From: a virus
Virus record (IMG/VR): IMGVR_UViG_3300034152_001291
Span: 60,704-124,703 of that record
Direction: 5' to 3' (one strand)
DNA: 64,000 nucleotides
The position numbers were made by a program, and so were the translations under genes. Numbering within the stretch: position 1 is the stretch's first letter; each line of letters begins with the position of its first letter. Below, in pieces: positions 1-64,000 of this stretch. The notes below the pieces were generated by a model that was not told where the DNA came from, made no database searches, and saw only the letters and a program-made list of their open reading frames with translations.

Positions 1-567
1 TCCCAGATCACGGCTCCGCAGGCCGAGGCCCGCCAGGCCGCCACGCAGCGCCTGATGGAAAGCGGCTGGACCCCGGAGCAGGCTCAGCAGATGACCGCGT
101 TCATGGAGGGTCTGGGAGCCTTCCGGTCCACCGGAGTTCCGACCACACCGGCCCAGGGCCCTCCCGCCCCGGGAACTGCGCCCCCGGCCACCGGGGCCCC
201 CGCTCCGGGGCAGATTCCCGTCGAGGAACTTGGGCAGCTGATCGGAGGGGGAGTGCCTCCCGGGCTTCAGCAGGCATTCGAGCAGGCCGGGGTCCGCCAA
301 CCCTCGGGGATAATGCGGACCGTTCTCGATATCGCTCCCTACATCGGTCTCCCGATGGCGGCTTCCATGCTCGGGCTGGAGGGAATCGTTCCCCAGCTCG
401 GAGCCTTCGCGCTCGCTCCCTACGCCGGAGGCCGGCTCCAGTCCATGATGGGGTACGACCCGGCGATGGCGGAGCAGGTCAGGCAGCAGTATGCTCAACA
501 GCTCCTTCAGGGATTTCAGCAGGGGATGGGAAGGCAACGGACACTTCCCCCTCCTTCCATGAGTTAG
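1..567 (+). CDS. 5'-truncated Gln/Gly/Pro-rich protein, possibly virion-internal
   Basis: Frame is open from base 1 through ORF 55..567; low complexity with one hydrophobic stretch; directly precedes the prohead protease. Confidence 0.55.
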   Translation, partial: SQITAPQAEARQAATQRLMESGWTPEQAQQMTAFMEGLGAFRSTGVPTTPAQGPPAPGTAPPATGAPAPGQIPVEELGQLIGGGVPPGLQQAFEQAGVRQPSGIMRTVLDIAPYIGLPMAASMLGLEGIVPQLGAFALAPYAGGRLQSMMGYDPAMAEQVRQQYAQQLLQGFQQGMGRQRTLPPPSMS

Positions 568-574
568 AGGGAAA

Positions 575-3187
575 ATGATCACCGACGAAGGTCTTCTGAT
601 CACGCCTCTGGGGATGGACGTTCCCGAGTGGGGCCCGACGGCCATCCCGCTCCACCCCCGCGCCATGGAGAAGATCGCGTCGGGCATCTACATCCCGGAT
701 CGTCTCCTGGAGTTCATGGACCAGGTTCGGCCGAGGGATGACGGCCGCTACGTTCTTTTGCACGCGATCGGGGCGGGAGAGTATTGGGGATGTTTTCTGC
801 CGGGCTCCCCTGTATTGACGGAAAGCGGTAGGTACCTTCCCATCGAAAAGATCTCTAAGGGGATGCGGGTGATGGGCCGCAGCGGCCTTTTCAGGGAAGT
901 CCTCACTACATGGGAATACCGTCATCACCGTAGCGGTGTCCGGATCTCGGTGGAAGGTCTTGTCGATGATATAGGAACAACCCCAAACCACGAATTTCTC
1001 TCCCTCTCACATGAGGAGATTCTGTGCGCAAGAGATCGGACTGCGAGGTGTATTCCGGAGACGCAGGGCGCTCAAGGTATCTGCAAACGCCCCCAGTCGG
1101 TCGCTTGCGCCAAGAAGCCCAGGATCCTGACCGGGAAGTGGAGGCGTGCCGATAGCCTTGCCTTGAAGGATTTTCTGCTGTGCTCCATTCCGAAGCACGA
1201 CGCGCCTGCAATCTTCACCGAGGCGGAGGCTCGAGTAGTCGGTCTCTGGGTTGCTGACGGCAATTTCGTGTCGAATGGTGGTAGTGTCGACCTGGAGTTC
1301 TCAGTCTCCGATTCCGAGGCCTATCTGATCGACGACCTTCGGGCTCTCGGGTCTCCCCAGGTTTATAGAGGGCATGGGGCTTGTAAGTCTGTCCGGTTGA
1401 GGAACCACGAATTAGTGTCCAGAATCTATCGGCTGTTCGGCGAGTATTCTCATGGTAAACGGATTCCCGGAGACTTCGCCCGTCAGCCGGAGAACGTCAT
1501 ACTGGCTTTCCTTTCCGGCTACTTCGACGGCGATGGTTCTCAAAATCTGAAGGATGGCAGCGCCTACGCCCACACTGTCTCGAAGGATCTGGCTCTCGGA
1601 GTTCAGAGGCTTCTTTGGTCCGTCAGGATTCCGTCCACTGTCTGTCCCGCTCCGAAGGCCTATCATGTTCATTTCTCGCTCAGTAGAGGTAGAAGTCTGG
1701 CCGAGAAGTGTCGGAAATTCCGGAGGCACGCTCCGAAAGGACGGCCGCGTTACAGGCAGTTTTTCATCGATGACTACGTTTGTCTTCCGATTCGAAAGAT
1801 GGAGAGATTCGAGATCGACGGCCCGGTCTACGATCTCGAAGTGGAAGAAGAGCACACTTATAACGTGGCTCAAGTCGTCTGTCACAACAGCAACAAAAAT
1901 TCGGACTACTTCCCCGAGTGGAGTCTGAAGGGCGAGGAGATGCCTCCGGATGTGAAGGAGTACATCCGGGAGCACCGTCTGCCGATTCCGATCGAGTACG
2001 GGCACAAGACGTTCGAGAGGTACGGGTATCCTTACTTCCATCACAACAACCACGACCCGATCCATTCGATCGGCGAGCGAGTCTGCTGCTCGGCCTACAA
2101 CGACAGGATGCACCGGGTCGAGCTGATCGTTTTCATCCTGAAGAGAAAGGCCCCAGATGTGATTCGAAGGATCGACCGGGGCGAGCCGGTTCCCTGGTCA
2201 ATGGGGGCCAAGTTGCCTTTCGACGTGTGCGTGGTTTGCCGCCACCCGGCCCGGAAGAGGAGCGACTACTGTGAGCACCTTCGAAGCATGCTGGGGAGGA
2301 TTCTTCCTGACGGTCAGAGGGTTTTCTCCCTGAACTACTTCCCCAGGTTCTTCGACATCAGCGTGGTGAGCGTTCCGGCGGACCGCAGTGCCTACTCCTT
2401 GAAGAAGGTCGCCTCCTATCTCCAGGAAGGGAAGGCCAGGGTGGTCTGGACCCCGGGCATGGACCACGCGTCGGTAGAGCCGGTCCCCGTGGGAGGTTCA
2501 GAAGAGATGGAAAAGTTCGCCGGCATGCTCGACTACCTGGCGAGCGGAGGGGAGAAGTCCGCGGACATCGAGAAAGAGGTTCCGGCCCAGGAGCCCGCCA
2601 AGGACCTCGGAGAGAGTCCGATCCACCCTGATCTCTGGAAGGTCCTCTACGACATGGCGGCCAAGGATCGCGCCGGGACCCCCGAGATGGAGGGCGGTCT
2701 CCTCTCCAGCCTGAGGAGCGAACCCCTGAGAAAGGCCCTGACCGCCCTCACCTCCCTGGGGATCATGTTGAAGCCCAGGGAGGCTGACAGCCTGATCGGG
2801 GATCAGGAAATGCCAGACGGACTTGACGAAGAGGAACCTTCCTCTAAACTGTTAGATGAGTTGACGGGGCTGGTTCCGGAGCGATCCATGGTCGAGCCTC
2901 ATTTCTCGATCAGGATCATCCGGATTCGACGTCCGGATTCGTCCCCTTCGGACATCGTCAAGGAAGGGGGCGCCTACGACAGGTACCTGAAGTGGCTGAG
3001 ATCGATCGACCTCGAGAAGTTCGCGGAACTGGCGGAGCGTCCCGAGGTCGAGGCCGCGATGGCCGGGAAGGCGCTGAAAGAGAAAAGCCTGAACTTCCTG
3101 GACAAGACGGCCGGAAGGGACTTCGGTCCTTTCCTTCCTTTCGTCGCAGCCATGATGGTCGAGTCGGATCTCCGACCAACCCCGTAG
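575..3187 (+). CDS. Prohead (capsid maturation) protease interrupted by an intein
   Basis: Spliced extein reads GEYWG|SNKNSDYF...HHNN...WSMGAKLPFDVCVVC...YCEH...FFDISVVSVPAD, the HK97/assemblin-type protease pattern of large phages; lies upstream of capsid genes. Confidence 0.75.
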   Translation: MITDEGLLITPLGMDVPEWGPTAIPLHPRAMEKIASGIYIPDRLLEFMDQVRPRDDGRYVLLHAIGAGEYWGCFLPGSPVLTESGRYLPIEKISKGMRVMGRSGLFREVLTTWEYRHHRSGVRISVEGLVDDIGTTPNHEFLSLSHEEILCARDRTARCIPETQGAQGICKRPQSVACAKKPRILTGKWRRADSLALKDFLLCSIPKHDAPAIFTEAEARVVGLWVADGNFVSNGGSVDLEFSVSDSEAYLIDDLRALGSPQVYRGHGACKSVRLRNHELVSRIYRLFGEYSHGKRIPGDFARQPENVILAFLSGYFDGDGSQNLKDGSAYAHTVSKDLALGVQRLLWSVRIPSTVCPAPKAYHVHFSLSRGRSLAEKCRKFRRHAPKGRPRYRQFFIDDYVCLPIRKMERFEIDGPVYDLEVEEEHTYNVAQVVCHNSNKNSDYFPEWSLKGEEMPPDVKEYIREHRLPIPIEYGHKTFERYGYPYFHHNNHDPIHSIGERVCCSAYNDRMHRVELIVFILKRKAPDVIRRIDRGEPVPWSMGAKLPFDVCVVCRHPARKRSDYCEHLRSMLGRILPDGQRVFSLNYFPRFFDISVVSVPADRSAYSLKKVASYLQEGKARVVWTPGMDHASVEPVPVGGSEEMEKFAGMLDYLASGGEKSADIEKEVPAQEPAKDLGESPIHPDLWKVLYDMAAKDRAGTPEMEGGLLSSLRSEPLRKALTALTSLGIMLKPREADSLIGDQEMPDGLDEEEPSSKLLDELTGLVPERSMVEPHFSIRIIRIRRPDSSPSDIVKEGGAYDRYLKWLRSIDLEKFAELAERPEVEAAMAGKALKEKSLNFLDKTAGRDFGPFLPFVAAMMVESDLRPTP
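791..1888 (+). mobile_element. Intein (366 aa) with LAGLIDADG homing endonuclease, in prohead protease
   Basis: Starts CFLPGSPV, ends VYDLEVEEEHTYNVAQVVCHN followed by Ser; LAGLIDADG-like motifs VGLWVADG and FLSGYFDGDG. Confidence 0.93.
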
Positions 3188-3227
3188 AACGGAGGTGAGA
3201 AGGTCTCAACCTTCACAAGGAGGACCC

Positions 3228-3635
3228 ATGAAACTGGACTTCGAAAAGCTGATGACCGAGATCAGGACCAAAGGCCTCGACAAGAAGGCCGAGGCCCAGG
3301 GAGGTCTCGCCGGGGAAGACGAAGCGATGCAGAAGATCGCCGAGGACCTGGTCCATTCCGGCAAAATCTTCGGCCGCGCCCTGGTCGACGGTCTCCTCGA
3401 GAAGGCCGCGGAAGCCCCCGTCGGCGCGACGGGAGCGGCGTCCTCGTCCGAAGGCGACCCGGGGAACGACGACAGCCTCTGGAAGAAGATCTCCGACAAG
3501 GTGATGAACTTCCAGGGCCACGAGTCGGCGGGCTCCGCTCCTTCGGTGCCAGGCACCAATCCCAACGTGGTCGCCGAGAGCACCCAGCCGGCCCAGGAGA
3601 AGAAACCGAATCCGCCGGAACCCACCGGGGGGTAG
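3228..3635 (+). CDS. Hypothetical head/scaffold-region protein
   Basis: AGGAGG SD before ATG 3228; several K-x-A motifs. Confidence 0.7.
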   Translation: MKLDFEKLMTEIRTKGLDKKAEAQGGLAGEDEAMQKIAEDLVHSGKIFGRALVDGLLEKAAEAPVGATGAASSSEGDPGNDDSLWKKISDKVMNFQGHESAGSAPSVPGTNPNVVAESTQPAQEKKPNPPEPTGG

Positions 3636-3669
3636 GTTCTCTTCCCCGCGAACCGGGAGGACTGGCTGC

Positions 3670-3882
3670 ATGATCGACATGAAGAAATTGGCGGAAGCGT
3701 TCAAGTCCGGGTCTCGTTTTCTGGACGACGACGAGACCGTCCTTCTCGGCTCCGCCGTCGAGACGATCGCCCTCGAGAAGAAGGCAGGAAGACTGGAGGG
3801 GTTCGAATCGATCGATGAGAAGGGGATCGTGCTGCTGGGAGCGGCAGTCATGGACGACGTTCTGAGGAGTGTCTCAACATGA
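3670..3882 (+). CDS. Small hypothetical head-region protein
   Basis: GGGAGG SD; ATGA overlap with next gene. Confidence 0.6.
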   Translation: MIDMKKLAEAFKSGSRFLDDDETVLLGSAVETIALEKKAGRLEGFESIDEKGIVLLGAAVMDDVLRSVST

Positions 3883-4289
3883 GCCTCAAAGACATCTACA
3901 ACGACATGATCACCAAGGAGGCCGAGTACAAGATGGACCACGTGCGCGAGTTGTACGGCGAGGACCAGGAGCGGATCCAGGTCTTCGACCGGGCCCTCGA
4001 CCTCCTGAAGGAAGCGGAGGAAAAGGGAACCATCCGCTCCCTTTCGCCCTCCGAGAAGATCTCGCTGGCCTTCGAGGTCACCGAGGAGGAGATGGCGGAA
4101 AAGGACGCCGAGGCCTGGCGTCAGATCGGGGAGACGGTCTCCGAGCTGCTTCGGGACGAGTTCGACATCACCAAGGAGGACATCGAGAAGATGTCCGACG
4201 AGGAGGCCGAGGAGTTCGGCGTGTTCTGCGCCCGCCTCTACGCCACCGCGGTGACGGGGGACAACTACATCGGCGACTACGCGAAGTAG
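3879..4289 (+). CDS. Acidic helical hypothetical protein (head region)
   Basis: AGGAG SD, strong GC3 codon bias. Confidence 0.7.
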   Translation: MSLKDIYNDMITKEAEYKMDHVRELYGEDQERIQVFDRALDLLKEAEEKGTIRSLSPSEKISLAFEVTEEEMAEKDAEAWRQIGETVSELLRDEFDITKEDIEKMSDEEAEEFGVFCARLYATAVTGDNYIGDYAK

Positions 4290-4314
4290 GAACGCCGTTT
4301 CGAGGAGACCCTCG

Positions 4315-4581
4315 ATGGATCAGGTCGAGCTGCACAAGATGATCGAAGACGCGAAAAAGCAGGCCGAGGAAGTCGGACTTCCGAAGCCGAGGCAGGACCA
4401 GGCGCCCGAGGAGGAGATCACCTCAGAGGCCTCTGCCCTGGCCGACCTGATCGACCAGACCGCACAGGACGCGGAGATGGCCGACGAACTCAAGAAGCAG
4501 GCTCAGGAGGATCGTGCCCGCAACCTTTGCGTGGCGAAACTTCTGACCGCCTTCGACGTTCTTTCGGAGGTGGGTCGATGA
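4315..4581 (+). CDS. Acidic hypothetical protein (head region)
   Basis: GAGGAG SD, operon context. Confidence 0.65.
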   Translation: MDQVELHKMIEDAKKQAEEVGLPKPRQDQAPEEEITSEASALADLIDQTAQDAEMADELKKQAQEDRARNLCVAKLLTAFDVLSEVGR

Positions 4582-4952
4582 GCAACGAGAAAGAAATCGT
4601 TTCTCGGATCGGGAATCTCATCCGACGCCAGGAGAACATGATCAAGGAAGCGGGGTTTCGCGAAACGGACCTCAGGACCAAGGTCGCCTCCTTGACGGGA
4701 GAGAATCAGATCCTCCGGGACGTTCTGGGTCTCGTCGCCGACGGGATGATCGATCCGAGGGATGCCGCCGAGAAGGCAGCCGAGTTCATCGAAGAACCGG
4801 ACCAACTGCAAGCGCTCAAGGCGGCGGTCGCCATGGGATTCAACCAACTGCCGGCTGTGGGAGTCCCCACCGGCGAGGAACCGAGACTGGACGAGGACGA
4901 TCCCATCGGGAGAGTCCTCTCCGACCACGAAAGCCAGCTGCGGGGACTCTGA
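4578..4952 (+). CDS. Coiled-coil, scaffold-like protein
   Basis: GGAGG SD and ATGA overlap at 4578 (MSNEKE); lies just before decoration and capsid genes. Confidence 0.6.
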   Translation: MSNEKEIVSRIGNLIRRQENMIKEAGFRETDLRTKVASLTGENQILRDVLGLVADGMIDPRDAAEKAAEFIEEPDQLQALKAAVAMGFNQLPAVGVPTGEEPRLDEDDPIGRVLSDHESQLRGL

Positions 4953-4981
4953 AACAGCGGCCCTTGTGATGGGAGGAAATC

Positions 4982-5494
4982 ATGCCTCAGTCCGACTACG
5001 ACGCGCGGAAGACCACGTCGATCGTTCGTCTGAACTCGAAGCTGTCCGCGGCCAACCTGGAGCACCTGGAGGACGGCGGGGTCGACATCGACGAGGGGAT
5101 CTTCATCGCCGAGGACACCAACGGGAAAGCGAAGATCGCCGTGTCCACGGACCAGGCGGTCTTCATGAACTTCCTGGACACCGACAACCAGACGGTCCGG
5201 GACGTCCAGAAGGACCACTTCGACGACACCGCCCCGGAGCTCCCGGCCCAGGGCGGCGGTCTCACGGGCATCATCGGGAGCGACATACCCATCGGCCTCC
5301 ACAAGAGCCGCTGGGACGTCCAGGGAACCCCCGTGCGGGGCGACCTGGTCATCGTGGGCACCGGGGGAAAACCGAAGAACCAGCCCTACGCGAGCATCGG
5401 CGCGAACACCCCGTACTTCGGGGTGGTTCACAGGATCCGGGGGGAGTACCTCTGGTTCCTCTTCAGCTCGGCCGGACGCGTGAAGGGGTCGTAG
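4982..5494 (+). CDS. Probable capsid decoration / minor head protein
   Basis: 170-aa beta-rich, Gly-rich protein directly upstream of the major capsid gene; very strong codon bias. Confidence 0.55.
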   Translation: MPQSDYDARKTTSIVRLNSKLSAANLEHLEDGGVDIDEGIFIAEDTNGKAKIAVSTDQAVFMNFLDTDNQTVRDVQKDHFDDTAPELPAQGGGLTGIIGSDIPIGLHKSRWDVQGTPVRGDLVIVGTGGKPKNQPYASIGANTPYFGVVHRIRGEYLWFLFSSAGRVKGS

Positions 5495-5582
5495 GGACGA
5501 CCTTTCTCGGAGTGAGGGCTGAGCGTGGTGAGCAAGCCCTATTCTGAGGGCGAACAGGCCCCAATCTGAGAAGGAGAAAGCC

Positions 5583-6761
5583 ATGGACATGACTCCCGAA
5601 CGGTTCAACGCCCTCTTCGGCGAGGCCGTGCGCAGGGGCGGAGAGCTCCTGGAGAAGGTCGCCGATGCCGGCGATCTCTACGTGCAGAAGAAGCTGCGCG
5701 AGAACGCGTTCTGCCGGCGCATCGTCCCTCCGAAAACGGTAACGGAGCGCGAGTGTCAGCGCTCCCTGGTCCACGATTCGCTGGAATACGTGGACGACAT
5801 CGAGCCCGATTCCGTCGCCATGCACATCAACTGGCGGGGGGAGCCGGAGAAGTCGTGGATCCGCGGAGACCGCTACGCGATCCGCTTCCACACCATCTCC
5901 TCCGACATCTTCCAGAAGACGGAGTCGGAGCTCCGGGCATACCGCATGCCCATCACCAAGATCATCGAGCAGAACACCATCCGGGACATCCAGGAGCAGG
6001 AGGACGTGGCCTTCATGAGCCATGTCTACGCGGCCCTGTTCCTCGCCACGCGCGCCCGCTACAACAAGCTGGTCGCCCGCGGCGTCCTCTCCACGTCCAA
6101 GAACTTCACCGACGAGCTGGAGCTCGCCAACTTCCTGTTCACGCAGAACAAGGCGTACCAGGGGGTGTGGGCGGCGATCCCGAACAACGCCCTCAACCGG
6201 GCGAAGGCCTTCCACTCGAACATCCTCTTCTCGGACCAGACCGAGTTCTCCCGCATCGTGCTGCGGGACCTCACCCGTGTCGGGTCCGCGCGGGAGATGG
6301 ACTCGAAGGTCTTCCTGATGCACAAGTACGACCACGACGCGACCATCGCGTGGTCGCTGAACGAGGCGGGTCTCGAGATCACCTCGGAGATCGTCCGGGA
6401 CGGGTTCAAGTACACGACGATCGCGGGGTTCACCTACGTGACCACGATCCGCGACAACCCCGACCTCGTCCAGCCCGGGCAGATCTTCTCCTTCCCGAGC
6501 CCGCAGTTCCTGGGGAAGATCCTGATCCTGGACAACACCAAGTTCTACATCAACCGGCGCGGGCGCTTCATCGAGATGGAGGCCTGGGAAGAGATCGGGG
6601 CCGGCTTCGGCAACATCCTGGGCATCGGCTGCATCCTCCTGAAGGGTGCTGAGCTGACCATCCCGGTGCAGTTCCAGGACCCCGACGACTCGCTGACGGG
6701 CAAGGGGAGTCTCCGGATCATCAACGACAACACCCTCTCGTCCATCCCGTCGCCGGTGTAG
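5583..6761 (+). CDS. Major capsid protein (HK97-fold expected)
   Basis: 392 aa, extreme GC3 bias, strong SD, followed by a terminator; position after protease, scaffold and decoration genes. Confidence 0.75.
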   Translation: MDMTPERFNALFGEAVRRGGELLEKVADAGDLYVQKKLRENAFCRRIVPPKTVTERECQRSLVHDSLEYVDDIEPDSVAMHINWRGEPEKSWIRGDRYAIRFHTISSDIFQKTESELRAYRMPITKIIEQNTIRDIQEQEDVAFMSHVYAALFLATRARYNKLVARGVLSTSKNFTDELELANFLFTQNKAYQGVWAAIPNNALNRAKAFHSNILFSDQTEFSRIVLRDLTRVGSAREMDSKVFLMHKYDHDATIAWSLNEAGLEITSEIVRDGFKYTTIAGFTYVTTIRDNPDLVQPGQIFSFPSPQFLGKILILDNTKFYINRRGRFIEMEAWEEIGAGFGNILGIGCILLKGAELTIPVQFQDPDDSLTGKGSLRIINDNTLSSIPSPV

Positions 6762-6788
6762 TAGCCGCATGACGGCCGGAAAAACAGG

Positions 6789-6829
6789 AGCAGGCCCGCC
6801 CGCCGCCCGGCGGCGGGCCTGCTTTTGTT
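6789..6829 (+). terminator. Rho-independent terminator after major capsid gene
   Basis: AGCAGGCCCGC...GCGGGCCTGCT stem followed by TTTGTT. Confidence 0.75.
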
Positions 6830-6864
6830 AGAATCGAGGTGGAGCAGGAGAAAGGTAGGAGATC

Positions 6865-7419
6865 ATGGAACAGGTACAGGTCTACTCGATGGAAGGGAAG
6901 AAGATCGATCTGACCACCCTGGAGCTGTATCCCGGGAAGGTCACCGAGACCCAGAAGGACCAGCTCAACGAGAACGTCATGGCCGACCACGGGAAATCCC
7001 TGGTGGTGGCGGACATGGACGGGCGGGTGGTGCACCTCGGCAGCGCGGTCAGCGCGAAGTTCGTGGTCGAGCGCCTGGGCTGGCACGTGGAAGGCTACGT
7101 CGCCGAAAAGGCCAGGCCGTCCAAGACCGACGAGGCCAAGAAGGCCATGCCCGAGGTGGTGAGCAGAAGCGTGGAGGCCGAGAAGGAAGACAAGACGGAG
7201 ATGACCTCGACCGACGGCAACCGCGTGGAGAAGATCACGCCGGTCAAGGCCCGGGAGATGGCGGCGGCCACGGTCAGCGCAGCCGTCGAAACCGACGCGC
7301 CCAAGAAGGAGACCGACGAGGTTTCCGAAAAGGTCGAGGAGGAGGTCGAGGAGAAGGCCGAGGAGGTCCCCGAGGACAAGTCCAAGACCAAGAAGACGAA
7401 GAAGAACAAGAAGTCCTGA
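6865..7419 (+). CDS. Hypothetical protein with Glu/Lys-rich tail
   Basis: AGGAG SD, codon bias. Confidence 0.7.
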   Translation: MEQVQVYSMEGKKIDLTTLELYPGKVTETQKDQLNENVMADHGKSLVVADMDGRVVHLGSAVSAKFVVERLGWHVEGYVAEKARPSKTDEAKKAMPEVVSRSVEAEKEDKTEMTSTDGNRVEKITPVKAREMAAATVSAAVETDAPKKETDEVSEKVEEEVEEKAEEVPEDKSKTKKTKKNKKS

Positions 7420-7429
7420 GGACAGCCCG

Positions 7430-7921
7430 ATGGAGATTCGGGTACCCAAGCCGCTCGTCAGGGAGATGAGGGCCATGACCCGGGATTATCCCGAGGTCAA
7501 CTACATCGAGAAGAAGGAGGAGTCCCGGGATACGCAGCTCGCCAGGATTCTCTTCGAGGCCCTGGAAGAGCTGAACCTGGTTCCTCCCGTCTTCGACGAT
7601 CTCTGGACTTTCGAGGCCCTGCCGGTCAAGGCGGTCCGACCGCTCTTGGATTTGGCGAGGCTTCGGCTTCTCAACGAGCTCTGTCAATGGATGGTCCGGA
7701 ACGACTTCCGGTGGCAGGCTGGGGATGTTCAGGTGAACCTGTACGATCGGTGGAGGAGTTACCTCCAACTGTCCGCGCAGCTGGCGCCCCAGGCCCAGGC
7801 CATGGCCGCCAACATGAAGACGGCCGAAAACATGGGGAGGGCCTGGGGCGAGAACCTGACGGAGATGTACGACGCCTGGCGCGGGCTCCAGAACGCCGAC
7901 TGGCTCGTCGTGAACGTGTGA
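7430..7921 (+). CDS. Probable head-tail adaptor
   Basis: Helical 163-aa protein after capsid gene; assignment by synteny. Confidence 0.5.
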   Translation: MEIRVPKPLVREMRAMTRDYPEVNYIEKKEESRDTQLARILFEALEELNLVPPVFDDLWTFEALPVKAVRPLLDLARLRLLNELCQWMVRNDFRWQAGDVQVNLYDRWRSYLQLSAQLAPQAQAMAANMKTAENMGRAWGENLTEMYDAWRGLQNADWLVVNV

Positions 7922-7931
7922 GGACGATCCC

Positions 7932-8261
7932 ATGCAATACGAGGTCAACGGAAGAGACGATGTCGAGGCGGCCGGAACCGACGCCAACGACGTTCACGTC
8001 ACGGGGATCGGGTCCACCCATGCCAAAATCCGGAATCGGGACACGACCCAACACGTCATCTTCTCCCTGGGTCTCGCACCGACCTTTCCGGCAAGCTGGT
8101 CGAGGGTCGAACCGGAGAAGGAAGTTGAAGTCTTTCTGAACGGCGCGACCCAGATAAACCTTCGGAAGAAGGTGTACTACAGGAACATCGGCTGGAATCC
8201 GGACGAGACGACGAGGCTGAATGACGTGCCCGTCACCATCGAGGTGGAAGAGAAGGACTGA
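7932..8261 (+). CDS. Small beta-rich virion protein, paralog 1
   Basis: Clear sequence similarity to 8267..8626. Confidence 0.7.
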   Translation: MQYEVNGRDDVEAAGTDANDVHVTGIGSTHAKIRNRDTTQHVIFSLGLAPTFPASWSRVEPEKEVEVFLNGATQINLRKKVYYRNIGWNPDETTRLNDVPVTIEVEEKD

Positions 8262-8266
8262 TCGTC

Positions 8267-8626
8267 ATGCAGTACGAACTCCACGGAAGAGACGACGTCG
8301 AGGCGGCTGGAACCGATGCCGATGACCTCCAAATCACGGGGATTGCAACGGATTACGTGCGAATTACAAACATGGACGGAACTCAGCACGTGATCTATTC
8401 GCTCGGACCCTACGACGTCGGTCCTCCCATCACTCCGAAATTTCCTGACGACTGGACTCGAGTGGAGCCCGGCGCCAACATCAAGGTCCCCATGGGAGCC
8501 GAGACCCAGCTGAATCTTCGGAAGAAAGTGTATTACCGAAACATCGATTGGAATCCGGACGAGACGACGCGAGTGCTCGATGTGCCCGTCACCGTCGAGG
8601 TGGAGCAGGTCAACGACCCCGCGTGA
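8267..8626 (+). CDS. Small beta-rich virion protein, paralog 2
   Basis: Shares MQYE..GRDDVEAAGTDA and NLRKKVYYRNI.WNPDETTR with 7932..8261. Confidence 0.7.
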   Translation: MQYELHGRDDVEAAGTDADDLQITGIATDYVRITNMDGTQHVIYSLGPYDVGPPITPKFPDDWTRVEPGANIKVPMGAETQLNLRKKVYYRNIDWNPDETTRVLDVPVTVEVEQVNDPA

Positions 8627-8801
8627 GAGTTCTTCTTCTGCTCTTTCGTAAAAGTTCCGGGTCTACTCGGTCAGAAGGATGCGAGGAGGATCGAGCCCTG
8701 CGGGACATACTGCTCCTCGGCGTGTGGCGCTGTAAGCGTGAGTGCAGTCGCCCAGGCCGGTAGCGAGTGAGAGCCGGAAACCCCTCACGCGCGGTGACCG
8801 A

Positions 8802-9680
8802 ATGCAGACGGATCAGGTCCAGTTCGAAGACTTCAAGGTCTACCGCCCGTCCCCCGGGATGCTGGTGGCGTACTGGACCTTTCGTCCCACCATTCACAGC
8901 CTCGAAGAAGTATCGGTCAAGGTCTTCCGCTCGGATCATCCGGAAAGCGGTTTCGAGGAGGTCGGGGAGATCGCCTACCCGCAGACCTACTTCGTGGACC
9001 AGACCGCGAACCAGTACGACTTCTGGAGGCAGTTCTACTACAAGGTCACTGTTGTGGTGGACGACCGCACGATCGAGGCAGGGCCTGCGAAGGTGGGCTC
9101 CGACGCGGCGCCGATGACCGAGGAGATGGTGCGTCAAATCTCCATCACCCTTCGTTTCGGCGGCGAGCCTGTTTTCGTCTACATGAAGATTCATGGCGAG
9201 GTCCGCTGCCCGAATTGCTGGGATCCCGCCCTGAAAAAGGTGACGAGGAGCAAGTGCCCGACGTGTTTCGCTACCGGCTGGCTGGGCGGGTTCCGGCCCC
9301 CCGTCCTGACTTGCGGGCTTTTGATCAGCGAGGCGGAGACAGATCATCCCGATCAGACGAGCCGCCAGCCCGCTCAGACGACACTCCGAATCTCGAACTT
9401 TCCAGAGGTGAGATCGAGGGACATTATCCGGGAAGTGAACTCGGGAGAGATATGGAGGATCGTGAATGTCTCTCCCGTCAGGATGCACGACTATGTCACC
9501 CACCAGAATCTTACCTTGAAACGACTCGTGGCCTCCGAGGTGGAGCACTCGCTCCCCATCCCGGAGAACCTCGACTTCGTCATAACTCCTCATTGGGCCC
9601 ACGTGATTCGGCCCAACGTGGACAAGATCGCTCTCAATGACCCGGAAAAACCCATCGAAGACCGGAGGATTTGGCGATGA
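8802..9680 (+). CDS. Probable neck/head-closure protein with N-terminal beta domain and CxxC zinc finger
   Basis: CPNC...CPTCFATGW motif; position in head-tail block; ATG at 8802. Confidence 0.5.
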   Translation: MQTDQVQFEDFKVYRPSPGMLVAYWTFRPTIHSLEEVSVKVFRSDHPESGFEEVGEIAYPQTYFVDQTANQYDFWRQFYYKVTVVVDDRTIEAGPAKVGSDAAPMTEEMVRQISITLRFGGEPVFVYMKIHGEVRCPNCWDPALKKVTRSKCPTCFATGWLGGFRPPVLTCGLLISEAETDHPDQTSRQPAQTTLRISNFPEVRSRDIIREVNSGEIWRIVNVSPVRMHDYVTHQNLTLKRLVASEVEHSLPIPENLDFVITPHWAHVIRPNVDKIALNDPEKPIEDRRIWR

Positions 9681-10039
9681 AAGACGCAAACGCGAACCCC
9701 GAAGTCCATCTGCCCAAGATCATCGAGGAAAAGATCAAGAAGCAGATCGACGAATCGGCGAAAGAGCCTGAGGGCGCCCACGAGGACGCTCGGGTGGAAC
9801 GAGAGCCCACGATCACGAAGATGTCCTCGTCACAGTTCTACGCCGAGGCCGGCCAGGCTCTGAGAAATCTGGTCGAGAAGGTCGCGGCCGAGAAGCCGTG
9901 CCCCGGAGGAAAGATCCGCTCCAAGGGGAAGGGAAGAGGGGCTGGAGTCGGGGGCGGGAAGGGGCCTCTCGGCGTCCCCATCGGGAAGAAGGGAGTCCTG
10001 ACCCTCGAGGACATCAAGAAGAAACTCAAGGAGAAGTAG
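9677..10039 (+). CDS. Lys/Gly-rich hypothetical protein
   Basis: ATGA overlap with previous gene; contains EKVAA motif. Confidence 0.55.
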   Translation: MKDANANPEVHLPKIIEEKIKKQIDESAKEPEGAHEDARVEREPTITKMSSSQFYAEAGQALRNLVEKVAAEKPCPGGKIRSKGKGRGAGVGGGKGPLGVPIGKKGVLTLEDIKKKLKEK

Positions 10040-10048
10040 AGGGAGACG

Positions 10049-10486
10049 ATGCCCGTTGCTGTGATCGAGATGACCGAGGGGGTGGATCCTGAGATCATGC
10101 AGGAGTTCGCCTCCGAGGTGGTGACGGGGATGCGGGAGGTGATCTACCGCACGGCCAAGCACAGATCAGGCCGGCTGGAGGAGAGTCTCAGGGCGATTGT
10201 GTACGGGAGAACCATCGTGGTGGAGTCGAGCGAGCCGTACGCGGAGGTCCTGAACAAAGGCACGCACTGGTCCAGGGTGATGTGGGATTTGATTGGAAAA
10301 GTCATCCCGATAAAATTAGATGACGGTCGGATCATCTTCAGGAAAGCGACCCTGGACAGTGTTCTGAGGGGAAAGTGGAGAACCAAGCCCCGGACCGGCA
10401 CCGAGTTCGTCCGGAAGGGGGCGGAGATAGCGAGATCGAGAATGTCCGCCAGGGCGTTCCTGAATTTTTCGGTCCGCGCAGTCTAA
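10049..10486 (+). CDS. Probable neck/tail completion protein (HK97 gp10-like)
   Basis: Basic protein with RSGRLEESL...PYAEVLNKGT pattern; synteny. Confidence 0.5.
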   Translation: MPVAVIEMTEGVDPEIMQEFASEVVTGMREVIYRTAKHRSGRLEESLRAIVYGRTIVVESSEPYAEVLNKGTHWSRVMWDLIGKVIPIKLDDGRIIFRKATLDSVLRGKWRTKPRTGTEFVRKGAEIARSRMSARAFLNFSVRAV

Positions 10487-10496
10487 GGAGGAGAAG

Positions 10497-10778
10497 ATGC
10501 CTTACGATCAGTTCGACGAAGCGGAACAGGCTTTCGGAGAGGATCTCGCCGGCTTGCTCGGCGTGTCCGACCTCTCCAAGCTAGCGGAGTTCTCGACCCC
10601 TGTCGGGACCCCGCAGGAGAAGGAGATCCCCAAGACGGCATCGGGACCGAGGTCAGTCGCCGGGATGTCGCTCCGGGAAGTCTTCGACAACCCCTACTTC
10701 CGTCAGGGCCTGGCGGAGGAGTGGGACAGTCTCCGTTCCATCTGGGAACCGGTTTTGCTGAACCTCCTGGGAAGGTAG
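10497..10778 (+). CDS. Hypothetical protein
   Basis: AAGGAGG SD; K-x-A motifs (SKLAE, PKTAS). Confidence 0.65.
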   Translation: MPYDQFDEAEQAFGEDLAGLLGVSDLSKLAEFSTPVGTPQEKEIPKTASGPRSVAGMSLREVFDNPYFRQGLAEEWDSLRSIWEPVLLNLLGR

Positions 10779-10781
10779 CGG

Positions 10782-11444
10782 ATGTCGTCCACCCCCGATT
10801 ACGGCGACAAGTTCACCAGGGTCGGGGACTATATCCGCTACCCGAAGAGGGTCCTACTCCAGGCGCTGACGGAAGGCTTCAAGCAGGAATACCTCTTCAC
10901 GGACGGGAATTCGGGTGAGCGGTTCCCAAATCCGTACCTCTACAAGGAAACGCCTGACGGCGAGACGGCCCCGGAGAGTGAGATTGAACTGGCAGACGCG
11001 TGGACCGACGAGCTGAACAAGACCGATCCGAGACCCATGGTCATCGTGAGACGGGACCAGTTCGTCTGGACCGAGTCTTCCATCAACAGCCTGCGGGATC
11101 CGGACGTTCCGAGGGGCAGGATTCAGAAGTTCAACGACCTCGTGAACATGCCGCTCGTCTTCAACTGTTTCGCCAGGGAGGACGTGGAGTCGGAAGAGTT
11201 GGCTCTCGTGGTCGGGATGTTCCTCCGGCTTTTCCGGGACATTCACATGCAGCGTACCCGGCTCCAGAAGATGTCCGTTCCGATCATCGGGTCGACCACG
11301 CCCGTGCTCTCGGACTCCGAAATCGAACTGTTCGTGACGCCGGTCAGCCTGACCACTTACATGACCATCGCCTGGCAGGTCCAGTACCAGGAACTTCGGG
11401 AGGTGAAGTCCTTCCAGGTGAACATCTCTACAGAGGGAGATTGA
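10782..11444 (+). CDS. Probable tail terminator / sheath stabiliser
   Basis: 220 aa immediately upstream of sheath gene; synteny. Confidence 0.5.
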   Translation: MSSTPDYGDKFTRVGDYIRYPKRVLLQALTEGFKQEYLFTDGNSGERFPNPYLYKETPDGETAPESEIELADAWTDELNKTDPRPMVIVRRDQFVWTESSINSLRDPDVPRGRIQKFNDLVNMPLVFNCFAREDVESEELALVVGMFLRLFRDIHMQRTRLQKMSVPIIGSTTPVLSDSEIELFVTPVSLTTYMTIAWQVQYQELREVKSFQVNISTEGD

Positions 11445-11445
11445 G

Positions 11446-14400
11446 ATGAGCCTCAGAACTTCGGTCGAGATCACCCAGCGGTTCGTGACGCCCGCGCCCA
11501 TCGTGGAGGACGCGCAGAATCCTCTCGTCCTGATCGGTGTCAATCGCCAGATGGTCTGGAGAGGAAACGCTGGCTACTACGAGGGCGGCCAGTCCAACAG
11601 CCCCTTCAACTTCCCAGGCCTGGAGGCCGGCGCCAAGGTGGAACAGCCGTCCGCGGTCGACGAGATCTTGCGGCCCCACGTCTTCATCTCGAACCGATTC
11701 GGGGTGGCCGAGGTCTCTCCCTCGTACAACTTCAGCGTGGACCCCCCGGTCTACACTCTCTCCCCGACCCTCTCAGCCACCTTCGAGGTTTCGGAAGGAG
11801 CCACGGGGGCCTACTCCTCGACCTCCGGGAAGTTCATCGACGCCAACGCCGACTTCATCATCGACGAGGTGGCCGCGGGTGACGTGATCCTGGTGGATGG
11901 GTACCCCACCTTCGACGTCGACGCCATCGTCTCGGACACGGAGCTCGACGTCACCCGAATCAACAAGGGCGCGGACACCTGGACCGGGGATCTCGGCGAC
12001 GAGGACGCCAGCCTGGACCGGACTTTCGTCGACCTCACCTTCGATTTCGAGGCCTCCGGGGTCGTCGCCGGCGACGTCCTCACCGTCGAGGGGTGGGACA
12101 TCCTGATCCAGGGGGACGGGATCGACTACTCGGTGGAGACGGGCGGCGTCCGCACGATCACGGGAACCCAGTACGACTTCACCGCCGCGGGCATTCAGCC
12201 CCCGATCACGGGCCCTCCCTACCAGGTGGACATCGTTTGGGTCCAGGACGCGGATCTCGACTGGGTGCCGGCCTTCAAGGTGAGCGCCAACGTCGGGACG
12301 ACGACGATGGACGCCGTGAACCTGATCACCTCTCCGGCGTGGCCTGCGTCGACGGCCGAGGAGACCGACAAGGTCTTCGAGGTCTTCCACTACACGCAGA
12401 TCGATCTCACGGGCGGCTCGCTCTACTCGGACTCCAACGGCGCCTACACCGCCGAGACGGGAGGGAACCGCACCTTCAACATCGGCGGCGGGAACCCGAA
12501 CGCCATCGACCTCACGACCCTGGGACTGGTTCCCGGCCAGCACAGCGTGGTGGTGCACGGGATCAACGACGCGGGAGGGACGACGAACGCCCGGCCGATC
12601 TTCAAGATCGTCTCCGTGGATTCGGCGACCCAGCTGACGGTTCAGAACTGGGATCCCGACCGCCCGCAGTCGTCTGCGACGGGCACGGGTGTGACCTGGG
12701 AGATCTGGAATGACGGGGGATCCCCGCTCCTGAGCTCTCTCGGCGCCTCGATCACGGCCGAGAGCGTCCCGAACGTGCCGGCGGGAGAGCGGTACATGAC
12801 GGCCGTCAACAAGGACTTCGAGGCTGCGGGCGTGGCCGTGGGCGACACGGTCTACAGCGCCTCGGGGCAGGCCATGTTCGAGGTCACGGTCGTCGGCGCC
12901 AGCACCAACCCCGGTTTCCCCGGGGCCCTGAACCAGTACGAGATGTTCATCAAGAACCTGGTTCCCGGGACGCCTCCCTCGAGCTGGACGGATTCGAACT
13001 TCGCCTTCTACGTGGCCGATCAGACGGAGGCCGACCTGACGGTGAGCCGGGTCGTCGACGCCAACAACCTGATCGTCCGGAATCTCAACGCCGGGACGCC
13101 TCCGGACCAGGCCTTCACCGACCTGAAGTACACCATCACCGCCTACGACAACCTCTCGAACCTGGACTACACGATCGAGAAGACGATCTCGGGCTCCAGC
13201 CTGGCTGGAACCGTTCTGACCACGTTCACCGCGCGCCGGAACGTCTACGCCTCCAACCCGGTCCAGGTGAACGACGACACCTGGGAGGACCTATTGGGGT
13301 TCCCCGTGCCCGCCAATCCTCTCGGGATGGCAGCCCGAATCGCGACCCTGAACTCGACCTTCCCGGTCTACGCCCTCCAGGTCGAGGACGACACCGTGCA
13401 GTCCTGGACGGACGCGATCGAGCACCTGAAGAGCGACCTCTTCTACATCCTGGTCCCGCTGACGCAGAACGAAAGCGTCCTCTCGGCCTTCCGCAACCAC
13501 GTGGACGAGCAGTCCACGCCGGAGGTGAAGCGCGACCGGATCATGTTCCAGAACCATCTCTTCGAGCGCCAGACCACCCGGGCCACGGGAAGCACGTCCA
13601 CCTTCAACAAGACCACGACGACCACGACCGTCACCGTGGCGGAAGATCTCGTGGCGCAGGGCGTGATCGTCGGGGACCTGATGGAAGGCACCGCCGACGT
13701 GTCCGGAACCGAGTACGACTTCTCGGCCCGGATCATCTCGATCCAGTCGGGAGCGACCACGATCCTGACCGTGGTCAACGACAACGGAATCGGAGGGGCG
13801 CCTCCGGTCAGTGGAACGATCGACGACTGGACGATCAAGTCCAGGTCCCTGACCGACGCCGAGTACGCCGGAGAGATCGCCGAATACGCGGAGGGCATCG
13901 CGAACCGGCGCATCCGGAACGTCTTCCCCTACAACATCGAGGTGGAGTTCACCGACGAAACCGACCCAACCGAGCAGTCCGGTTTCTACGGGGGCGGCGA
14001 CGTCATCCAGCAGGTTCCGGCCTACTTCCTGGCCGCGATGTTCGGCGCCATGCGCGCGACCGAGAAACCGGCGCAGTCTCTCACCAAGATTCCCGGCACG
14101 GGGATCTACCGTCTCCTGAATCCCTTCGGGGACTTCTACGGCGGAAACGAGGAGTTGAACGACGTCGTCCTCGACGGCGGGAACTGGGTGGCCTCCCAAG
14201 CCCAGGCGGGCGGGGATGTCATCGCGGGGCGCGCCGTGACCACGGACACGAGCGACGTCCTCAAGCTCGAGGATTCGGTCACCGTCCAGATCGACAACCT
14301 GGCCCGCTTCCTGCGCAGGCAGATGGACCCCCTCCTCGGCCCGTACAACATCGAGGGGAGCTATTTCGACATCGTGAGCGCCAACGTGGAGAGTGTCCGG

Positions 14401-14550
14401 ACCAAGGTCGTGGACGAGGACAGGGATCTCCGGGAACTCGATTTCCTGGACATCCGGGAGGTCGAGAACCTTCCCAACACGATCGCCCTGGATTTCGACG
14501 CAACTCCGTTCGTGGGCGCCGCGTCCATGAAGATCACGATCTACATCTGA
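11446..14550 (+). CDS. Tail sheath protein with large beta-rich insertion
   Basis: C-terminal sheath-like region (YILVPLTQ...VPAYFLAAMFGAMRA...EDSVTVQIDNLARFLR...ITIYI); followed by tube gene. Confidence 0.75.
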   Translation: MSLRTSVEITQRFVTPAPIVEDAQNPLVLIGVNRQMVWRGNAGYYEGGQSNSPFNFPGLEAGAKVEQPSAVDEILRPHVFISNRFGVAEVSPSYNFSVDPPVYTLSPTLSATFEVSEGATGAYSSTSGKFIDANADFIIDEVAAGDVILVDGYPTFDVDAIVSDTELDVTRINKGADTWTGDLGDEDASLDRTFVDLTFDFEASGVVAGDVLTVEGWDILIQGDGIDYSVETGGVRTITGTQYDFTAAGIQPPITGPPYQVDIVWVQDADLDWVPAFKVSANVGTTTMDAVNLITSPAWPASTAEETDKVFEVFHYTQIDLTGGSLYSDSNGAYTAETGGNRTFNIGGGNPNAIDLTTLGLVPGQHSVVVHGINDAGGTTNARPIFKIVSVDSATQLTVQNWDPDRPQSSATGTGVTWEIWNDGGSPLLSSLGASITAESVPNVPAGERYMTAVNKDFEAAGVAVGDTVYSASGQAMFEVTVVGASTNPGFPGALNQYEMFIKNLVPGTPPSSWTDSNFAFYVADQTEADLTVSRVVDANNLIVRNLNAGTPPDQAFTDLKYTITAYDNLSNLDYTIEKTISGSSLAGTVLTTFTARRNVYASNPVQVNDDTWEDLLGFPVPANPLGMAARIATLNSTFPVYALQVEDDTVQSWTDAIEHLKSDLFYILVPLTQNESVLSAFRNHVDEQSTPEVKRDRIMFQNHLFERQTTRATGSTSTFNKTTTTTTVTVAEDLVAQGVIVGDLMEGTADVSGTEYDFSARIISIQSGATTILTVVNDNGIGGAPPVSGTIDDWTIKSRSLTDAEYAGEIAEYAEGIANRRIRNVFPYNIEVEFTDETDPTEQSGFYGGGDVIQQVPAYFLAAMFGAMRATEKPAQSLTKIPGTGIYRLLNPFGDFYGGNEELNDVVLDGGNWVASQAQAGGDVIAGRAVTTDTSDVLKLEDSVTVQIDNLARFLRRQMDPLLGPYNIEGSYFDIVSANVESVRTKVVDEDRDLRELDFLDIREVENLPNTIALDFDATPFVGAASMKITIYI

Positions 14551-14565
14551 GAAAAGGAGCAGAAC

Positions 14566-15312
14566 ATGGCCCGCACCAGCTTCGTCAACTGGAACTTCGC
14601 CTCGGAGCATGTCCAGGCGGAACTCCAGAACGGTGAGTACGTCACGGCGGAGTCCGCCCTGATCTTGGCGGGCCCCTCGCGCCTGGCCATGGTCCAGGAC
14701 GACAACGCGGACGCCTTGGCCGCCAAGAGCTACTTCTATCCGATCGGTCTCTTGCAGACCTTGCAGGTGGCCCAGAACCGCCAGGTAGCTCGTCTTTTCG
14801 AGATCGGATCGAAGCGGTCCTACTTCGTCCCTGGGCGCCTCTTCGCCAACTTCCAGGTCAACCGCATCCTCTTCTACGGGCCGAGCCTCCTGCGGCTTAT
14901 GTACGCCGTGGCGCCCAGAAGGGGCTACGGGCAGCCGTTCAACTTCGCCGCGGACGGAACGACTCCCCGGCAGCAGGACCAGCTGCGAACGCCGCCGAGC
15001 TACGAGAGCCTCTTTCCGGCGGCCGGGAGCCGGTTCCAGCTCGCTCCTGGTTTCGGGGCGCGTTCGAACAACGACAACCGGGACTTCTTCATCAACCTGG
15101 CGAGCGAGCTCTTCAACATCCCGACCGGCCTCTGCCCGTTCTTCAAGGACGCCCGGAACCGTCCCTATGGGGCGTTCTACATGGAGGACTGCATGATCGA
15201 GGCGCACTCGATCGGCGTCGACTCCAACAACGTGATCATCGCCGAGGGTGTGAACGGGCAGTTCGACATGGTCCGCCCGATCCAGGTGTACGACTTGAGA
15301 CAGGCGGCGTAG
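14566..15312 (+). CDS. Tail tube protein
   Basis: PIGLLQTLQVAQNRQVARLFEIGS..YFVPG pattern; follows sheath gene. Confidence 0.7.
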   Translation: MARTSFVNWNFASEHVQAELQNGEYVTAESALILAGPSRLAMVQDDNADALAAKSYFYPIGLLQTLQVAQNRQVARLFEIGSKRSYFVPGRLFANFQVNRILFYGPSLLRLMYAVAPRRGYGQPFNFAADGTTPRQQDQLRTPPSYESLFPAAGSRFQLAPGFGARSNNDNRDFFINLASELFNIPTGLCPFFKDARNRPYGAFYMEDCMIEAHSIGVDSNNVIIAEGVNGQFDMVRPIQVYDLRQAA

Positions 15313-15320
15313 AAACTCGC

Positions 15321-16172
15321 CTATTCCTCTTCATCCTGCGGACCCCCTGGTTTTTCCGGGGGGTTCGCTCTCATTTCCGGGGGGATATCAGATTCCTTGA
15401 GAAGGATGAAGAGTTTTCTCAAAGCAGTCGATTCGATCTGGCGGATCCTCTCCCTCGATTTCTTGTAGACCAGGGATATGTCCGCCAGTGTCTGTTCCTG
15501 GCAGCCGATTCCGTAGCGCCGGCGGATGACGTCCTCTTCAAGCGTGGTGAGCCTCTTTAGAACACGCCCTATGCTCTCTCTTACTTCCTTTCCGACAGAC
15601 TGGCTGATGGGGCTCTCCTGGGTATCGGCCGGGATCTCGCCGGAAAGATTGTGGGCAATCATGGCTCGGTCTTCCTTGTACTTCTGGAAGACCCGCGTTT
15701 TGTAGGAGGACCACCCGAGGTACTCGGCCACTTCCCTGTCCGTCGGGGATCGTCCGAGCATTTCCGTCAGGTCTCTCTTGCCCGTCTTGTAGGCGTGAGC
15801 CATGTTGGTGAGGGACGCCACGGTTTCCTTCTCGAAGAACTTCAGTCCCTTCCGTATCCCGGACTCTATCCAGCAGACCGCGTAGGTAGAGAACTTGAAA
15901 CCGAGCTCGACCTTGAACCGGTCTATCGCCGTGAACAGGCCTCGGATCCCGTCGCTGATGAGAGTCATGGTGCGGGGGTCGTTCGGGGAGCAGAAGCGAA
16001 GGACTCTCGAGATGACCAACCGGATGTTGGCTTTGATGAAGTGCTCTTTTGCTTCTTGGTCTCCCTTCTTGATTCGGAGGAGGAGGCGCTTCTCCTCTGC
16101 GGGAGTTAGAACTTCGACCCCCTCGAACATCCTGCAAAAGTCTCCGAAGTCGGAGTCTTCGTACTTCTTCAT
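15321..16172 (-). CDS. Sigma-70 family RNA polymerase sigma factor (RpoD/RpoS-like)
   Basis: Region 1.2 LTPAEE, region 2 ANIRLV...KFSTYAVCWI, region 4 TLADIS...SRERIRQIESTALRKL. Confidence 0.92.
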   Translation of the reverse strand: MKKYEDSDFGDFCRMFEGVEVLTPAEEKRLLLRIKKGDQEAKEHFIKANIRLVISRVLRFCSPNDPRTMTLISDGIRGLFTAIDRFKVELGFKFSTYAVCWIESGIRKGLKFFEKETVASLTNMAHAYKTGKRDLTEMLGRSPTDREVAEYLGWSSYKTRVFQKYKEDRAMIAHNLSGEIPADTQESPISQSVGKEVRESIGRVLKRLTTLEEDVIRRRYGIGCQEQTLADISLVYKKSRERIRQIESTALRKLFILLKESDIPPEMRANPPEKPGGPQDEEE

Positions 16173-16630
16173 TTCCTGAAGTCTTCGAAGTGGTCAACCT
16201 GGGAGAGGATGCGGTTCCTCAGCATGGGTGCTTCGAACTTGGTGGTGAAGATGATCAGGTCCCACTGGGATCTGTAGACCGGACTTCTTCCAGCCTCTGC
16301 CTGCACCGACATCGACGTCCCCTGAAGTGTCCGGTAGACCACCTCGCCGAGCGTCTCCATGTCTTGGGGGCTGATCTTCTTGAAGTGCATTACGATTTTT
16401 GACTGGGTCGGCGAGAGGTCCATGATGGTGTGGTTCAGGTGGAATCGAGGGTACTCCCTGTGGACCCACGTAGGCTCGAGTCCTGAGGGTTCGTCGCCCA
16501 TGCTCTCGAGCCCCCCGCTGTCCTTCAGGTAGCTTTTGAAGGCGCCTGGCGCGTAGGTCTCGAGGGCCTTCTTGAACTTGGGGTCGGTCGGGAGGATTAT
16601 CTTGTGCTCGCTTTTCTTCTCCTCACTCAT
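16169..16630 (-). CDS. Hypothetical protein
   Basis: Start MSEEKK after GAGG SD; overlaps neighbours at both ends. Confidence 0.6.
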   Translation of the reverse strand: MSEEKKSEHKIILPTDPKFKKALETYAPGAFKSYLKDSGGLESMGDEPSGLEPTWVHREYPRFHLNHTIMDLSPTQSKIVMHFKKISPQDMETLGEVVYRTLQGTSMSVQAEAGRSPVYRSQWDLIIFTTKFEAPMLRNRILSQVDHFEDFRK

Positions 16631-16976
16631 CCTCGCCGCCCTCCATGATCTTCTTGTGGACGATGTCCTTGATCGCGGCACGGGCGTTGTCCAGGGCCAT
16701 GTTGTAGGCGATCTTGCGGTGCTCGACTTTGTTGTTCTCCCGCATCTCCCCGCGAATTTGATCGAGCTTCCCGCTCAAATCCTCGAGAGTCTTGTTCAGC
16801 GTCTCGACTCCCTTTATCGCTCGAACCGCCAGGGACATCACCCCGTTCATCAGCGAGCCGAGGTCTCCCCCCTCGCCGATCGTGATCAGGTCATTTCCGC
16901 AGGTGGGGCAGACGGGCTTTCCCGTTTCGGTGGGAAACTTGATTCTCGATTCGCACGCCTCGCAGTAGTAGTACAT
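16623..16976 (-). CDS. Zinc-ribbon plus coiled-coil protein
   Basis: CEAC...CPTC at N-terminus. Confidence 0.65.
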   Translation of the reverse strand: MYYYCEACESRIKFPTETGKPVCPTCGNDLITIGEGGDLGSLMNGVMSLAVRAIKGVETLNKTLEDLSGKLDQIRGEMRENNKVEHRKIAYNMALDNARAAIKDIVHKKIMEGGEDE

Positions 16977-17443
16977 TCGATCGTCTCCAGAATTCTCGCC
17001 TGTCGGTCGACCTGCTCTCTAAAAACCGAGACAAGCGTTTCAAATGGGACCCTGGCGAAGATAGCCTCCGCCAGGGCCCCGAGAAAGTGATTACGCCTGA
17101 TTCTTCGATGCCACGCCCAGTCAAGGGAGAGGTCCGCGTCGCGCTGGCTCAGTCGGACCGAAACGGTCACAGGGCGGTGTCTTTTGACGGCAGGAAGATA
17201 CTCCGGGTACGCTTCATAGACGGCCAGGAATACCCTGAAAATGTCCTGGCTGGTGCGTCCGGAGAGGCGGGAAAGGAGGGTCAGTTTCGCGTGAGTCAGC
17301 CGGTCGAAGGCCGCCCGGACGAGAAATCCGAACCGGACATCCTTCAGTCCGGAATCGAGGATGTCCGACCGCAGGACTGACAGAGGTACTTCGTTCCTTT
17401 CTGTTTGATCCCGTCCGTCTCGATGTCTGTGGTCTTCAAGCAT
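16886..17443 (-). CDS. Possible ribbon-helix-helix-like DNA-binding protein (start uncertain)
   Basis: VTVSVRLSQRDAD...RRNHFLGALAE resembles RHH; overlaps neighbours. Confidence 0.35.
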   Translation of the reverse strand: MLEDHRHRDGRDQTERNEVPLSVLRSDILDSGLKDVRFGFLVRAAFDRLTHAKLTLLSRLSGRTSQDIFRVFLAVYEAYPEYLPAVKRHRPVTVSVRLSQRDADLSLDWAWHRRIRRNHFLGALAEAIFARVPFETLVSVFREQVDRQARILETIECTTTARRANRESSFPPKRESPSAPPAEMT

Positions 17444-17508
17444 CTGAGGATCGTGGACCCGCAGTAAGGACAGCGTACGGCCCCGTCTTTGAATAGTTCC
17501 TGCTCCAC
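17344..17508 (-). CDS. 54-aa zinc-ribbon protein (absent from ORF track), probably leaderless
   Basis: GTG start, (M)EQELFKDGAVRCPYCGS...YLCQSCGRTSSIPD; starts 6 nt after a -10 box. Confidence 0.65.
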   Translation of the reverse strand: MEQELFKDGAVRCPYCGSTILRCLKTTDIETDGIKQKGTKYLCQSCGRTSSIPD

Positions 17509-17514
17509 GCTTTG

Positions 17515-17543
17515 AGCCTATATTGTCGGTGCCTCCGTGTCAA
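17515..17543 (-). promoter_or_regulatory. Sigma70-type promoter
   Basis: TTGACA-17 nt-TAGGCT on minus strand. Confidence 0.75.
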
Positions 17544-17780
17544 CGACTTGGACCGGGATTCCGGGTCCAAAGATCAGAGGAACCTGAGGATGAACTTACC
17601 ATCAACCAAAAGCAGAGTTGGTCCATGAATAGTCACCTATTTCACCGACCTTTGAGGCCTGGGGGACTCTACGCTCCCCAGGGTCGCTAGTGTGCGAGCG
17701 AGGATGTTCTGCGCGCCGATCGTGTACCCACCCTTTAGCGCGACAAAACTCCAACGAGAGATCCTGGTTTACGGAACCTC

Positions 17781-18053
17781 CTACCCAAGATGACTCTTCT
17801 CGATCTCTTCCCATGTAGGGCCGTCCTCGTCCGGGACTTCCTCGACTTCAATTCTTCGAGGTTTTCGGGATCTCTTTTCCTGAGGCACGCCGTAGAAGGG
17901 ATGATTCATTCCCTTCTTGAAGGCTCGCGTTTTTTGACACTGAGGGCAGTCGACGTCGCAGAACCTCATGGTGGCCTCAGAGTCCTTCAGATTCTTGGCG
18001 CCGCACTCTCCGACGGCTTTCTTGTCCTCGTAGTCCCTGAGAAGGTGCATCAT
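17781..18053 (-). CDS. Small Cys-containing hypothetical protein
   Basis: MMHLLRD...CDVDCPQC; follows ruvC stop. Confidence 0.5.
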   Translation of the reverse strand: MMHLLRDYEDKKAVGECGAKNLKDSEATMRFCDVDCPQCQKTRAFKKGMNHPFYGVPQEKRSRKPRRIEVEEVPDEDGPTWEEIEKSHLG

Positions 18054-18054
18054 G

Positions 18055-18588
18055 TCAGGGCCCGGTCCTTTCCGTTTGAGCCTTTCTGAGACGTCCGGCA
18101 CCCACGATCGCCACCGCCACCGCATCTCCCTCGTCGTCGTTCTCCACCTCTACGCCGTAGTCGTCCCGCAAGATCCGCATGATCTCTTCCTTCGCTTCCT
18201 TCCTCGTCCTTGGGACGCACCCCAGGACGCTTCGGATGGTCTCCTGATTGATCTCGTCGACCTCGCGGCTGGTCGCCGCCGCGGCCTCCGTGATGGCTAC
18301 GCCGGCGAACTTGAAAAGAGTCTGGGCCGTCTTCACGAACCGGAGGTGGTGGCGCTCGATCGCGGCTGTGTCCGGCTTGTTCCTCTCGAGGATGCGCCGG
18401 ATCTCCTTTTGGAACCGGACGAGCCGCTCCCCGATTCCGCCCTTGCCGACCTGAAATGAGCCATGGTCGAGGAACTCGATCTTCTTTCGCTTCCTCAGAT
18501 CGATCTGGACCACGGCATACCCTGTTCTCACCGACGACGTGTCGAGACCCAGGATCTTCGGCCGGTCAATTTTCTTCTTCTTCGGCAT
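18055..18588 (-). CDS. ruvC: Holliday junction resolvase RuvC
   Basis: ILGLDTS..TGYAVV, AAIE, DEGDAVAVA catalytic pattern. Confidence 0.85.
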   Translation of the reverse strand: MPKKKKIDRPKILGLDTSSVRTGYAVVQIDLRKRKKIEFLDHGSFQVGKGGIGERLVRFQKEIRRILERNKPDTAAIERHHLRFVKTAQTLFKFAGVAITEAAAATSREVDEINQETIRSVLGCVPRTRKEAKEEIMRILRDDYGVEVENDDEGDAVAVAIVGAGRLRKAQTERTGP

Positions 18589-19003
18589 CGGGAGGCCTCT
18601 CGATCAAATCGGCGTTCTGCTGCTTGAGCAGCTTGCTGATGATCTCCTTCCGCTTGGAGGGAGGGAGTTTGTGCCAAGGCAGATCCAGCGGCCGCGGGGG
18701 GATGACCTCGACGGGGACCTTCATGAGACGGATGAACTGGTTCACCACGTCCCGCGCAGTGATCTTGTCGACCGTCTTGTCCTCGAAGAACCAGGAAGGG
18801 ACGTCGAACTCGAACGGACGGTCTCTCGGCGTCAGGTAGTGATAGTTGAGGGACCGGTTGTTTTTCCCCGCCCTCATGATGACGTAGATGAACCAGCCGA
18901 GAACCCGCGCTCGAATGCCCATCTGGGCAGTTGGGGAGATCTCGATTTTATTGATGATGATCGACCAGAACTTCTTCACCTTTGCCGGATTCGGCTGGTC
19001 CAT
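18566..19003 (-). CDS. Hypothetical protein
   Basis: ORF in operon with overlapping ends. Confidence 0.55.
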   Translation of the reverse strand: MDQPNPAKVKKFWSIIINKIEISPTAQMGIRARVLGWFIYVIMRAGKNNRSLNYHYLTPRDRPFEFDVPSWFFEDKTVDKITARDVVNQFIRLMKVPVEVIPPRPLDLPWHKLPPSKRKEIISKLLKQQNADLIERPPDAEEEEN

Positions 19004-19422
19004 GCGAACCTCGCTTCTACGGCTGGGTCGTGCGCCAGGTTCTCCCCGCTCTTCAAGGGCTCGATTCTCCAGCCGCTGAAGATTCCTTTCTCGACGGACT
19101 TGTTCAGTTCCTTGACAGCGGTCCGGATCACGGCCTCGGCCGTCCTGGGCCTCTTCTCAGAGTCGTACACTCCTTCGATCAGGGAGAGACAGTCCGTGTG
19201 GATTATAAGGGATTGGGTCTTTTTCGGGGGACGAATACGTGCCTCCGATATCGCGAGATCGAGGCCGAAGAGCACGGCGCAAGCCTCCGCTTCGATACTC
19301 GATCTCGAGAGGGAGGAGGGGACCGTGCCCTCCGCGCGCTGGTAGATCTTCTTGTTCTTCAGGATCACCACCCCAACCCCGGACCGGTGCTTGGTGAACG
19401 CTGCATCCACATGGATGATCAT
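18976..19422 (-). CDS. RNase H-like protein (copy 1)
   Basis: IHVDAA..GVGVVI, SIEAEACA, IHTDCL, NLAH; start ATG 19422 overlaps previous stop. Confidence 0.75.
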   Translation of the reverse strand: MIIHVDAAFTKHRSGVGVVILKNKKIYQRAEGTVPSSLSRSSIEAEACAVLFGLDLAISEARIRPPKKTQSLIIHTDCLSLIEGVYDSEKRPRTAEAVIRTAVKELNKSVEKGIFSGWRIEPLKSGENLAHDPAVEARFAWTSRIRQR

Positions 19423-20762
19423 CCGCGGCTCGCCTCCAACGTGTAGAGCCACGCGAGGATGGCGCGGTTGACGTGAAGTCCCTGGGGACGCTTGTTCTCG
19501 AGGATGCGCTTGTGCGTCTCGTAGACGTCCTGGGTCACGCCCATCTTCTTGACCATCTCGGCGATCTTCTTGTTGACGGCCGGGCTCGACTTGATCGCCT
19601 GGGCCTGCTGGATCGCCTTCTCGGAGAGGTCCACCTGGTCGGTGCGCAGCGGGACGTACTCGCCCATCTTGATGCCTTCCCCGACGATGATGGGGAACTC
19701 GCGGACGTGCTTCACGCCCATCGTCTTCTTGGCATGCGCGACCGAGTTGGCCAGGCACATGAGCGGCTCCTTCTCGCCGTCCTTGTAGCCCTGGTAGATG
19801 AGGGAGGTGGGGGCGACGCCGATGCGCTCGGCGGTGATCTCGTCGGAGAGGGGGATGAACACGCAGACGACGGGGGCGGCGCGCTCCGCCACCTCCTTGA
19901 GGACCGTGAGGCCGCGCGACTTCCAGTACAAGTGGTCCTTCCCCTCGAGGGTGTTGGCGTAGTTGGACGCGAACTCGGTCAGAGCCTGGAGATACCACTC
20001 CCCGCGGGCGTCCGACTCGAGGGCCTTGGAGGCGACGTCCTCGAAGGTGTGGATGAGGTGCATCTCGTTCCCGGGGATCTTGAAGCTCACGCTCTTGAGC
20101 TTGTCCGGCATCTCCTTGGCGTCCTTGCCCTCCTTGTCCCTGAGCTGGCGTTCGAGGCTCTCCAGGGTCGTGTACCCCCGCGCCTTGGGATCGGCGATGC
20201 ACTTCCCGAGCCACAGGTCGATGGTGGACGCGTTGATGAGGTCCTTGGCGATCCCGCGCTTCACGATCTTCAGCTTCTCCCACGAGAGGCCGATCAGGCG
20301 CTTCACGTTCTTCACGCCGACCAGGATCAGCATCTCCCAGGTCTTGATCATCTCGAAGGCGCGGGTGTGGCTGATCCCGATCTGCTCCCGGAAGTAGTCC
20401 TTGGGATCGAATCCGTGGGAGACCGGGATGTTCTTCTTCTCGATGGCGTAGAGGGTCGCCGCCAGCTCCGCGTCGTTCTGGGAGCGGTCTCGCACGAGCT
20501 TGATCGCCTTCTCCTCGAGGTCCATCGAGGACAGGGTCATGGGGTCCTTGAAGGCCTTGATGCCGACGTCGATGCCCAGCTCCGTGATCAGGGACTCGGA
20601 GTCGGACATGGGGGTGGTCTCGATTTCGACCTTCTCCGGTTTGGCCGGTTTCTTCGCCGGTTTCTTCGCCGGTTTCTTCGCCGGTTTCTTCGCTGCCTTT
20701 TTCGAGGCCTTCTTCTTTGACGTCTTCTTCGAGGGCTTCTTTGGCGTCTTCTTTCCCTTCAT
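19419..20762 (-). CDS. DNA-binding protein with histone H1-like (KKPA)n N-terminus
   Basis: MKGKKTPKKPSKK...KKPAKKPAKKPA followed by helical domain; strong codon bias. Confidence 0.65.
   Translation of the reverse strand: MKGKKTPKKPSKKTSKKKASKKAAKKPAKKPAKKPAKKPAKPEKVEIETTPMSDSESLITELGIDVGIKAFKDPMTLSSMDLEEKAIKLVRDRSQNDAELAATLYAIEKKNIPVSHGFDPKDYFREQIGISHTRAFEMIKTWEMLILVGVKNVKRLIGLSWEKLKIVKRGIAKDLINASTIDLWLGKCIADPKARGYTTLESLERQLRDKEGKDAKEMPDKLKSVSFKIPGNEMHLIHTFEDVASKALESDARGEWYLQALTEFASNYANTLEGKDHLYWKSRGLTVLKEVAERAAPVVCVFIPLSDEITAERIGVAPTSLIYQGYKDGEKEPLMCLANSVAHAKKTMGVKHVREFPIIVGEGIKMGEYVPLRTDQVDLSEKAIQQAQAIKSSPAVNKKIAEMVKKMGVTQDVYETHKRILENKRPQGLHVNRAILAWLYTLEASRG
20645..20692. repeat. 12-bp tandem repeat (GCCGGTTTCTTC) x4, encoding KKPA
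   Basis: Directly visible. Confidence 0.85.
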
Positions 20763-21652
20763 TTCTTCCTTCCTCCACGCTTCTTGGGGAAGCACAGATC
20801 CCGTCCGCCGCAGGTCGGTGCTTTCCCGCTGTTCCGTGACTTGCAGATCCCAGGCGCCAGCATGGGATTCCCGCCGGTCGCTTCCATGATCGAGGCCAGA
20901 ATGGCGGTGTTCTGGGTTACCAGGGTTATGCCCCCATCCGTTGCCTTCCGGATGAAGGGCTTGAAGTCCCACGACCCTCGGTCGATGTACCCCACCAGGA
21001 TTCTTTTGATGCCCCAGATCCAGGAGTAGATCTCAGCCTGATGAACATCTCTCGGGCGCGCTTTCTTGGTCTCTTCCCAGAGATTCGTCTTCATGGACTT
21101 CAGCTCGAGGAGAGTATCCTCGGAGAGTAGGAGCACGCCGTCGGAATATCCTACCAGGGGTATGCCGTTGATCTCCATCTCCAAGCGAACTTCCTTGAAC
21201 TTCCACTCGGCCTTGAGATCGTTGCAGGTCTTGACCTCTGGTTCCCAGGTTTTCAGACCCTCTTCGGGTACGAGAGAGTGCTCCGTCATGCAGGGTTCGG
21301 TCGGCATCGTCCCGCGGACGATCCTCTTGCAGCAGGAGCACTCCCAGTCTCCGTGGAGGATGCCCATGGGGCCGAAGTATCGGTTTTGCCACCATTCATG
21401 GCACGCCGTCCCCGCGTTGAACATCTTCTGGCTTTTGGGAGGGCCCATCGGATCGGTGAGACTGTCCTTGAGCTTGAACATCATCCTTCTGTAGCAGGGG
21501 TAGAGGAGGTCGCTGACCGAGACGCGCTTGCTCGATCTGCGGTTGGTTCTTCCCGAGAGGAAAGACGAGAGAAGCTTGGTGACTTCCTTGTCCGTCTCGT
21601 CGAACAGGATGCTTCGATTGAAGTTTCCCAGTAACTCTGCCAGAGCATTCAT
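20759..21652 (-). CDS. Cas4-like PD-(D/E)xK exonuclease
   Basis: SVSDL..C, GTACH, GYSDG..LELKS, QAEIY, C-terminal Cys cluster. Confidence 0.75.
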   Translation of the reverse strand: MNALAELLGNFNRSILFDETDKEVTKLLSSFLSGRTNRRSSKRVSVSDLLYPCYRRMMFKLKDSLTDPMGPPKSQKMFNAGTACHEWWQNRYFGPMGILHGDWECSCCKRIVRGTMPTEPCMTEHSLVPEEGLKTWEPEVKTCNDLKAEWKFKEVRLEMEINGIPLVGYSDGVLLLSEDTLLELKSMKTNLWEETKKARPRDVHQAEIYSWIWGIKRILVGYIDRGSWDFKPFIRKATDGGITLVTQNTAILASIMEATGGNPMLAPGICKSRNSGKAPTCGGRDLCFPKKRGGRKK

Positions 21653-21870
21653 GCAGGTTCCCCTTCCTTCAGGCGATCGCCCAGTTCGAGGAGGCTCATC
21701 CTGGGCAAGGCCTCCTTGGGAATTTCGGTGTCAGGCTTGCCGGGCCTTTTCACAGTCACTTTTTCTTCACCGATCGTGATCCTTCCGAGATCGGTATCGG
21801 CGAAGAAGGCGGCCAGCAGAAACATCTGATGGATCTCGGTGTCGCTCATCCGGGCTGGCTCTCGGTCCAT
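21649..21870 (-). CDS. Small hypothetical protein
   Basis: Fills operon gap with overlapping ends. Confidence 0.5.
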   Translation of the reverse strand: MDREPARMSDTEIHQMFLLAAFFADTDLGRITIGEEKVTVKRPGKPDTEIPKEALPRMSLLELGDRLKEGEPA

Positions 21871-22463
21871 TCTCTTATCCTTCTGAACAAATCGACATAC
21901 TTGATTCGGAGGTCCCGGTCTCCTTGACGGTACCCGAGGTATTGGGGGTGGTAAGTGATGACGGAGGGGATGATTTCTCCGCTCAATGTGGTGTAGGGGA
22001 TCTGGCGCCCGAACCAGGGACTGAAGGGCCTGGCTTCGACGCCGAAGAGCCCGAAGAGCGGAACCCGCCCCAGGACAATGATGATTCTCGGCCTGATGAT
22101 GTCGATCTGCCTGTGCAGGAATGGAAGACAGTTCTGGATCTCGACCGGGTCGGGTGCCCTATTTCCCGACGGGGGCGTGAGTTCCTTCGGCGGGTGGCAT
22201 TTCACGCAGTTCGTTATGAAGATGGTCCGGCGATCGATCCCGGCTTCGGAGAGGCATGACGTCAGCGTGACGCCGGCGCGGCCAATGAAGGGGTGGCCGG
22301 AGGCGTCCTCGCCCTCTCCAGGAGCCTCTCCCACGGCCACGATCCGGGCTTTTGCGTTGCCGTCTCCGAATACCTTGTTCCTGGCGTACTGCGAGATGGC
22401 GCACGAGTTGCAAGCCACCACCTCGGGCCACATCGCCAGGAGTCGTTGTTTTTCTTCGCTCAT
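21846..22463 (-). CDS. Uracil-DNA glycosylase family 4
   Basis: CNSC, GEAPGEGED..G.PFIGRAG, NCVKCHPP, NRAP, YHP. Confidence 0.9.
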   Translation of the reverse strand: MSEEKQRLLAMWPEVVACNSCAISQYARNKVFGDGNAKARIVAVGEAPGEGEDASGHPFIGRAGVTLTSCLSEAGIDRRTIFITNCVKCHPPKELTPPSGNRAPDPVEIQNCLPFLHRQIDIIRPRIIIVLGRVPLFGLFGVEARPFSPWFGRQIPYTTLSGEIIPSVITYHPQYLGYRQGDRDLRIKYVDLFRRIREWTESQPG

Positions 22464-22906
22464 CTCTCCTCGATCCAGTCCCCCAGAGGAACCGCCACGA
22501 AAACCCTCGAGGGCGTGAAGACCCCATTCTCCTCGAATCCGATGATGAAGAGCGGAGATCTTCCTGCCCTTTCGGCGTTCTGTACGAGCTTCTTCAGGGC
22601 GGACGACTTGACCTGCATGGATGCCTTGGAGGTGGCCTTCAGCTGGCAGAGAAAGTCGTCTCCGAGGATCAGGTCCTCCCTGTCGATCAGGCCTGACCCG
22701 GACCCCCTCTGAATCTCGGCGCCGAGGTAATTGGAGAGGAACCGCTCGAATGCGTTTCCCATCTCCCTGTTCTTCCTCGAGGTCTCACGACTCCTGTCCG
22801 ATGTTTCCCCAATCCGGGCCTTCTCCCTCGCCAGGATCTCCTCCTTCCGGTCCGCTCTCACTTTCGTCAACGGAAGTCGAATCCGCCTCTTCGATCTGTT
22901 CGACAT
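22460..22906 (-). CDS. Hjc-like PD-(D/E)xK nuclease / resolvase
   Basis: GNAFER...GSGS...D...QLKAT pattern. Confidence 0.6.
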   Translation of the reverse strand: MSNRSKRRIRLPLTKVRADRKEEILAREKARIGETSDRSRETSRKNREMGNAFERFLSNYLGAEIQRGSGSGLIDREDLILGDDFLCQLKATSKASMQVKSSALKKLVQNAERAGRSPLFIIGFEENGVFTPSRVFVAVPLGDWIEER

Positions 22907-24314
22907 AGGGATCGAGCCCCCAAGGTGAATAGTTGTAGTGTTCGAGCCTGAGATGATCTTTCGCGCTGGTCTGGAGCATCTCCCTGAAGATGAGGTACCT
23001 GGAGAGGTAGGCGATGTCGTCCCGCATGAGGAACTGCTTCATGTCCGAGACGCGGGAGAACTTCCGGCCCATGAGAACGTGGGATCCCTTCTCCTGCTTG
23101 TAGTGCCCGAGATCGTGGAGGTACGCGAACAGGCGGTCGTAGTCGTCGGTCTGCCCCGCGTGCATGAAGTCGTGCCGGGTCTTGGTGGTGTCCAGGTAGA
23201 GGCGGAACTGCCCTTCTCCGAGAGGAGGTCCTCCTCCCTTGGACTTTCTTCCTTGGAACGTGACGTCCACGTAGCGGGCTGATCTGTCGTGCCCCACCCG
23301 GCTCTTCCTGGCGTCCATGTCGTACCGGGCACTCGTGATTCTCATTTCGTAGTCGGCCGTGTACTTCGCCTTGAGCCCCGCCGAGAGCCTGTTGGGGTTC
23401 TGCCTCGGGTTCTTCGTCGGGCCCTGGTAGAACTGGTTTGTCCAGATCGTGGTGGCTCTCGCGTTGAAGGACTGGCGGGCGATGATCTGGGCATTCACGA
23501 TTCGGCGGAGCCCGTCGGAGGCAAGCCGCGCCAGGGGCGAGATCCGGCCCTCGCCCGTCCCTGTCTCGGTGGACTCCCTCGGCATCAGCATGGCCAGGGA
23601 GTCGAAGATCACCACGTCGACCGCGTTGCACTTGATGGCGTCAACGGCGAAATCGAACGCGAAGTTCCCGTCGCTCGGGAGGCAGACCCAGAAGGACTCG
23701 TCCTTGCTCTTCATGATCTCGAAGCCCTGCCTCTTGATCTTCTTGTCCTCCACGCGGACTCCCCATCTCCTGGCCCACGGAGGATCGAAGGAGTCCTCGA
23801 CATCCAGGTGCAGAACGACCATCGGCTGGCACTTTCCACACTTGCAGGCAGCCTTGATCTCCCCCGTTTCCTCGTTGGTCCAGTTGATGATGGGGAGGAA
23901 GCAGTGGCGGCAGGTTCTCTGCGCTGCGCCGGCGATGATGTGGCAGAGAACCGTCTTACCCACGGACTCATCGCCACTGATGCAGATCCTCTTTCCGAAG
24001 GCGAGCTTCATGACGAAGTCCACTTCGAAGATCGAGGTGTAGATCCTGTTCATCGAGAAGACGTCGAAATCTTCGGAGCCGACCAGGAAGTTGTCCCCGT
24101 ATGTTGCCTGGTACTTCTTGGCGAGTTCCGACATCTCCATCCGCACGACGGTCTTGGGAGCCTCCTTCTTTCCCTTGAACTTCGAACAGGTCTCGGCGTG
24201 GTCGTACGTCCGGCCGGTCTTTTCGCCGCCGCACTCCGGGCATACCTTCTTCTTCGCCTTCTTTTTCTTGGAGGTCTTTGCCGCGGCCTTCTTGAGGGTC
24301 TTCTTTTTTGCCAC
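22785..24314 (-). CDS. recA: RecA/UvsX-like recombinase with Cys-rich inserts
   Basis: Walker A GDESVGKT, LDVEDSFDP.WA, VIFDSLAML, TNQ. Confidence 0.85.
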   Translation of the reverse strand: MAKKKTLKKAAAKTSKKKKAKKKVCPECGGEKTGRTYDHAETCSKFKGKKEAPKTVVRMEMSELAKKYQATYGDNFLVGSEDFDVFSMNRIYTSIFEVDFVMKLAFGKRICISGDESVGKTVLCHIIAGAAQRTCRHCFLPIINWTNEETGEIKAACKCGKCQPMVVLHLDVEDSFDPPWARRWGVRVEDKKIKRQGFEIMKSKDESFWVCLPSDGNFAFDFAVDAIKCNAVDVVIFDSLAMLMPRESTETGTGEGRISPLARLASDGLRRIVNAQIIARQSFNARATTIWTNQFYQGPTKNPRQNPNRLSAGLKAKYTADYEMRITSARYDMDARKSRVGHDRSARYVDVTFQGRKSKGGGPPLGEGQFRLYLDTTKTRHDFMHAGQTDDYDRLFAYLHDLGHYKQEKGSHVLMGRKFSRVSDMKQFLMRDDIAYLSRYLIFREMLQTSAKDHLRLEHYNYSPWGLDPYVEQIEEADSTSVDESESGPEGGDPGEGEGPDWGNIGQES

Positions 24315-24380
24315 GTCTTCTCTCCCAGACCGGTTACGACGGGCCCAAGCAGGGCTTGGACCCGTCGCTCCGGACCAACG

Positions 24381-24890
24381 CTACGACTGGGTAAATCCCG
24401 GAGGGGTCGTCGGCGGGACCTGTCCCTGCTGTCCCTGCTGTCCCTGCTGTCCCTGCTGGGGCTGCCCCTGGCCGTACTGCTGCTGTCCGAACTGGGGGCG
24501 GCCTCCCTGGGGGCCAAACTGCGGGCCGCCCGCGGGGGTCGCCGGCGCGGGCCCGAAGTTCTGGCCCTGCGGCGGCTGGGGCTGCGTGGCCTGCTGCCCC
24601 CACGGGGCGGGCCAGCCGGATCCCTGGACGATCTGGTTCATGGTCGTCTGGATCTTCTGGACGATCCTGGGCATGAGGTCGTCGACCGCCTTCTCGAAGT
24701 CCTTTCCCGCGTAGATCGGGATGTCGAACCCGACTTCCAGACTCGAGTAGTCGCCGAACACGTTGGCGAGCTTCTCGTTGATCCGGAAGTACATGGGCAT
24801 CGCGAAGGGCGCCGACACCGGGGGAGCCTCCTGTTTCTTCTCCGTCGTTTTCTTCTTGCCTGCCGATTTCTTCGCCATCACTTCCTCCAT
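24381..24890 (-). CDS. Hypothetical protein with Gln/Gly/Pro-rich tail
   Basis: Likely start MEEVMAKK; C-terminal QQG repeats. Confidence 0.6.
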   Translation of the reverse strand: MEEVMAKKSAGKKKTTEKKQEAPPVSAPFAMPMYFRINEKLANVFGDYSSLEVGFDIPIYAGKDFEKAVDDLMPRIVQKIQTTMNQIVQGSGWPAPWGQQATQPQPPQGQNFGPAPATPAGGPQFGPQGGRPQFGQQQYGQGQPQQGQQGQQGQQGQVPPTTPPGFTQS

Positions 24891-24930
24891 GTCGATTTCC
24901 TGTTCGAAAAGGACGCGCTCCCGAATGACT

Positions 24931-26514
24931 TCATCGGGACGTCCCCGAACATGCTTGACGAACCTGAGCGATCCAACGAGCGGCATCGCCAGGGTCGCAC
25001 TGGACGATTTCATAGCCTCTGCTCCTATAGAACTTGACGTGGTTCTGGTGCTGGTGAACGAAGGTCTCCGTGCCCCGAATGATCGGATCGATGAGGATGG
25101 GACGGGACTTTCCCTCGACGTACCGCTCGATCCTGCCCCCGACCTGCTCCACCCTGTTGATGGGCATGCAGAACAGCGCCGCGTCCTTGTGCGGGGCGTT
25201 TATCGCATGCTCGGTGTTCTTGTAGGTCGTGAAGGTCATCTGCTTGGCGAGGCACGATGTCTTTTCCATCCCTCCAAAGAACAGGGAAGTCATCTCCTCC
25301 GGGATGCCCCGTCGCACGGACTCGTTTCGCAGGTCCTCCAGGTGGGCCTTGAACTTGGAGAAGATGAGAGCCTGGCGGCCATTCTCGTACAAGGCCCTGA
25401 TCAGGTAGAGCAGGCCCTCCCGGTAGAGAGGGTCCTCGACGAGGGCGTGCCACATGTCGTTGTAGTGGATCGAGTTTCCGGTTCCTTGCCACTCGCATTT
25501 CCCGTCGAGGGCGCAGAAGTCCCTGCATCGGGACTTGGTCATCGTCTTGTAGAGGTTCTGGCAAAAGAAGATCTTGTGATCCTCCTCGCTGATCCTGGCT
25601 TGGAGAGGAGTGTCCACCAAGAGGACGAAGGGGCTCATCCGTCTTCCTTCCACCTCGACGACGTTGGGTCCGAGCGTGTACTTGAAGATCCAGGAGAGCC
25701 TGTCGGGACGCTCGTCGGTCGCGGTGAGCCCGACCGAGTAGGAGAAGCAGAAATTGAAGATGCTTCTGATGAAGCTGTTGGCCGAGAATTTGTGGGCCTC
25801 GTCCACCACCAGGAGCCCGCACTCCACCGGGTTCGCCGGGTTCAGGTGCTTGAAGGCCGTCTGAGCCATGACAATGACGATGTTGCCTGAGAAGTCGACG
25901 TTGGACGGGGCCTCCCCTTCGATGCCGATTTTCTTTCTGATCCTGTTTTGGGTCGCCTTTGGCATCACGAACGAGATACGCGCCTGGGGAAGGAACCGCG
26001 TGATCTCCTCGGCCCACTGCTCCGCTACGTGGTTCTGGTCCACCAGGACGACCGACCGTCTCGATCCGAGTCTGGCAAGGAGATAGACGCCGATCACGGT
26101 TTTTCCGGAGCCGCACTTCCCACGGATGATCGCTCCCCTCCATTTCCGGAGCATCTCTACCGCGGCGTTCACGCCGGGAATCTGCTCGTCCCTGAGGCTT
26201 CCCTTGAACTCGATGGGCCTGTCGAGGTCGAGGCCCCGGAAGCAGACGGAGTCCGTCTCGTTCCTGATCTTGGTTTTGTTCCTGAGGTAGAGGTACTTGG
26301 GGACCAGACACCGGGTCTCGTCGAGGCTGTAGAAGACGGGAAAGGTCGTGGCCTTGCCGGGGGCCCGCTTGGATCGTCTTGGCTTGGCCACGAAGTGATC
26401 CATCCTCTGCTCGATACGTTTCCGAGGTACCTCGGCAAGGCCCCGGAATACGATCACTTGGTCAGGAGGGAGAGGATCGGAATTATCCCAGAGGGTTTTC
26501 TGTCTTTGACCCAT
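24931..26514 (-). CDS. SF2 DNA helicase (UvsW/ResIII-like)
   Basis: LRDEQ, GSGKT, DEAH, GLTAT, QVGGRIER. Confidence 0.88.
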   Translation of the reverse strand: MGQRQKTLWDNSDPLPPDQVIVFRGLAEVPRKRIEQRMDHFVAKPRRSKRAPGKATTFPVFYSLDETRCLVPKYLYLRNKTKIRNETDSVCFRGLDLDRPIEFKGSLRDEQIPGVNAAVEMLRKWRGAIIRGKCGSGKTVIGVYLLARLGSRRSVVLVDQNHVAEQWAEEITRFLPQARISFVMPKATQNRIRKKIGIEGEAPSNVDFSGNIVIVMAQTAFKHLNPANPVECGLLVVDEAHKFSANSFIRSIFNFCFSYSVGLTATDERPDRLSWIFKYTLGPNVVEVEGRRMSPFVLLVDTPLQARISEEDHKIFFCQNLYKTMTKSRCRDFCALDGKCEWQGTGNSIHYNDMWHALVEDPLYREGLLYLIRALYENGRQALIFSKFKAHLEDLRNESVRRGIPEEMTSLFFGGMEKTSCLAKQMTFTTYKNTEHAINAPHKDAALFCMPINRVEQVGGRIERYVEGKSRPILIDPIIRGTETFVHQHQNHVKFYRSRGYEIVQCDPGDAARWIAQVRQACSGTSR

Positions 26515-27152
26515 CTATTCATTTCCTGAACGGCTCTGATCAACCAGTCCTCGATTGTGGTCCCGGACTCCGGAGGGATCGTATCGTTGAACTCGGGGTG
26601 TTGATTTCCGAATCGGAGAACCTGACGGATTCCCTCGTTGGCCATCTCAGGGATCGGAGCAGGAGTCCTGTGCTTGAAGGGACGGCACACCTGGTAAGCG
26701 CCGACTCGACAGAAGATGGGGCGGCTTTTGTAGACGAGGCAGTGTCCCAGGAAAAAGGGACACCATTCGTTCTCTTCGGTCCACTCGAACTGGAAGAGGT
26801 CCGATTTCGGGGGATGGGCCCACGGCACGCCGTAGTCCCCGCAGAACCTCTTCCACTTCTCGAGCAAAGCGGCCGCCCGGTCCTCCACATGCTCGCGGAC
26901 CGGCCTGACCATCTTGGCGATCTCGTTTTCGAGGATGATCTTCTCGATCGGAGCGTAGAGGATGGGCATGCGCTTGCAGCAGTCCACGCACAGGCCACAA
27001 GAGTAGCCCATGCCCGCCAGGTCGTTCCGGCGCCAGTCCTCCGCCGTGGAGACGGCCGACAAGAACTCCTTGCGAATCTTGCTGAGGCGCTTGCCGGCGA
27101 TGTATTTGTACATCTTCTGGAGGGCGCGCGTCGTTTTCTTGATGTCGCTCAT
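26454..27152 (-). CDS. YkgJ-family Zn/Fe-chelating cysteine cluster protein
   Basis: CGLCVDCC...CPFFLGHCLVYKSRPIFCR. Confidence 0.75.
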   Translation of the reverse strand: MSDIKKTTRALQKMYKYIAGKRLSKIRKEFLSAVSTAEDWRRNDLAGMGYSCGLCVDCCKRMPILYAPIEKIILENEIAKMVRPVREHVEDRAAALLEKWKRFCGDYGVPWAHPPKSDLFQFEWTEENEWCPFFLGHCLVYKSRPIFCRVGAYQVCRPFKHRTPAPIPEMANEGIRQVLRFGNQHPEFNDTIPPESGTTIEDWLIRAVQEMNRWVKDRKPSGIIPILSLLTK

Positions 27153-27406
27153 CCGATCTCCGGGAAGTAGACGTGGCAGTAGGTCGACTTCCTTCGAAGG
27201 TTCTCGATGAATTCCTTCGTCTTTTTGTCGTCCTCGGCCGCCTCCAGGAAGTGGAAGTCGTCGCAGTTTCGGGCGAATACGACGCCCTCAGGAAGATTCC
27301 CTTCGTCGTGGTACAGGAGGCCCTCGTCGCTCGCGATGGCTTCGGCCTCCTCGAGTGTCATGAGGCGCGTCTGGACGGATGTTACCCGCACCGTTTTCTT
27401 GGCCAT
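27149..27406 (-). CDS. Hypothetical protein
   Basis: GGAGG SD, overlap with next gene. Confidence 0.6.
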   Translation of the reverse strand: MAKKTVRVTSVQTRLMTLEEAEAIASDEGLLYHDEGNLPEGVVFARNCDDFHFLEAAEDDKKTKEFIENLRRKSTYCHVYFPEIG

Positions 27407-27469
27407 TTCAGTCCTCCCCTGACGACCCTCCCGAGGAGCATGGGGGCTCCCCGGGAGGGCGGGTTCTTC

Positions 27470-28702
27470 TCACTTCACTTCCACGTCGATGGTTTTGGCG
27501 AAGTCCCTCTGCGCCATCCGCAGGAGGTTCGAGCCGATCTCCTGAAGACCGACGGCCCTCTCGAAGTCGGTTTCCGCGACCTCGCGGCCCTCGGCGGTGA
27601 ACGCCTGTGCCAGCGCGAACCGGCTGTTGCCGACCTCGTCCGCCTCCTTCACGAACCGGTCCAGGATGCTGGTCCCCGTCGATTCGGGGAGGGAGAACTT
27701 CTTCGAGACGTTCTCGATGGTGAAGCGGGGGTTTTCCACCGGGTAGCCCGCGTTCTCGGAGAAGATCTCGACGACCTTGTCGAACTCGTCCTTGACCATC
27801 GTCGCCCTGACGACGTCTCGGAGACGCGCGAACAGGGACTCGTTCATCTTCCTGATCGTGCTCTCGGACAGGACCGTCAGGTCCGAGTAGTCGGCGCCGA
27901 TGTGGATCTGCCTCAGCTCTTCGGTACTGACCAGCAGGTTGGAGCAGGAGTAGACCATGAGGAGGGGGCAGGCGACCAGCGTGGAGAGCCCCACGTCCGA
28001 ACCCTTCAGACGCAGCCCGGCCCCGCAGGGGACACGGATCATCTTGTGCCCCCGTCCCTTCTCGGGGAAGGTGATTTCGGAGCGGACATCCGTCATGATG
28101 TCGAGGAACATCGTCCGGTCGGACAGAGCGCCCGAGACCGTCAGGTTGTTCCCGGTCTTCGCGGCTTCGTCCAGGCCCACGCTCGCCACGTCGTGGTTGT
28201 CGATGATCCTGTACGAGCTCGAGAGGATCGCCCGCATGACACCGCCGTCTCCGTTGGTCGGAAGGAAGTTCCGGATCAGCTGGCGATGGATGTTCGGATC
28301 CACCTTCTTCTTCCTCTGACGGGCCGTTCCGGTCCGGTTGAGGATGTCCGCGTCGTGCCACCAGGTGTTGAAGATGTCGGCCGCGAGCGCGGGATAGCGC
28401 GCCGCGGTCCGCCGGAAGTCATCCAGGTGGACCTTCGTCAGGCTGGCGGCCTGCGAGAGTCCGACCCCGGTGGGGCGGAAGGGATCGCCCTGCCCCGACA
28501 CCTTGAAGCCGAATCGGGGGCCGTCCCCCGTCTCGACCACGGCCGCCTCGAAGTCGCGGCGCCTGAGGATCAGGTCGAGGCGGGCCCGGCTCCTCTTGAC
28601 GAGGGTTCCGGCCAGGTCCTCCGCGTTCAGGATCCTGTTGGACCGGTTGCCGTAGGGCTGGACGACCGCGTCGTCCAGGTTGATTCCGTTGGTCTGGACC
28701 AT
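27470..28702 (-). CDS. DUF932-like phage/plasmid protein
   Basis: RAILSSSYRIIDN..., SDVG..., CSNLL pattern; strong codon bias. Confidence 0.6.
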   Translation of the reverse strand: MVQTNGINLDDAVVQPYGNRSNRILNAEDLAGTLVKRSRARLDLILRRRDFEAAVVETGDGPRFGFKVSGQGDPFRPTGVGLSQAASLTKVHLDDFRRTAARYPALAADIFNTWWHDADILNRTGTARQRKKKVDPNIHRQLIRNFLPTNGDGGVMRAILSSSYRIIDNHDVASVGLDEAAKTGNNLTVSGALSDRTMFLDIMTDVRSEITFPEKGRGHKMIRVPCGAGLRLKGSDVGLSTLVACPLLMVYSCSNLLVSTEELRQIHIGADYSDLTVLSESTIRKMNESLFARLRDVVRATMVKDEFDKVVEIFSENAGYPVENPRFTIENVSKKFSLPESTGTSILDRFVKEADEVGNSRFALAQAFTAEGREVAETDFERAVGLQEIGSNLLRMAQRDFAKTIDVEVK

Positions 28703-28706
28703 GTGC

Positions 28707-29117
28707 TCACTCCTTCTTGTTCATCTTCCCGTCCAGGGTGTCCCGGAGGACTTGGCCGAGACGATTCAGAACTGACCTCATCATGATCTTGTCTTTTCCC
28801 AGCACGATCCTCAGGAACGGGAAATCGTACTTCAGGCAGCGCCAGGTCACGCCGGCGTCTCCGTCTTCAGGGGTGAAGACGACGTCATCCATGGAGAGAT
28901 GAGGGGCGAACCGGTCGAGGACGAGGGATAGATCTTCGAGAAGAGGTTCTACGTCGTACCACATTGTGGATTGTGTAGGCTTCGGGCGCTTGTCATCGAT
29001 CTTCTCGAATCTCGAGAGGCCGATATTCCTCTGGTAGCGGAACGTGTTGATGGTCACGCTTCCGCCGGTCTGGATGTGGGCCCCGCACAGAGCCAGGAAG
29101 AGATCCTTCTCCATCAT
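28707..29117 (-). CDS. Hypothetical protein
   Basis: Coupled to polA stop. Confidence 0.55.
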   Translation of the reverse strand: MMEKDLFLALCGAHIQTGGSVTINTFRYQRNIGLSRFEKIDDKRPKPTQSTMWYDVEPLLEDLSLVLDRFAPHLSMDDVVFTPEDGDAGVTWRCLKYDFPFLRIVLGKDKIMMRSVLNRLGQVLRDTLDGKMNKKE

Positions 29118-32100
29118 CGCCCTCCAGTTCTCAGGTACTCCTCAACCGACATCGTGTCGGGCTCGGATCGGGCCGTCCGATACTGCCGGTAGTCGGAGAC
29201 GTACTTTGACGCCCAGACCCTCTGGGCATCGGACAGCATCGCGACGGAAGGCTTGATTCCGGTCTCGGCCGGAGGGACGGATCCTACCTCGGGAACGTCA
29301 TCGTTGTCCTTCTCGCTCCAGTCGTCGCAGACCTTCACGGATGCGAGAACCGGAACGACGATGTCGAACCAAGGAAGCTCCATGATGTACTTGGTCAGGA
29401 CGGCGATGTCTTCTGCCAGACTCTCCGGCACGTCGAGCATGATCTCGTCGTGAACCTGGAGGACGATCTTGGAATCGCCGAACGCCCCTGACCTCACGAT
29501 GTTCGCGTAGACCGACGAGATGATGCACTTCAAGAAATCGGCCGCGCTTCCCTGGATGATCGAGTTGAAGATCTTACCAGGCTGCACGTCGTCCTTCGGA
29601 TTGAAGTGGCGCTGCCGGCCGGATACGAGCGTGAACTTATGGACACCCCTGAGCCACTGCTCCTCGAGGTCCTCGATCGTCTCGGGGATTTTCACGTACA
29701 GACGCATGAATGCGTTTATGAACTTCGTCGACGATTGAACGTCGTAGCTCATGTCCGGGAGGAAGAGTCCCGCGTACCGTGCGAAGCCTTCGGCACCCAA
29801 GCCGTACATCAACCCGAAATTCAGATTGTTGTGGCCCAGGAGACCTCCTTGGAGATAGAGGTGGTCATCGTTTTCGATGTGAAAATCGTAGACGGTCCGC
29901 CTGCCCGCATCGATGACAAGTCGAACTTCGTCTTCGATCTTTCGAGCCCGCTTACAGACCTTGGCGGCTCGTGCCTCGAGTCTCGCTTTCTTGTTCTGCT
30001 CTCGAAGGGGGATTTCGTCGTTTGCAGTTTCAAACCCGGGAGCAAGAAGATGCAGACGGTAGTACCACCGTCTGTACGTCTTGTTCCATGACGGTTCGAT
30101 GCTTATCGGGCAGCCGATGGATCGGAGCAGAACGGCGATCTGTCCGATGAAGATGGGATCCTTCTGGGTGATGCTCACGTCGACGCCTACCGTCCCATCC
30201 GTGTCTATGAGTCCGGCCAGATAGGCGCAGATGATTCGGCGCCCTCCTTCGACGACCCACCAGGGAACACGCATGTCCTTGTTCCTGCCCTTGACGAGGC
30301 CGAGATCGGCCAGAAGGCGCACGACCGTTCTTGATCCGAGGTAGGTGTATCTGAGATCCCCTGAACGGGAAGGATTCAAGCCGATCTTCTTGCATGCTTC
30401 GCTCACGGTGCATCGCCACGGCGCGTACCTGTCGTCGCTCCCATGGGTGATGCAGCAGGCATGATCATTGGTCATGGACCCATCCCCGTGGAACAAGCCG
30501 GCGAAGTAGGCCCAGTCCTCGTTCAGAGCCAGGGATGCTCCTCGTTCTTCGATTCGTCGGGTGAACGGATTGACGCGAACCGTCCTGGGGTGCGTGTCTC
30601 TGATGATCGGAATTTCCGCGACGGGAATCTTCATGCCCGGCTTGAGATGCCTGGCCTCGATGAGATAGCCGTCCTCGGTTTTCCAGCGGTGGTCGTCCGT
30701 ACAGCATACGACGCCTCTTTTGGTGACGACGATTCTGCACGGCCTGTCGTGTCGGACCAGGCCCTGCCTGGACTTCACGAATCCGCCGCGGCCGTCTGCG
30801 AGGTCGATCGGAGGTATGGATCGGTGTTCGTCGGGCTCGATTCCTACGAGGATCGATTCGATCAATCGAAGCGTCCCGTCGGCGTGGACAATCGTGGAGC
30901 CGTCCAGACATTTTGCCAGCTTCCTTCCGATGTCGAAACCGACGATCTCGGAGACGGCTCGGCGCGTTGTTTCGTGGACGTCACCCGTGTAGTAGAGGAT
31001 GTTGTTGTGGACCGCCCGCTCGCTGTAGATCTTCAGGAAGACAGGGTCCCTCGTTACGTAGGCGATGAGCCTGAGTTCGATCTGGGAGAGGTCGGCACAG
31101 ATGAGCTTCCGCCCTTTCGCCGCGTTGAACACCCACCGAATCTTCGGGCCTAGGCCCTGGATCCTCTCGTCGTATTCCTTCGGTTTCTTCCGCGACGGGA
31201 TATTCTGGAGGTTCGGGTTGCTCGAGGAGGCGCGGCCCGTGACGGCCCCCACCGGGTTGAACCTGGCGAAGATCCGATGTTCCGGGTCCTGGAGGGATCT
31301 CTCGAGCAGTTTCACGACGTAGGTCGACCGCAACTTCGTGATCGACCTGTAGTTCAGGATCGCCTGGGCGATCGGGTGCTTGAGCCTCGATAAGATGTGG
31401 ACGTTCGTCTTGCGCTTTCCGCCGCTGTAGTCCGGGAGCCGGAGAACGTCATAGAGGATGTGCCCGACCTGGTCGGTCGAGTTGGGGTTGAACTCCGTGT
31501 GGGCGAGGTTGAACAGGTCCGCCTCGAATTCCTCGATCAGAGGATCGAAGACCGCGTCGAGTTCCTGGAGACGCTCGGGCTCCACGTGGATGCCGGCAGC
31601 CTCCATCGCAGCGGCGCCGAAGACCGACTGGATCTCCCGCTCGGCCCAGTCGGGGATCCCCTCCTCGTAGATCCTGTTTCGGCAGTAGTAGTAGAGCCGC
31701 AGGGTTTGCTTGGCGTCGTCACAGGCGTAGGTCCTCTTGTCCCGGTCGGCCTCGGCTCTCAGGTGGACGATCGATCCCTGAAGGTCGTCGATTTGGTTTT
31801 GGATCTTCTCGCGGAGTGCCTCCCGCACCTGCTCCCCGTACCCGCTCTCCACGTAGAGATCGATCTTTTCCTTGAGGTTCGCGATCTTCTCGCGGTTCTC
31901 TTTTTTCCGGGCGTTGTACTTGCTCTTGAGCTCCGCGAGAAGCCGCCGTCTTTCGGCCTCTCCCTCTTTCCTCAGACGGTCGTCGATCTCGCCCTTCTGC
32001 CTCTCGGCGTCTGCGATGACGCGCTCGGCAGCCTGCATCTGCCGGATAGCGTTCGAGTAGAGGAATGCCTCCTCGTACTCGACCATGTCGTGCCGGAAGA

Positions 32101-32497
32101 CCTTCTTCACGAGAAATTTCAGGCCGTGGGGAATCTCCTCGTTCAGGAGCCAGGAGAGTACCAGAGTGTCAATGACCTTGGCTCTCACCTGATGGATGTC
32201 GTAGATGCCGCGGTGGTGGAGAACTCTGAGGTCGAACTGGACGATGTTGTGGCCGACGACCCGGAGACCGGGATTGGCCAGGCACTGCCTGGTGAAGTCC
32301 ACGGCCTCCGGTGTCGGGTCCACGGCGATGGAGTAGTAGTCGCTCCCCCGTCCCGCCGCAAGGGCGATGAGCTCGAGATGGGCCTTGCGGGGGTTCTTGC
32401 TTTCCTTGGGATCTTCCCCGGGGGGAGCTTTGGTCTCGAGGTCGATCGAGACGACCCCGTGGCGTTCGATTCTTTTTCTGAGCTCTCCGAACTTCAT
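29114..32497 (-). CDS. polA: Family A DNA polymerase with 3'-5' exonuclease, intein in motif B
   Basis: ExoI DLET, ExoII HNIVQFD, ExoIII YACDDA; TGRASS..PNLQN; motif A DLSQIELR; motif B RKLAK|NLNFGLMYG; motif C VHDE. Confidence 0.95.
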   Translation of the reverse strand: MKFGELRKRIERHGVVSIDLETKAPPGEDPKESKNPRKAHLELIALAAGRGSDYYSIAVDPTPEAVDFTRQCLANPGLRVVGHNIVQFDLRVLHHRGIYDIHQVRAKVIDTLVLSWLLNEEIPHGLKFLVKKVFRHDMVEYEEAFLYSNAIRQMQAAERVIADAERQKGEIDDRLRKEGEAERRRLLAELKSKYNARKKENREKIANLKEKIDLYVESGYGEQVREALREKIQNQIDDLQGSIVHLRAEADRDKRTYACDDAKQTLRLYYYCRNRIYEEGIPDWAEREIQSVFGAAAMEAAGIHVEPERLQELDAVFDPLIEEFEADLFNLAHTEFNPNSTDQVGHILYDVLRLPDYSGGKRKTNVHILSRLKHPIAQAILNYRSITKLRSTYVVKLLERSLQDPEHRIFARFNPVGAVTGRASSSNPNLQNIPSRKKPKEYDERIQGLGPKIRWVFNAAKGRKLICADLSQIELRLIAYVTRDPVFLKIYSERAVHNNILYYTGDVHETTRRAVSEIVGFDIGRKLAKCLDGSTIVHADGTLRLIESILVGIEPDEHRSIPPIDLADGRGGFVKSRQGLVRHDRPCRIVVTKRGVVCCTDDHRWKTEDGYLIEARHLKPGMKIPVAEIPIIRDTHPRTVRVNPFTRRIEERGASLALNEDWAYFAGLFHGDGSMTNDHACCITHGSDDRYAPWRCTVSEACKKIGLNPSRSGDLRYTYLGSRTVVRLLADLGLVKGRNKDMRVPWWVVEGGRRIICAYLAGLIDTDGTVGVDVSITQKDPIFIGQIAVLLRSIGCPISIEPSWNKTYRRWYYRLHLLAPGFETANDEIPLREQNKKARLEARAAKVCKRARKIEDEVRLVIDAGRRTVYDFHIENDDHLYLQGGLLGHNNLNFGLMYGLGAEGFARYAGLFLPDMSYDVQSSTKFINAFMRLYVKIPETIEDLEEQWLRGVHKFTLVSGRQRHFNPKDDVQPGKIFNSIIQGSAADFLKCIISSVYANIVRSGAFGDSKIVLQVHDEIMLDVPESLAEDIAVLTKYIMELPWFDIVVPVLASVKVCDDWSEKDNDDVPEVGSVPPAETGIKPSVAMLSDAQRVWASKYVSDYRQYRTARSEPDTMSVEEYLRTGGR
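29828..30910 (-). mobile_element. Intein (361 aa) with LAGLIDADG endonuclease, in PolA
   Basis: CLDGST...CTDDHRW...AGLFHGDG...LAGLIDTDG...VYDF...GHN; +1 residue is Asn. Confidence 0.92.
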
Positions 32498-32506
32498 CGC
32501 TCCTCG

Positions 32507-34066
32507 TTAGAGAGGTTTCTGTTCGAACGGGTTGTAGGCATTCGACTCGTTCAGGTCTTCCAGGTCCTCGATGGAGGGCTGGCCCTGCATCTGGGTGGGC
32601 GTGGGGGCCTGCTGAGGCATCTGGCCCTGCTGGGGCTGTTGCTGCCCCTGGGAGGTCTGGAACATGGTCCCACGGGGCCCTGCCATATTGGCAGAGGAGG
32701 GACCGGCCTGCTGGCCGAACTGCGGCTGGGCGGGGCCGAATCCTTGCGCGTGGGCGGGCGCAGGCCGCTGCTGGGACTGGTTCTGGCCCTGGAAGGACTG
32801 GTTGCCGGGGCCGGGGCCCTGAAAACCGCTCTGAGGGGCAAAACCTTGTTGACCCTGGTCGACATTCTGCCCGAACCCGGGCCCGGAGAGTCCTTGCTGG
32901 GTCGGCTGTTGGCCGAAGGGATTCTGCCCCGTCTGCGGCCTCTGCTGAGGCTGGAAGCCCTGCTGGGACTGGGGGCCCTGCGGGGACTGCTGGAAGCCGC
33001 CCTGGCTCTGCTGCTGAGGGTTCTGGGAGAAGCCGCCTTGGCTCTGCTGCTGGAAACCCTGCTGGGAACCGCCCTGGAACATCGTCCCCCTGGAGCTCTG
33101 GGCCTGGTTCATGGGGCGGCCGAAGACCTCGAGAGCGCCATCCTCGGAGTAGGTCCACCGCCCGCCGGTGTCGTGGGTGTTGCAGAGGTTGATGTGGGTC
33201 GTCAGGATCTGCTTCAGGGATTCATCGTCCATCAGAGGCCACCCCTGCTCCAGATCGGGGATCTGGTTGAGGAGGGGCTGGCAGTTCGCCGGATTCTCGT
33301 AGCCCCTGAAGATCCAGGAGTCTCCGATTCTCGGCGTCCGGTCCCCCTGCGAGCGGCTGACCGAGAAGCGCGCGAACTGGCGCGTCGAGCGCCCGCCGGT
33401 CTGGCTCGCGTAGGCGTCGATGCTCTTCCCGATGTGGGCGAGCGTCCCGCTGTCGGAGCAGACGAGCAGCCGGATCATGTAGGAATACTGTTGGCCGCTG
33501 ATGATGGCGGGTCGGAGGTCGACGACCGGCCAGACCATGTAGAAGCGGGGGTCCCGCGTCAGGACCTTGCAGACCGGACACGGACGACCCTGGGGATTCC
33601 GGATGTACTGGGTCCCGTCGGCGCTGAGCATCCAGTAGACGCACCGAACGGTCTCGACATCGGGGAAGCTGTGCCCGCCGGCCTGGACCCACTTGCGGAA
33701 GACCTCATGGGCCAGGATTCTGCTGCCCTCCGTCAGGAGGATGAGGTCGGTGCTCTGTCCTTTCTTGAGGTAGAAGTCCCGGAGGTTCCCCCTGAGCCTC
33801 CAGATCTGGTTCCAGATCGCGCTGCCAGTCGAGACGTTGCGTCGCTTCGACTCCTCGCTTGCCGCCAGCATCGCTTGGGTCTCGGGGGACACCTGGGCCT
33901 GGGTCGAGAACTGCGGGCCGCCCTGCTGGGGTTGCGGGCCGCCCTGCTGGAACTGCCCGGCCTGCTGGAACTGACCTCCCTGCGGAGAGCCGTGTCCCTG
34001 GAACTGGCCCTGCTGATTCGGAAAGGGCTGGCCCTGTCCGAAGCTCTGGTTGGGATTTCCGTTCAT
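32507..34066 (-). CDS. Probable ssDNA-binding protein with long Gln/Gly-rich arms
   Basis: Central domain with H..C..CPVC and aromatic-rich strands, acidic C-terminal tip; between primase and polymerase. Confidence 0.55.
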   Translation of the reverse strand: MNGNPNQSFGQGQPFPNQQGQFQGHGSPQGGQFQQAGQFQQGGPQPQQGGPQFSTQAQVSPETQAMLAASEESKRRNVSTGSAIWNQIWRLRGNLRDFYLKKGQSTDLILLTEGSRILAHEVFRKWVQAGGHSFPDVETVRCVYWMLSADGTQYIRNPQGRPCPVCKVLTRDPRFYMVWPVVDLRPAIISGQQYSYMIRLLVCSDSGTLAHIGKSIDAYASQTGGRSTRQFARFSVSRSQGDRTPRIGDSWIFRGYENPANCQPLLNQIPDLEQGWPLMDDESLKQILTTHINLCNTHDTGGRWTYSEDGALEVFGRPMNQAQSSRGTMFQGGSQQGFQQQSQGGFSQNPQQQSQGGFQQSPQGPQSQQGFQPQQRPQTGQNPFGQQPTQQGLSGPGFGQNVDQGQQGFAPQSGFQGPGPGNQSFQGQNQSQQRPAPAHAQGFGPAQPQFGQQAGPSSANMAGPRGTMFQTSQGQQQPQQGQMPQQAPTPTQMQGQPSIEDLEDLNESNAYNPFEQKPL

Positions 34067-34074
34067 GTCTCCTC

Positions 34075-35070
34075 CTAAAATCCTAAGAGGTTCCTGAGAT
34101 CGTCCTTGGTCATCAGTTTGGGGTCCTTCGGAGGAACGATGTTCTGCGCCGCGACTCCATGAGCTACGAGCTCCTTCACGACTGTCGTTGCGGCGTTCTG
34201 CCCCTCTTGATCCGGATCGAGCATGACGTACACCACTCTCGGGGCCGCCTGGATGATCTTCCGGATCTTGCTCTTACCCAGGAAAAGTCCGATGAGGGCG
34301 ACTGCTCTTTCTCCCAGAGACAGGAAGTGCGCTGCGTCGAACGAGCCCTCGTGTACGAAGAGCCGCTCGCCCCTGGCGTAGTCGAGGAGGTGCTCTCCGT
34401 AGAGAAAGTGGCCCGAACTGAATTTGAAGAACGTCCCGTACTTCGCTCGTTTTCCCTCACGCTGGAGCGGTCGGTACTGGGCGCCGACGCATATCGTCCG
34501 TCCCTGAATTCTCGAAAGAACCGGGATGAGGACGGCATTCCTGATCTCGTAGGGTTCCTTGTCGTACCGGTAGCGGGTGGCCTGCTCGATCCACGAAAAT
34601 TTGAGCCAGCGAGCCACGCCGATCGGGACGCCTTTCGACTCGATGAACGAGACGCCTTCCGGCGGGATCCCCGTTCGGAAATACTGGGTCAGTTCGTTGT
34701 TGTAGTTGTTGATCTTGACTTTCTTTTCGACCTTCGGAGCAGGCGGCCTCGCCTTCCGGGTCTCGTCCTCGATCGTTCGGCTCGTGTCGAGGAGATTCAG
34801 AACCGCTCCCTGTGTGAGCGCGTTCAGGTCTTCCAGGGCGGTGACGAATTTCTTCCTGTAGCCGCAGGCGAAGCACTTCACGGAGGACGGTCCGTCCGGG
34901 CATATGTATGCGGTCATGGAAGGAGAGCGGTCATCTCCGTCGTCGTGGCGGTAGGCGGCCATGAAGCAGGAGAACTTGAAGTGGCTCTCCCCGGATTCGT
35001 GAATGTGACTCCTGATGATTCCGAGGTTCCGGAGTCCCTCGAGAATCGAGTACAGAGAATTTCGGTCCAT
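34075..35070 (-). CDS. DNA primase (zinc finger + TOPRIM)
   Basis: C....H.D.SPS...CFACG; EGSFDA; LDPDQEG. Confidence 0.85.
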   Translation of the reverse strand: MDRNSLYSILEGLRNLGIIRSHIHESGESHFKFSCFMAAYRHDDGDDRSPSMTAYICPDGPSSVKCFACGYRKKFVTALEDLNALTQGAVLNLLDTSRTIEDETRKARPPAPKVEKKVKINNYNNELTQYFRTGIPPEGVSFIESKGVPIGVARWLKFSWIEQATRYRYDKEPYEIRNAVLIPVLSRIQGRTICVGAQYRPLQREGKRAKYGTFFKFSSGHFLYGEHLLDYARGERLFVHEGSFDAAHFLSLGERAVALIGLFLGKSKIRKIIQAAPRVVYVMLDPDQEGQNAATTVVKELVAHGVAAQNIVPPKDPKLMTKDDLRNLLGF

Positions 35071-35078
35071 GAGACTTC

Positions 35079-38000
35079 CTATCCGCATGTTCCTTCCGTG
35101 AACAGACAGACCGCACACCTCTTGCAGGTTCCGTTGACCCGGATCATGAGGCTTCCGCATTGAGGACAGACGTCGCCGAGCGTTTGGGAGTTCGTTTCCG
35201 GCGCGGGATTTTTCTTGGGCATCTTTTCCTGGGAGGAGGTGCCTCCGCCGAGAAGTGCCGAGGACTCCTCGTCGAACTGCGCGAGGAACTTGAAGATGTA
35301 ATCCACCACCGAGGAGGCGCTGCGGATGTTGTCGTTGTCGGTCCAGCCCTTGGGGTCGAAGTTCATGTCGATCATCTTCTCGACGTAGACGATCAGCGGA
35401 ATTTGGTGCTGAAGGCCGATGCTGACGGACAGGGAAAGCGCCTCGAGAAGGCCGCGGAGAGACGAACCCTGCTTGGCCATGGAGACGAAGATCTCCCCGA
35501 CCTTCCTGTCTTCGGGGTAGAACCCCACGTCGAGGTAGCACTTCGACATGCCGAGTCTGAACGCGTGGTTGATCGCCGGGCGCGTCCTGGGAAGCTTCTT
35601 CTTCTGGGATCGGACCAGGTACTCGCCGGGAGATCCCGCGGCGGCCTTGCCCGCACCGCTGATGGGTTGATGGACTTTCGATCCGTCCCGGTAGACCGTG
35701 ATGCCTTTCAGCCCGAGCTTCCAGGACCGGACGATCAGACGCCGGAACTCTTCCTTGATCGTGTCCTTCGGGCATCCGATCGTGTTGGAGATCCCACCCG
35801 AGACGAATCCCTGGACGGCCGCAAGCATGAGAAGATGTCCATCCGAAGAGATGACCCTCTTCCCTTTGCCGTTAGGATAGGTCGTGTCGAAGACCGCCAG
35901 ATCCGTCTCCTTCAGGCCCGGCGCACCCTCGATCATGTGGTGGGTCTTGACGTGTTCGAGGATCTTCTCCTTCTCGAGGTCCTCGTAGCCCAAGGCGTCC
36001 AGGCCGAGAGGGATGGAGGTCAGCGGCATGAAGAGATGGCCGCCGTCCACGAGGGTCTTCTCGGTTGTCAGCCAGAAGCCGGCTTCGATTCCCGTGGTCG
36101 CGCAGTCCATCATGATCGACACGGTTCCCGTGGGCGCCATGAGTGTGACCTGGGAGTTGCGCACGCCGGATTTCGGGGCCCGCTTGAGGATCTCTTCCCA
36201 GATCTCCCTGGCCTTGTCGAGGAGGCTGCCGATCTCCGTCCCTTCGCGGGCGATCATATCGCTGACCTTCTCAGCGTGCATCTTGAGGACCCTGATCACA
36301 TCGCGCCTGTTCGAGGTGAACGACTCGAAGGGTCCGAGAGTCTCCGCCATGTCGATCGACGTGAGATAGGCCGCGCCCGTCATGAGCGCCGAGATCGTTC
36401 CCGCCCAGTTCCTCGCCTCGGGTGAGTCGTAAGGGAGACCCATCGACATGACGAGGCCGCCGAGGTTCGCGAAGTTCAATCCGAGCGGCCGGATCTTGTG
36501 GGAGTTCTCGGTGATCTCCGGGGTGGGGTACCCGCACAGGTCGACCAGGATGTCCTGGGCGATCAGCATGAGCCGCACGGCCTGGCTGAATTCCATCTCG
36601 AAGAAGAGGCCCTCCGGCAGCTCGAAGAACGCCATGAGGTTGATGGAGGCGAGATTGCACGCGGAGTCCGGGATCGAAAAGAACTCGCCGCAAGGGTTCG
36701 AGCTCAGGATTTCCCCCTCCTTCGGCACCGTGTGCCACTCGTTGATCGTGGAGTGGAACTGGATTCCCGGATCACCGCAGAAGTGCATGTTGCTGATGAT
36801 GCTGTCGAGGATCTTGTCAGCCTTGTGGGTGGCGACGGCGGCGCCGCTGATCACGGATTGGAGAGGCCACTCCCTTCCTTCGATCGCGGCCTTCATGAAG
36901 TCGTCGCTGAGACCGACGCTGAGGTTGGCGTTCTGACCGCGCACCGTCCGGTAGGCCTCGTCCGGCGTGTAGCCGGCCATGACGAGGCTTCGGGCCTTGC
37001 GCTCTTCCTGAGCCTTGAAGGAGATGAAGTCCGATCCGTCTTCCTTTCCGTTGTAGACGTCGGGGTGCCAGATGTCCAGGCGCTGGAGCTTCGAGGCTCT
37101 GCGCAGGATTCCCCCCGAGCGGATCACTCCCGCCCAGGCGTCGTATCCCAGGAAGAAGGACATAGGGCCCGACGCAAAGCCGCCTTTGGACAGGGGGTGG
37201 CCCGCCTCTCTCAGGGTGGAGAGGTTGACGCCGGAACCGGAGCCGCGGCTGAAGATTTTGACCTCGCTTCTCTGGATATCGGAGATGCTTTCGAGGTTGT
37301 CTTCGATCCCGAGGATGAAGCAGTTGTGAACAAGCACCCCCTCGCTGAGGTACCTACCGCTGCGCGTCTGTATGTCGTAAACCTTCTGCTCGCCCACCGA
37401 ATGAACGCCCACGATCTCTGGAAAGCGGATCTCCGGGCACTTCTTTCCCGGCAACCCGATGGAACGAAACAGCGCATGCGGATAAAGCCGCATCACCATC
37501 CCTGGCCGCAGACGATCGACCCTCTGCCATTCGATGCGTTTCGTTCGTCTGGAGGCATGGGCGCACACAAGATGGTCGGCGGTCGCCTCAACGCTGGTCC
37601 CGTCGCTCAGGTCGATGCGGAACACGGGCTTCGTCCCGTTGCACTTCACCGCGACAACCTGCGTCAGGCCATCGCCGTCATACACCGAAAGACCGATGAT
37701 GTTCTTGTCGACGATCTCGCCAATCGGCATAGGCCCCCTGGCGGTCGTAACCCTCGCATGATAGGGCTGGCAAGCCGACCCCTGGGGCTTGTCCATCGCC
37801 CCGACGTTGAAGAAGACCGGGGAGCTGAAGGCGGCCCGCTGACCGACGAGGAGGGCCTTGATCTCGTGGTTGAAGATCTCGGCATTCTTCTCATCGAAAT
37901 AACCTCCCTCGATTCCCTTCGCCGTGATCGTGTCGACGACCCTGTCGAACAGGGCCTTTATGCTGGCTTCCCGGCCGGGCTGGTTGAGGTGGCCCCGGAA

Positions 38001-38231
38001 GTATTTGGAGGCCGCGATGAATGCCGCTCGATCGCTCCACGCGGCTGGGACCTCTACGTCTTTCTGCTCGAAGACGATCTTCTCCTTGGTCCGGTGGACG
38101 ATGTCTCGCCTTTCCCAGGTGACCGCGTCGTAGGGGTGGACGGCTCGTCCGTCTCCGAGATTCCTCGTGAAGATACGATCGATCCGCAAGCCTTTCGACT
38201 TTCCTGGTTTCCTGCGAGCGTTTTTCTTCAT
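35079..38231 (-). CDS. nrdJ: Class II (B12-dependent) ribonucleotide reductase with mini-intein
   Basis: SP.FFN, SA|CF, NPCGE, CNLASINL, APTGT, YRDGSK, C-terminal TSCPD-like region and Zn ribbon. Confidence 0.93.
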   Translation of the reverse strand: MKKNARRKPGKSKGLRIDRIFTRNLGDGRAVHPYDAVTWERRDIVHRTKEKIVFEQKDVEVPAAWSDRAAFIAASKYFRGHLNQPGREASIKALFDRVVDTITAKGIEGGYFDEKNAEIFNHEIKALLVGQRAAFSSPVFFNVGAMDKPQGSACQPYHARVTTARGPMPIGEIVDKNIIGLSVYDGDGLTQVVAVKCNGTKPVFRIDLSDGTSVEATADHLVCAHASRRTKRIEWQRVDRLRPGMVMRLYPHALFRSIGLPGKKCPEIRFPEIVGVHSVGEQKVYDIQTRSGRYLSEGVLVHNCFILGIEDNLESISDIQRSEVKIFSRGSGSGVNLSTLREAGHPLSKGGFASGPMSFFLGYDAWAGVIRSGGILRRASKLQRLDIWHPDVYNGKEDGSDFISFKAQEERKARSLVMAGYTPDEAYRTVRGQNANLSVGLSDDFMKAAIEGREWPLQSVISGAAVATHKADKILDSIISNMHFCGDPGIQFHSTINEWHTVPKEGEILSSNPCGEFFSIPDSACNLASINLMAFFELPEGLFFEMEFSQAVRLMLIAQDILVDLCGYPTPEITENSHKIRPLGLNFANLGGLVMSMGLPYDSPEARNWAGTISALMTGAAYLTSIDMAETLGPFESFTSNRRDVIRVLKMHAEKVSDMIAREGTEIGSLLDKAREIWEEILKRAPKSGVRNSQVTLMAPTGTVSIMMDCATTGIEAGFWLTTEKTLVDGGHLFMPLTSIPLGLDALGYEDLEKEKILEHVKTHHMIEGAPGLKETDLAVFDTTYPNGKGKRVISSDGHLLMLAAVQGFVSGGISNTIGCPKDTIKEEFRRLIVRSWKLGLKGITVYRDGSKVHQPISGAGKAAAGSPGEYLVRSQKKKLPRTRPAINHAFRLGMSKCYLDVGFYPEDRKVGEIFVSMAKQGSSLRGLLEALSLSVSIGLQHQIPLIVYVEKMIDMNFDPKGWTDNDNIRSASSVVDYIFKFLAQFDEESSALLGGGTSSQEKMPKKNPAPETNSQTLGDVCPQCGSLMIRVNGTCKRCAVCLFTEGTCG
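37323..37772 (-). mobile_element. Mini-intein (150 aa, no endonuclease) in NrdJ
   Basis: CQPYHARV...ATADH...VYDIQT...VLVHN followed by Cys. Confidence 0.92.
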
Positions 38232-39535
38232 CACAGATGTCCCTCCAGGGTTTTTCCTCGGCCCGGTTTCGTGGCCTTGGGTTCTATGAAGACGGACACG
38301 GGATCCCACTTCATGTCGTAGAAGCTCCAGTTGTGGGTCCAGGGCCTCTGATCGCCGGCGTTCCGGGCCTTGCCGATCTTTATGACGACCTTGCCGTTCC
38401 TCTTCATTCTGAGGTCCTGGACGAGGTAGATGACGTTGTTGGAGATGTGGTTGAACTTGTCGCTCCCGCCCATCGAGAATTCATCGGCGCCCCAGTACCC
38501 CCTGCCCGACTTGTTGAGCTGCGCCGTGAGAAACCAGTGGCGGTGCGTGCGGAGGGAGACCCTCCGTACCTGTCTCAGGTTTTCGTTGATCTTCTCGAAG
38601 TCCTTCTGGGAGGAAGTCTCCGGGAAGTCGTAGAAGGCGTCGGCCACGACGAGGTGAGCCCCGAAGGCGCCTGCCTCCGCCTCTACCGCGTCGATGGTCA
38701 TGTCGGAGCCCGGATTCAGGTACAGGATGTTGGCCCAGTAGCCCGTGTTATTGTGCTGATCCGAAATGGTCTGCATGAAGCGTTCGCGCTGATCGGTCAG
38801 CAGGGTCCCCTTCAGGGTACGGTCGAAGTTCACCATGGCCGCCAGGGCGGCGAGCCTCTGGTTGATTTCCTCGTCCGTCATTTCCATCGAGGCGATGAAG
38901 ACCCGGAAGCCCAGCAGAGCCGCGTAGAGGGCGTGAATGAGCGAGAACCAGGTCTTGCCTACGCCCGACCGGGACACGATCGTAGTAATGTTTGCGGGGC
39001 GCCACTTGACGAGCGCTTCGTTGAGGGACAGGAAGTTGGGTTCGATGGGGATGCCGGGGTGTTCCCCGCGCTCGGTCTGGCAGTAGTAGTGCCACAGACC
39101 CATCGCGAGGTCTCTCGGTCTCGAGGGTCTGTTCTGGTAGTCGTAGGTCTCGCGGATGTTCTGGAGTCGGTCGATGCAGAACGCGAGAAAGGCGTGATGC
39201 TTCAAGGCCCCGGCGTTGAATTTCTGGGTGACCTCTTCGAGCGCATTGAAGATCTCCTGCCCGAGGTACGACTCCACGAGCTGCTCGAGGTAAACCGACG
39301 CCGCGGAGGTGCATTCGGAAGCGGGAGGAAGGGTCACGCCGAGATCGTTCACGAGAGTGTGAAATCGATCCGTGGACGGCATCTCGTTATGGTTCCGGTA
39401 GAAGGTCACCAGCCGGTCGAAGGCTGTCTTGTACGGCTCGGCCAGCATCTCCACCCGGAAACCGAGCTGGAAGAGTGTCTGGAAGTTCCCGTCGATCGCC
39501 TTCCTGAGAAGGCGCGCCTCGGTCGGGATGTTCAT
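38231..39535 (-). CDS. dnaB: DnaB-like replicative helicase
   Basis: SRSGVGKT, SMEM, VVAD, AQLN, KAR. Confidence 0.85.
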   Translation of the reverse strand: MNIPTEARLLRKAIDGNFQTLFQLGFRVEMLAEPYKTAFDRLVTFYRNHNEMPSTDRFHTLVNDLGVTLPPASECTSAASVYLEQLVESYLGQEIFNALEEVTQKFNAGALKHHAFLAFCIDRLQNIRETYDYQNRPSRPRDLAMGLWHYYCQTERGEHPGIPIEPNFLSLNEALVKWRPANITTIVSRSGVGKTWFSLIHALYAALLGFRVFIASMEMTDEEINQRLAALAAMVNFDRTLKGTLLTDQRERFMQTISDQHNNTGYWANILYLNPGSDMTIDAVEAEAGAFGAHLVVADAFYDFPETSSQKDFEKINENLRQVRRVSLRTHRHWFLTAQLNKSGRGYWGADEFSMGGSDKFNHISNNVIYLVQDLRMKRNGKVVIKIGKARNAGDQRPWTHNWSFYDMKWDPVSVFIEPKATKPGRGKTLEGHL

Positions 39536-40026
39536 GCGATCCTCTTCACTCGGGGTCCGTAGGCCTTGATCAAAAGGTCGACCTCGCCCGCCTGTTCACC
39601 GAGAAGGATCGTCACCTTCCCGGCGTCCGCCGCCCGGATCATCAGGTGACTTCCCAGGTCCCGGAGCTCCTGCACCGTCAGGTCCGAGATCTGGGACACG
39701 ATCAGCACGTCCGTCGCCTCGACCATCTCCTCGACCGTCATCTCGGCGGGCTCGTACCAGATGTTCCTTCTCAACCAGGCGAGGGCCTGACGCGCAGTCA
39801 AAGAATCCGCCGTTTCCGCGTGGTTCGCCAGCGCCGCGAGAACCCTTGCGACGTCGTTTGCGGGGTCTTCTTTTTCGACGACGACGAGGCTTCCGTCCAT
39901 CAGGAAGCCCGGCTGCGTCCTCGGGAGGGCCTCCACGGCTTCGGCGATACCAATCGGATGTCGAACGTCCAGCAACCAGAGCTCCACCGCCCTGGTCTCG
40001 AACAGGGGGTCTTTCCGGATGACCAT
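39532..40026 (-). CDS. Hypothetical protein (possible degenerate helicase loader)
   Basis: GAGGAG SD; coupled to dnaB; no intact Walker A. Confidence 0.45.
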   Translation of the reverse strand: MVIRKDPLFETRAVELWLLDVRHPIGIAEAVEALPRTQPGFLMDGSLVVVEKEDPANDVARVLAALANHAETADSLTARQALAWLRRNIWYEPAEMTVEEMVEATDVLIVSQISDLTVQELRDLGSHLMIRAADAGKVTILLGEQAGEVDLLIKAYGPRVKRIA

Positions 40027-40194
40027 ACTCCCTCCTCAGAATTTCGACCGTCTTCTCCACCAGGCCCTTCGCGACGAGCAGGTCCTTCGGGGGCGTTTCT
40101 CCCCGCTCGGCGATCTTCCGCATCTCCGTCTCGAGGCTCGCCGCGAGAGCGGACGCGTGGATGATCGCCGCCGCATCGTCGTCGATGCCTTGTT

Positions 40195-40890
40195 TCATCT
40201 CCTGGCCTCCTCCCTTGAACCCGGAAGTCCGGTCCAAGCCATTTGAACGTAGGGCGTGAAAAGAGGACACACCCGGTACTTCTTGCGCTTGAGGTACGAG
40301 AAGCCGAGCGTCCAGTCCTTCTTGTTGACGCGCTTCCCCGCCTTGCAGGGATAGTTGGCGCAGAGAAGACATTTCGTTTCCGTTTCCGGATGGGCGGGGA
40401 CGTCCAGATGAATCGTCTTCTGCTGGGCCCTTGCCCTGAGCGCAGCGTAGTCGGCGAGCACGTTCAGGAAGGATCCCGCGTGCCCCTTCACGTGAAGACC
40501 GACGACTTTCTGCTCGGAGGATTCGATCCGCTCCTTGAGGAGGTTGACGAGATCCAGGTTCTTCTTCACCGTCCATTCCGGATTGAACAGCGCGCCGAGG
40601 CACCACTGCGAGTCCGAGAAGAAGGTGACCTGCTGCTCGTCGAAGAAGGTCATGGCTGAGGTGAGCAGAAGGATGGCGCTGAGCTCCATCCGGTTGTTCG
40701 TGACGCTCTCCCTTCCGATCTGGTGCTCTGCGTAGACGACGACGCGGTCCACGACGGGTTCCGGCGAGGAGGGAAGAGCCCTCCTCGACCGGACAATCAC
40801 CGCCGCGCAGGAACCGACGGAGAGGTCCTCCGTCTTGTTGTTGTCGATGCTACCATCGACGAAAGCGAGAAGGGGAAGAGACCCGGTCAT
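40195..40890 (-). CDS. rnhA: RNase HI (copy 2) with C-terminal Cys cluster
   Basis: FVDGS, TNNRMEL, SDSQW, HVKGHAG..LN.LAD. Confidence 0.88.
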   Translation of the reverse strand: MTGSLPLLAFVDGSIDNNKTEDLSVGSCAAVIVRSRRALPSSPEPVVDRVVVYAEHQIGRESVTNNRMELSAILLLTSAMTFFDEQQVTFFSDSQWCLGALFNPEWTVKKNLDLVNLLKERIESSEQKVVGLHVKGHAGSFLNVLADYAALRARAQQKTIHLDVPAHPETETKCLLCANYPCKAGKRVNKKDWTLGFSYLKRKKYRVCPLFTPYVQMAWTGLPGSREEARR

Positions 40891-41864
40891 GACTTCTCCT
40901 GGAGCATCTGTGTGTACAGGTTCTCCTCGGGGGCACCGAAGCCCTTCCTGATCTGACTGCACGAGATCTCCGGCTCGGACCCGGTGAGGTCGACGTAGAT
41001 CTCGTGGTGAAGGGCATCCCCTCCGTCTTTCAGGAAGGAGAGGATGTACTTGATCAGCTTCGGGGACTCGGGCTTGGGATTGTTGAGGACGAAGATGAAC
41101 TCCGGTTTCTTCTCTTTCGCGAAGGACTTGATCGCCTCGGCGCGCTGAGCGTTCCGGGGATCGGGACCTCCCCAGGCGGGAGCCAGCATGAGCCAGACGG
41201 TCAGGCCGCCTGCTTCCGTGGGAGCGGTCTCGAACCCGAAGATGCTCGAGAGGTGCGGGCGCTTCTTGAGAAGATTCGTCACCGCTTCCAGGAACATCTC
41301 GTAGGAAGCCTCCTCGGCCTTCTCCACGTTCACGAGGATCGGCTGGAACTCGAGGTCCTTGTTCAGCCGCACGTCGACGGTGATCTTCCCCAGGATCTTG
41401 GCGAGGTCGACCACGGGCATGAGGGGCTCGATACCGATCATGGCCCGGATCCGGGGGGCCGTGTAGTTCAGGGACTCCGAGTCCATCCGCAAGGGGCGGA
41501 CGATGAGGCTCGAGAGGTCCTTCTCGAGTCGAACCGGGATCTGGCCGCCGATCCGGTCCTGGAGGCGGTTGACCAGGGAGAAGATCTGGCTCTTGGTTTC
41601 GTTCCCGAGCCAGCTCAGGCGATGGGCGCTCCTGGCGATCTCGATCGCGGTTTCCCGGTCGGTCTGGATCAGGAAGTCGACGAGACGCTGCCTGATCTCG
41701 ACGGATTCCTCTTCGGCGTCCCGCACCCACCTCAGGATCTCTTCCTCCGCCTCCGTGAGCTCGACCTTGTCGCCGGACTCGTAAATCTTGTCTCCGATCT
41801 TGAAGGTCTTCTGATCGACGATGCCCGTGAACAGAGGAGGCTGTTGTTCCGGTTGCTGGGTCAT
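40887..41864 (-). CDS. Hypothetical protein
   Basis: Start MTQQPE with ATGA overlaps; good codon bias. Confidence 0.65.
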   Translation of the reverse strand: MTQQPEQQPPLFTGIVDQKTFKIGDKIYESGDKVELTEAEEEILRWVRDAEEESVEIRQRLVDFLIQTDRETAIEIARSAHRLSWLGNETKSQIFSLVNRLQDRIGGQIPVRLEKDLSSLIVRPLRMDSESLNYTAPRIRAMIGIEPLMPVVDLAKILGKITVDVRLNKDLEFQPILVNVEKAEEASYEMFLEAVTNLLKKRPHLSSIFGFETAPTEAGGLTVWLMLAPAWGGPDPRNAQRAEAIKSFAKEKKPEFIFVLNNPKPESPKLIKYILSFLKDGGDALHHEIYVDLTGSEPEISCSQIRKGFGAPEENLYTQMLQEKS

Positions 41865-42967
41865 TTTTCTTCTCCAAACATCTCGTCTGCGCTTTCGAAC
41901 GTGGGGATATCCGTGGGCATCCTGCCCCGGGGATCCCTTCTTTTCTTCCCGGGCTTGTGGAAGGTCTCGACCAGGTAGTCGACGTGGCGTCGGATCATGT
42001 AGATCGAAAGCCTCCCGTCGTGGCTGATGACCTCGGACGTCCTGGACCAGGACTCGACCGCCTTGTGAAGGACGGCGGCGACCTCGGTCTTGGAAAGACC
42101 GTGCCCGTCCATGAACTTCTCGAGGGCGTCGTTCATGAGCTTGGCGTAGCGGGGAGGGACGTGGCGGACCTGGGGATTGATGAAGTCCGCGAACTCGACG
42201 TTGTAGAACCCGCACATCGTCTGGACGAACTTGCAGAATCCCTTGCCCCTAAAGGTTTCTGCCTTGTTCATGTGGCTGCGGACCTGGAGGCGTAGGCGCC
42301 TCTTGGCCTCCGCCTTCTCTTTCTTCCGCTGAACTTCGTCCGCGATATCGAGGAGGTTTCTCCGGCTCTCCGAGCCTCCGTGAGTCTGGTCCTTTTCCAT
42401 TTCTTCACACCCCCCACACTCCGTCACGTTTCGTGACGGAGTATCTGTATCCTTTGTCTCTTTCCTTTGTCTTATTATGTCCGCCATATGTGGCGGGGGT
42501 GGTCCGCCACCGGTGGCGGGGGGTCCCGCCATATGTGGCGGGGGTAGCTCTTCTGGAGATAGGGGGGCGCCGTCCATCTGGCGGATCCCGCTCCGGTCCC
42601 GGAGGCCCCCTGCGGAGGTCAGAGTCGGGTCGATTTCAGCGATGACCTTGCTGTCGATCGGGCGCGGGATCGTGTAGGTCCGCTCATCGACGGTCCAGCG
42701 GTCGATGAGGCCGACGCTCTTGAGGGTGGCGAGGTGGCGCTCCACCGATCTCCGTCCCAGGCCGAGGTCCGCTGCCATCCTTCTCACCGAGAACCAGATG
42801 GGCTTCTCCTCGAAAGGCCACCCGGTCCGGAAGATGACGTAGGCGTACAGGAGGCGGGCCGGGAAGGGAAGGTTGCGGGCGGTCATGACCTCGACGGGGA
42901 GGCGGCTGAAGCGCAGGGCCTGGTCGGGGCAAAAATACCCCTCGCCCAATTTTTCAACTGGGTCCAT
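41861..42967 (-). CDS. Winged-HTH replication initiator-like protein
   Basis: ARLLYAY...SVRRMAADLGLGRRSVERHLATLKSVGLI; internal iteron-like repeats. Confidence 0.7.
   Translation of the reverse strand: MDPVEKLGEGYFCPDQALRFSRLPVEVMTARNLPFPARLLYAYVIFRTGWPFEEKPIWFSVRRMAADLGLGRRSVERHLATLKSVGLIDRWTVDERTYTIPRPIDSKVIAEIDPTLTSAGGLRDRSGIRQMDGAPLSPEELPPPHMAGPPATGGGPPPPHMADIIRQRKETKDTDTPSRNVTECGGCEEMEKDQTHGGSESRRNLLDIADEVQRKKEKAEAKRRLRLQVRSHMNKAETFRGKGFCKFVQTMCGFYNVEFADFINPQVRHVPPRYAKLMNDALEKFMDGHGLSKTEVAAVLHKAVESWSRTSEVISHDGRLSIYMIRRHVDYLVETFHKPGKKRRDPRGRMPTDIPTFESADEMFGEEK
42418..42545. promoter_or_regulatory. Probable replication origin (three palindromic iterons, AT-rich tract, hairpin)
   Basis: CCGCCA-N4-TGGCGG at 42481, 42504 and 42526; AT-rich tract 42443-42480; 11-bp inverted repeat 42418-42442. 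Confidence 0.65.
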
Positions 42968-43027
42968 GTCGATCCCCCATTTTTCCGGCAGAAGCTTTCG
43001 CGGCGTTGCACCGCCGAAGCAACCCGG

Positions 43028-43056
43028 AGTGTAAGCCGGGGGAGAGTGGCCGTCAA
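43028..43056 (-). promoter_or_regulatory. Sigma70-type promoter for replication operon
   Basis: TTGACG-17 nt-TACACT on minus strand. Confidence 0.7.
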
Positions 43057-43724
43057 TCCTTTTCGGAAAAAAGAATCGAGACGTACTCATTCCAGACGAA
43101 CATGCGGTGTCCACCCAGCACCTTGAGGTAGGTTGCCTGCGCCGTTTCGGAGTCCTTGAGAAGGAGAAGATGATCGGCGAAGACCGTGGTTCGGATCGAC
43201 TTCTCGACCGCCTTGTTCGTGAGCTGGAACGCGGCCTCGTCCGTGCCGGTTGTCGTCTTCTGTCGGAAGAAGAAGACGTAGCGCTCCGGGCCCGATTTCC
43301 GGCTCAGTGTTCTCGGGATTTCTCCCAGCACTCGGCGGGGATTGAACACGAGACCCTTCCTCTTCCTCCTCATGAGGGGGCAGGCCTTCTTGAGCGTGGG
43401 AGGAAGGGGGTCGTCCAGCGCCCGCTGGGACGGGCTGAAGAATTCGGGGCTCCAGAGTCGCACCGCGCCTCTCCCTTCGTTCAGGAACCAACCCTTGTGG
43501 CGGTAGACGTCGGTTTGGAAGAGGGATCGGACGGCCTTGGACATCGTGGCCATGTTTTCGAATCCGACATCCGCCTCCTGGCGCCCGGGTTTCAGGCGCC
43601 AGGAGAGGATGCGGAGGTACTTTTCCAGCTCGTCCTCCAGGTTCTCAGGGACCCGGCATCCCTCCTCCTCGAGAGTTTTCTTGAGATTGTCGAGGTCGAG
43701 AGAATCGACGAGTCTCTTCATCAC
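43053..43724 (-). CDS. Hypothetical protein
   Basis: AGGAG SD, GTGA overlap with upstream gene. Confidence 0.55.
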   Translation of the reverse strand: MMKRLVDSLDLDNLKKTLEEEGCRVPENLEDELEKYLRILSWRLKPGRQEADVGFENMATMSKAVRSLFQTDVYRHKGWFLNEGRGAVRLWSPEFFSPSQRALDDPLPPTLKKACPLMRRKRKGLVFNPRRVLGEIPRTLSRKSGPERYVFFFRQKTTTGTDEAAFQLTNKAVEKSIRTTVFADHLLLLKDSETAQATYLKVLGGHRMFVWNEYVSILFSEKD

Positions 43725-44869
43725 GAGTCTCCTGAGATGATCTGCGTCTTGAGGTCAGCGCCCTTTCCCGTTCTTGCGTCGAGGAGGTTCATGACCGGTT
43801 CGGCGAGTTCGATCTCCTTCGCTTTCTCTTCGATCTGCTTCGCGATACCGGCCAGGACTTTCTGCCGGACCGATCCCTTGATGGCGAGCATGACGGCGGG
43901 GTTGTAGGTGTGCTCCTTCATCGGGAGCTTGCAATGCGCGCACGGGACCGAGACGTCGATGCCGGTGCCGGTGCTCTTGAAGTGCTGAGGGCCTATTACG
44001 AAGGGGTGGGGACGGATGTGTCCGGAATACGAAGTAGGACCTGAGTAGGCCTGACGGACGCCGCGGAACTCCAGGTTCTCGGGCATCTCGACTTCGTGGC
44101 GGAGGATCACCTCGAAGTCTTGGTCGGTCATTTTCTTCTTGAGGGGACGGAGTCCCTCCTCCTTTCTCCTCTTTTGGTAGAGGTACCAGGCAAGGGAATC
44201 GTTGGTGAAGATCTCGATCTGCTTCTCCGTCTGCAAGCGGCGCACCCAGTCGAATGCCTTCGGGTCCTCGGCGATGCGCGTGGCGCGGCAATGGCGGTAG
44301 AGGAGCCCCGGCCCGGCGTTCACGTGGAGATTGCCGATACAGACGCCGGCGATTTCGAGGCGCCCCGAGATCCCGACTTGCAGACACGATTCGACCGCCT
44401 GCATGAGCCTCTCGGGTTCCCAGGATGGATCGACGGGCGTCGGGCTGTCGAAGTATCCCATCCACCAGGTCCGGTAGGGGGCGGGGGTTTTTCCGGTGTC
44501 GTGGCCGTAGAGGTTGAGGTCGAGGACGACTCCGTTCTTCTCCGCGTAGTCGCTCATCACGTTGACGGCCCAGGCCACGACTTCGTCGGGAAACGAGGAT
44601 CCCCTCGGATCCTCGTCCCTGACTCCGAGGTGCTGCTCGTAGAGGTCGAGGCAGTTGCCGGACGCACCGCAGGAGCTAAGGGAGAAGTAGTTTGCCATGA
44701 TCTGCATCTCCCCTTCGATCTCCACGCTGTTTTCGCTCTTCAGGACGGCCTTTGTCTCGCCTCTGTCCCCGACCCACACCCCGGATCTTTGCGTCAGAGA
44801 GGGCCTGTCGTCGGGCGGGATCGGGTGCTGCCAGACCAGCGTGCTGGCGTTGAGGTGATATTTCTTCAT
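43721..44869 (-). CDS. Hypothetical protein downstream of Ubl gene
   Basis: AAGGAGG SD; 382 aa; contains CAHC. Confidence 0.65.
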   Translation of the reverse strand: MKKYHLNASTLVWQHPIPPDDRPSLTQRSGVWVGDRGETKAVLKSENSVEIEGEMQIMANYFSLSSCGASGNCLDLYEQHLGVRDEDPRGSSFPDEVVAWAVNVMSDYAEKNGVVLDLNLYGHDTGKTPAPYRTWWMGYFDSPTPVDPSWEPERLMQAVESCLQVGISGRLEIAGVCIGNLHVNAGPGLLYRHCRATRIAEDPKAFDWVRRLQTEKQIEIFTNDSLAWYLYQKRRKEEGLRPLKKKMTDQDFEVILRHEVEMPENLEFRGVRQAYSGPTSYSGHIRPHPFVIGPQHFKSTGTGIDVSVPCAHCKLPMKEHTYNPAVMLAIKGSVRQKVLAGIAKQIEEKAKEIELAEPVMNLLDARTGKGADLKTQIISGDS

Positions 44870-44905
44870 GAGTTTCCTCCTTGGATCAGGACTACGGGTC
44901 CAAGC

Positions 44906-45160
44906 CTATCCCTTCTCGTTGGCCGCCATCTTGAAGTGGACGTGCTGGCCGTCCTCGAGGACGGTGGAGCCGGACACGACGTCGCCGTCCACCAGGGCGA
45001 CCATCGACGCGGAGAGGTTCAGCTGGTCCGAGAGCCGGTTGCGGAGCTTCGAGACCGTGACGATTTCGCCCTCTTCGAACTCGACCGGGATTTCGGGGTA
45101 TTTCCGGAGGTCGTGGTCCTGCTCTCGGCCGACGGTGACTTTTCTGAGGAAGTCCGACAT
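44906..45160 (-). CDS. Ubiquitin-like (beta-grasp) protein ending EKG
   Basis: 84 aa; TVSKLR...LNL...ALVDG...VLEDGQHVHF...EKG; adjacent to E1, JAB and E2. Confidence 0.75.
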   Translation of the reverse strand: MSDFLRKVTVGREQDHDLRKYPEIPVEFEEGEIVTVSKLRNRLSDQLNLSASMVALVDGDVVSGSTVLEDGQHVHFKMAANEKG

Positions 45161-45873
45161 TTCTTCTTTCTCCTCAAGGAAGGACGTCTGAACGCCGTCA
45201 TCCTGGCACGCGCCAGGTCGAGGGCGATCTCGTTCTCCTTCGGTTTTTCTTCGGGATTCTCTTCCACGCGTTGGAGCATGATGGCCATGGCCAGGGCGGT
45301 GCCCCAGTTAGCCATCGCCGTCTGGCCCCCCGACGACACCAGGCATCCCCCGTCGCCGGGAAGCGCGCCGCTGTTCTGGAGGATTTCGGGAGCGATGTCC
45401 GAGATCTTGGGGGTTCTGTTCCTGTTTTTCCGGCGCCAGAAGATCTGGGCCTGGCCCGAGGTCTCCTCGTTGCCGCCGCAGATGAGGACGGCGTCCTTGA
45501 GCTTCTCGACCTCGGACTCGAGGAACACGCGGGTGGAGTTGTTGTCCACGCAGGCCAGGACGATGACGCCCTCCTTGAGCCAGACGGCCCGGTGGGTTTC
45601 GACGGTCCTCGTGTTCAGGAAGACCGGGACGGCGTGGATCAGGAGCGTTGTCGTTGAGAGCCGGGACTCGATGGCGCTCTTGGCGGCCTCGGCCTTGTTG
45701 GATCCGATCATGCTCTCGAACCACTGCCGGGACATGTTGGAGACTTCGATCTCGTCGCCGTCGATCAGGTACAGGTTGCAGGGCTCGTTCTTGGAGATCA
45801 GGTATCGCACCAGCCAGTCGTAGAGGTAGTTCGTGATCCCGCCACAGCCCACGATGGCGTACGAGTTCGGCAT
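45019..45873 (-). CDS. ThiF/E1-like activating enzyme
   Basis: VGCGG, IDGD.IE.SNMSRQ, NKA, CVDN..TR, GGNE, candidate catalytic Cys in GCL...Q..AN. Confidence 0.88.
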   Translation of the reverse strand: MPNSYAIVGCGGITNYLYDWLVRYLISKNEPCNLYLIDGDEIEVSNMSRQWFESMIGSNKAEAAKSAIESRLSTTTLLIHAVPVFLNTRTVETHRAVWLKEGVIVLACVDNNSTRVFLESEVEKLKDAVLICGGNEETSGQAQIFWRRKNRNRTPKISDIAPEILQNSGALPGDGGCLVSSGGQTAMANWGTALAMAIMLQRVEENPEEKPKENEIALDLARARMTAFRRPSLRRKKKCRTSSEKSPSAESRTTTSGNTPKSRSSSKRAKSSRSRSSATGSRTS

Positions 45874-45888
45874 GGTATTCCTTTCAAG

Positions 45889-47424
45889 TCAGGGTTCTTC
45901 GAGTTCGATGACCGTTCGGTACCTTTCGCACTGCGGACAGCCGTCTGTGTTTCCCAGGTAGTCCCAGCACGCCGGGCAGAATTCCGGAGGACCCTTGCGC
46001 TCGTTGCATGCCAGACAGAATCCGTCCTCGAGATGCTCGAGACAGAAGGCGCAGATGTTGCAGTGCCGGCAGTAGGTCGTCATCCCGTCGATCTCTTCGA
46101 AGGGCTCTCCGCACTTTGGGCAGACGCACTCGTTCTCGCATTTCCCGTCCTGCATCGGGAGGCCGCAGACAGGACATTCTTCCCACTCCTCGGTTTCGTC
46201 CTCGTCTTCCTCCTCTTCGGGAATGTCACGGTCGAGAACGTCCGTGTCCCTGTCCCACTCGTCGAGGTCGCTCTCGTCTTCGGGGACGTCGCGGTCGAGA
46301 ATATCCGCTGACATATTCCCGAGGAGGATGAGGCCCGAGGAGTGCCGGGTCTCGTGCTGGCGTCTCGTCAGCAGGCTCAGGATCTCGCTGTGGATCTCCC
46401 AGGCGAACTCTGCCGCGTCGCTGCCCTTGTCTTTCACCAGGTATTCCGCGATCTCGTAGGGGGAGGCTCCCCAGAGGACCTGACGGAGGCTTGCCTGGGC
46501 CGGGCTGGAGGATTCCGTCCTTCTGTACCCCAGGAACTCCTCCACATGGGCCGAGAATGAGTGCCTCTCTTGGAGGCTCTGGCAGGCCGCCTGGACGCGC
46601 CCGTAGGTGTTGCGCCAGTCCCCGGTCTTTTTCCTGGGAGGCTTGACCTCTTCGATGTCGAGAGTCTTTCCGGCCAACTCCTCCGCCTCTGCCCGGGTCT
46701 CGGTCCACTGGAGGATTCTGCCGCTGCCGTTCTTCACGAGGTAGCCCTTCTTCTTGGACCTGGCGAAGTCGAGGGTCTGGAATCCCTTGGTGAAGAAGGC
46801 GAACTCCTCGTCTTCCACCTTCACGGATTCGACCTCTTCTTTCGTGAAGGGCTGGACGTTGACGGAGATGCGCTGCCCTTCTCCGGCGAAAGAGGCCACG
46901 GCTTGCGGAATCTCGTTGCAGACGTATCCGAAGACGATGTGGATTCCGAGGCTTTCGAGATCGTCCCTGTCGTCCGTCGACGAGAAGAAGGCGCCCATGT
47001 GCGCGCCGTGGGAGTGGATCGTGCCGACGATGCTCCCAGAGATGTGGTAGTTGAGATCGCCGGGTCCGATTGCTCCGAAGTCCGCCTTGTCGAGCACGTA
47101 CCCGCCGTTCCGCCAGCGGAGGACGAGAATGAACTCGCTGTTCCATGTCTCAGCCGCTCTCCGGCAAACGTCGAGCGCCTTCAGGATGGTCTCGCGGGGA
47201 ACCGGGTCCGCCCTCTTGAGGAAGAGTCCGGGATTGATCTCGGGAAGGTCGGGGTTGAAGGTCTTCCGGACCGCGTAGGCCTCGACCGGAAGATCGGGCC
47301 CGCCGATCTTCACGATCTTGAAGACGCCGTTCGATCCGAGTGTGTAGTGGAGAGGACCTGCCGTCTTCTGGGCCTGCGAGACCGAAGAGACGATTGAGGG
47401 AGCATCCGGAAGGACGACTTTCAT
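45889..47424 (-). CDS. JAB/MPN+ metallopeptidase fused to acidic linker and multi-CxxC zinc-finger array
   Basis: E...GTIHSHGAHMGAFFSSTDDRDD; eight Cys pairs at C-terminus. Confidence 0.85.
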   Translation of the reverse strand: MKVVLPDAPSIVSSVSQAQKTAGPLHYTLGSNGVFKIVKIGGPDLPVEAYAVRKTFNPDLPEINPGLFLKRADPVPRETILKALDVCRRAAETWNSEFILVLRWRNGGYVLDKADFGAIGPGDLNYHISGSIVGTIHSHGAHMGAFFSSTDDRDDLESLGIHIVFGYVCNEIPQAVASFAGEGQRISVNVQPFTKEEVESVKVEDEEFAFFTKGFQTLDFARSKKKGYLVKNGSGRILQWTETRAEAEELAGKTLDIEEVKPPRKKTGDWRNTYGRVQAACQSLQERHSFSAHVEEFLGYRRTESSSPAQASLRQVLWGASPYEIAEYLVKDKGSDAAEFAWEIHSEILSLLTRRQHETRHSSGLILLGNMSADILDRDVPEDESDLDEWDRDTDVLDRDIPEEEEDEDETEEWEECPVCGLPMQDGKCENECVCPKCGEPFEEIDGMTTYCRHCNICAFCLEHLEDGFCLACNERKGPPEFCPACWDYLGNTDGCPQCERYRTVIELEEP

Positions 47425-47648
47425 GAGAATGCCTCCGTGAATTTCGAGTAGCAGGGGTCGTGACTGCGCTTTCGCCCGAGAACGATGCGCAGATGGGAGA
47501 CGAAGCTCCTTCCATGGAGAGCGTTTCCGAGGGGGCCCCTGGGCGGGCGTCCCTCCATGGCGCGACAGATCTCCGCCAGGGCATCGGACTCGTACTCGAT
47601 CTGCTCGCACTCCTGCATGGCGATCGCGAAGAGGTTGAAGTTTTTCAT
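47421..47648 (-). CDS. Small hypothetical protein inside Ubl cassette
   Basis: ATGA overlaps at both ends. Confidence 0.55.
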   Translation of the reverse strand: MKNFNLFAIAMQECEQIEYESDALAEICRAMEGRPPRGPLGNALHGRSFVSHLRIVLGRKRSHDPCYSKFTEAFS

Positions 47649-48313
47649 ATGAGTTCTCCGAACTTCAGGCTTGTCTGTAGCCACGACCACTGGCAGCACT
47701 GATGGGGGTCGTGGATGAGGTTCGACTCCTCCTCCCACTTGTCCATGATTTCTCCGACTCCTCTCGGACCTGCGTCCGGGGCGTACTCCCTTCCGAAGGG
47801 GTTGTAGGACAGGCTCTGGAGAATGTCCGAGTTGTATTTGGACGTGTCGAACTGGTGAATGACGACGAGAGGACGCTCGGCGAGCGGATAGGACTTCGTG
47901 GCCGACCCGAGATTGTCGGGCATGCAGACCTTTCCGCTTCTCTCCACGTTGGGGAGCGGGGCGTAGTAGAGGGGGTCCGACAGGTCCGACGCGAACTTCT
48001 TCATGAAGCGCAGGGTCGTCGACTGGCAGAAGCCGCCCGTAAACGACATCCGGAAGACGCGCCAGGGGACCGCGATGCGCCAGGAGCGGCTGCCGTAGAC
48101 CACCTCTATGAACTTCGGCGGGGTCATGACGGCGAAGATTTCTTCGGAGTTCGTCTTCTGGTAGGCCACGGTTCCGTATGGCAGGAGCGGGACGTGCACG
48201 CGTCTGGTCTGAATCTTTGCGAACAGGTGGGAGATGGATGTCTTCCTGACCCGGGTTACCGACAGCATTTCTGCGCTGTCTTCGTCCTCGGAGAGGAGGA
48301 TGATGTTCGGCAT
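47645..48313 (-). CDS. Prokaryotic E2-like enzyme (Prok-E2 family D / PRTRC protein B-like)
   Basis: PLYYAPLPNVERSGKVCM signature with catalytic Cys; F..S.YN; AGGAGG SD. Confidence 0.8.
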   Translation of the reverse strand: MPNIILLSEDEDSAEMLSVTRVRKTSISHLFAKIQTRRVHVPLLPYGTVAYQKTNSEEIFAVMTPPKFIEVVYGSRSWRIAVPWRVFRMSFTGGFCQSTTLRFMKKFASDLSDPLYYAPLPNVERSGKVCMPDNLGSATKSYPLAERPLVVIHQFDTSKYNSDILQSLSYNPFGREYAPDAGPRGVGEIMDKWEEESNLIHDPHQCCQWSWLQTSLKFGELI

Positions 48314-49359
48314 CGTTCGTTGGCCTCCTTCACCTGGTTGAACAAGGAGAGCAGGCGCTCGCCCTTCCTCGGGCTGAGCATGCTCACGTGGGCGATCTTG
48401 CCGCGCCACGTTTGGAAGGGGATCTCGCGGACCCGGTCCTTCATGAGGTTTCTCACCTCGTCGGCCTCGGGAGGCAAGGGATCCCCCACCCTGTGCCCTC
48501 GATACAGCGCGGACCTGATCATTTTCCGCGCCCCGTCCTCCAGGTAAAAACCTGCGGGAGAATTCCCCTCCCGCAGGTCGCACAGGGCGTTGAACATGTC
48601 GGCGCGCAGCGTGCGCCAGAATCTCCTCGGAGGTCCGATCCCCTCCTCGCTGATCTGGGCACCGCACACGACTCGAGAGGCCGGGCGCCGCTTGAATCTC
48701 GTTTTCTTCTCGTTGACGTAGAACCCGATCTCCTCGAGCACGTACTTGAGGATGAACTGGAGGTGGCGGACGTCGGGGTCATCCGACGCCAGCGTGATGT
48801 TGTCGCAGTAGATGGATAGTTTCGTCTGGTAGAGCGGGTTCGTCCGGGAGTTCACGGCGCCGATCAGCCGCGGCAGCATCTGCCACAGGACGGAGTGGGC
48901 CAGGACGGGAGAGGTCGGCGCTCCTTGGGGAAGGTACGTCGTTCTCCAAATCCGGGAGGCTCGGTAGGTCGACACCCGCACGGGAGTCTTCTTTTTCGTC
49001 CGGAAGCAGGTTCGGCTGATCTCCTCGATGAGTCCGTCCGGGACGGACAGGTGTACCAGCGCGGCCGTCACCATGGATCTCGTGACCGATCCGAAGAAGT
49101 CCTTGATGTCCATCTGCAAGATGCAGGAGGGGACGTGCTGCCCTTCAGGGTCGTCGAGGAGAAGCGCCTCCGCGTTGGTCCGGATGTTCTTCTTCCTGGA
49201 GTAGGCGTGCAGGTACTTCGAGTACCTGACGTAGGGTTGGAGCCTCTTGGCGAGCTCCTTTTGTCGGTTCTTGAGATCTCGGGACGGGACCTCGATCACT
49301 CGTCGTCCGCCCCCTTTCTTGGGGATCTCGATTCTGCGGTACCGGTTTCGAGTTGCCAT
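48256..49359 (-). CDS. Retron-like reverse transcriptase with atypical YCDN motif
   Basis: Y..IEIPKKGGG.R.I.VP, LK..Q, NA, MDIKDFFGSV, LPQGAPTSP, YCDN, F.VN.KK, VCG. Confidence 0.88.
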   Translation of the reverse strand: MATRNRYRRIEIPKKGGGRRVIEVPSRDLKNRQKELAKRLQPYVRYSKYLHAYSRKKNIRTNAEALLLDDPEGQHVPSCILQMDIKDFFGSVTRSMVTAALVHLSVPDGLIEEISRTCFRTKKKTPVRVSTYRASRIWRTTYLPQGAPTSPVLAHSVLWQMLPRLIGAVNSRTNPLYQTKLSIYCDNITLASDDPDVRHLQFILKYVLEEIGFYVNEKKTRFKRRPASRVVCGAQISEEGIGPPRRFWRTLRADMFNALCDLREGNSPAGFYLEDGARKMIRSALYRGHRVGDPLPPEADEVRNLMKDRVREIPFQTWRGKIAHVSMLSPRKGERLLSLFNQVKEANERCRTSSSSPRTKTAQKCCR

Positions 49360-49360
49360 G

Positions 49361-49402
49361 CTACAACGCTGCCAACAGGGCCTTGAGAACCGCCAGGATC
49401 AT
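49361..49402 (-). CDS. 13-aa hydrophobic leader peptide MILAVLKALLAAL
   Basis: AAGGAGG SD 5 nt before ATG; stop lies 1 nt before RT start. Confidence 0.5.
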   Translation of the reverse strand: MILAVLKALLAAL

Positions 49403-49424
49403 CGCCGCCTCCTTTCTTCAAAAA

Positions 49425-49560
49425 CCGTGGAAAGCCAGAGGTGGACAAGGGGGAGGGAGACACGGTGCCATTCGGTCGCGTCTCCTCCCCCTTGTCCTTG
49501 GAGGAGTAAAAGCCCAGAGAGGAAGAGGCGGGGGCCCACAGATGTGAGCCCCCGCCCGCC
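49425..49560 (-). ncRNA. Candidate RT-associated structured RNA (msr/msd-like)
   Basis: 13-bp hairpin 49527-49556 and 21-bp hairpin 49443-49497; mismatches become G-U pairs on the minus strand. Confidence 0.5.
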
Positions 49561-49562
49561 GT

Positions 49563-50063
49563 CTAGTCCTCGATCTCCTCCTCGACCTCCTCCTCGACCT
49601 CCTCCTCGACCTCCTCCTCGACCTCCTCCTCGGCCCCTCCTCGGCGGTAGAAGGCCTTTTCGGCCCTCTCCCACCGTTTGGAGGCCCGTCTCTCCGCGCC
49701 CTTCGGGACGCGGAAGCCGGCCTCCTCGAGGAGGCTCTTGGCCTCCTCGACCGAAGCGGGAATCTCGAGCGAGACGTCGTCCCACTCGAAATCCGAGGGG
49801 ATTTTGAGGTTATAGGCCGTCAGGGCGACCGCGAGCGCGGCGGCCCTGACGGGGTTTTCGTCGACGCCTGGGACGGCGTCGACGCGGGCGAGGGCGGCGG
49901 GGGAGGGCTCGAAGGGAGCCCCCTCTCCCCGACGCCATGCGTCGAGGACGAAGCCGGCTGTGAAGCCGGCTCCGAGGCCAACTCCGAGGCCGATTGCGGC
50001 TCCGACCGCGCCCATGTTGGCGCGGTCCTCCTCTGTGTCCTTTTTGAATTTGAAGAGTCTCAC
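49563..50063 (-). CDS. Membrane-anchored protein with (EEEV)n acidic tail
   Basis: AGGAGG SD before GTG; Gly-zipper hydrophobic segment. Confidence 0.65.
   Translation of the reverse strand: MRLFKFKKDTEEDRANMGAVGAAIGLGVGLGAGFTAGFVLDAWRRGEGAPFEPSPAALARVDAVPGVDENPVRAAALAVALTAYNLKIPSDFEWDDVSLEIPASVEEAKSLLEEAGFRVPKGAERRASKRWERAEKAFYRRGGAEEEVEEEVEEEVEEEVEEEIED
49576..49632. repeat. 12-bp tandem repeat encoding EEEV
   Basis: (CTCCTCGACCTC)n visible. Confidence 0.8.
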
Positions 50064-50150
50064 GACTCCTCCTTTCTGCCGGCTCCTCAGCCGGCACCTC
50101 TGGCGAACAGGGATCCGCTGCGCACACGCGCAAATTACGACCCTGTTCAC

Positions 50151-50208
50151 TCTTCTTATGACAAAGAGGCGAGGATTTTTTGCTCCTTTGTGGGATGGAG
50201 CTTATACT
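50151..50208. promoter_or_regulatory. Divergent promoter region
   Basis: Leftward CAAAAAA-N13-GTCATAAGAAGA; rightward TTGCTC-17 nt-TATACT. Confidence 0.6.
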
Positions 50209-50249
50209 TGCCTGTGAGAGCAGGAGGATAATCACAAGGGGAGGACATC

Positions 50250-50909
50250 ATGCCCAACGAGCCCAAGGTGACGGGCGGGCCCCGCGGCTCTTTCATCTCC
50301 GAGGCCAAGGTGAAAGAGGCGATTCAGGCGGGGAAGGCCGCCGAGGAAGAGAAGCCCCCCTCCCAGGAGGAGGACGCGCCCGAGGAAGAGGAGAAGGACG
50401 AGAACATCCCGGAGAAGGTGAACTCGGCCCTCGGGTTCATTCCCTACAAGACCTTCAAGAAGGTCTACAAAGAAGTCTGGGAGCAGGTGAAGAGCAAGCA
50501 GCACCTGGCCCAAGGCTACTGCCTGTACACCGAGGAGATGGCCGGCGGCGTCGAGGTCACCATGCGGACCTTCCGGACCGGGGAGATGAAGATCCTGCGC
50601 CGTCTCGCGCCCGCCGCCAACCCCGACACCGACTTCCAGAAGTATCTCGACGAGGACATGGAGCACCGGTCGTTCCAGATCATCCTGGGCCTCGTCCGAT
50701 TCGACGGGCAGGACCTCCCCGAGATTCCTCTCCCGACGGGCGACATCGGCAAGTGGCGCAAGAGCGACGAAGTCCAGGCACGTCTCCGTTGGGTGGACGA
50801 CCTTCCCGAGGAGATGACGGCGTTGCTGGGGAGTGTCCTGGCCGACGTCACGATCGCCTACAGGTACGCCCTTCGGGAGAACCTAAAAAACCAATATGCA
50901 CTCCCTTAG
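50250..50909 (+). CDS. Tail assembly chaperone (gpG-like)
   Basis: Slippery A AAA AAC near 3' end; upstream of tape measure gene. Confidence 0.65.
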   Translation: MPNEPKVTGGPRGSFISEAKVKEAIQAGKAAEEEKPPSQEEDAPEEEEKDENIPEKVNSALGFIPYKTFKKVYKEVWEQVKSKQHLAQGYCLYTEEMAGGVEVTMRTFRTGEMKILRRLAPAANPDTDFQKYLDEDMEHRSFQIILGLVRFDGQDLPEIPLPTGDIGKWRKSDEVQARLRWVDDLPEEMTALLGSVLADVTIAYRYALRENLKNQYALP

Positions 50910-51244
50910 CCTACCTTCGGGCGAGACTCGTCGCTAAGGGAGTGCCGCTCTCAGACTACGATCTTCTCGAGCAGGTCGACCTGATCGAGGCCGAGAAACG
51001 GATGGTCCTGGCCGACTTCGGAAAGGAGGTCGTCCGGATCTACGCGATGGCGAAAGATCCCAAGGAGGCCGACAAGCTGGTCTCCCACCTCAGGAAGGTA
51101 TACTTTGTTGATGAGAGCGACGCCGAGAAGCATCGCCTCAAGAAGCAGGCGGATGAGCTGATCTCGATGACCCAGTCGGTCTTCAAGGTCCGGAAAACGG
51201 CTTTCGGCGCCGCCGTCGAAATCTCGAACAAGGAAGGGCAGTGA
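50885..51244 (+). CDS. -1 frameshift extension of tail chaperone (gpGT-like)
   Basis: Open -1 frame with good codon bias and no own SD/start begins at AAAAAAC 50885-50891. Confidence 0.65.
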   Translation, partial: KKPICTPLAYLRARLVAKGVPLSDYDLLEQVDLIEAEKRMVLADFGKEVVRIYAMAKDPKEADKLVSHLRKVYFVDESDAEKHRLKKQADELISMTQSVFKVRKTAFGAAVEISNKEGQ

Positions 51245-51789
51245 GCGAGACCTACTACGCCGCGAACAAGACGGACCAGTTCATCGACATGGTCCGCGAG
51301 GGGGTGCGGGACCTCCGATCCGACAAGCTGCGCCCCTACTACGAGAGCGAGGAGGTCTCCCGGGACGAGGTCGAGGAGCGTGCCGCCGCCTCGACGGAGT
51401 TCCGGTCCGACAACGATCTCCCTCCCATCAGCCAGGCGCGGTTCGTCTCCCAGATCTCGGCTGCGGGAGCCAAGTCCTCCTTCATCCTTCTCGCCAATCA
51501 GATGGGCCTCGAGAGCCGGTATGTGGAGGACCTCTACGAAGAGGAGTCGGAGGGAAAGCTTCCCGAGATTCCCGGACTCGGGGATACGATCCAGATTCTC
51601 GTCCGCAAGGGATTCGCGATCGACCGGGAGGCTCTGGACGCTCTCTACCCCGGCGCCGACCTGTCGGGAGGGGAGAGGGTATTCCACCTCAGGGAAGAGA
51701 CGCCGACGGTCTGGGGAGAAGAGGATTCCCTGGTCGCGGCGAAGATGAGAAGGACCCGGACATTCGTTCGACTTTACGAAGGAGTTTGA
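51241..51789 (+). CDS. Hypothetical protein
   Basis: GTGA overlap, codon bias. Confidence 0.6.
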   Translation: MSETYYAANKTDQFIDMVREGVRDLRSDKLRPYYESEEVSRDEVEERAAASTEFRSDNDLPPISQARFVSQISAAGAKSSFILLANQMGLESRYVEDLYEEESEGKLPEIPGLGDTIQILVRKGFAIDREALDALYPGADLSGGERVFHLREETPTVWGEEDSLVAAKMRRTRTFVRLYEGV

Positions 51790-52100
51790 AGATGAGAAAG
51801 ACCGTTCTGGCCACGCTGCTTCTGCTGTTGCTGGTCTCGGGATGTTGCAGCGTCTTCTGCCCCGCGGGCATCGAGGGCGAGCGCCTCGCCGAGGTCAACC
51901 AGCAGTGGTGGGAGTTCTACACGTCCCACCGGAGACCGACTCCCGAGGAGGTCCAGGCGTACGACGCCCTGGACGACGCCGCCAAGGAGGAGTGGCGCCG
52001 GGCCGGCAAGCCGGTCGACCGTCCTCTCCTCGAGCTGAAGGTGGACGCCGTCCAGGACTTCAAGAAGGCCGTCGACATGGAGGCCGAGGCCGCGGACTGA
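51786..52100 (+). CDS. Lipoprotein (possible spanin or lysis accessory)
   Basis: Signal peptide with lipobox LVSG-C. Confidence 0.65.
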   Translation: MKMRKTVLATLLLLLLVSGCCSVFCPAGIEGERLAEVNQQWWEFYTSHRRPTPEEVQAYDALDDAAKEEWRRAGKPVDRPLLELKVDAVQDFKKAVDMEAEAAD

Positions 52101-52181
52101 CCTGGATTCTTACGTGGACGATTCGAGAGAAGAAAATCCAGGCGTTTGTCCATCCGAACCCACCCCATAAGGAGACGAGAC

Positions 52182-52622
52182 ATGCCCGAGAAATCCGCAG
52201 CCAAGGAGGCCGCGCTGGCGCTGCTCGACGGACTCGCGAAGAAGGGTCTCGACGACGTCAAGGACGAGAACGTCCGGTCCTACCTCAAGGAGTGCTGGGG
52301 CGAAATCCACGACCAGATGCCCGAAATCTTCGAGGTCCTCGCCGGCGACGGGGAGGTGATTCTCCGGGGGAAGCATCTCGACGCCAGCAAGGAGGTCCTG
52401 GCGAAGATGGAGAAGGATCTCCTGATGTTCAAGGACAAGGAGATCGACCGGATCGACTTCGAGGAGCTCCTCAAGATCCGGAAGGCGACCCTGTACTCGC
52501 TGTACAACGCGGCGAGGATCCAGCAGGCGCAGCCGAGCGTCCAGAAGATCCTTCTGGCGGCCGAGAGGGTCGTGTCCATCCTGCTGACCAAGGCCGTCCC
52601 CTACATCCTGATGGCTCTCTGA
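52182..52622 (+). CDS. Helical protein with hydrophobic C-terminus
   Basis: TAAGGAG SD; in lysis-like cluster. Confidence 0.65.
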   Translation: MPEKSAAKEAALALLDGLAKKGLDDVKDENVRSYLKECWGEIHDQMPEIFEVLAGDGEVILRGKHLDASKEVLAKMEKDLLMFKDKEIDRIDFEELLKIRKATLYSLYNAARIQQAQPSVQKILLAAERVVSILLTKAVPYILMAL

Positions 52623-52650
52623 GAGCCCGCTTTCCCGAAAGGAGAAGTCC

Positions 52651-52995
52651 ATGGACTGGCAACAGATCCTGTCGGCGGTCGTCACGGCCGTCGTGGGCAT
52701 CGCCCTTCCGCCGCTCTCGATCATGCTCCTGAACTGGTTGAAGAACCAGAGGTGGGTCCAGAAGGCCCACCTCGAGGACTTCTTCGCCGCGATGGTCCCT
52801 CAGGTCGTCCAGTGGGTGGAATTCTGGGCCGACCAGCTCGCCGCGAAGGGGGAGAAGCCCTCTGGCGAGGCGAAGATGGCGAAGTTCAAGGAACTGCTGA
52901 AGGAGCAGCTTCCGACGTCGGCGAAGATCACGGACGAGGAACTCATGCTGAGGGCGGAATCCGAGCTCGTCAAGATGAAGGCGAGTTTGAAATAG
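52651..52995 (+). CDS. Probable holin (LL-H-like)
   Basis: Single N-terminal TM, V..VE...SGEAK...IT.EEL...ES.L pattern. Confidence 0.6.
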   Translation: MDWQQILSAVVTAVVGIALPPLSIMLLNWLKNQRWVQKAHLEDFFAAMVPQVVQWVEFWADQLAAKGEKPSGEAKMAKFKELLKEQLPTSAKITDEELMLRAESELVKMKASLK

Positions 52996-53017
52996 GTTCC
53001 CAATTCCCTCTCCTTGG

Positions 53018-53052
53018 CCCCGCTCTTCGTTCGCGGAGGGCGGGGTTTTATT
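53018..53052 (+). terminator. Rho-independent terminator
   Basis: CCCCGCTCTTCG-TTCG-CGGAGGGCGGGG followed by TTTTATT. Confidence 0.75.
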
Positions 53053-53112
53053 ATCCCGAGCCCGCGGCGTATACTTAGGGACGAAAGACCCTGAAGAGCC
53101 GGAGACCGTAGA

Positions 53113-56100
53113 ATGGCGGACGGGGACCTCAGCGATTTCGCAGAACAGGCTCGACAGCGCTCCGAGGCATTCATGCAGCGGAGCCGCGAGCAGATGTTTC
53201 AGAACGTGCAGATGCCTTCCCAGGGCATGGGAGGGCGCGCCGCTCCCGGGATCGCCGGGGGATTCGCGGCGGGGGAGGACCGGCCCATGCCGGGCACGCC
53301 GGCGGGGCGCCTGCTCGACACCATCACCGACCTGGTTCGCAGAGGGACGACGTTCGGTGTCGGCGCGGGAGGGGCGGCGGTCGGAGGCTTCGCGCAGCCC
53401 ATCGCCGGCGGCTACGGGGCAGCGACCCAGGCGGCCGGGGGCGGCCTCGCGTTCCTGGCGGGGGCCGGGGCGTTCGGTCCGGCGGGCACGGGTGGCGGCA
53501 CGCAACTCGATCTCCAGCAGCGGATGAACTTCTTCCAGTCGGCGTTCACCGCCTACGGCAGCGGCCTTCCTTTCGGTCTCGGCCGGTACGCTGCTCAGCG
53601 CACGGACATGGAGAGACTCCAGGCCCAAGTCATGGCCCGGGAGGACATGGCTTATAGCATGGCCGGAGGCGCGCAGCGGGGTCTGTTCGGCGCCTTGAAC
53701 CTCGCCAGCTTCGGTCTGTCCAACTTCATGATGCGTCGCGAGGGAATGCTCCTCGAGACGACGAGATCGCAGGAATTCTCGCGCCGTCTTCAGGGACAGC
53801 TCCGTTTCTTGACGCGAGACGCCCTCGAGGAGGCGGGTCTGGGAGAGTACGCAGGCGTCTTTGCCGCGGGCGTGAGCCGCCGTGGTGCAGAGGCTTTCGC
53901 GGCGCCGATGATGCGGCAGCTCGGCCGGCTCGAGAGGGAGATGGGTCTCGATCCTTCCGAAGTCATGGCCCTCCAGGGACGGGCGATGGGCATGATGGGT
54001 GTGATGGGGGTCGAGAGGGCTGTTCGGGCCGGAGGTGCGGGAGAGCTGGGGCGCCAGGTCGGGCGCCAGACCTTCGCTGTTCGTGACATCCAGCAGACCC
54101 TGAACCTGAGCGAGGACGAGGCGGAGGAATTCTTTCAGACGATCGGGCAGATGTATGGAACGGCTGAGCGCGTGGCGGGGATGGCCCGCCAGGCCCGGCA
54201 GGCGGCGGGGCGTTGGGGCATGAGCAAGCGCGAGGTCTTCGACATCATGCGGGAGTTCGAAGACGTCGGGAGGGGCATGGCTCTTGGACAGACGCGGGCC
54301 CGGGAAGCGGGGATGGATCTCGTCGGGGCCATGCGGGCGCAACAAAGGGCCGGTCTTCTGACGAGGGAAGAACTCCTGATGTACGGAGGTCGAACCGAGG
54401 AGGAAGCCCTCCGGATTCAGGCCCGTACCCGGTTCCAGGCGGGAGTCGGGCTCTACCAGCAGGGGGCCCTTCAGGGACTGGGCATGATGATGACCCAGAA
54501 CCGTCCCGCTTACATGCAGTTCCTGACGGGCGGCATGGGGGCCATGGACGTCCGGGCAGCCGTGGGTCAGACGCTTGCCAGGGATCCCTGGGCGGGGCTC
54601 ACGGCCCAGTATGACCCGAGAACGACGGCGATGGCGGGTCGCCTTGGCTGGATGACACAGTACCAGATGGTTGTGGCAGAGGAACGCGGCGGCTTCTTCC
54701 TGAGTCAGAATGAATCCGAGAGAATTCGAAGATTCCAGGACCTCACCGGTATGCAGAATCTCGAGGCGGCCAGGTGGTACCGGGTTTACGAGAGGGAGCA
54801 GAATCGGTTCCGGGAGATGGCACGAAATGACCTCGGGGCCCGAGACCCGGATCAGGCAGCCCTCGAGATTCAGGGAATCTATCATCGAATGCTCGGGGAA
54901 GGGATGGGCGAATTCGCGGAAACGGTGACAGGAAGAAGGGACCCTTACGCCGCCGCTACGCGGTTGTGGCAGCTTGCCGGGGGTGGAACGGACCGGTTTG
55001 ACCCCAACGCCCGACTTGAAGATGTGTTGCTTGGGTCTGCTCAGCGAACTATCAGTCCGGAATTCACTGAGAGAATTGGGCGGATTCTGGGGCGCTCGGA
55101 TCACATGGATCCGTACTATATTCGGGCGGTGGATCTCGCAAGAGGAATCGGTGACGATGAGGAAGCAATAAGGATAAGATTTAGAGGGGCTACGCATTTC
55201 TTCCAGAATCGTCTTGATATTACAGGGGCAATCGAATCTTTAGGCGTCCGGGGTGCCAGCGAGACTATGCTGACCGAGATGTTTTTAGGAGGGCCCGGGA
55301 GAGCGCCCGGAATTTTCGGAGGGCGGGAAGGAGAACATGTTCGTGTGCAGATCACGCCTCAAGGCAGGGTACGGGTGACGCACTCGAGTCTGGGGGGAGG
55401 GCCCAGAGAAGTCAGTCTTCAGGAGCTTCCCTCTACGATAGAATCTCTGAATCTGCCTGAAGGAGTGCGGAGCAGGGTTCTAACCAATATCTACGAAAGA
55501 CTGACGGGACGAATGCGGTGGCTGCGCCGTGGCGGACTCCAGGAGACTTTGCAGGGGGCAGTAGAGCGTGGAGATATTTCCGTCATGGCTCAGGCAGCCT
55601 ATGAGCGCCTGATCATGGGTCGACATCGAGGGCTTGCTGAGAATCTGTTTCCGGGGATAGAGATGGACGGGATAGAGGACCGGACATTGACGGCCTTTGG
55701 CGCTCCAGAAACCATGAGAGACTTGGTCGGAAGAACCGCAAACCTCGAGGTGATCGAGAAAAGTTACCCGTCAGAGTTTCGTCGTATCCAGGAGTATCTC
55801 AGAGGCCAAGGACTCGAGGGTGTTCTCGGGTTCACCCGGGCCTTTCACGGAAGGTCCGGAGGGGGACTGGCCGTCCAGGATTGGGGCCGTCTTTCCACGC
55901 TGTTCGGAACCACGTCGAACACGGCGGCCTCTCTTCGTGCCGCCGTGGAGACGGCTGGGATCGACATTGACGGCCTGAACATCGAGCAGGCACTCAAGGG
56001 AGCGGGGCAGGCGAGAAGCCGGCTGGAAAAGATTCTATCCATGTCTCCTGTTGCCACTCAGATCTTCAACCAGGTCGTCGGCAACCAGGAGAGGGAGGTG

Positions 56101-56172
56101 AACCAGATACGTGATGGCTCGTCTCCTGAAAAGGCTTTCTGGGTGGTGATCAAGAAGGAGGAGAAGCCCTGA
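53113..56172 (+). CDS. Probable tape measure protein
   Basis: 1019 aa, Gly/Ala/Met-rich helical; between chaperone and baseplate genes. Confidence 0.6.
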   Translation: MADGDLSDFAEQARQRSEAFMQRSREQMFQNVQMPSQGMGGRAAPGIAGGFAAGEDRPMPGTPAGRLLDTITDLVRRGTTFGVGAGGAAVGGFAQPIAGGYGAATQAAGGGLAFLAGAGAFGPAGTGGGTQLDLQQRMNFFQSAFTAYGSGLPFGLGRYAAQRTDMERLQAQVMAREDMAYSMAGGAQRGLFGALNLASFGLSNFMMRREGMLLETTRSQEFSRRLQGQLRFLTRDALEEAGLGEYAGVFAAGVSRRGAEAFAAPMMRQLGRLEREMGLDPSEVMALQGRAMGMMGVMGVERAVRAGGAGELGRQVGRQTFAVRDIQQTLNLSEDEAEEFFQTIGQMYGTAERVAGMARQARQAAGRWGMSKREVFDIMREFEDVGRGMALGQTRAREAGMDLVGAMRAQQRAGLLTREELLMYGGRTEEEALRIQARTRFQAGVGLYQQGALQGLGMMMTQNRPAYMQFLTGGMGAMDVRAAVGQTLARDPWAGLTAQYDPRTTAMAGRLGWMTQYQMVVAEERGGFFLSQNESERIRRFQDLTGMQNLEAARWYRVYEREQNRFREMARNDLGARDPDQAALEIQGIYHRMLGEGMGEFAETVTGRRDPYAAATRLWQLAGGGTDRFDPNARLEDVLLGSAQRTISPEFTERIGRILGRSDHMDPYYIRAVDLARGIGDDEEAIRIRFRGATHFFQNRLDITGAIESLGVRGASETMLTEMFLGGPGRAPGIFGGREGEHVRVQITPQGRVRVTHSSLGGGPREVSLQELPSTIESLNLPEGVRSRVLTNIYERLTGRMRWLRRGGLQETLQGAVERGDISVMAQAAYERLIMGRHRGLAENLFPGIEMDGIEDRTLTAFGAPETMRDLVGRTANLEVIEKSYPSEFRRIQEYLRGQGLEGVLGFTRAFHGRSGGGLAVQDWGRLSTLFGTTSNTAASLRAAVETAGIDIDGLNIEQALKGAGQARSRLEKILSMSPVATQIFNQVVGNQEREVNQIRDGSSPEKAFWVVIKKEEKP

Positions 56173-56173
56173 T

Positions 56174-56842
56174 ATGGTTTTCGATCCTTCAAACTTCGTA
56201 TCCGGCGTGGAGGAGGCCTCCTCCGCAGTCACGCGGGGTATAGAGGATGTGAGCGCCCGCATCGAGGAGCGGATTCCGTACGAGGAGGCCTCCTCCGCAG
56301 TCACGCGGGGTATAGAGGATGTGAACGCCCGCATCGAGGAGCGGATTCCGGACGTGGTGCGGGCGGGAGGTGTGAACGTCTTCGATCCGTACGATGTCGA
56401 TCAGATCATCGTGGACGACTCGGAGGAGGAAGCATCCGTCCTTTCGATCCGCCGCCCGGACGGGGAGATCCTCTGTGCCACGGATCATTTCATCCTGACC
56501 TCGGTCAACGAACCCGACCAGGAGAAGATGTCCTTCTCCTTTTCGCTCGGGGAGCCTGTCTTGTTCGGGGGCGTGGGGCGTCGGCCTCGGGTCTTCTCGT
56601 ACTCGGGATTCCTGAAGGACTCCCGGTTGGCGGGGCCCGGGATCTCGGCGTGGCGGGAGATCTACGAGAGGTATCTTCGTGGCGAGCGGTGCGTCCAGTT
56701 GGGGGCCTCGGCCGTGCTGGAGTACAGGGATCAGTACCGCGAGGGGTACATCATGTCCACCTCGCTCGCCTACGAGTCGAGCAGGCCGACGACCGCCACG
56801 TTCTCCTTCAATCTTTTCTTGATCAATAGGGGACCGCTATGA
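56174..56842 (+). CDS. Probable baseplate/tube-initiator protein
   Basis: Follows tape measure; paralog-like similarity to next gene (GRRPRVFSYS vs GRQPRVYTVS). Confidence 0.5.
   Translation: MVFDPSNFVSGVEEASSAVTRGIEDVSARIEERIPYEEASSAVTRGIEDVNARIEERIPDVVRAGGVNVFDPYDVDQIIVDDSEEEASVLSIRRPDGEILCATDHFILTSVNEPDQEKMSFSFSLGEPVLFGGVGRRPRVFSYSGFLKDSRLAGPGISAWREIYERYLRGERCVQLGASAVLEYRDQYREGYIMSTSLAYESSRPTTATFSFNLFLINRGPL
56210..56350 (+). repeat. In-frame tandem duplication, 69 bp x2, period 72 bp, one mismatch
   Basis: Encodes EEASSAVTRGIEDV(S/N)ARIEERIP twice. Confidence 0.9.
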
Positions 56843-57546
56843 GCCCCGTGATCGACTCGACCGATCTTGAGTCGAGGCGGATCTACTCCTCCTCGGCCGA
56901 GGATCTCGGGAAGGCAGTCCGTGCCACCCTGACCGCTCATCGCCTGGTCAACGGGGTTCTCGAGGACGAGCCCGTGGCGGTCGCGGACATGCTGCACATT
57001 CAGTCGATCAACATCGCGGACGAGGAGCGCGCCCAGGTGGTCTCCAACTCCGAGGACTCGGGCAAGGTCTACATCTACGGGAGGCAGCCACGCGTCTACA
57101 CCGTCTCGACCTTCCTGGTCGACAGCCGGCGAGACCGGGCTCTGCGTAGGTGGCTGAGGGCTTACGAGGATTACTTCAGGCTGACGGCCTGTTATAGGAA
57201 GGGCTACATCGACAGGCTGCGGTGGAGGACTTCGGAGTTCAGAGGCTTTCTTTTGAGCAACGTCGTGTCCATGGAGTCCCAGAACAAGAGCCTCTGGATC
57301 GTATCGTTCACCTTTGTCCATGTCAGCGGGTATGAGGACGTGGACGTTCCGAGAATCGTGGACCGGAACACCAGGAGAAGTCGCTGGCGTGCGGGCGCCA
57401 ACGAGAGGGATTTCGCCGGGTTCCTGAGCCAGGAAGGCATGAGAAGGGTGACTCCTTCGGACTACGACGAAGCCGCCCTTCTCGACCTTCCCGACCCTCC
57501 GGTTCTCGAGCACATAGACGCCAGGACGAGGGCCGCCCCGATTTAG
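56839..57546 (+). CDS. Probable baseplate/tube-initiator protein
   Basis: Synteny; similarity to previous gene. Confidence 0.5.
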   Translation: MSPVIDSTDLESRRIYSSSAEDLGKAVRATLTAHRLVNGVLEDEPVAVADMLHIQSINIADEERAQVVSNSEDSGKVYIYGRQPRVYTVSTFLVDSRRDRALRRWLRAYEDYFRLTACYRKGYIDRLRWRTSEFRGFLLSNVVSMESQNKSLWIVSFTFVHVSGYEDVDVPRIVDRNTRRSRWRAGANERDFAGFLSQEGMRRVTPSDYDEAALLDLPDPPVLEHIDARTRAAPI

Positions 57547-57548
57547 CC

Positions 57549-60431
57549 ATGACAAGAGTCGCTCGAAAGCAGGTGATCTACAAAGTCTTCCTCGACGGGG
57601 TTCAGGTCCCGTGGATCGGGCTGAACGTATCCGTCGGGATGAACAATCCGGGCCAGGCGCAGATCGTGATCGAGCCCGACCCGGTCCTTCGCAATCTCCG
57701 TCCGGACACGAGGGTGGCCATCTTCTTCTACGACGAGGAGGAGGAGGGGGACGAGGATCTCGACAAGCTGAAGCTCTTCTGGGAGGGGCGCGTGAGAGCC
57801 CCCGTTTTCCAGAAGACGCCGAACAGCCAATCGGTGTCTCTGACCGCCGAGGGGGACCTGGCACTTCTTGCGCACAGCAAGCTGTACGCCCACGGCTTCG
57901 GTCCTCTCCCCCAGACGCCGATCGTCTCGGGGTCGGTCCTGGCCCACACGGGATCCTACACGGCCAAGCAGCTCCTCAACTACGCCGTCTTCGGGAAGGC
58001 GCTCGATCTTTCGACACCCAACACGGGCGGGAAGGGAGGCCCGTACCGGGATCCCATCTCGCCCAACTATGCCGAACGGGTCCTGCGCCTGATGGCGTAC
58101 TTCTCGTCCTACAACGCCTTGTTCCGGATGCAGGCGGTGAGGACCCGGTTGTTCGGCAGGATTGCGGCGTTCTATGACGAAAGTCTGGGGCGTCTCATCC
58201 CTCGAGCTCTCTCGACGGCTTTCTTCGATCAAATGAACTCCGCGATCGAGCCCGGGTCCACGATCCTGGATTTGATGAGCCTGTTCAACAAGATGACCTT
58301 CTACTCCTACGCGAGCGTCGCGGGCCCCGTCGCACCCCTCGAGGGAGAGGGATCTCCCCTCCTATTCCCGGGCGTGGAGAGCGACGACCACATGTACGCC
58401 ATCCCGCGCCCCTATCTCCGGAATGACTATCTTCTTCTGCCTCAGACCTATTACGCCGTCCCTCCCTCCTGCAATCTGATCTTTCCAGAGTTCGTAGGAA
58501 ACTTCAGTCTCGAACGGGACTTCATGGCAGAGCCAACCCGTGCGATCGTCAGCACGACCCATCTTGGCGCTCAGCTGGTGACCGTCGCGCCGGACAGCCT
58601 CTTCCGCTTCGAAGAGACGCCAGACCCGGCCCAGTTCTGGTCCCTGAACAAGGACGGGATCAGAATGGAGGGGGCAGTCGAGAGCCCGTACCAATCCAAG
58701 GCCGACTCAGGGTCCACGTACAACCTCTTCGGAATCGTCAGCGACGATGAGGTCGAGAAGGGAATGGTCCCTCTTCTTGACCACCCTTCCTTCGAACTGT
58801 TCGCGGCCGTCTCGAATCTGTTCGATCTGAAGTCCGAGGACGGGCTTCGCTATCTTGCCTCGCTCATCCAGGAGAAGGACAAGATGGCCGCCAAGATCTT
58901 CAACGAGAACGCCCCGAGAGACCAGGCCTTCATCTACCTGATGAAGGCAATCGCGGATTACCGGTACGTTCTCGAGAAGTTCCGCCGCTCCGTGAGCATC
59001 AACCTGGTGGGGCACCGGTGGCTCGTCCCGGGGTTTCCGTTCGTCTACTTCAGCACCATCACGAGCTACATCGGAATCGTCACCACGTTCAGTCTGTCCG
59101 TCGACAACGACGGGAACGAGATGGCTTCCGCGGGGCTGGACTTCGTTCGTCCTCTTCCTCCCCTCAGCGAGGGCTCGGTCAGGAACGTCGAGGCGGTCGG
59201 AGAGGCGGCGCAAGCGGTGGAGGGGCATTTGACACGGCTCGAGAGCCAAATCGATCGGTTCATCGAGCAGGCGCGGAGCACGGCGGATCGTTTCGTCAAG
59301 GGTGACGGTGTGGCCTACATAACATTCCAGAGGATCTTCAGCCAGTTCTTCGATGTCGGAAGCCAGGACAAGAAGACGTTGAACGAAGCCAACATAAGTG
59401 CTTCGGACATTCGGAAGGTTCAGTACATCTTCCAGGAGAATACGGTTCTCGAGAAGAACGCTCTCGGCGTACCGGTCCCGAGGCAGGCCACGGAGAAGGA
59501 TCAGGAGGACGCGGTCCTCTCGGCGCTGACGATCATGGAGAAGTACGGCGCGGAGTTCAAGCGGCAAGCGCGCAACGCGGTCACGGATCTGGACTCGGAA
59601 TCCGTTCCGGGGAACAAGGCTCGCCCGGACTTCACACAGGATCTCAAGGATTCGATCCACCGTCTTTCCCTCAAGGAGGACCTTCCCGAGGAGTTCATGC
59701 CTCCTCCCGTCTTCGCCAACTTCGATCTCCTCAGCGCCGACACCGCCGAGGAGATCTACTCCGATCTGATCGGGGCCCGGAAGGTCTTCTCGGAGATCTA
59801 CGACTCGACGCCGAGCGAGGTCGGGAGCCCGAGGGGATCCTTGTCCCGTGTGTTCGAGCTGAGGCGGTCCGCCTACACGAAGTTCGTGAACCTCATGCGG
59901 GCGCTGGACAAGATCTTCCCCGTTCTTCGCGACGAGGCGTTCGGAAGCGAGGCCGCGGACGGCAATTCGGAGTGGGAGGTCAGGAAGAGGGATGAGGATT
60001 CGGAGGAGTCCGTTCGGTCCTGGGCCGAGTCCAAATATCTCCGCCGGGAGAGGCTGCTGAGCCTGAGGGAGTACCTGGAGAACAATCTTCTCAGGCTCAA
60101 GAAGAACGTCTCCGAGGATCCCACTCCTACGGTGTTTCTTCAGATGGAGCCTTCCGATACCCAGGTTCTCGATTCCAAGGTCGGGTCTTTGACCTGGGAC
60201 AACTCTATCCTTAGCAAGGTGGTGGACGAGTTCCAGATCGAAGGGAGATACGTGTCCATAAGACAGGCGGACGGTTCCGTCATCCGAGTGGCCAAGAAGA
60301 CCGGGGACGGCCTCGTCAGGGACCTCAGGAAATCCGTGAAGACGCCGTACCTCACCACCAAGGGACGGCAGGCGATCATCCTCGACTACGCTTCGAGGCA
60401 CTTCGGGGAGCGGGCGTATGGCGGCAAATGA
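57549..60431 (+). CDS. Probable baseplate hub protein
   Basis: N-terminal YKVFLDGVQVP...LFWEG and later WLVPGFP pattern seen in hub proteins; synteny. Confidence 0.55.
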   Translation: MTRVARKQVIYKVFLDGVQVPWIGLNVSVGMNNPGQAQIVIEPDPVLRNLRPDTRVAIFFYDEEEEGDEDLDKLKLFWEGRVRAPVFQKTPNSQSVSLTAEGDLALLAHSKLYAHGFGPLPQTPIVSGSVLAHTGSYTAKQLLNYAVFGKALDLSTPNTGGKGGPYRDPISPNYAERVLRLMAYFSSYNALFRMQAVRTRLFGRIAAFYDESLGRLIPRALSTAFFDQMNSAIEPGSTILDLMSLFNKMTFYSYASVAGPVAPLEGEGSPLLFPGVESDDHMYAIPRPYLRNDYLLLPQTYYAVPPSCNLIFPEFVGNFSLERDFMAEPTRAIVSTTHLGAQLVTVAPDSLFRFEETPDPAQFWSLNKDGIRMEGAVESPYQSKADSGSTYNLFGIVSDDEVEKGMVPLLDHPSFELFAAVSNLFDLKSEDGLRYLASLIQEKDKMAAKIFNENAPRDQAFIYLMKAIADYRYVLEKFRRSVSINLVGHRWLVPGFPFVYFSTITSYIGIVTTFSLSVDNDGNEMASAGLDFVRPLPPLSEGSVRNVEAVGEAAQAVEGHLTRLESQIDRFIEQARSTADRFVKGDGVAYITFQRIFSQFFDVGSQDKKTLNEANISASDIRKVQYIFQENTVLEKNALGVPVPRQATEKDQEDAVLSALTIMEKYGAEFKRQARNAVTDLDSESVPGNKARPDFTQDLKDSIHRLSLKEDLPEEFMPPPVFANFDLLSADTAEEIYSDLIGARKVFSEIYDSTPSEVGSPRGSLSRVFELRRSAYTKFVNLMRALDKIFPVLRDEAFGSEAADGNSEWEVRKRDEDSEESVRSWAESKYLRRERLLSLREYLENNLLRLKKNVSEDPTPTVFLQMEPSDTQVLDSKVGSLTWDNSILSKVVDEFQIEGRYVSIRQADGSVIRVAKKTGDGLVRDLRKSVKTPYLTTKGRQAIILDYASRHFGERAYGGK

Positions 60432-61116
60432 CGAGAAGGATCTGATTCGGCGGGCGAAGGCGGGCGATCCCATCGCCAAGAACGAGCTGATCCAGAAGTA
60501 CCGGCCGATGCTTCGGCACAAGATCCAGGCCTACAGCCGGGCGCCGGTTCCCATGGCGGCGCTTCAGGGCGAAGCCATGCGTCTCCTTCTCCATGCCATC
60601 GAGCGGTTCGATCCCTCCAAGAACATCCAGTTCAAGACCTTCCTCGATCACAACCTCCGGGGGCTCTACCGCTACACCTCCCGGGCCAAGAACGTGGCTC
60701 GGATTCCCGAGCATCAGACGCTCCAGATCACGACGTTCAAGAACGTCAAGTCGATCCTCGAATCCAAGAAGGGGAGGGAGCCGACCGCGTACGAGGTCGC
60801 CGATGCGCTCGCCTGGTCTCCGGCCCAGGTCGTCAAGATGGAGACGGCGTTGAGCCGCAGGGATATCGCCGCTTCCGGCATCGAAGCCATGCACGGACGG
60901 GAGAAATTCGAGGAGAAGATGGAAGACCTGATGGAGTACGAATACTTCGAGATGATGCCCGAAGAGAAGATTGTCTTCGACTACACGCTCGGGCGGCACG
61001 GGAAGCCCCGTCTCGAGGACGTCAAGGCGATGTCCAGGAGGACGGGGCTGTCGATTGACAAGGTCTACGAGATCAAGAGAAACATCGCGCAGAGGATTTC
61101 CAAGAGGATAGGATGA
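60418..61116 (+). CDS. Second sigma-70 family sigma factor (group 3-like)
   Basis: AKAGD..AKNELIQKY, AIERFDPSK..QFKTF, GREPT..EVA, C-terminal HTH. Confidence 0.85.
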   Translation: MAANDEKDLIRRAKAGDPIAKNELIQKYRPMLRHKIQAYSRAPVPMAALQGEAMRLLLHAIERFDPSKNIQFKTFLDHNLRGLYRYTSRAKNVARIPEHQTLQITTFKNVKSILESKKGREPTAYEVADALAWSPAQVVKMETALSRRDIAASGIEAMHGREKFEEKMEDLMEYEYFEMMPEEKIVFDYTLGRHGKPRLEDVKAMSRRTGLSIDKVYEIKRNIAQRISKRIG

Positions 61117-61430
61117 GCAAGGACAGAAAGAAATCGATCGACGCCATGCGGGCGCTCGCCGTTCGCCTGCAAAAGAAGGTGGAAGAGGACGCTCCGGAAA
61201 GCGGGAGGCTCGCGAAGATCAGGGCGCTCATCTCTCGTTTCCTGCACAAGACCGACAAGAACCCCGTTCAGGTCATCAACGATTACGGGGGCTACTACAA
61301 GTACGGCATGTTGGACCCGGGCTTCCGGACCAAGCAGAGGAAGGACCATCTCGACAAGATGAGGGTGGCATGGCTACAGGGTGTAGGGGCTGCGCCCCAG
61401 AAACCGAAACGCGGAAAGTCCGGCTCATAA
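61113..61430 (+). CDS. Basic hypothetical protein
   Basis: ATGA overlap with sigma gene. Confidence 0.55.
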   Translation: MSKDRKKSIDAMRALAVRLQKKVEEDAPESGRLAKIRALISRFLHKTDKNPVQVINDYGGYYKYGMLDPGFRTKQRKDHLDKMRVAWLQGVGAAPQKPKRGKSGS

Positions 61431-61661
61431 CTCCGAGGAACCGCCCCGACGATTGGGTGCGATCCGCGGCGCCGGGAGATCTCCTGCTCTTCGGCGGCCG
61501 GGACAAGGGCGGTATTCTTCGTCTCCAGACGGAGAGTGCGTTCATCACGCTCACGGCCCGGCAGGTTTGGATGGGGCGTCCGATTCCGTGGCCCTTCAGA
61601 AAGGGGGACGTGACGAACTTTCGCATCCGGGGAGCCTCGGACTTGATCTTCTTCTCGGCAT

Positions 61662-61690
61662 AAAAAAAGAGGCGGGGAGCGCCGCCTCTT
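61662..61690. terminator. Terminator between convergent genes
   Basis: AAGAGGCGG/CCGCCTCTT stem preceded by an A tract (U tract on minus strand). Confidence 0.75.
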
Positions 61691-61699
61691 GTCCGGATG

Positions 61700-61885
61700 C
61701 TACAACACTGGGAGGTCGAGAACCTTGTCTTTGATCTCCGACTCGGTGAAGTAGACGCGCTTGTCGCTCGGGTCGAGGAACTTGTAGACGGTCGTCTTCT
61801 CTCCCTTCGGCTCCTTCTTGTCGATGCGCTCGATGAAGATGAGGTCGAATCCTCGGCAAAAGGCATTCAGAGTCGAGATCTTCAT
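61700..61885 (-). CDS. Small hypothetical protein
   Basis: GAGG SD. Confidence 0.55.
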   Translation of the reverse strand: MKISTLNAFCRGFDLIFIERIDKKEPKGEKTTVYKFLDPSDKRVYFTESEIKDKVLDLPVL

Positions 61886-61892
61886 GGCGTCC

Positions 61893-62270
61893 TCACGAGT
61901 CCGGTTGGAGCGTCTTGTGGAGGAGGTAGAAGATGTCGAACACGTCGACGTGCTCGACGCTCTCGTCCTTTTCGTCGATGACCACTTTCGTCGCCTCCTC
62001 CTTGCCCTTGGCGAAGACGAGCCGCGTCTCGCACCGGTACGGGCGCCGGCTTCCCTTCGGATTCTTTCTTCGGCAGTGAACCATGAAGGCCGAGGCGATC
62101 GTGGTTCCTTCGGGGCCCGTCTCGAGCTTCTCGACTTCCCACCGGTGCTGGCATCCGTCGCACCGAAAGGTCAGGCTCCCCACCGTGTCCTCGATCATTC
62201 TGACCTCGGTAGGGTGGAACTTGAAGGACCGGCATTGGGGGCAGAAGGACGGCCAGTTCCAGAGGATCAT
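61893..62270 (-). CDS. Zinc-ribbon protein
   Basis: CPQC...CDGC; GGAG SD. Confidence 0.6.
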   Translation of the reverse strand: MILWNWPSFCPQCRSFKFHPTEVRMIEDTVGSLTFRCDGCQHRWEVEKLETGPEGTTIASAFMVHCRRKNPKGSRRPYRCETRLVFAKGKEEATKVVIDEKDESVEHVDVFDIFYLLHKTLQPDS

Positions 62271-62274
62271 GACG

Positions 62275-62703
62275 CTACTCCGACAGGGTTTCGTTGAGTC
62301 TCATCTTCCCCACGTAGTCGCAGTCGAGGGCGTGGGTCTCGCCGAATCCGGCGTGGCAGATCGCACAGGCGGGTCCGTACCCGAAATCCGCCACCCCTTC
62401 CGGGACCGTTGCGGGTTTCGTCTCGGGGGTTTTGGGGACCTCTCTCCTCTCCTCCCTTTCGGGGGCGGGGTCGTCCTGGGAGACACCCCAGTAGGCCGTG
62501 TCCTTCTTTTTCGGGATCTCCTTCAGCCGCTCCTCTGGGCAGGTGTGACGTTTTCCGTCCTTGTCGGTCCAGCGCCAGGCCCTCTGGTCGAGGTCCATGG
62601 TGTAGAGAACGCCTTGTCGACCGTCCATGGAGGCCCTGCGCGTGGGGTTGCAGAGCTGGCAGTGCCCGCATGCGACCTCGATTTCCACTCCTCGTTCGAA
62701 CAT
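62275..62703 (-). CDS. Cys/His-rich hypothetical protein
   Basis: AGGAG SD; CGHC, HTC, CAIC..H..DC. Confidence 0.6.
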   Translation of the reverse strand: MFERGVEIEVACGHCQLCNPTRRASMDGRQGVLYTMDLDQRAWRWTDKDGKRHTCPEERLKEIPKKKDTAYWGVSQDDPAPEREERREVPKTPETKPATVPEGVADFGYGPACAICHAGFGETHALDCDYVGKMRLNETLSE

Positions 62704-62758
62704 GGTCATCTCCTAAAAAGAAAGGTGAAAGAAAGGTGATCGAAAGATCGTTCTGCAT

Positions 62759-62827
62759 TCTTCTTATGACTCAAATGCTCTGTTTTTTGGAGCGGATGGT
62801 TGTACTCCATTCTCCGTCAGGCATACT
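62759..62827. promoter_or_regulatory. Divergent promoter region
   Basis: Leftward CAAAAAA-N12-GTCATAAGAAGA; rightward TTGTAC-16 nt-CATACT. Confidence 0.55.
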
Positions 62828-62837
62828 TTTGGATGCA

Positions 62838-63749
62838 ATGGCAAAGCGAAGAAAATCATCGGCGGGTGACGACCGAGGCAAGGCCCTTCTCGCCGGCCTT
62901 CTCGGGACTGCTCCGGCGACGGCGCTGACCGGGCTGCTTACGAGGGCTGTCCGTGGGAAGAAGGACTTTACACAGCAAGGTCCGTACATCTCGGTTTCCG
63001 AGGCCGAGAAGTTTCCCCGCAAGGCTTTCGGCAAGGACGTCCTCGTAGAGTTCGAGCGCGGGGTCTACCCGTCGGCGGGAAAGACGGTTCGCCTGCCGAG
63101 CATTCCGAAGGGAAAGAAGGAGGTAACGTCCCTGTCCGCGGCCGCCCACGAGTTCGGCCATGCGGCAGGGGGCACTCCTCAGAAGGTACTGGGCGGGCTG
63201 AGAAAGGCGCTGTTCGCCTCGCCGGAGCTGAGAGTACCGGGGGTCAAAGGGAAGTTCATCCCGCTGCCCCCGGTCTCGCCCGCCCACCTCCCTCTCATTC
63301 TCGCGGCGGCCTCCCCGAGAAAGAAGGATGAGAAGGGGGTGAAGGAGTTCGTGAAGAAGCACCCCGCCGCGTTGGCGGCCGCGCTCTCGGCCATTCCTCT
63401 CGCCGAGGAGGCTCACGCGAGCCTGAAGGGTCTGTCCGCCATCCGGAAGCTTCACGGGGGGAGGATGGCCACGAAGGCTCTTCCGTCGATGGCGAGAGGT
63501 TTCGGCACGCACGCACTCGCACACCTCCCGATCGTGGCAACGATCTGGGGGACGGGAAAGATCAGGGACTTTCTTCAAAGCAGGCGGGAGAAAACAGCCG
63601 GGGTCTTGGTGCGCGCCTTGAAGAGACCCCTTCTGTCTTCGCCGCGGTACTTCGCGAGGATAGACGAGCCGGGTCCGGTGTACCTCAGGAGGCGGCAAAA
63701 CACCTCCATCAATCCGGAGACTCGGCAGGTCGTTGAGAAGGGGCCGTAG
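62838..63749 (+). CDS. Putative zinc metallopeptidase, possibly membrane-associated or virion-borne
   Basis: AAAHEFGHA (HExxH) plus downstream EEAHAS; hydrophobic segments; EKTAG motif. Confidence 0.7.
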   Translation: MAKRRKSSAGDDRGKALLAGLLGTAPATALTGLLTRAVRGKKDFTQQGPYISVSEAEKFPRKAFGKDVLVEFERGVYPSAGKTVRLPSIPKGKKEVTSLSAAAHEFGHAAGGTPQKVLGGLRKALFASPELRVPGVKGKFIPLPPVSPAHLPLILAAASPRKKDEKGVKEFVKKHPAALAAALSAIPLAEEAHASLKGLSAIRKLHGGRMATKALPSMARGFGTHALAHLPIVATIWGTGKIRDFLQSRREKTAGVLVRALKRPLLSSPRYFARIDEPGPVYLRRRQNTSINPETRQVVEKGP

Positions 63750-63827
63750 CGCGGGGTTGCTTGCTCTCGGCGTCTTTGACATCATACTTTCAACGGATTC
63801 GAATCCCTTTACCTGAAGGAGGACCAG

Positions 63828-64000
63828 ATGAGCTCATTCATGGACGGGTTGAAGTCCGGACTCTCGGGGGAGGAGGGCACCCAGAAGACAGGCGTCTTCG
63901 CCAAGATCGCCCAGAAGATGAACGAGTACACGGGGGAGGAGGAAGAGGAGGAGAAGGAGAAGGAGAAGGAGAAGGAGAAGGAGAAGGAGAAGGAGAAGGA
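63828..64000 (+). CDS. 3'-truncated protein with (KE)n tract
   Basis: AAGGAGG SD; MSSFMDGLKSG...QKTG..AKIAQ. Confidence 0.6.
   Translation, partial: MSSFMDGLKSGLSGEEGTQKTGVFAKIAQKMNEYTGEEEEEEKEKEKEKEKEKEKEK
63951..64000. repeat. (GAGAAG)n microsatellite
   Basis: Directly visible, runs to window end. Confidence 0.9.

Follow-up and report, generated by a model that had tools for sequence, protein, structure and literature searches.

Inteins are known to depend on the residue that follows them. The first C-extein residue is a Cys, Ser or Thr and performs two of the four splicing steps (2 and 4), as described in three reviews (PMC4031507, PMC10663303, PMC7664689). The closest described systems that do otherwise are the type A bacterial intein-like domains (BILs; Dassa 2004 and Aranko 2013, as cited in PMC4031507 and PMC7664689). 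For these, PMC4031507 describes a route in which a thioester forms, the Asn cyclises and the free amino group then attacks; in PMC4031507 and PMC7664689 cleavage products outweigh splicing, and a BIL structure (2lwy) is named. The original prediction for the locus studied here had likewise held that canonical splicing requires Cys, Ser or Thr at +1, in agreement with the three reviews, and that ligation in the absence of such a residue had been reported for some bacterial intein-like domains, in agreement with PMC4031507. A natural intein with Asn or any other non-nucleophile at +1 was not found in the full-text literature searched, from which subscription journals are largely absent. BILs carry no homing endonuclease. 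Amitai (2003) reportedly placed them in non-conserved regions of bacterial proteins and not in conserved active-site motifs.

In this study we describe an intein that combines features of both worlds. We analysed a window of 64,000 nucleotides from a 124.7-kb virus record and found that the replicative PolA of a large uncultured phage is interrupted by a genuine intein, inserted after the motif B Lys and ahead of the N-x-N-F-G half. It resembles type A BILs, as defined in PMC4031507, in having an N-terminal Cys, a C-terminal His-Asn and no +1 nucleophile. Unlike BILs it has a full LAGLIDADG domain, it interrupts motif B in a phage polymerase and, by sequence and phylogeny, it is a member of a family of true inteins for which empty-site alleles exist. 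The features are as follows (intein positions count from Cys1):

29114..32497, minus strand: family A DNA polymerase precursor gene, 1127 aa plus stop (ORF list, translation)
30911..32497, minus strand: N-extein, aa 1-529, with exonuclease motif SIDLET, motif A LICADLSQIELR and RKLAK
30911-30925, minus strand: first half of motif B, RKLAK, at the end of the N-extein
29828..30910, minus strand: intein, 361 aa (aa 530-890), HINT with an inserted double-motif LAGLIDADG endonuclease (script)
30908..30910, minus strand: Cys1 codon, block A CLDGST (Cys530 of the precursor; script)
30689..30700, minus strand: block B TDDH, residues 71-74, with Thr71 and His74 (script)
30479..30514, minus strand: LAGLIDADG motif 1, WAYFAGLFHGDG, residues 133-144, G-D-G invariant
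30194..30226, minus strand: LAGLIDADG motif 2, AYLAGLIDTDG, residues 229-239 (LAGLIDADG_3 match at precursor residues 756-811)
29828..29893, minus strand: blocks F and G, VYDFHIENDDHLYLQGGLLGHN, last residues His360-Asn361 (script)
29828-29830, minus strand: terminal intein Asn codon AAC (script)
29825..29827, minus strand: +1 codon AAT, Asn, first C-extein residue, no Cys/Ser/Thr
29117..29827, minus strand: C-extein, aa 891-1127, second half of motif B and motif C
29801-29827, minus strand: second half of motif B, NLNFGLMYG, at the start of the C-extein
29444-29458, minus strand: motif C, QVHDE, within the C-extein

With a slash marking each junction, the translation reads GRKLAK/CLDGSTIV at the N-terminal side and LYLQGGLLGHN/NLNFGLMYG at the C-terminal side, where the codons are CAC AAC AAT CTG AAT TTC. 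ORF translation and script thus confirmed the predicted junctions RKLAK/CLDG and LLGHN/NLNFGLMYG with their codons, and both LAGLIDADG motifs, which had been called intact, were found at 30479-30514 and 30194-30226. Also borne out was the absence of Cys, Ser or Thr at +1, as AAT stands at 29825-29827 and at least 33 relatives have Asn there. The eight residues that follow the +1 Asn (NLNFGLMYG) contain no Cys, Ser or Thr either. Shifting the junction register by one residue in either direction was rejected on inspection; it gives Leu at +1 or loses the motif B Lys.

Family A polymerase motifs A, B and C are all present in the host protein together with the 3'-5' exonuclease motif. Both the exonuclease domain and the single intein lie within the precursor ORF at 29114..32497 (Pfam, ORF translation), with Pfam matches to DNA_pol_A (1.7e-66), DNA_pol_A_exo1 (2e-06) and LAGLIDADG_3 (8.6e-07). 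The DNA_pol_A profile was matched in two pieces, 2-196 and 213-381, leaving a gap between positions 196 and 213. Among 17 aligned +1 Asn relatives, D19, E21, D469, R525 and K529 of the N-extein and N893, F894, Y898, H1016, D1017 and E1018 of the C-extein are invariant. Helicase, primase and DnaB-like genes surround the polymerase gene. No second PolA match and no PolB or DnaE match was seen in the virus record, which is about 63% complete; a statement that PolA is the only polymerase of the phage was not upheld, given this completeness and that of two related virus records (12% and 48%).

The intein itself carries the Cys1, TxxH, block F Asp/His and terminal His-Asn of class 1 inteins, and has Asn where class 1 has Cys, Ser or Thr at +1. 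Cys1 is Cys in 30/30 +1 Asn inteins and in 14/14 others, and within the +1 Asn set T71, H74, D342, H350, H360 and N361 are each found in 30/30. Conservation of Cys1 and His-Asn would be equally expected if the intein only cleaved at both ends. The endonuclease shows the two motifs of the double-motif LAGLIDADG type, each with its acidic end. In motif 1 the G-D-G is kept in 30/30 +1 Asn inteins and 14/14 others; in the D-T-D-G of motif 2, Asp236, Asp238 and Gly239 are kept in 30/30 and Thr237 in 29/30, all four being present in 14/14 of the others.

With the intein sequence, phmmer found no PDB chain at E <= 0.01, so a fold search was needed. The AlphaFold2 model (mean pLDDT 88.2) shows a predicted HINT fold, and its best Foldseek matches were the TliVMA (7qsu, 7qss) and PhoVMA (7qst) inteins, PI-PfuI (1dq3) and PI-SceI (1ef0, 1vde), with E from 8e-20 to 8e-12, probability 1.00 and about 400 matched columns. 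The endonuclease part of the model also matched I-DmoI and I-Tsp061I, in keeping with a pair of alpha-beta-beta-alpha-beta-beta-alpha subdomains. The solved endonuclease inteins likewise combine HINT with a double LAGLIDADG domain, at a sequence identity to the PolA intein of just 14-20%. All four presumably precede Cys or another nucleophile, and we take their hosts to be archaeal or yeast VMA and RNR genes and not phage PolA.

Much closer relatives exist at the same site. Canonical PolA motif B inteins (K/S, K/T or K/C), all metagenomic, share the insertion point, blocks A, B, F and G and the endonuclease; they are 27-44% identical over intein and flanks and form one family with the phage intein on the tree. 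Within the subfamily P0018, P0035 and P0061 are examples, outside it P0034, P0036 and P0039. The search for homologs returned intein-bearing relatives with GHN/N as well as intein-free ones with K-N-L-N-F-G. In a set of 54 relatives, 44 carry inteins that share the site and 30/44 of these have GHN/N, and the closest homologs lack Ser or Thr at +1; homologs uniformly carrying Ser or Thr would have spoken against the original prediction. We pooled this set with the best 150 of 666 representative matches to 190 proteins, of which 152 were filled in both junction columns. The +1 residue in these 152 inteins is T in 71, S in 38, N in 32 and C in 11, and nothing else; hence Ser, Thr or Cys follows the intein in 120/152, whereas Asn follows that of the phage and 31 others.

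At the DNA level, the +1 Asn codon is AAT in four and AAC in five of nine loci, and the codons after it vary as well (CTG, CTC, CTA, GCT, GCG and GCA). Two of the loci, L009 and L010, are near-copies. Few loci were obtained from viral and metagenome contig scans (4, 2 and 7), and the single similar intein that tblastn found among 50,697 phage records belongs to an uncultured phage of 485 kb; an IMG/VR locus matching this intein (L004) has Ser at +1.

In our trees all +1 Asn inteins fall inside one subfamily with an SH-like support of 97-98 and a pairwise identity of 39-99% (median 51%). Across this diverse subfamily, as sampled here, the first C-extein residue is usually Asn. Canonical +1 Ser/Thr/Cys inteins of the same PolA site surround the subfamily on the tree and are also nested within it, including P0056, which lies one residue downstream, has Cys at +1 and is supported at 99. 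Well-supported branches force at least three changes of the +1 state. A single clean origin of +1 Asn, for which two trees had shown a single clade enclosing two +1 Ser rows, was dropped when four added rows brought the number of changes to five, at least three of them forced; because of this we limit the claim to all +1 Asn inteins lying in one supported subfamily. The pattern on the trees indicates that this lineage functions with or without a +1 nucleophile.

Intein dN/dS was 0.05-0.29 where dS was estimable, several pairs giving no ratio owing to saturated dS and further pairs with dS well above 1 being unreliable. On the evidence of sequence comparison, the +1 Asn state is kept by selection, which requires that the precursor yield a functional polymerase.

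How Asn might have come to stand at +1 is suggested by the empty sites. Nine relatives are intein-free at motif B, and six of them (P0037, P0045, P0046, P0047, P0050 and P0052) read RKLAK-NLNFG outright, the very sequence that excision of 29828-30910 restores, as had been predicted. Two vary slightly (P0051, RKLAKNINFA; P0053, RKIAKNCNFG). Altogether Asn follows the motif B Lys in 8/9 intein-free relatives, and also in P0043, whose intein sits six residues downstream of the motif B site. Because the intein-free relatives mostly carry Asn there, the extein itself may impose Asn at +1. Two further inteins of the same phage have Ser and Thr at +1, and 6/8 multi-intein relatives have a second, canonical intein (GRLS/C...HN/S) in the same polypeptide. 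Since canonical inteins co-occur in the same phage and the same polypeptides, the missing +1 nucleophile does not appear to be a general defect of phage or protein.

The PolA enzyme probably matures by unusual chemistry, as judged from these alignments. The reading we prefer, with a rough probability of 45%, is that the intein splices without a side-chain nucleophile by way of the freed alpha-amine of Asn+1. Cys1 would make the N-terminal thioester, Asn361 would cyclise with the help of His360 and so cut the C-terminal junction, and the alpha-amine of Asn+1, kept close by the HINT fold and the two polymerase halves, would attack the thioester to form the Lys-Asn peptide bond. Such a route would bypass the branched (thio)ester intermediate and would be the same as that proposed for type A BILs. 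When the +1 residue is deliberately mutated so that extein ligation is suppressed, N-terminal cleavage is most often seen, according to PMC10663303. Given this dominance of cleavage without a +1 nucleophile, efficient aminolysis would need special properties. Among the inteins compared we found no residue specific to the +1 Asn members that would mark such an adaptation. Arg65 at first looked like a compensating residue (31/31, vs Y, Q, Q, H, D and R in six sisters) and was rejected when it also turned up in four canonical outgroups (P0034, P0036, P0039 and P0063) and in P0056, which has Cys at +1. Thr71, as opposed to Ser, is not diagnostic of +1 Asn, and an internal class 3-like nucleophile is not supported, Cys69 and Cys70 of the PolA intein not being conserved in the clade.

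The main rival, which we consider doubtful, is that the intein only cleaves: the Cys1 thioester would be hydrolysed and Asn361 would cyclise, leaving a polymerase of two non-covalent chains broken inside motif B. It would require exactly the set that is conserved (Cys1, block B and His-Asn), HINT domains that lack a +1 nucleophile mostly cleave (PMC4031507, PMC7664689), and split phage polymerases exist (PMC13648687). However, such a break would separate the motif B Lys from the rest of its helix, with the conserved Phe and Tyr, and would give this Lys a new carboxylate. The intein-free relatives are moreover a single chain at motif B, and the same lineage moves to and from +1 Ser/Cys hosts, in which ligation is presumed. 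A quite unlikely possibility is splicing that is specific to Asn, in which the side-chain amide of Asn+1 would attack the thioester and the resulting branched imide would rearrange to a peptide bond after Asn361 has cyclised; here step 2 would take a new form instead of being bypassed. That Asn is the sole non-canonical +1 residue among the 152 inteins at the site fits this chemistry, as does the role of the amide nitrogen of the terminal intein Asn as nucleophile in canonical step 3 (PMC10663303). Yet all +1 Asn cases belong to one lineage and the host polymerase itself favours Asn there, therefore the Asn may come from the extein and not from the chemistry. A further point against an Asn-specific route is the weakness of the amide nitrogen as an intermolecular nucleophile.

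Very improbable in our view is that the insert is never removed and that the unspliced 1127-aa polymerase works with the intein as a permanent domain. The +1 nucleophile is needed by splicing chemistry alone, and beyond this we found no direct support; nothing would then prevent Cys1, TxxH, the block F Asp/His and His-Asn from drifting, yet they are kept in 30/30 at a median identity of 51%, and a 361-aa domain inside motif B would be hard to square with nucleotide binding. Scarcely credible is an artefact, with AAT standing for a true AGT or ACT through faulty base calling or assembly, or decay of the gene, with the allele inactivated only recently. Although AAT is one transition away from AGT (Ser), a base-calling error is ruled out since at least 33 independently assembled relatives share the junction and both Asn codons occur; against decay stand an ORF open over 1127 aa and the low dN/dS. 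Equally remote is recoding, in which AAY would be turned into AGY by editing (A-to-I, for instance) or be misread, yielding Ser in either case, or another factor would supply the nucleophile, so that splicing is canonical after all. Editing of the middle A would yield Ser, but no support for it was found, and the loci differ freely in the codons on either side and in the third base, no conserved RNA context being apparent. The original prediction had offered non-canonical splicing or a cleaved or inactive polymerase as the choices. This dichotomy is supported by our analysis, except that the inactive branch now looks unlikely in view of the catalytic residues conserved in both intein and exteins, the low dN/dS and the diversity of the clade.

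If splicing by the alpha-amine route or by the Asn amide is taken together, we consider it evenly balanced whether true mobile inteins can splice without a C-extein side-chain nucleophile, which would constitute a fourth mechanistic class with the thioester attacked by either group; the PolA subfamily, switching between Asn, Ser and Cys at +1, would be a natural successful example. Within a catalytic motif of a replicative polymerase, the +1 rule is broken by a diverse lineage of intact endonuclease-bearing inteins that selection maintains. Should the exteins be ligated, the mechanistic classification of inteins would need a new class, and protein engineering would acquire a naturally occurring scaffold with which to ligate tracelessly at Asn, perhaps also at further junctions that lack a nucleophile. 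Intein-finding software that demands a +1 nucleophile would miss real inteins. Should there be cleavage only, the phage would replicate with a polymerase that is cut within motif B, in itself a surprising situation.

The intein is probably still mobile. Two loci, L009 and L011, are 93-100% identical across N-extein and intein, still 90% identical in the stretch that holds the +1 codon, and 57-83% identical from the following stretch onwards. This places a recombination breakpoint at most about 60 nt from the C-terminal junction, which is compatible with homing, if not proof of it.

The minus strand of the window encodes a family A DNA polymerase precursor (P0001) in which Pfam recognises the polymerase family (1.7e-66), LAGLIDADG_3 and a 3'-5' exonuclease domain. 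In a profile search of the genome the polymerase profile was split in two on this protein (positions 2-196 and 213-381), and the junctions of the insert read ...GRKLAK/CLDGSTIV...LYLQGGLLGHN/NLNFGLMYG (slash, splice junction). Our own translation and scripted coordinates reproduce the junctions, codons and positions of the original prediction:

29114..32497, minus strand: P0001, family A DNA polymerase, 1127 aa (ORF and Pfam)
29828-30910, minus strand: intein, 361 aa, P0001 residues 530-890 (computed from translation)
30908-30910, minus strand: Cys1 codon (computed from translation)
29828-29830, minus strand: AAC codon of the terminal intein Asn (computed from translation)
29825-29827, minus strand: +1 codon AAT, Asn (computed from translation)

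The insert carries all sequence marks of an intein: block A (CLDGST), block B (TDDH), blocks F and G (VYDFHIENDDHLYLQGGLLGHN) and two LAGLIDADG motifs, WAYFAGLFHGDG and AYLAGLIDTDG, which had rightly been called intact. With a 38-row alignment as input, AlphaFold2 modelled the intein and 30-residue flanks at a mean pLDDT of 88.2 and a pTM of 0.87. In the PDB, a search by sequence alone brought up no relative; Foldseek matched the model to solved inteins that carry an endonuclease (TliVMA 7qsu and 7qss, PhoVMA 7qst, PI-PfuI 1dq3, PI-SceI 1ef0 and 1vde) with E values of 8e-20 to about 1e-12 and 14-20% identity.

The claim that the first C-extein residue (+1) is Asn, with no Cys, Ser or Thr, holds in the window, where the codon is AAT, and the relatives settle that this Asn is real. 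A word-indexed protein search with P0001 gave 53 relatives; in 44 of the resulting 54 proteins, query counted, an intein occupies exactly the same site, and its +1 residue is Asn in 30, Ser in 7, Thr in 6 and Cys in 1. Intein-free homologs, which the original prediction had also proposed to look for, were found as well: motif B, the polymerase motif split by the intein, is uninterrupted in nine proteins of this set and reads K-N-x-N-F in eight, the ninth (P0054) having K-G-V-N-F. One relative, P0043, has its intein six residues downstream of the shared site. An exhaustive representative search yielded 666 matches at E <= 1e-3, and the best 150 of these 666, pooled with the word-indexed set to 190 proteins, were aligned to a site profile. 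Both junction columns were filled in 152, with Thr (71), Ser (38), Asn (32) and Cys (11) at +1 and no other residue; a few of the 152 lie in other host contexts, and a length and motif filter leaves 135 (Thr 66, Ser 32, Asn 31, Cys 6). Further GHN/N junctions occur in partial proteins (P0058) and at locus L015. At the DNA level +1 Asn was seen in nine loci, as AAT in the window, L008/L013 (apparently one sequence in two collections), L011 and L015, and as AAC in L003/L007 (one contig), L009, L010, L012 and L014, of which L009 and L010 are 99.5% identical. This synonymous variation indicates that the amino acid is kept, not the base.

In the trees every +1 Asn intein belongs to one supported subfamily. 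In a FastTree phylogeny of 135 full inteins all 31 +1 Asn rows fall within a starred set of 33 that includes just two more, the +1 Ser inteins P0019 and P0028, and this set is nested in a starred set of 36 deep among canonical Ser/Thr/Cys inteins. A quick IQ-TREE search of 50 rows agrees (33-row clade, SH-aLRT 94; 36-row clade around it, 97). With P0056-P0059 added the subfamily has 40 rows (support 98), 33 with Asn and 7 with Ser, Thr or Cys; Asn takes 5 changes on this tree, at least 3 of them forced by starred branches. In this lineage the +1 position has changed repeatedly between Asn and a nucleophilic residue. Intein identity within the subfamily is 39-99% (median 51%), and its hallmark is a block G of the form Y-L-Q-G-G-x-x-G-H-N. 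The tree places P0056 (1197 aa; intein residues 580-939) inside the +1 Asn inteins (support 99), but its intein lies one residue downstream (AKN/CLDG...GHN/CNFG) and hence has a canonical +1 Cys; here the insertion point of the lineage has moved by a single codon. P0057 (2247 aa) holds, at residues of about 1216-2056, two inteins with a single Asn between them (AK/intein 1...GHN/N/CVSGDSMV...intein 2...SLAD/CNFG); judged by spacing, the second appears to end in Asp with +1 Cys, and the host motif would be K-N-C-N-F-G.

L009 (nt 1395-3823) and L011 (nt 1-2429) are 93-100% identical along the whole intein and no less than 680 nt of the N-extein, 90% in the 60-nt interval with the +1 codon (L009 nt 3260; AAC in L009, AAT in L011) and 57-83% in later intervals. 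This places a recombination breakpoint no more than about 60 nt from the C-terminal splice junction. Homing in which only a short tract is co-converted would produce such a pattern, which hints that K/N alleles can be entered directly by the intein.

The alignments further show that selection acts on this intein within an essential motif. Cys1, Thr71, His74, Asp342, His350, His360 and Asn361 are each present in 30/30 +1 Asn inteins of the word-indexed set, and the endonuclease GDG and DTDG are likewise conserved. Nei-Gojobori dN/dS of the intein across seven loci is 0.05-0.29 (for instance L007 vs L009, dN 0.109 and dS 1.02; L008 vs L012, dN 0.095 and dS 1.91); some pairs are saturated. In 17 aligned precursors the exonuclease Asp and Glu, the motif A Asp, the motif B Arg, Lys, Asn, Phe and Tyr and the motif C His-Asp-Glu are all kept. 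Two other inteins in the same phage are both canonical:

575-3187, plus strand: P0191, 870-aa ORF with a 366-aa LAGLIDADG intein at 791-1888
L020 (G000:C1:41000-52000), same virus record but upstream of the window: 2496-aa ORF of a fused beta/beta'-like RNA polymerase with a LAGLIDADG intein

P0191 matches nothing in PHROG and, beyond its insert, nothing in Pfam; its intein is followed by +1 Ser (...YWG/CFLPGS...VVCHN/SNK). That of the RNA polymerase follows directly on the N-x-D-F-N-G-D metal-binding motif and has +1 Thr (...NGDS/CSPDT...IVTHN/TVGIH). Six of eight multi-intein relatives examined carry a second polymerase intein with Cys1 and an [HK]-N/S end (HN/S in P0013, P0015, P0020, P0024 and P0030, KN/S in P0033); long insertions without clear intein ends were found in P0029 and P0055. 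The six sit at G-R-L-S/C...[HK]-N/S-(S/A)-D-P, and their insert lengths of 215-504 aa mark G-R-L-S as another recurrent PolA insertion point. To keep a canonical intein intact would serve no purpose were the protein already killed by the +1 Asn intein.

All residues for thioester formation and Asn cyclisation are present in the PolA intein and only the +1 side-chain nucleophile is absent; we infer that maturation must bypass canonical step 2. The prediction that a real intein must here splice non-canonically or leave a cleaved or inactive polymerase is supported by the confirmed junctions, the restored motif B and the missing nucleophile. Our tentative preference, at a probability of roughly 45%, is a free-amine route like that proposed for type A bacterial intein-like domains (BILs) in PMC4031507: a thioester would form at the intein N terminus, Asn cyclisation would cut at the other end, and the amine so released on the C-extein would attack the thioester. 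The polymerase halves should remain associated after C-terminal cleavage, and an N-terminal Asn has an alpha-amine pKa among the lowest; both add plausibility, not evidence. Against this route, BILs yield mostly cleavage products (PMC4031507 and PMC7664689), canonical inteins with a mutated +1 residue usually cleave (PMC10663303), and alignment against other inteins revealed no adaptive residue specific to +1 Asn members. Cleavage alone, with the polymerase working as two chains, is the main rival and less likely; the conserved residues would be kept in either case.

Attack by the Asn side chain through an imide we consider unlikely. A permanently unspliced enzyme, in which motif B would stay interrupted, is quite improbable. 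With the Asn present in nine loci, in both codons, and the intein under selection, we give sequencing artefact or decay next to no weight. Recoding, which would supply another residue at this codon, is given as little.

By descent the element is a class 1 LAGLIDADG intein, and it appears to work like one; it lacks the one defining feature, the +1 Cys/Ser/Thr, and therefore is not filed as a canonical one. The likeness to type A BILs is in chemistry only: BILs are not known to have a homing endonuclease, alleles with an empty site or an insertion point in a conserved catalytic motif, as the PolA element does. Searches of full text, largely from outside the subscription journals, brought up no natural intein described with anything but a nucleophile at +1. 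The observation itself is confirmed by the sequences compared.

The virus record (IMG/VR, linear, 124.7 kb) is about 63% complete, and two related records are fragments too. Helicase, primase and DnaB-like genes flank the PolA gene, and no second PolA, PolB or DnaE match was found in the 124.7 kb; since the record is incomplete, PolA cannot be claimed as the only polymerase of the phage. Immediately upstream of the PolA gene, a 519-aa ORF (32507-34066, minus strand) with no Pfam or PHROG match has a core that looks folded between long low-complexity ends rich in Gln, Gly and Pro.

Follow-up and report, generated by a model that had tools for sequence, protein, structure and literature searches.

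The window (the whole 64,000-nucleotide stretch analysed here) carries on its minus strand a tight cluster of genes coding, in this order, for a reverse transcriptase (RT), an E2-like protein, a 75-aa ORF product, a JAB peptidase, a ThiF-type E1, an 84-aa candidate ubiquitin-like (Ubl) tag and two further ORF products. The positions that the first-pass annotation had given for the Ubl, E1, JAB, 75-aa, E2 and 382-aa ORFs agree with the ORF list, and its claim of a complete E1/E2/JAB/Ubl set with conserved catalytic residues holds at the sequence level. The cassette is phage-encoded, as had been proposed, because it comes from an IMG/VR virus record (124.7 kb, an estimated 63% of an incomplete genome) and has phage replication and tail genes on its sides. 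ATGA-type overlaps and Shine-Dalgarno sites link RT, E2, the 75-aa ORF and JAB in a chain. E1 and E2 are separate genes with 2.4 kb between them. The cassette stands at the head of the leftward early/replication operon of the phage, which is not the setting of a moron-like island. The gene order E2-JAB-E1 is kept in every related locus that could be read, including those of Vibrio phage D69, Salmonella phage Arash, Bacillus phage KLEB27-3 and metagenome contig L005. Two features are new here: an RT gene running into the start of E2, an overlap also present in the distant relative L005, and a Cys-rich tail on the JAB protein, found in one of the seven JABs compared.

The 284-aa E1 ORF (45019..45873, minus strand) matches Pfam ThiF (3.4e-16; 59.6 bits, cut-off 28.1) and has UBA5, MccB, MoeB and Uba4 as relatives in the PDB. 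Residues G9-x-G11-G12, D38, N46/R49/Q50, K60, D110-N111, R115 and C177 are invariant in all six closer homologues, and C177, D110 and R115 are so in 6/6 phage E1s too; Cys177, encoded at 45343-45345, is the candidate catalytic cysteine. The top NCBIfam match is PRTRC_ThiF (TIGR03736; 6.9e-10), with 38.7 bits below the cut-off of 144.75. Family scans, Pfam included, gave no match to a rhodanese or other sulfurtransferase domain on E1 or its neighbours. The functional domain stops near residue 240. The ORF and the Ubl gene overlap by 142 nt, the last ~47 E1 codons crossing the Ubl gene in another frame; codon-position GC in this tail frame (0.29/0.83/0.65) is that of non-coding DNA, and open runs as long as the tail are frequent in it (56 of 202).

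The E2-like protein (222 aa; 47645..48313, minus strand) is assigned to the Prok-E2_D/PRTRC_B family through its homologue set and conserved cysteine, and an AAGGAGG Shine-Dalgarno site lies ahead of its ATG. Its motif region is PLPNVERSGKVC. The candidate catalytic Cys130 (47924-47926) lies within 'PLPN-x5-G-x-x-C'. The family comprises 59 proteins at E<=1e-3, the window protein included; across the 50 that were aligned C130 never varies and N122 is kept in at least 90%. Half of these aligned homologues (25/50) match Prok-E2_D and 17/50 match PRTRC_B (TIGR03737). The window protein itself reaches Prok-E2_D at E 0.008 (16.4 bits, below the cut-off of 25) and gave no PRTRC_B match in the NCBIfam scan. 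Profile comparison by hhalign relates its family to the E2 of D69 (95.9%, 5.4e-9) and to that of Arash (98.0%, 2e-13).

The 511-aa JAB/JAMM peptidase protein (45889..47424, minus strand) matches Pfam Prok-JAB weakly (8.1e-6; 26.1 bits, cut-off 25). H137-S-H139, S148 and D151, encoded at 46972-47016, are invariant in 7/7 aligned JABs, and the upstream glutamate was placed by eye at E97 in NSEFILVL. Its best NCBIfam match is a partial one to PRTRC_A (TIGR03735; 1.6e-8, 34.4 bits, cut-off 101.8) over profile positions 136-188 of 192. Codon-position GC marks the ORF portion 5' of 47424 as non-coding. In the protein the JAB core is followed by an acidic stretch and then by the tail with its 16 cysteines (C417-C499, 45928-46176), which among the seven JABs compared the window's protein alone has. 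The first eight are spaced C-x2-C-x8-C-x3-C-x-C-x2-C-x13-C-x2-C, an arrangement that by eye is like a C4C4 RING.

The ThiS/MoaD-like candidate tag (84 aa; 44906..45160, minus strand) ends in ...NEKG followed by a TAG stop. A GAGGAG Shine-Dalgarno site precedes its gene, which is strongly coding (codon-position GC 0.66/0.32/0.91). The sequence agrees with the earlier proposal of a free terminal glycine, and therefore no trimming of a precursor is needed. Pfam, PADLOC and NCBIfam scans and homologue searches found no family or homologue of the tag by sequence. Structure prediction, which had been suggested as a check, gave a divided answer. An ESM Atlas model (pLDDT 0.72) resembles ThiS/MoaD clusters with TM 0.76-0.77 over 81 residues, and an AlphaFold single-sequence model (pLDDT 62) has no clear fold match: no beta-grasp match was found for it, Foldseek gave nothing at E<=1e-3, and VIA reached a best Z of 4.6 with ubiquitin-like entries at Z 3.1-3.3. 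The ESM Atlas model is thus the one that suggests a beta-grasp fold for the tag.

The 75-aa ORF (47421..47648, minus strand) has ATGA overlaps on both sides, with the stop of E2 and with the start of JAB, and coding-like codon-position GC (0.57/0.45/0.79). Pfam, PADLOC and NCBIfam scans gave no significant family match for it, only a sub-threshold one to DNAX_ATPase_lid (E 0.083). L005 has a small ORF at the same position, and no similarity was found between the two. The 382-aa ORF (43721..44869, minus strand) has a strong Shine-Dalgarno site 36 nt past the Ubl stop. It lacks a significant match in the same three collections (sub-threshold NF007454, E 0.078), and ESM Atlas was of no use for it, with pLDDT 0.34 and a best feature score of 0.89. 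Searches found no relatives of this ORF or of the 75-aa one, both of which the first-pass annotation had named as candidate substrates or adaptors; both are coupled in translation to the cassette. The 382-aa ORF is chained, by a 4-nt start/stop overlap and a Shine-Dalgarno site, to the 223-aa ORF (43053..43724, minus strand), for which family scans that included PADLOC and NCBIfam likewise found nothing significant (sub-threshold NCBIfam S18, E 0.09) and after which comes a putative replication initiator gene.

At the other end of the cluster, the RT gene (367 aa; 48256..49359, minus strand) shares the 58 nt at its 3' end with the start of E2. The protein is of retron type (Pfam RVT_1, 1.3e-19) and matches PADLOC RT_III-A (3.7e-36) and NCBIfam retron_St85_RT (4.2e-32; 111.6 bits, below the cut-off of 235). 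With the RT encoded ahead of, and overlapping, the E2 gene of L005 it shares 29% identity (E 2e-24); this linkage is known from these two loci only. Motif C is YCDN (residues 184-187, 48799-48810) instead of YxDD and aligns with YADD of the L005 RT, and the polymerase activity of the window RT is therefore doubtful. The intergenic region upstream of the gene (49360..49562, minus strand) is structured, with inverted repeats and a predicted fold of -119.1 kcal/mol (z -4.58) that none of 200 shuffles equalled. Two strong hairpins have perfect 14-nt arms (49443-49456/49484-49497 and 49527-49540/49543-49556). No Rfam family matched the region at gathering score; it is possibly a retron-type non-coding RNA or the terminator of the preceding gene. 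The RT is co-translated with the module, as are the small ORFs that surround its enzymes, and all of them probably work with it.

Judged by these family matches, the closest kin of the set is the PRTRC cassette, operon type 6d, and neither Bil nor CBASS. PRTRC stands for ParB-Related, ThiF-Related Cassette and is represented in NCBIfam by TIGR03734-03742. We take type 6d to be the same as PRTRC, from our own reading of the section on it and from TIGRFAM descriptions. Type 6d is the 'fourth operon type' in the relevant section of Iyer, Burroughs and Aravind 2006 (PMC1779556). Both the window and PRTRC encode separately a small tag that ends in Gly, an E2-like protein whose Cys is conserved, a JAB and an E1 of ThiF type, and both cassettes are on mobile DNA. 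They differ in that all matches of the window proteins to PRTRC families fall below the curated cut-offs and in that the window set lies within the replication operon of a large phage, together with a retron-type RT and the 16-Cys JAB tail. A six-frame search of all 124.7 kb of the record found no PRTRC_C (TIGR03738) at E<=1, and the 84-aa ORF had no match to it at E<=0.1. Nor did PRTRC_E (TIGR03741) or PRTRC_parB (TIGR03734) turn up anywhere in the record at E<=1; the record holds ~63% of the genome. Proteins D and F, presumably TIGR03739 and TIGR03742, were not among the NCBIfam matches of the nine cassette ORFs at E<=0.1. A literature search found no experimental work on PRTRC or type 6d.

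The same three-enzyme order and motifs are found in Salmonella phage Arash (gp248c-gp246c), Vibrio phages D69, D181 and D148, and Bacillus phages KLEB27-3, WH1 and Edson, with 20-30% identity between the cultured-phage proteins and those of the window. KLEB27-3 gp195 is already annotated as 'PRTRC_A domain-containing'. In WH1 JAB and ThiF alone were detected; the protein in the place of E2, gp214, had no match to E2_D and by eye resembles the KLEB27-3 E2. No RT was found among the scanned upstream genes of D69, Arash and WH1. The Cys-rich tail of the window JAB has no counterpart on the JABs of the cultured phages. The tag of D69 is a precursor of three repeats with a 5-residue tail and would therefore need a peptidase such as JAB, whereas that of the window is single and ends in a free Gly; by eye, the window tag and the three D69 repeats have in common [IV]x[IV]xGRE...F....KG at the end. 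In the GenBank record of Arash E1 and E2 are labelled 'structural protein', a label which, in the relevant part of PMC10585845, stands for proteins that mass spectrometry found in phage preparations. Relatives of the cassette's enzymes are therefore made.

Three better known bacterial systems were also compared. From Bil and from Cap2/Cap3 of Type II CBASS one would expect a common chemistry: adenylation by E1, thioesters on the cysteines of both E1 and E2, and deconjugation by JAB. The relevant part of PMC10557695 describes for Bil an E1 that is multidomain and an E2 of the CEHH type. In Bil (BilABCD, type 6c) BilA is the Ubl, BilB the E2 and BilD the E1; PADLOC gave a match to BilD alone, on the window's E1 (E 0.0018), and none for E2, JAB or the tag. 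Cap2 is an E2-E1 fusion, encoded beside a CD-NTase, while the window genes are separate, and Cap2 models match only residues 6-72 of E1, the start of its Rossmann fold. Bub (type 6e/DUF6527) is likewise a bacterial E1/E2/Ubl set that has diverged and is carried by mobile elements; it uses Tyr/Ser oxyesters and no catalytic cysteines, according to the part of PMC11601596 that deals with it. In the window E1 C177 and E2 C130 are both invariant, and Pfam scans of the cassette gave no match to the DUF6527 serine protease.

On the whole the cassette is likely to be a module of the PRTRC kind (type 6d) by which the phage conjugates a ubiquitin-like tag to proteins. The analysis shows that the genes are present, their order and coupling, their kinship and their conserved catalytic residues; the beta-grasp fold of the tag, each step of the chemistry and the target of tagging are inferred. 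The ThiF-type E1 would adenylate the C-terminal Gly84 of the tag and load the tag onto Cys177. The E2-like protein would then take over the tag at its Cys130 and transfer it to lysines of one or several targets, be they phage or host proteins. The JAB metallopeptidase may reverse or edit these conjugates; that it reverses conjugates of its own tag is plausible, and its putative zinc-finger tail could be the missing part that chooses substrates.

By analogy, the cassette might instead be a defence or exclusion system against competing phages or mobile elements, with the RT and the upstream RNA as sensor and the Ubl machinery as effector. Bil, which tags phage tail proteins, is the model for such a system. 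The top matches of the RT are indeed retron and defence RT models, its overlap with E2 recurs in L005, the region upstream is strongly structured, and the characterised bacterial E1/E2/JAB systems all act in phage defence, as presented in the relevant part of PMC11601596. The position at the head of a replication operon, the retention of RT-less versions in cultured lytic phages that infect three groups of hosts, the altered motif C and an RT linkage seen at two loci only make this explanation unlikely nonetheless. A role in counter-defence, put forward in the first-pass annotation, appears less probable still. JAB would strip host Bil/CBASS (Cap2) conjugates, or the cassette would tag and disable a host immune protein early in infection. 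An early operon would suit this role, a tag that needs no processing leaves JAB without a maturation job here, and a phage peptidase that undoes host tagging makes biological sense. Removal of host conjugates nevertheless found no specific support: JAB had no PADLOC match, hence no specific kinship to Cap3 or BilC, it resembles PRTRC_A and is the cognate partner of E2 and E1 in every related cassette, and a lone deconjugase would have no use for an E1, an E2 and a tag of its own.

It is hardly to be expected that the E1 acts in adenylation only, turning a ThiS/MoaD-like sulfur carrier into a thiocarboxylate for thiolation without conjugation to proteins. What argues against it is that a JAB peptidase and an E2-like protein whose Cys never varies are conserved beside E1, and that the scans above found no sulfurtransferase domain; according to the relevant section of Iyer 2006 (PMC1779556), a rhodanese domain is never carried by E1s of these operon types. 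What speaks for a sulfur carrier is that the nearest structural neighbours of the tag, in its ESM Atlas model, are ThiS/MoaD clusters and that ThiF, MoeB and Uba4 are among the sequence neighbours of E1.

A conjugation module of the PRTRC kind may have a further layer, suggested here as a rather improbable extension: the RT and the tagging enzymes would form one machine, an RT-coupled ubiquitin-like phage system not described before, in which the RT, possibly catalytically altered, and the upstream structured RNA would guide or trigger tagging and the 16-Cys JAB tail, as a RING-like zinc module, would serve as E3. The virus would then have a full E1-E2-E3-DUB set.

CBASS type II, Bil/6c and Bub/6e have been tested experimentally, and their role is, or is thought to be, phage defence, as stated in the relevant part of PMC11601596. 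Copies owned by phages turn the question round: what would a virus gain from tagging proteins? The cultured relatives, Arash, D69 and the Bacillus phages, make viral tagging testable, and the window offers two handles beyond those that they provide, the coupled RT and the putative zinc-finger tail on the peptidase.

The gene set coding for E1, E2, JAB and the 84-aa ubiquitin-like tag, together with the adjoining reverse transcriptase (RT) gene, lies on the minus strand of a linear IMG/VR virus record of 124.7 kb, estimated by CheckV to be 63% complete. Around this cassette PHROG matches identify a DNA polymerase, a primase, a DnaB-like helicase, a ribonucleotide reductase, a UvsX-like recombinase, a RuvC-like resolvase and two sigma factors, together with a weakly matched tail sheath. 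These are the matches of a large tailed phage. The window covers positions 60704-124703 of the record. The virus record and such neighbours thus bear out the first-pass annotation of the set as phage-encoded. A search of IMG/VR with the window's DNA polymerase revealed no close phage relative.

Real frames were chosen by GC content at codon positions, which in this genome of 61% GC is ~0.58/0.42/0.85 for long genes. The operon is headed by a 195-aa ORF (49563-50150), followed after a structured gap of 203 nt by the RT (48256-49359), E2 (47645-48313), a 75-aa ORF (47421-47648), JAB (45889-47424), E1 (45019-45873), the tag (44906-45160), a 382-aa ORF (43721-44869) and a 223-aa ORF (43053-43724). 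A replication-initiator-like helix-turn-helix protein and then replication genes come next, all on the minus strand. The 3' end of the RT gene overlaps the start of E2 by 58 nt. E2 is linked to the 75-aa ORF, and the latter to JAB, through ATGA overlaps, and the 382-aa and 223-aa ORFs share a 4-nt start/stop overlap. A Shine-Dalgarno site lies ahead of each of E2, JAB, the tag and the 382-aa ORF. E2 and JAB appear in the ORF list with longer amino-terminal extensions, whose GC patterns are non-coding.

The 195-aa product features a hydrophobic Gly/Ala-rich stretch and an acidic carboxyl-terminal (EEEV)n repeat, and belongs to no family. The ESM Atlas gave nothing usable for the 382-aa ORF, and neither this ORF nor the 75-aa one has similarity to the ORFs in corresponding positions of Vibrio phage D69 or of a 3.8-kb metagenome contig with a related cassette (L005). 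No sliding clamp family was found among the replication genes of the window, and by eye there is no convincing clamp-binding end. One of these genes codes for a 232-aa protein (26454-27152) whose CxxCxxCC domain (1.4e-5) putatively chelates zinc or iron.

The E2-like protein matches Pfam Prok-E2_D at a sub-threshold 0.008. An exhaustive HMMER search started from it gathered 59 proteins at E<=1e-3, counting the query, of which 50 were aligned. These 50 sequences diverge too far for a pattern scan. The nine left out are long or match in multiple stretches (P0008, P0018, P0025, P0032, P0035, P0041, P0044, P0052 and P0055), and four of them match Prok-E2_D. Among the aligned proteins C130 is invariant and N122 at least 90% conserved within the motif LPN-x5-G-x-x-C; half of them (25/50) match Prok-E2_D, at best with 1.6e-20, and 17 match PRTRC_B (best 1.2e-16).

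E1 is a member of the ThiF family (Pfam 3.4e-16, over the cut-off) whose neighbours in the PDB are UBA5, MccB, MoeB and Uba4 (E 5e-4 to 9e-3). It has five closer homologues with 65-38% identity. The nucleotide-binding glycines, D38, N46/R49/Q50, K60, D110-N111, R115 and C177 are invariant in all six proteins, and C177 also in the six aligned phage E1s. As in MoeB, ThiF and E1 enzymes generally, these residues are predicted to provide ATP binding, the Mg-binding Asp and the thioester Cys. The E1 ORF enters the tag gene by 142 nt (45019-45160) in a different frame, and within this overlap the coding GC pattern is that of the tag frame and is absent from the E1 frame. Open runs of at least 47 codons in the same alternative frame are common in 14 genes of the window (56 of 202 runs), the ThiF profile stops near E1 residue 240, and the homologues have similar K/R/S-rich tails of different lengths. 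The E1 tail is most simply read from these sequences as read-through compatible with chance, the domain ending near residue 240. A programmed -1 frameshift near GAGGAGAAAGAAGAAATG, which would fuse E1 to the tag, is possible but was set aside as unneeded, because an open overlap of this kind is frequent by chance and the homologues differ in tail length.

JAB is barely over the cut-off of Pfam Prok-JAB and its match to PRTRC_A is partial. The H-x-H motif, the Ser and the Asp are invariant in the seven aligned JABs, the upstream Glu having been placed by visual alignment; the spacer from the second His to the Ser is one residue longer in the window protein than in the other six. The window JAB also carries an acidic stretch and a tail with 16 Cys that are absent from the six others. 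A Pfam scan of the whole protein gave no match for this tail, and comparison with PDB sequences only weak, repeated C2H2 look-alikes. The JAB of L005 (L005:2175-3656) has a CxxC...CxxC insert directly ahead of its HSH motif, a place that differs from that of the Cys-rich tail.

By codon-position GC, the coding signature of the tag is stronger than that of any other gene in the cassette, and the tag has its own Shine-Dalgarno site. Its last residue is a Gly immediately followed by the stop codon. Family and homologue searches found neither a family match nor a sequence relative, and tblastn against GenBank phages gave chance-level matches only (best E 0.4). Its exact sequence is present in the ESM Atlas, a single source whose results are used as leads only. 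The Atlas model (pLDDT 0.72, pTM 0.66) is nearest to ThiS/MoaD, Ub-Mut7C and RnfH clusters, with TM 0.76/0.77 over 81 residues to a cluster that is 100% ThiS, and a cluster with ThiS in 19% of its members reached 0.90 in the feature search. A single-sequence AlphaFold model (pLDDT 62) has an order of elements, strand, helix and three strands, that fits a beta-grasp. Foldseek found nothing in the PDB for this model at E<=1e-3, and a wide VIA search gave no clear match, unrelated folds scoring highest (best Z 4.6). With a ThiS-like match in the Atlas set against a poor AlphaFold model lacking a structural match, the predicted beta-grasp fold of the tag is likely only.

Vibrio phage D69 encodes a 263-aa protein (L003:379-1170) composed of three tandem repeats each ending in ...TGTKG, followed by five extra residues. 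Each repeat has in common with the tag, by eye, the pattern [IV]x[IV]xGRE ... F....KG-end, a likeness undetected by BLASTP. The D69 protein resembles a precursor of the cassette tag in the manner of polyubiquitin. Judged by their sequences, the window tag (...EKG) and the D69 repeats (...TKG) would each be cut by trypsin to a single Gly remnant on a modified lysine.

The RT is retron-like according to PADLOC and NCBIfam profile matches. Its motif C (48799-48810) reads YCDN while that of the L005 RT is YADD, so the second catalytic Asp of the YxDD motif is replaced in the window protein. The two RTs share 29% identity (E 2e-24). L005 has the same order as the window, with RT, E2, a small ORF, JAB and the start of E1; its RT and E2 genes overlap by 19 nt and its E2 is 23% identical to that of the window. 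RT linkage is thus found in both loci of this branch with readable upstream DNA. The RT is not universal in such cassettes, since no RT match was seen among the upstream genes scanned in the cultured phages D69, Arash and WH1. The 203-nt gap 5' of the RT gene contains two strong hairpins with perfect or near-perfect arms of 14 nt (49443-49497 and 49527-49556; z -4.58) that match no Rfam family. These hairpins may represent a retron-like RNA or, alternatively, the terminator of the 195-aa gene.

E1 has tblastn matches in eight of 50,697 GenBank phage records. Pfam scans and annotations reveal the order E2_D-JAB-ThiF in Vibrio phage D69, Salmonella phage Arash and Bacillus phage KLEB27-3, to which tblastn adds the Vibrio phages D181 and D148. 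Bacillus phage WH1 has JAB-ThiF and a protein, gp214, that resembles the KLEB27-3 E2 by eye without a Pfam E2 match. The E2 family of the window is connected to the D69 and Arash E2s by hhalign. The eighth record (MT835919, "Bacteriophage sp.") is an unverified gut contig in which JAB-ThiF is followed by genes for a DnaN-like clamp and a DUF6094 methyltransferase (E 8.5e-174), a neighbourhood that may point to a conjugative element instead of a phage.

The GenBank phages, searched with tblastn, contain no match to the E2 and JAB of the window or to P0063, one of the relative proteins from the database searches, and P0063 had no match in plasmids either. The closer relatives P0002 and P0067 come from contigs of equal length (23.6 kb), P0004 from one of 71.5 kb and P0070 from one of 61 kb. 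No related locus was found in viral_contigs with the window E2, the DNA polymerase or the relatives P0002, P0003, P0063 and P0070, in metagenome_contigs with P0002, or in genome_contigs with P0009; in genome_contigs P0070 returned only matches to the Rossmann start, in four bacterial MAGs. The E2-like protein and E1 of Arash (L006:1519-4539, gp248c-gp246c) are annotated "structural protein" in the record, a label not carried by the JAB gp247c between them. According to the Arash paper the label is given to proteins for which mass spectrometry of phage preparations yielded two or more unique peptides; the 116 proteins so detected include RNA polymerase and ribonucleotide reductase (PMC10585845). 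The record labels show that these proteins are expressed in a relative, and say nothing of their function.

PADLOC matched E1 only to Cap2 models, at the Rossmann start, and to BilD (E 0.0018); it had no match for E2, JAB and the tag. Bil, which combines a multidomain E1 with an E2 of the CEHH type, is operon type 6c (PMC10557695), and Bub is type 6e, without catalytic cysteines (PMC11601596). The fourth operon type of Iyer et al. unites, on mobile DNA, JAB and E1 with a small tag ending in Gly and an E2-like protein that is encoded separately and bears a Cys (PMC1779556). Its gene set is the one that best fits the window cassette, and the NCBIfam matches indicate PRTRC, the ParB-Related, ThiF-Related Cassette. 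Since no PRTRC-family match of the cassette reaches its cut-off and the whole 124.7-kb record (an estimated 63% of the genome) has no match to PRTRC_parB, PRTRC_C or PRTRC_E, the cassette is, judged by its sequences, PRTRC-like and not a PRTRC member. What is new here is the RT coupled to the cassette and overlapping the start of E2, and, second, the acidic stretch and 16-Cys tail of the JAB protein.

Several functions compete for this gene set. The cassette could be an exclusion system carried by the phage, with the RT as sensor, or it could serve in counter-defence; its chemistry could also be limited to sulfur transfer. These rank behind tag conjugation. The cassette is most likely a working tag-conjugation system, as predicted from its genes, that the phage uses early in infection and in which JAB would reverse the cassette's own tag conjugates.
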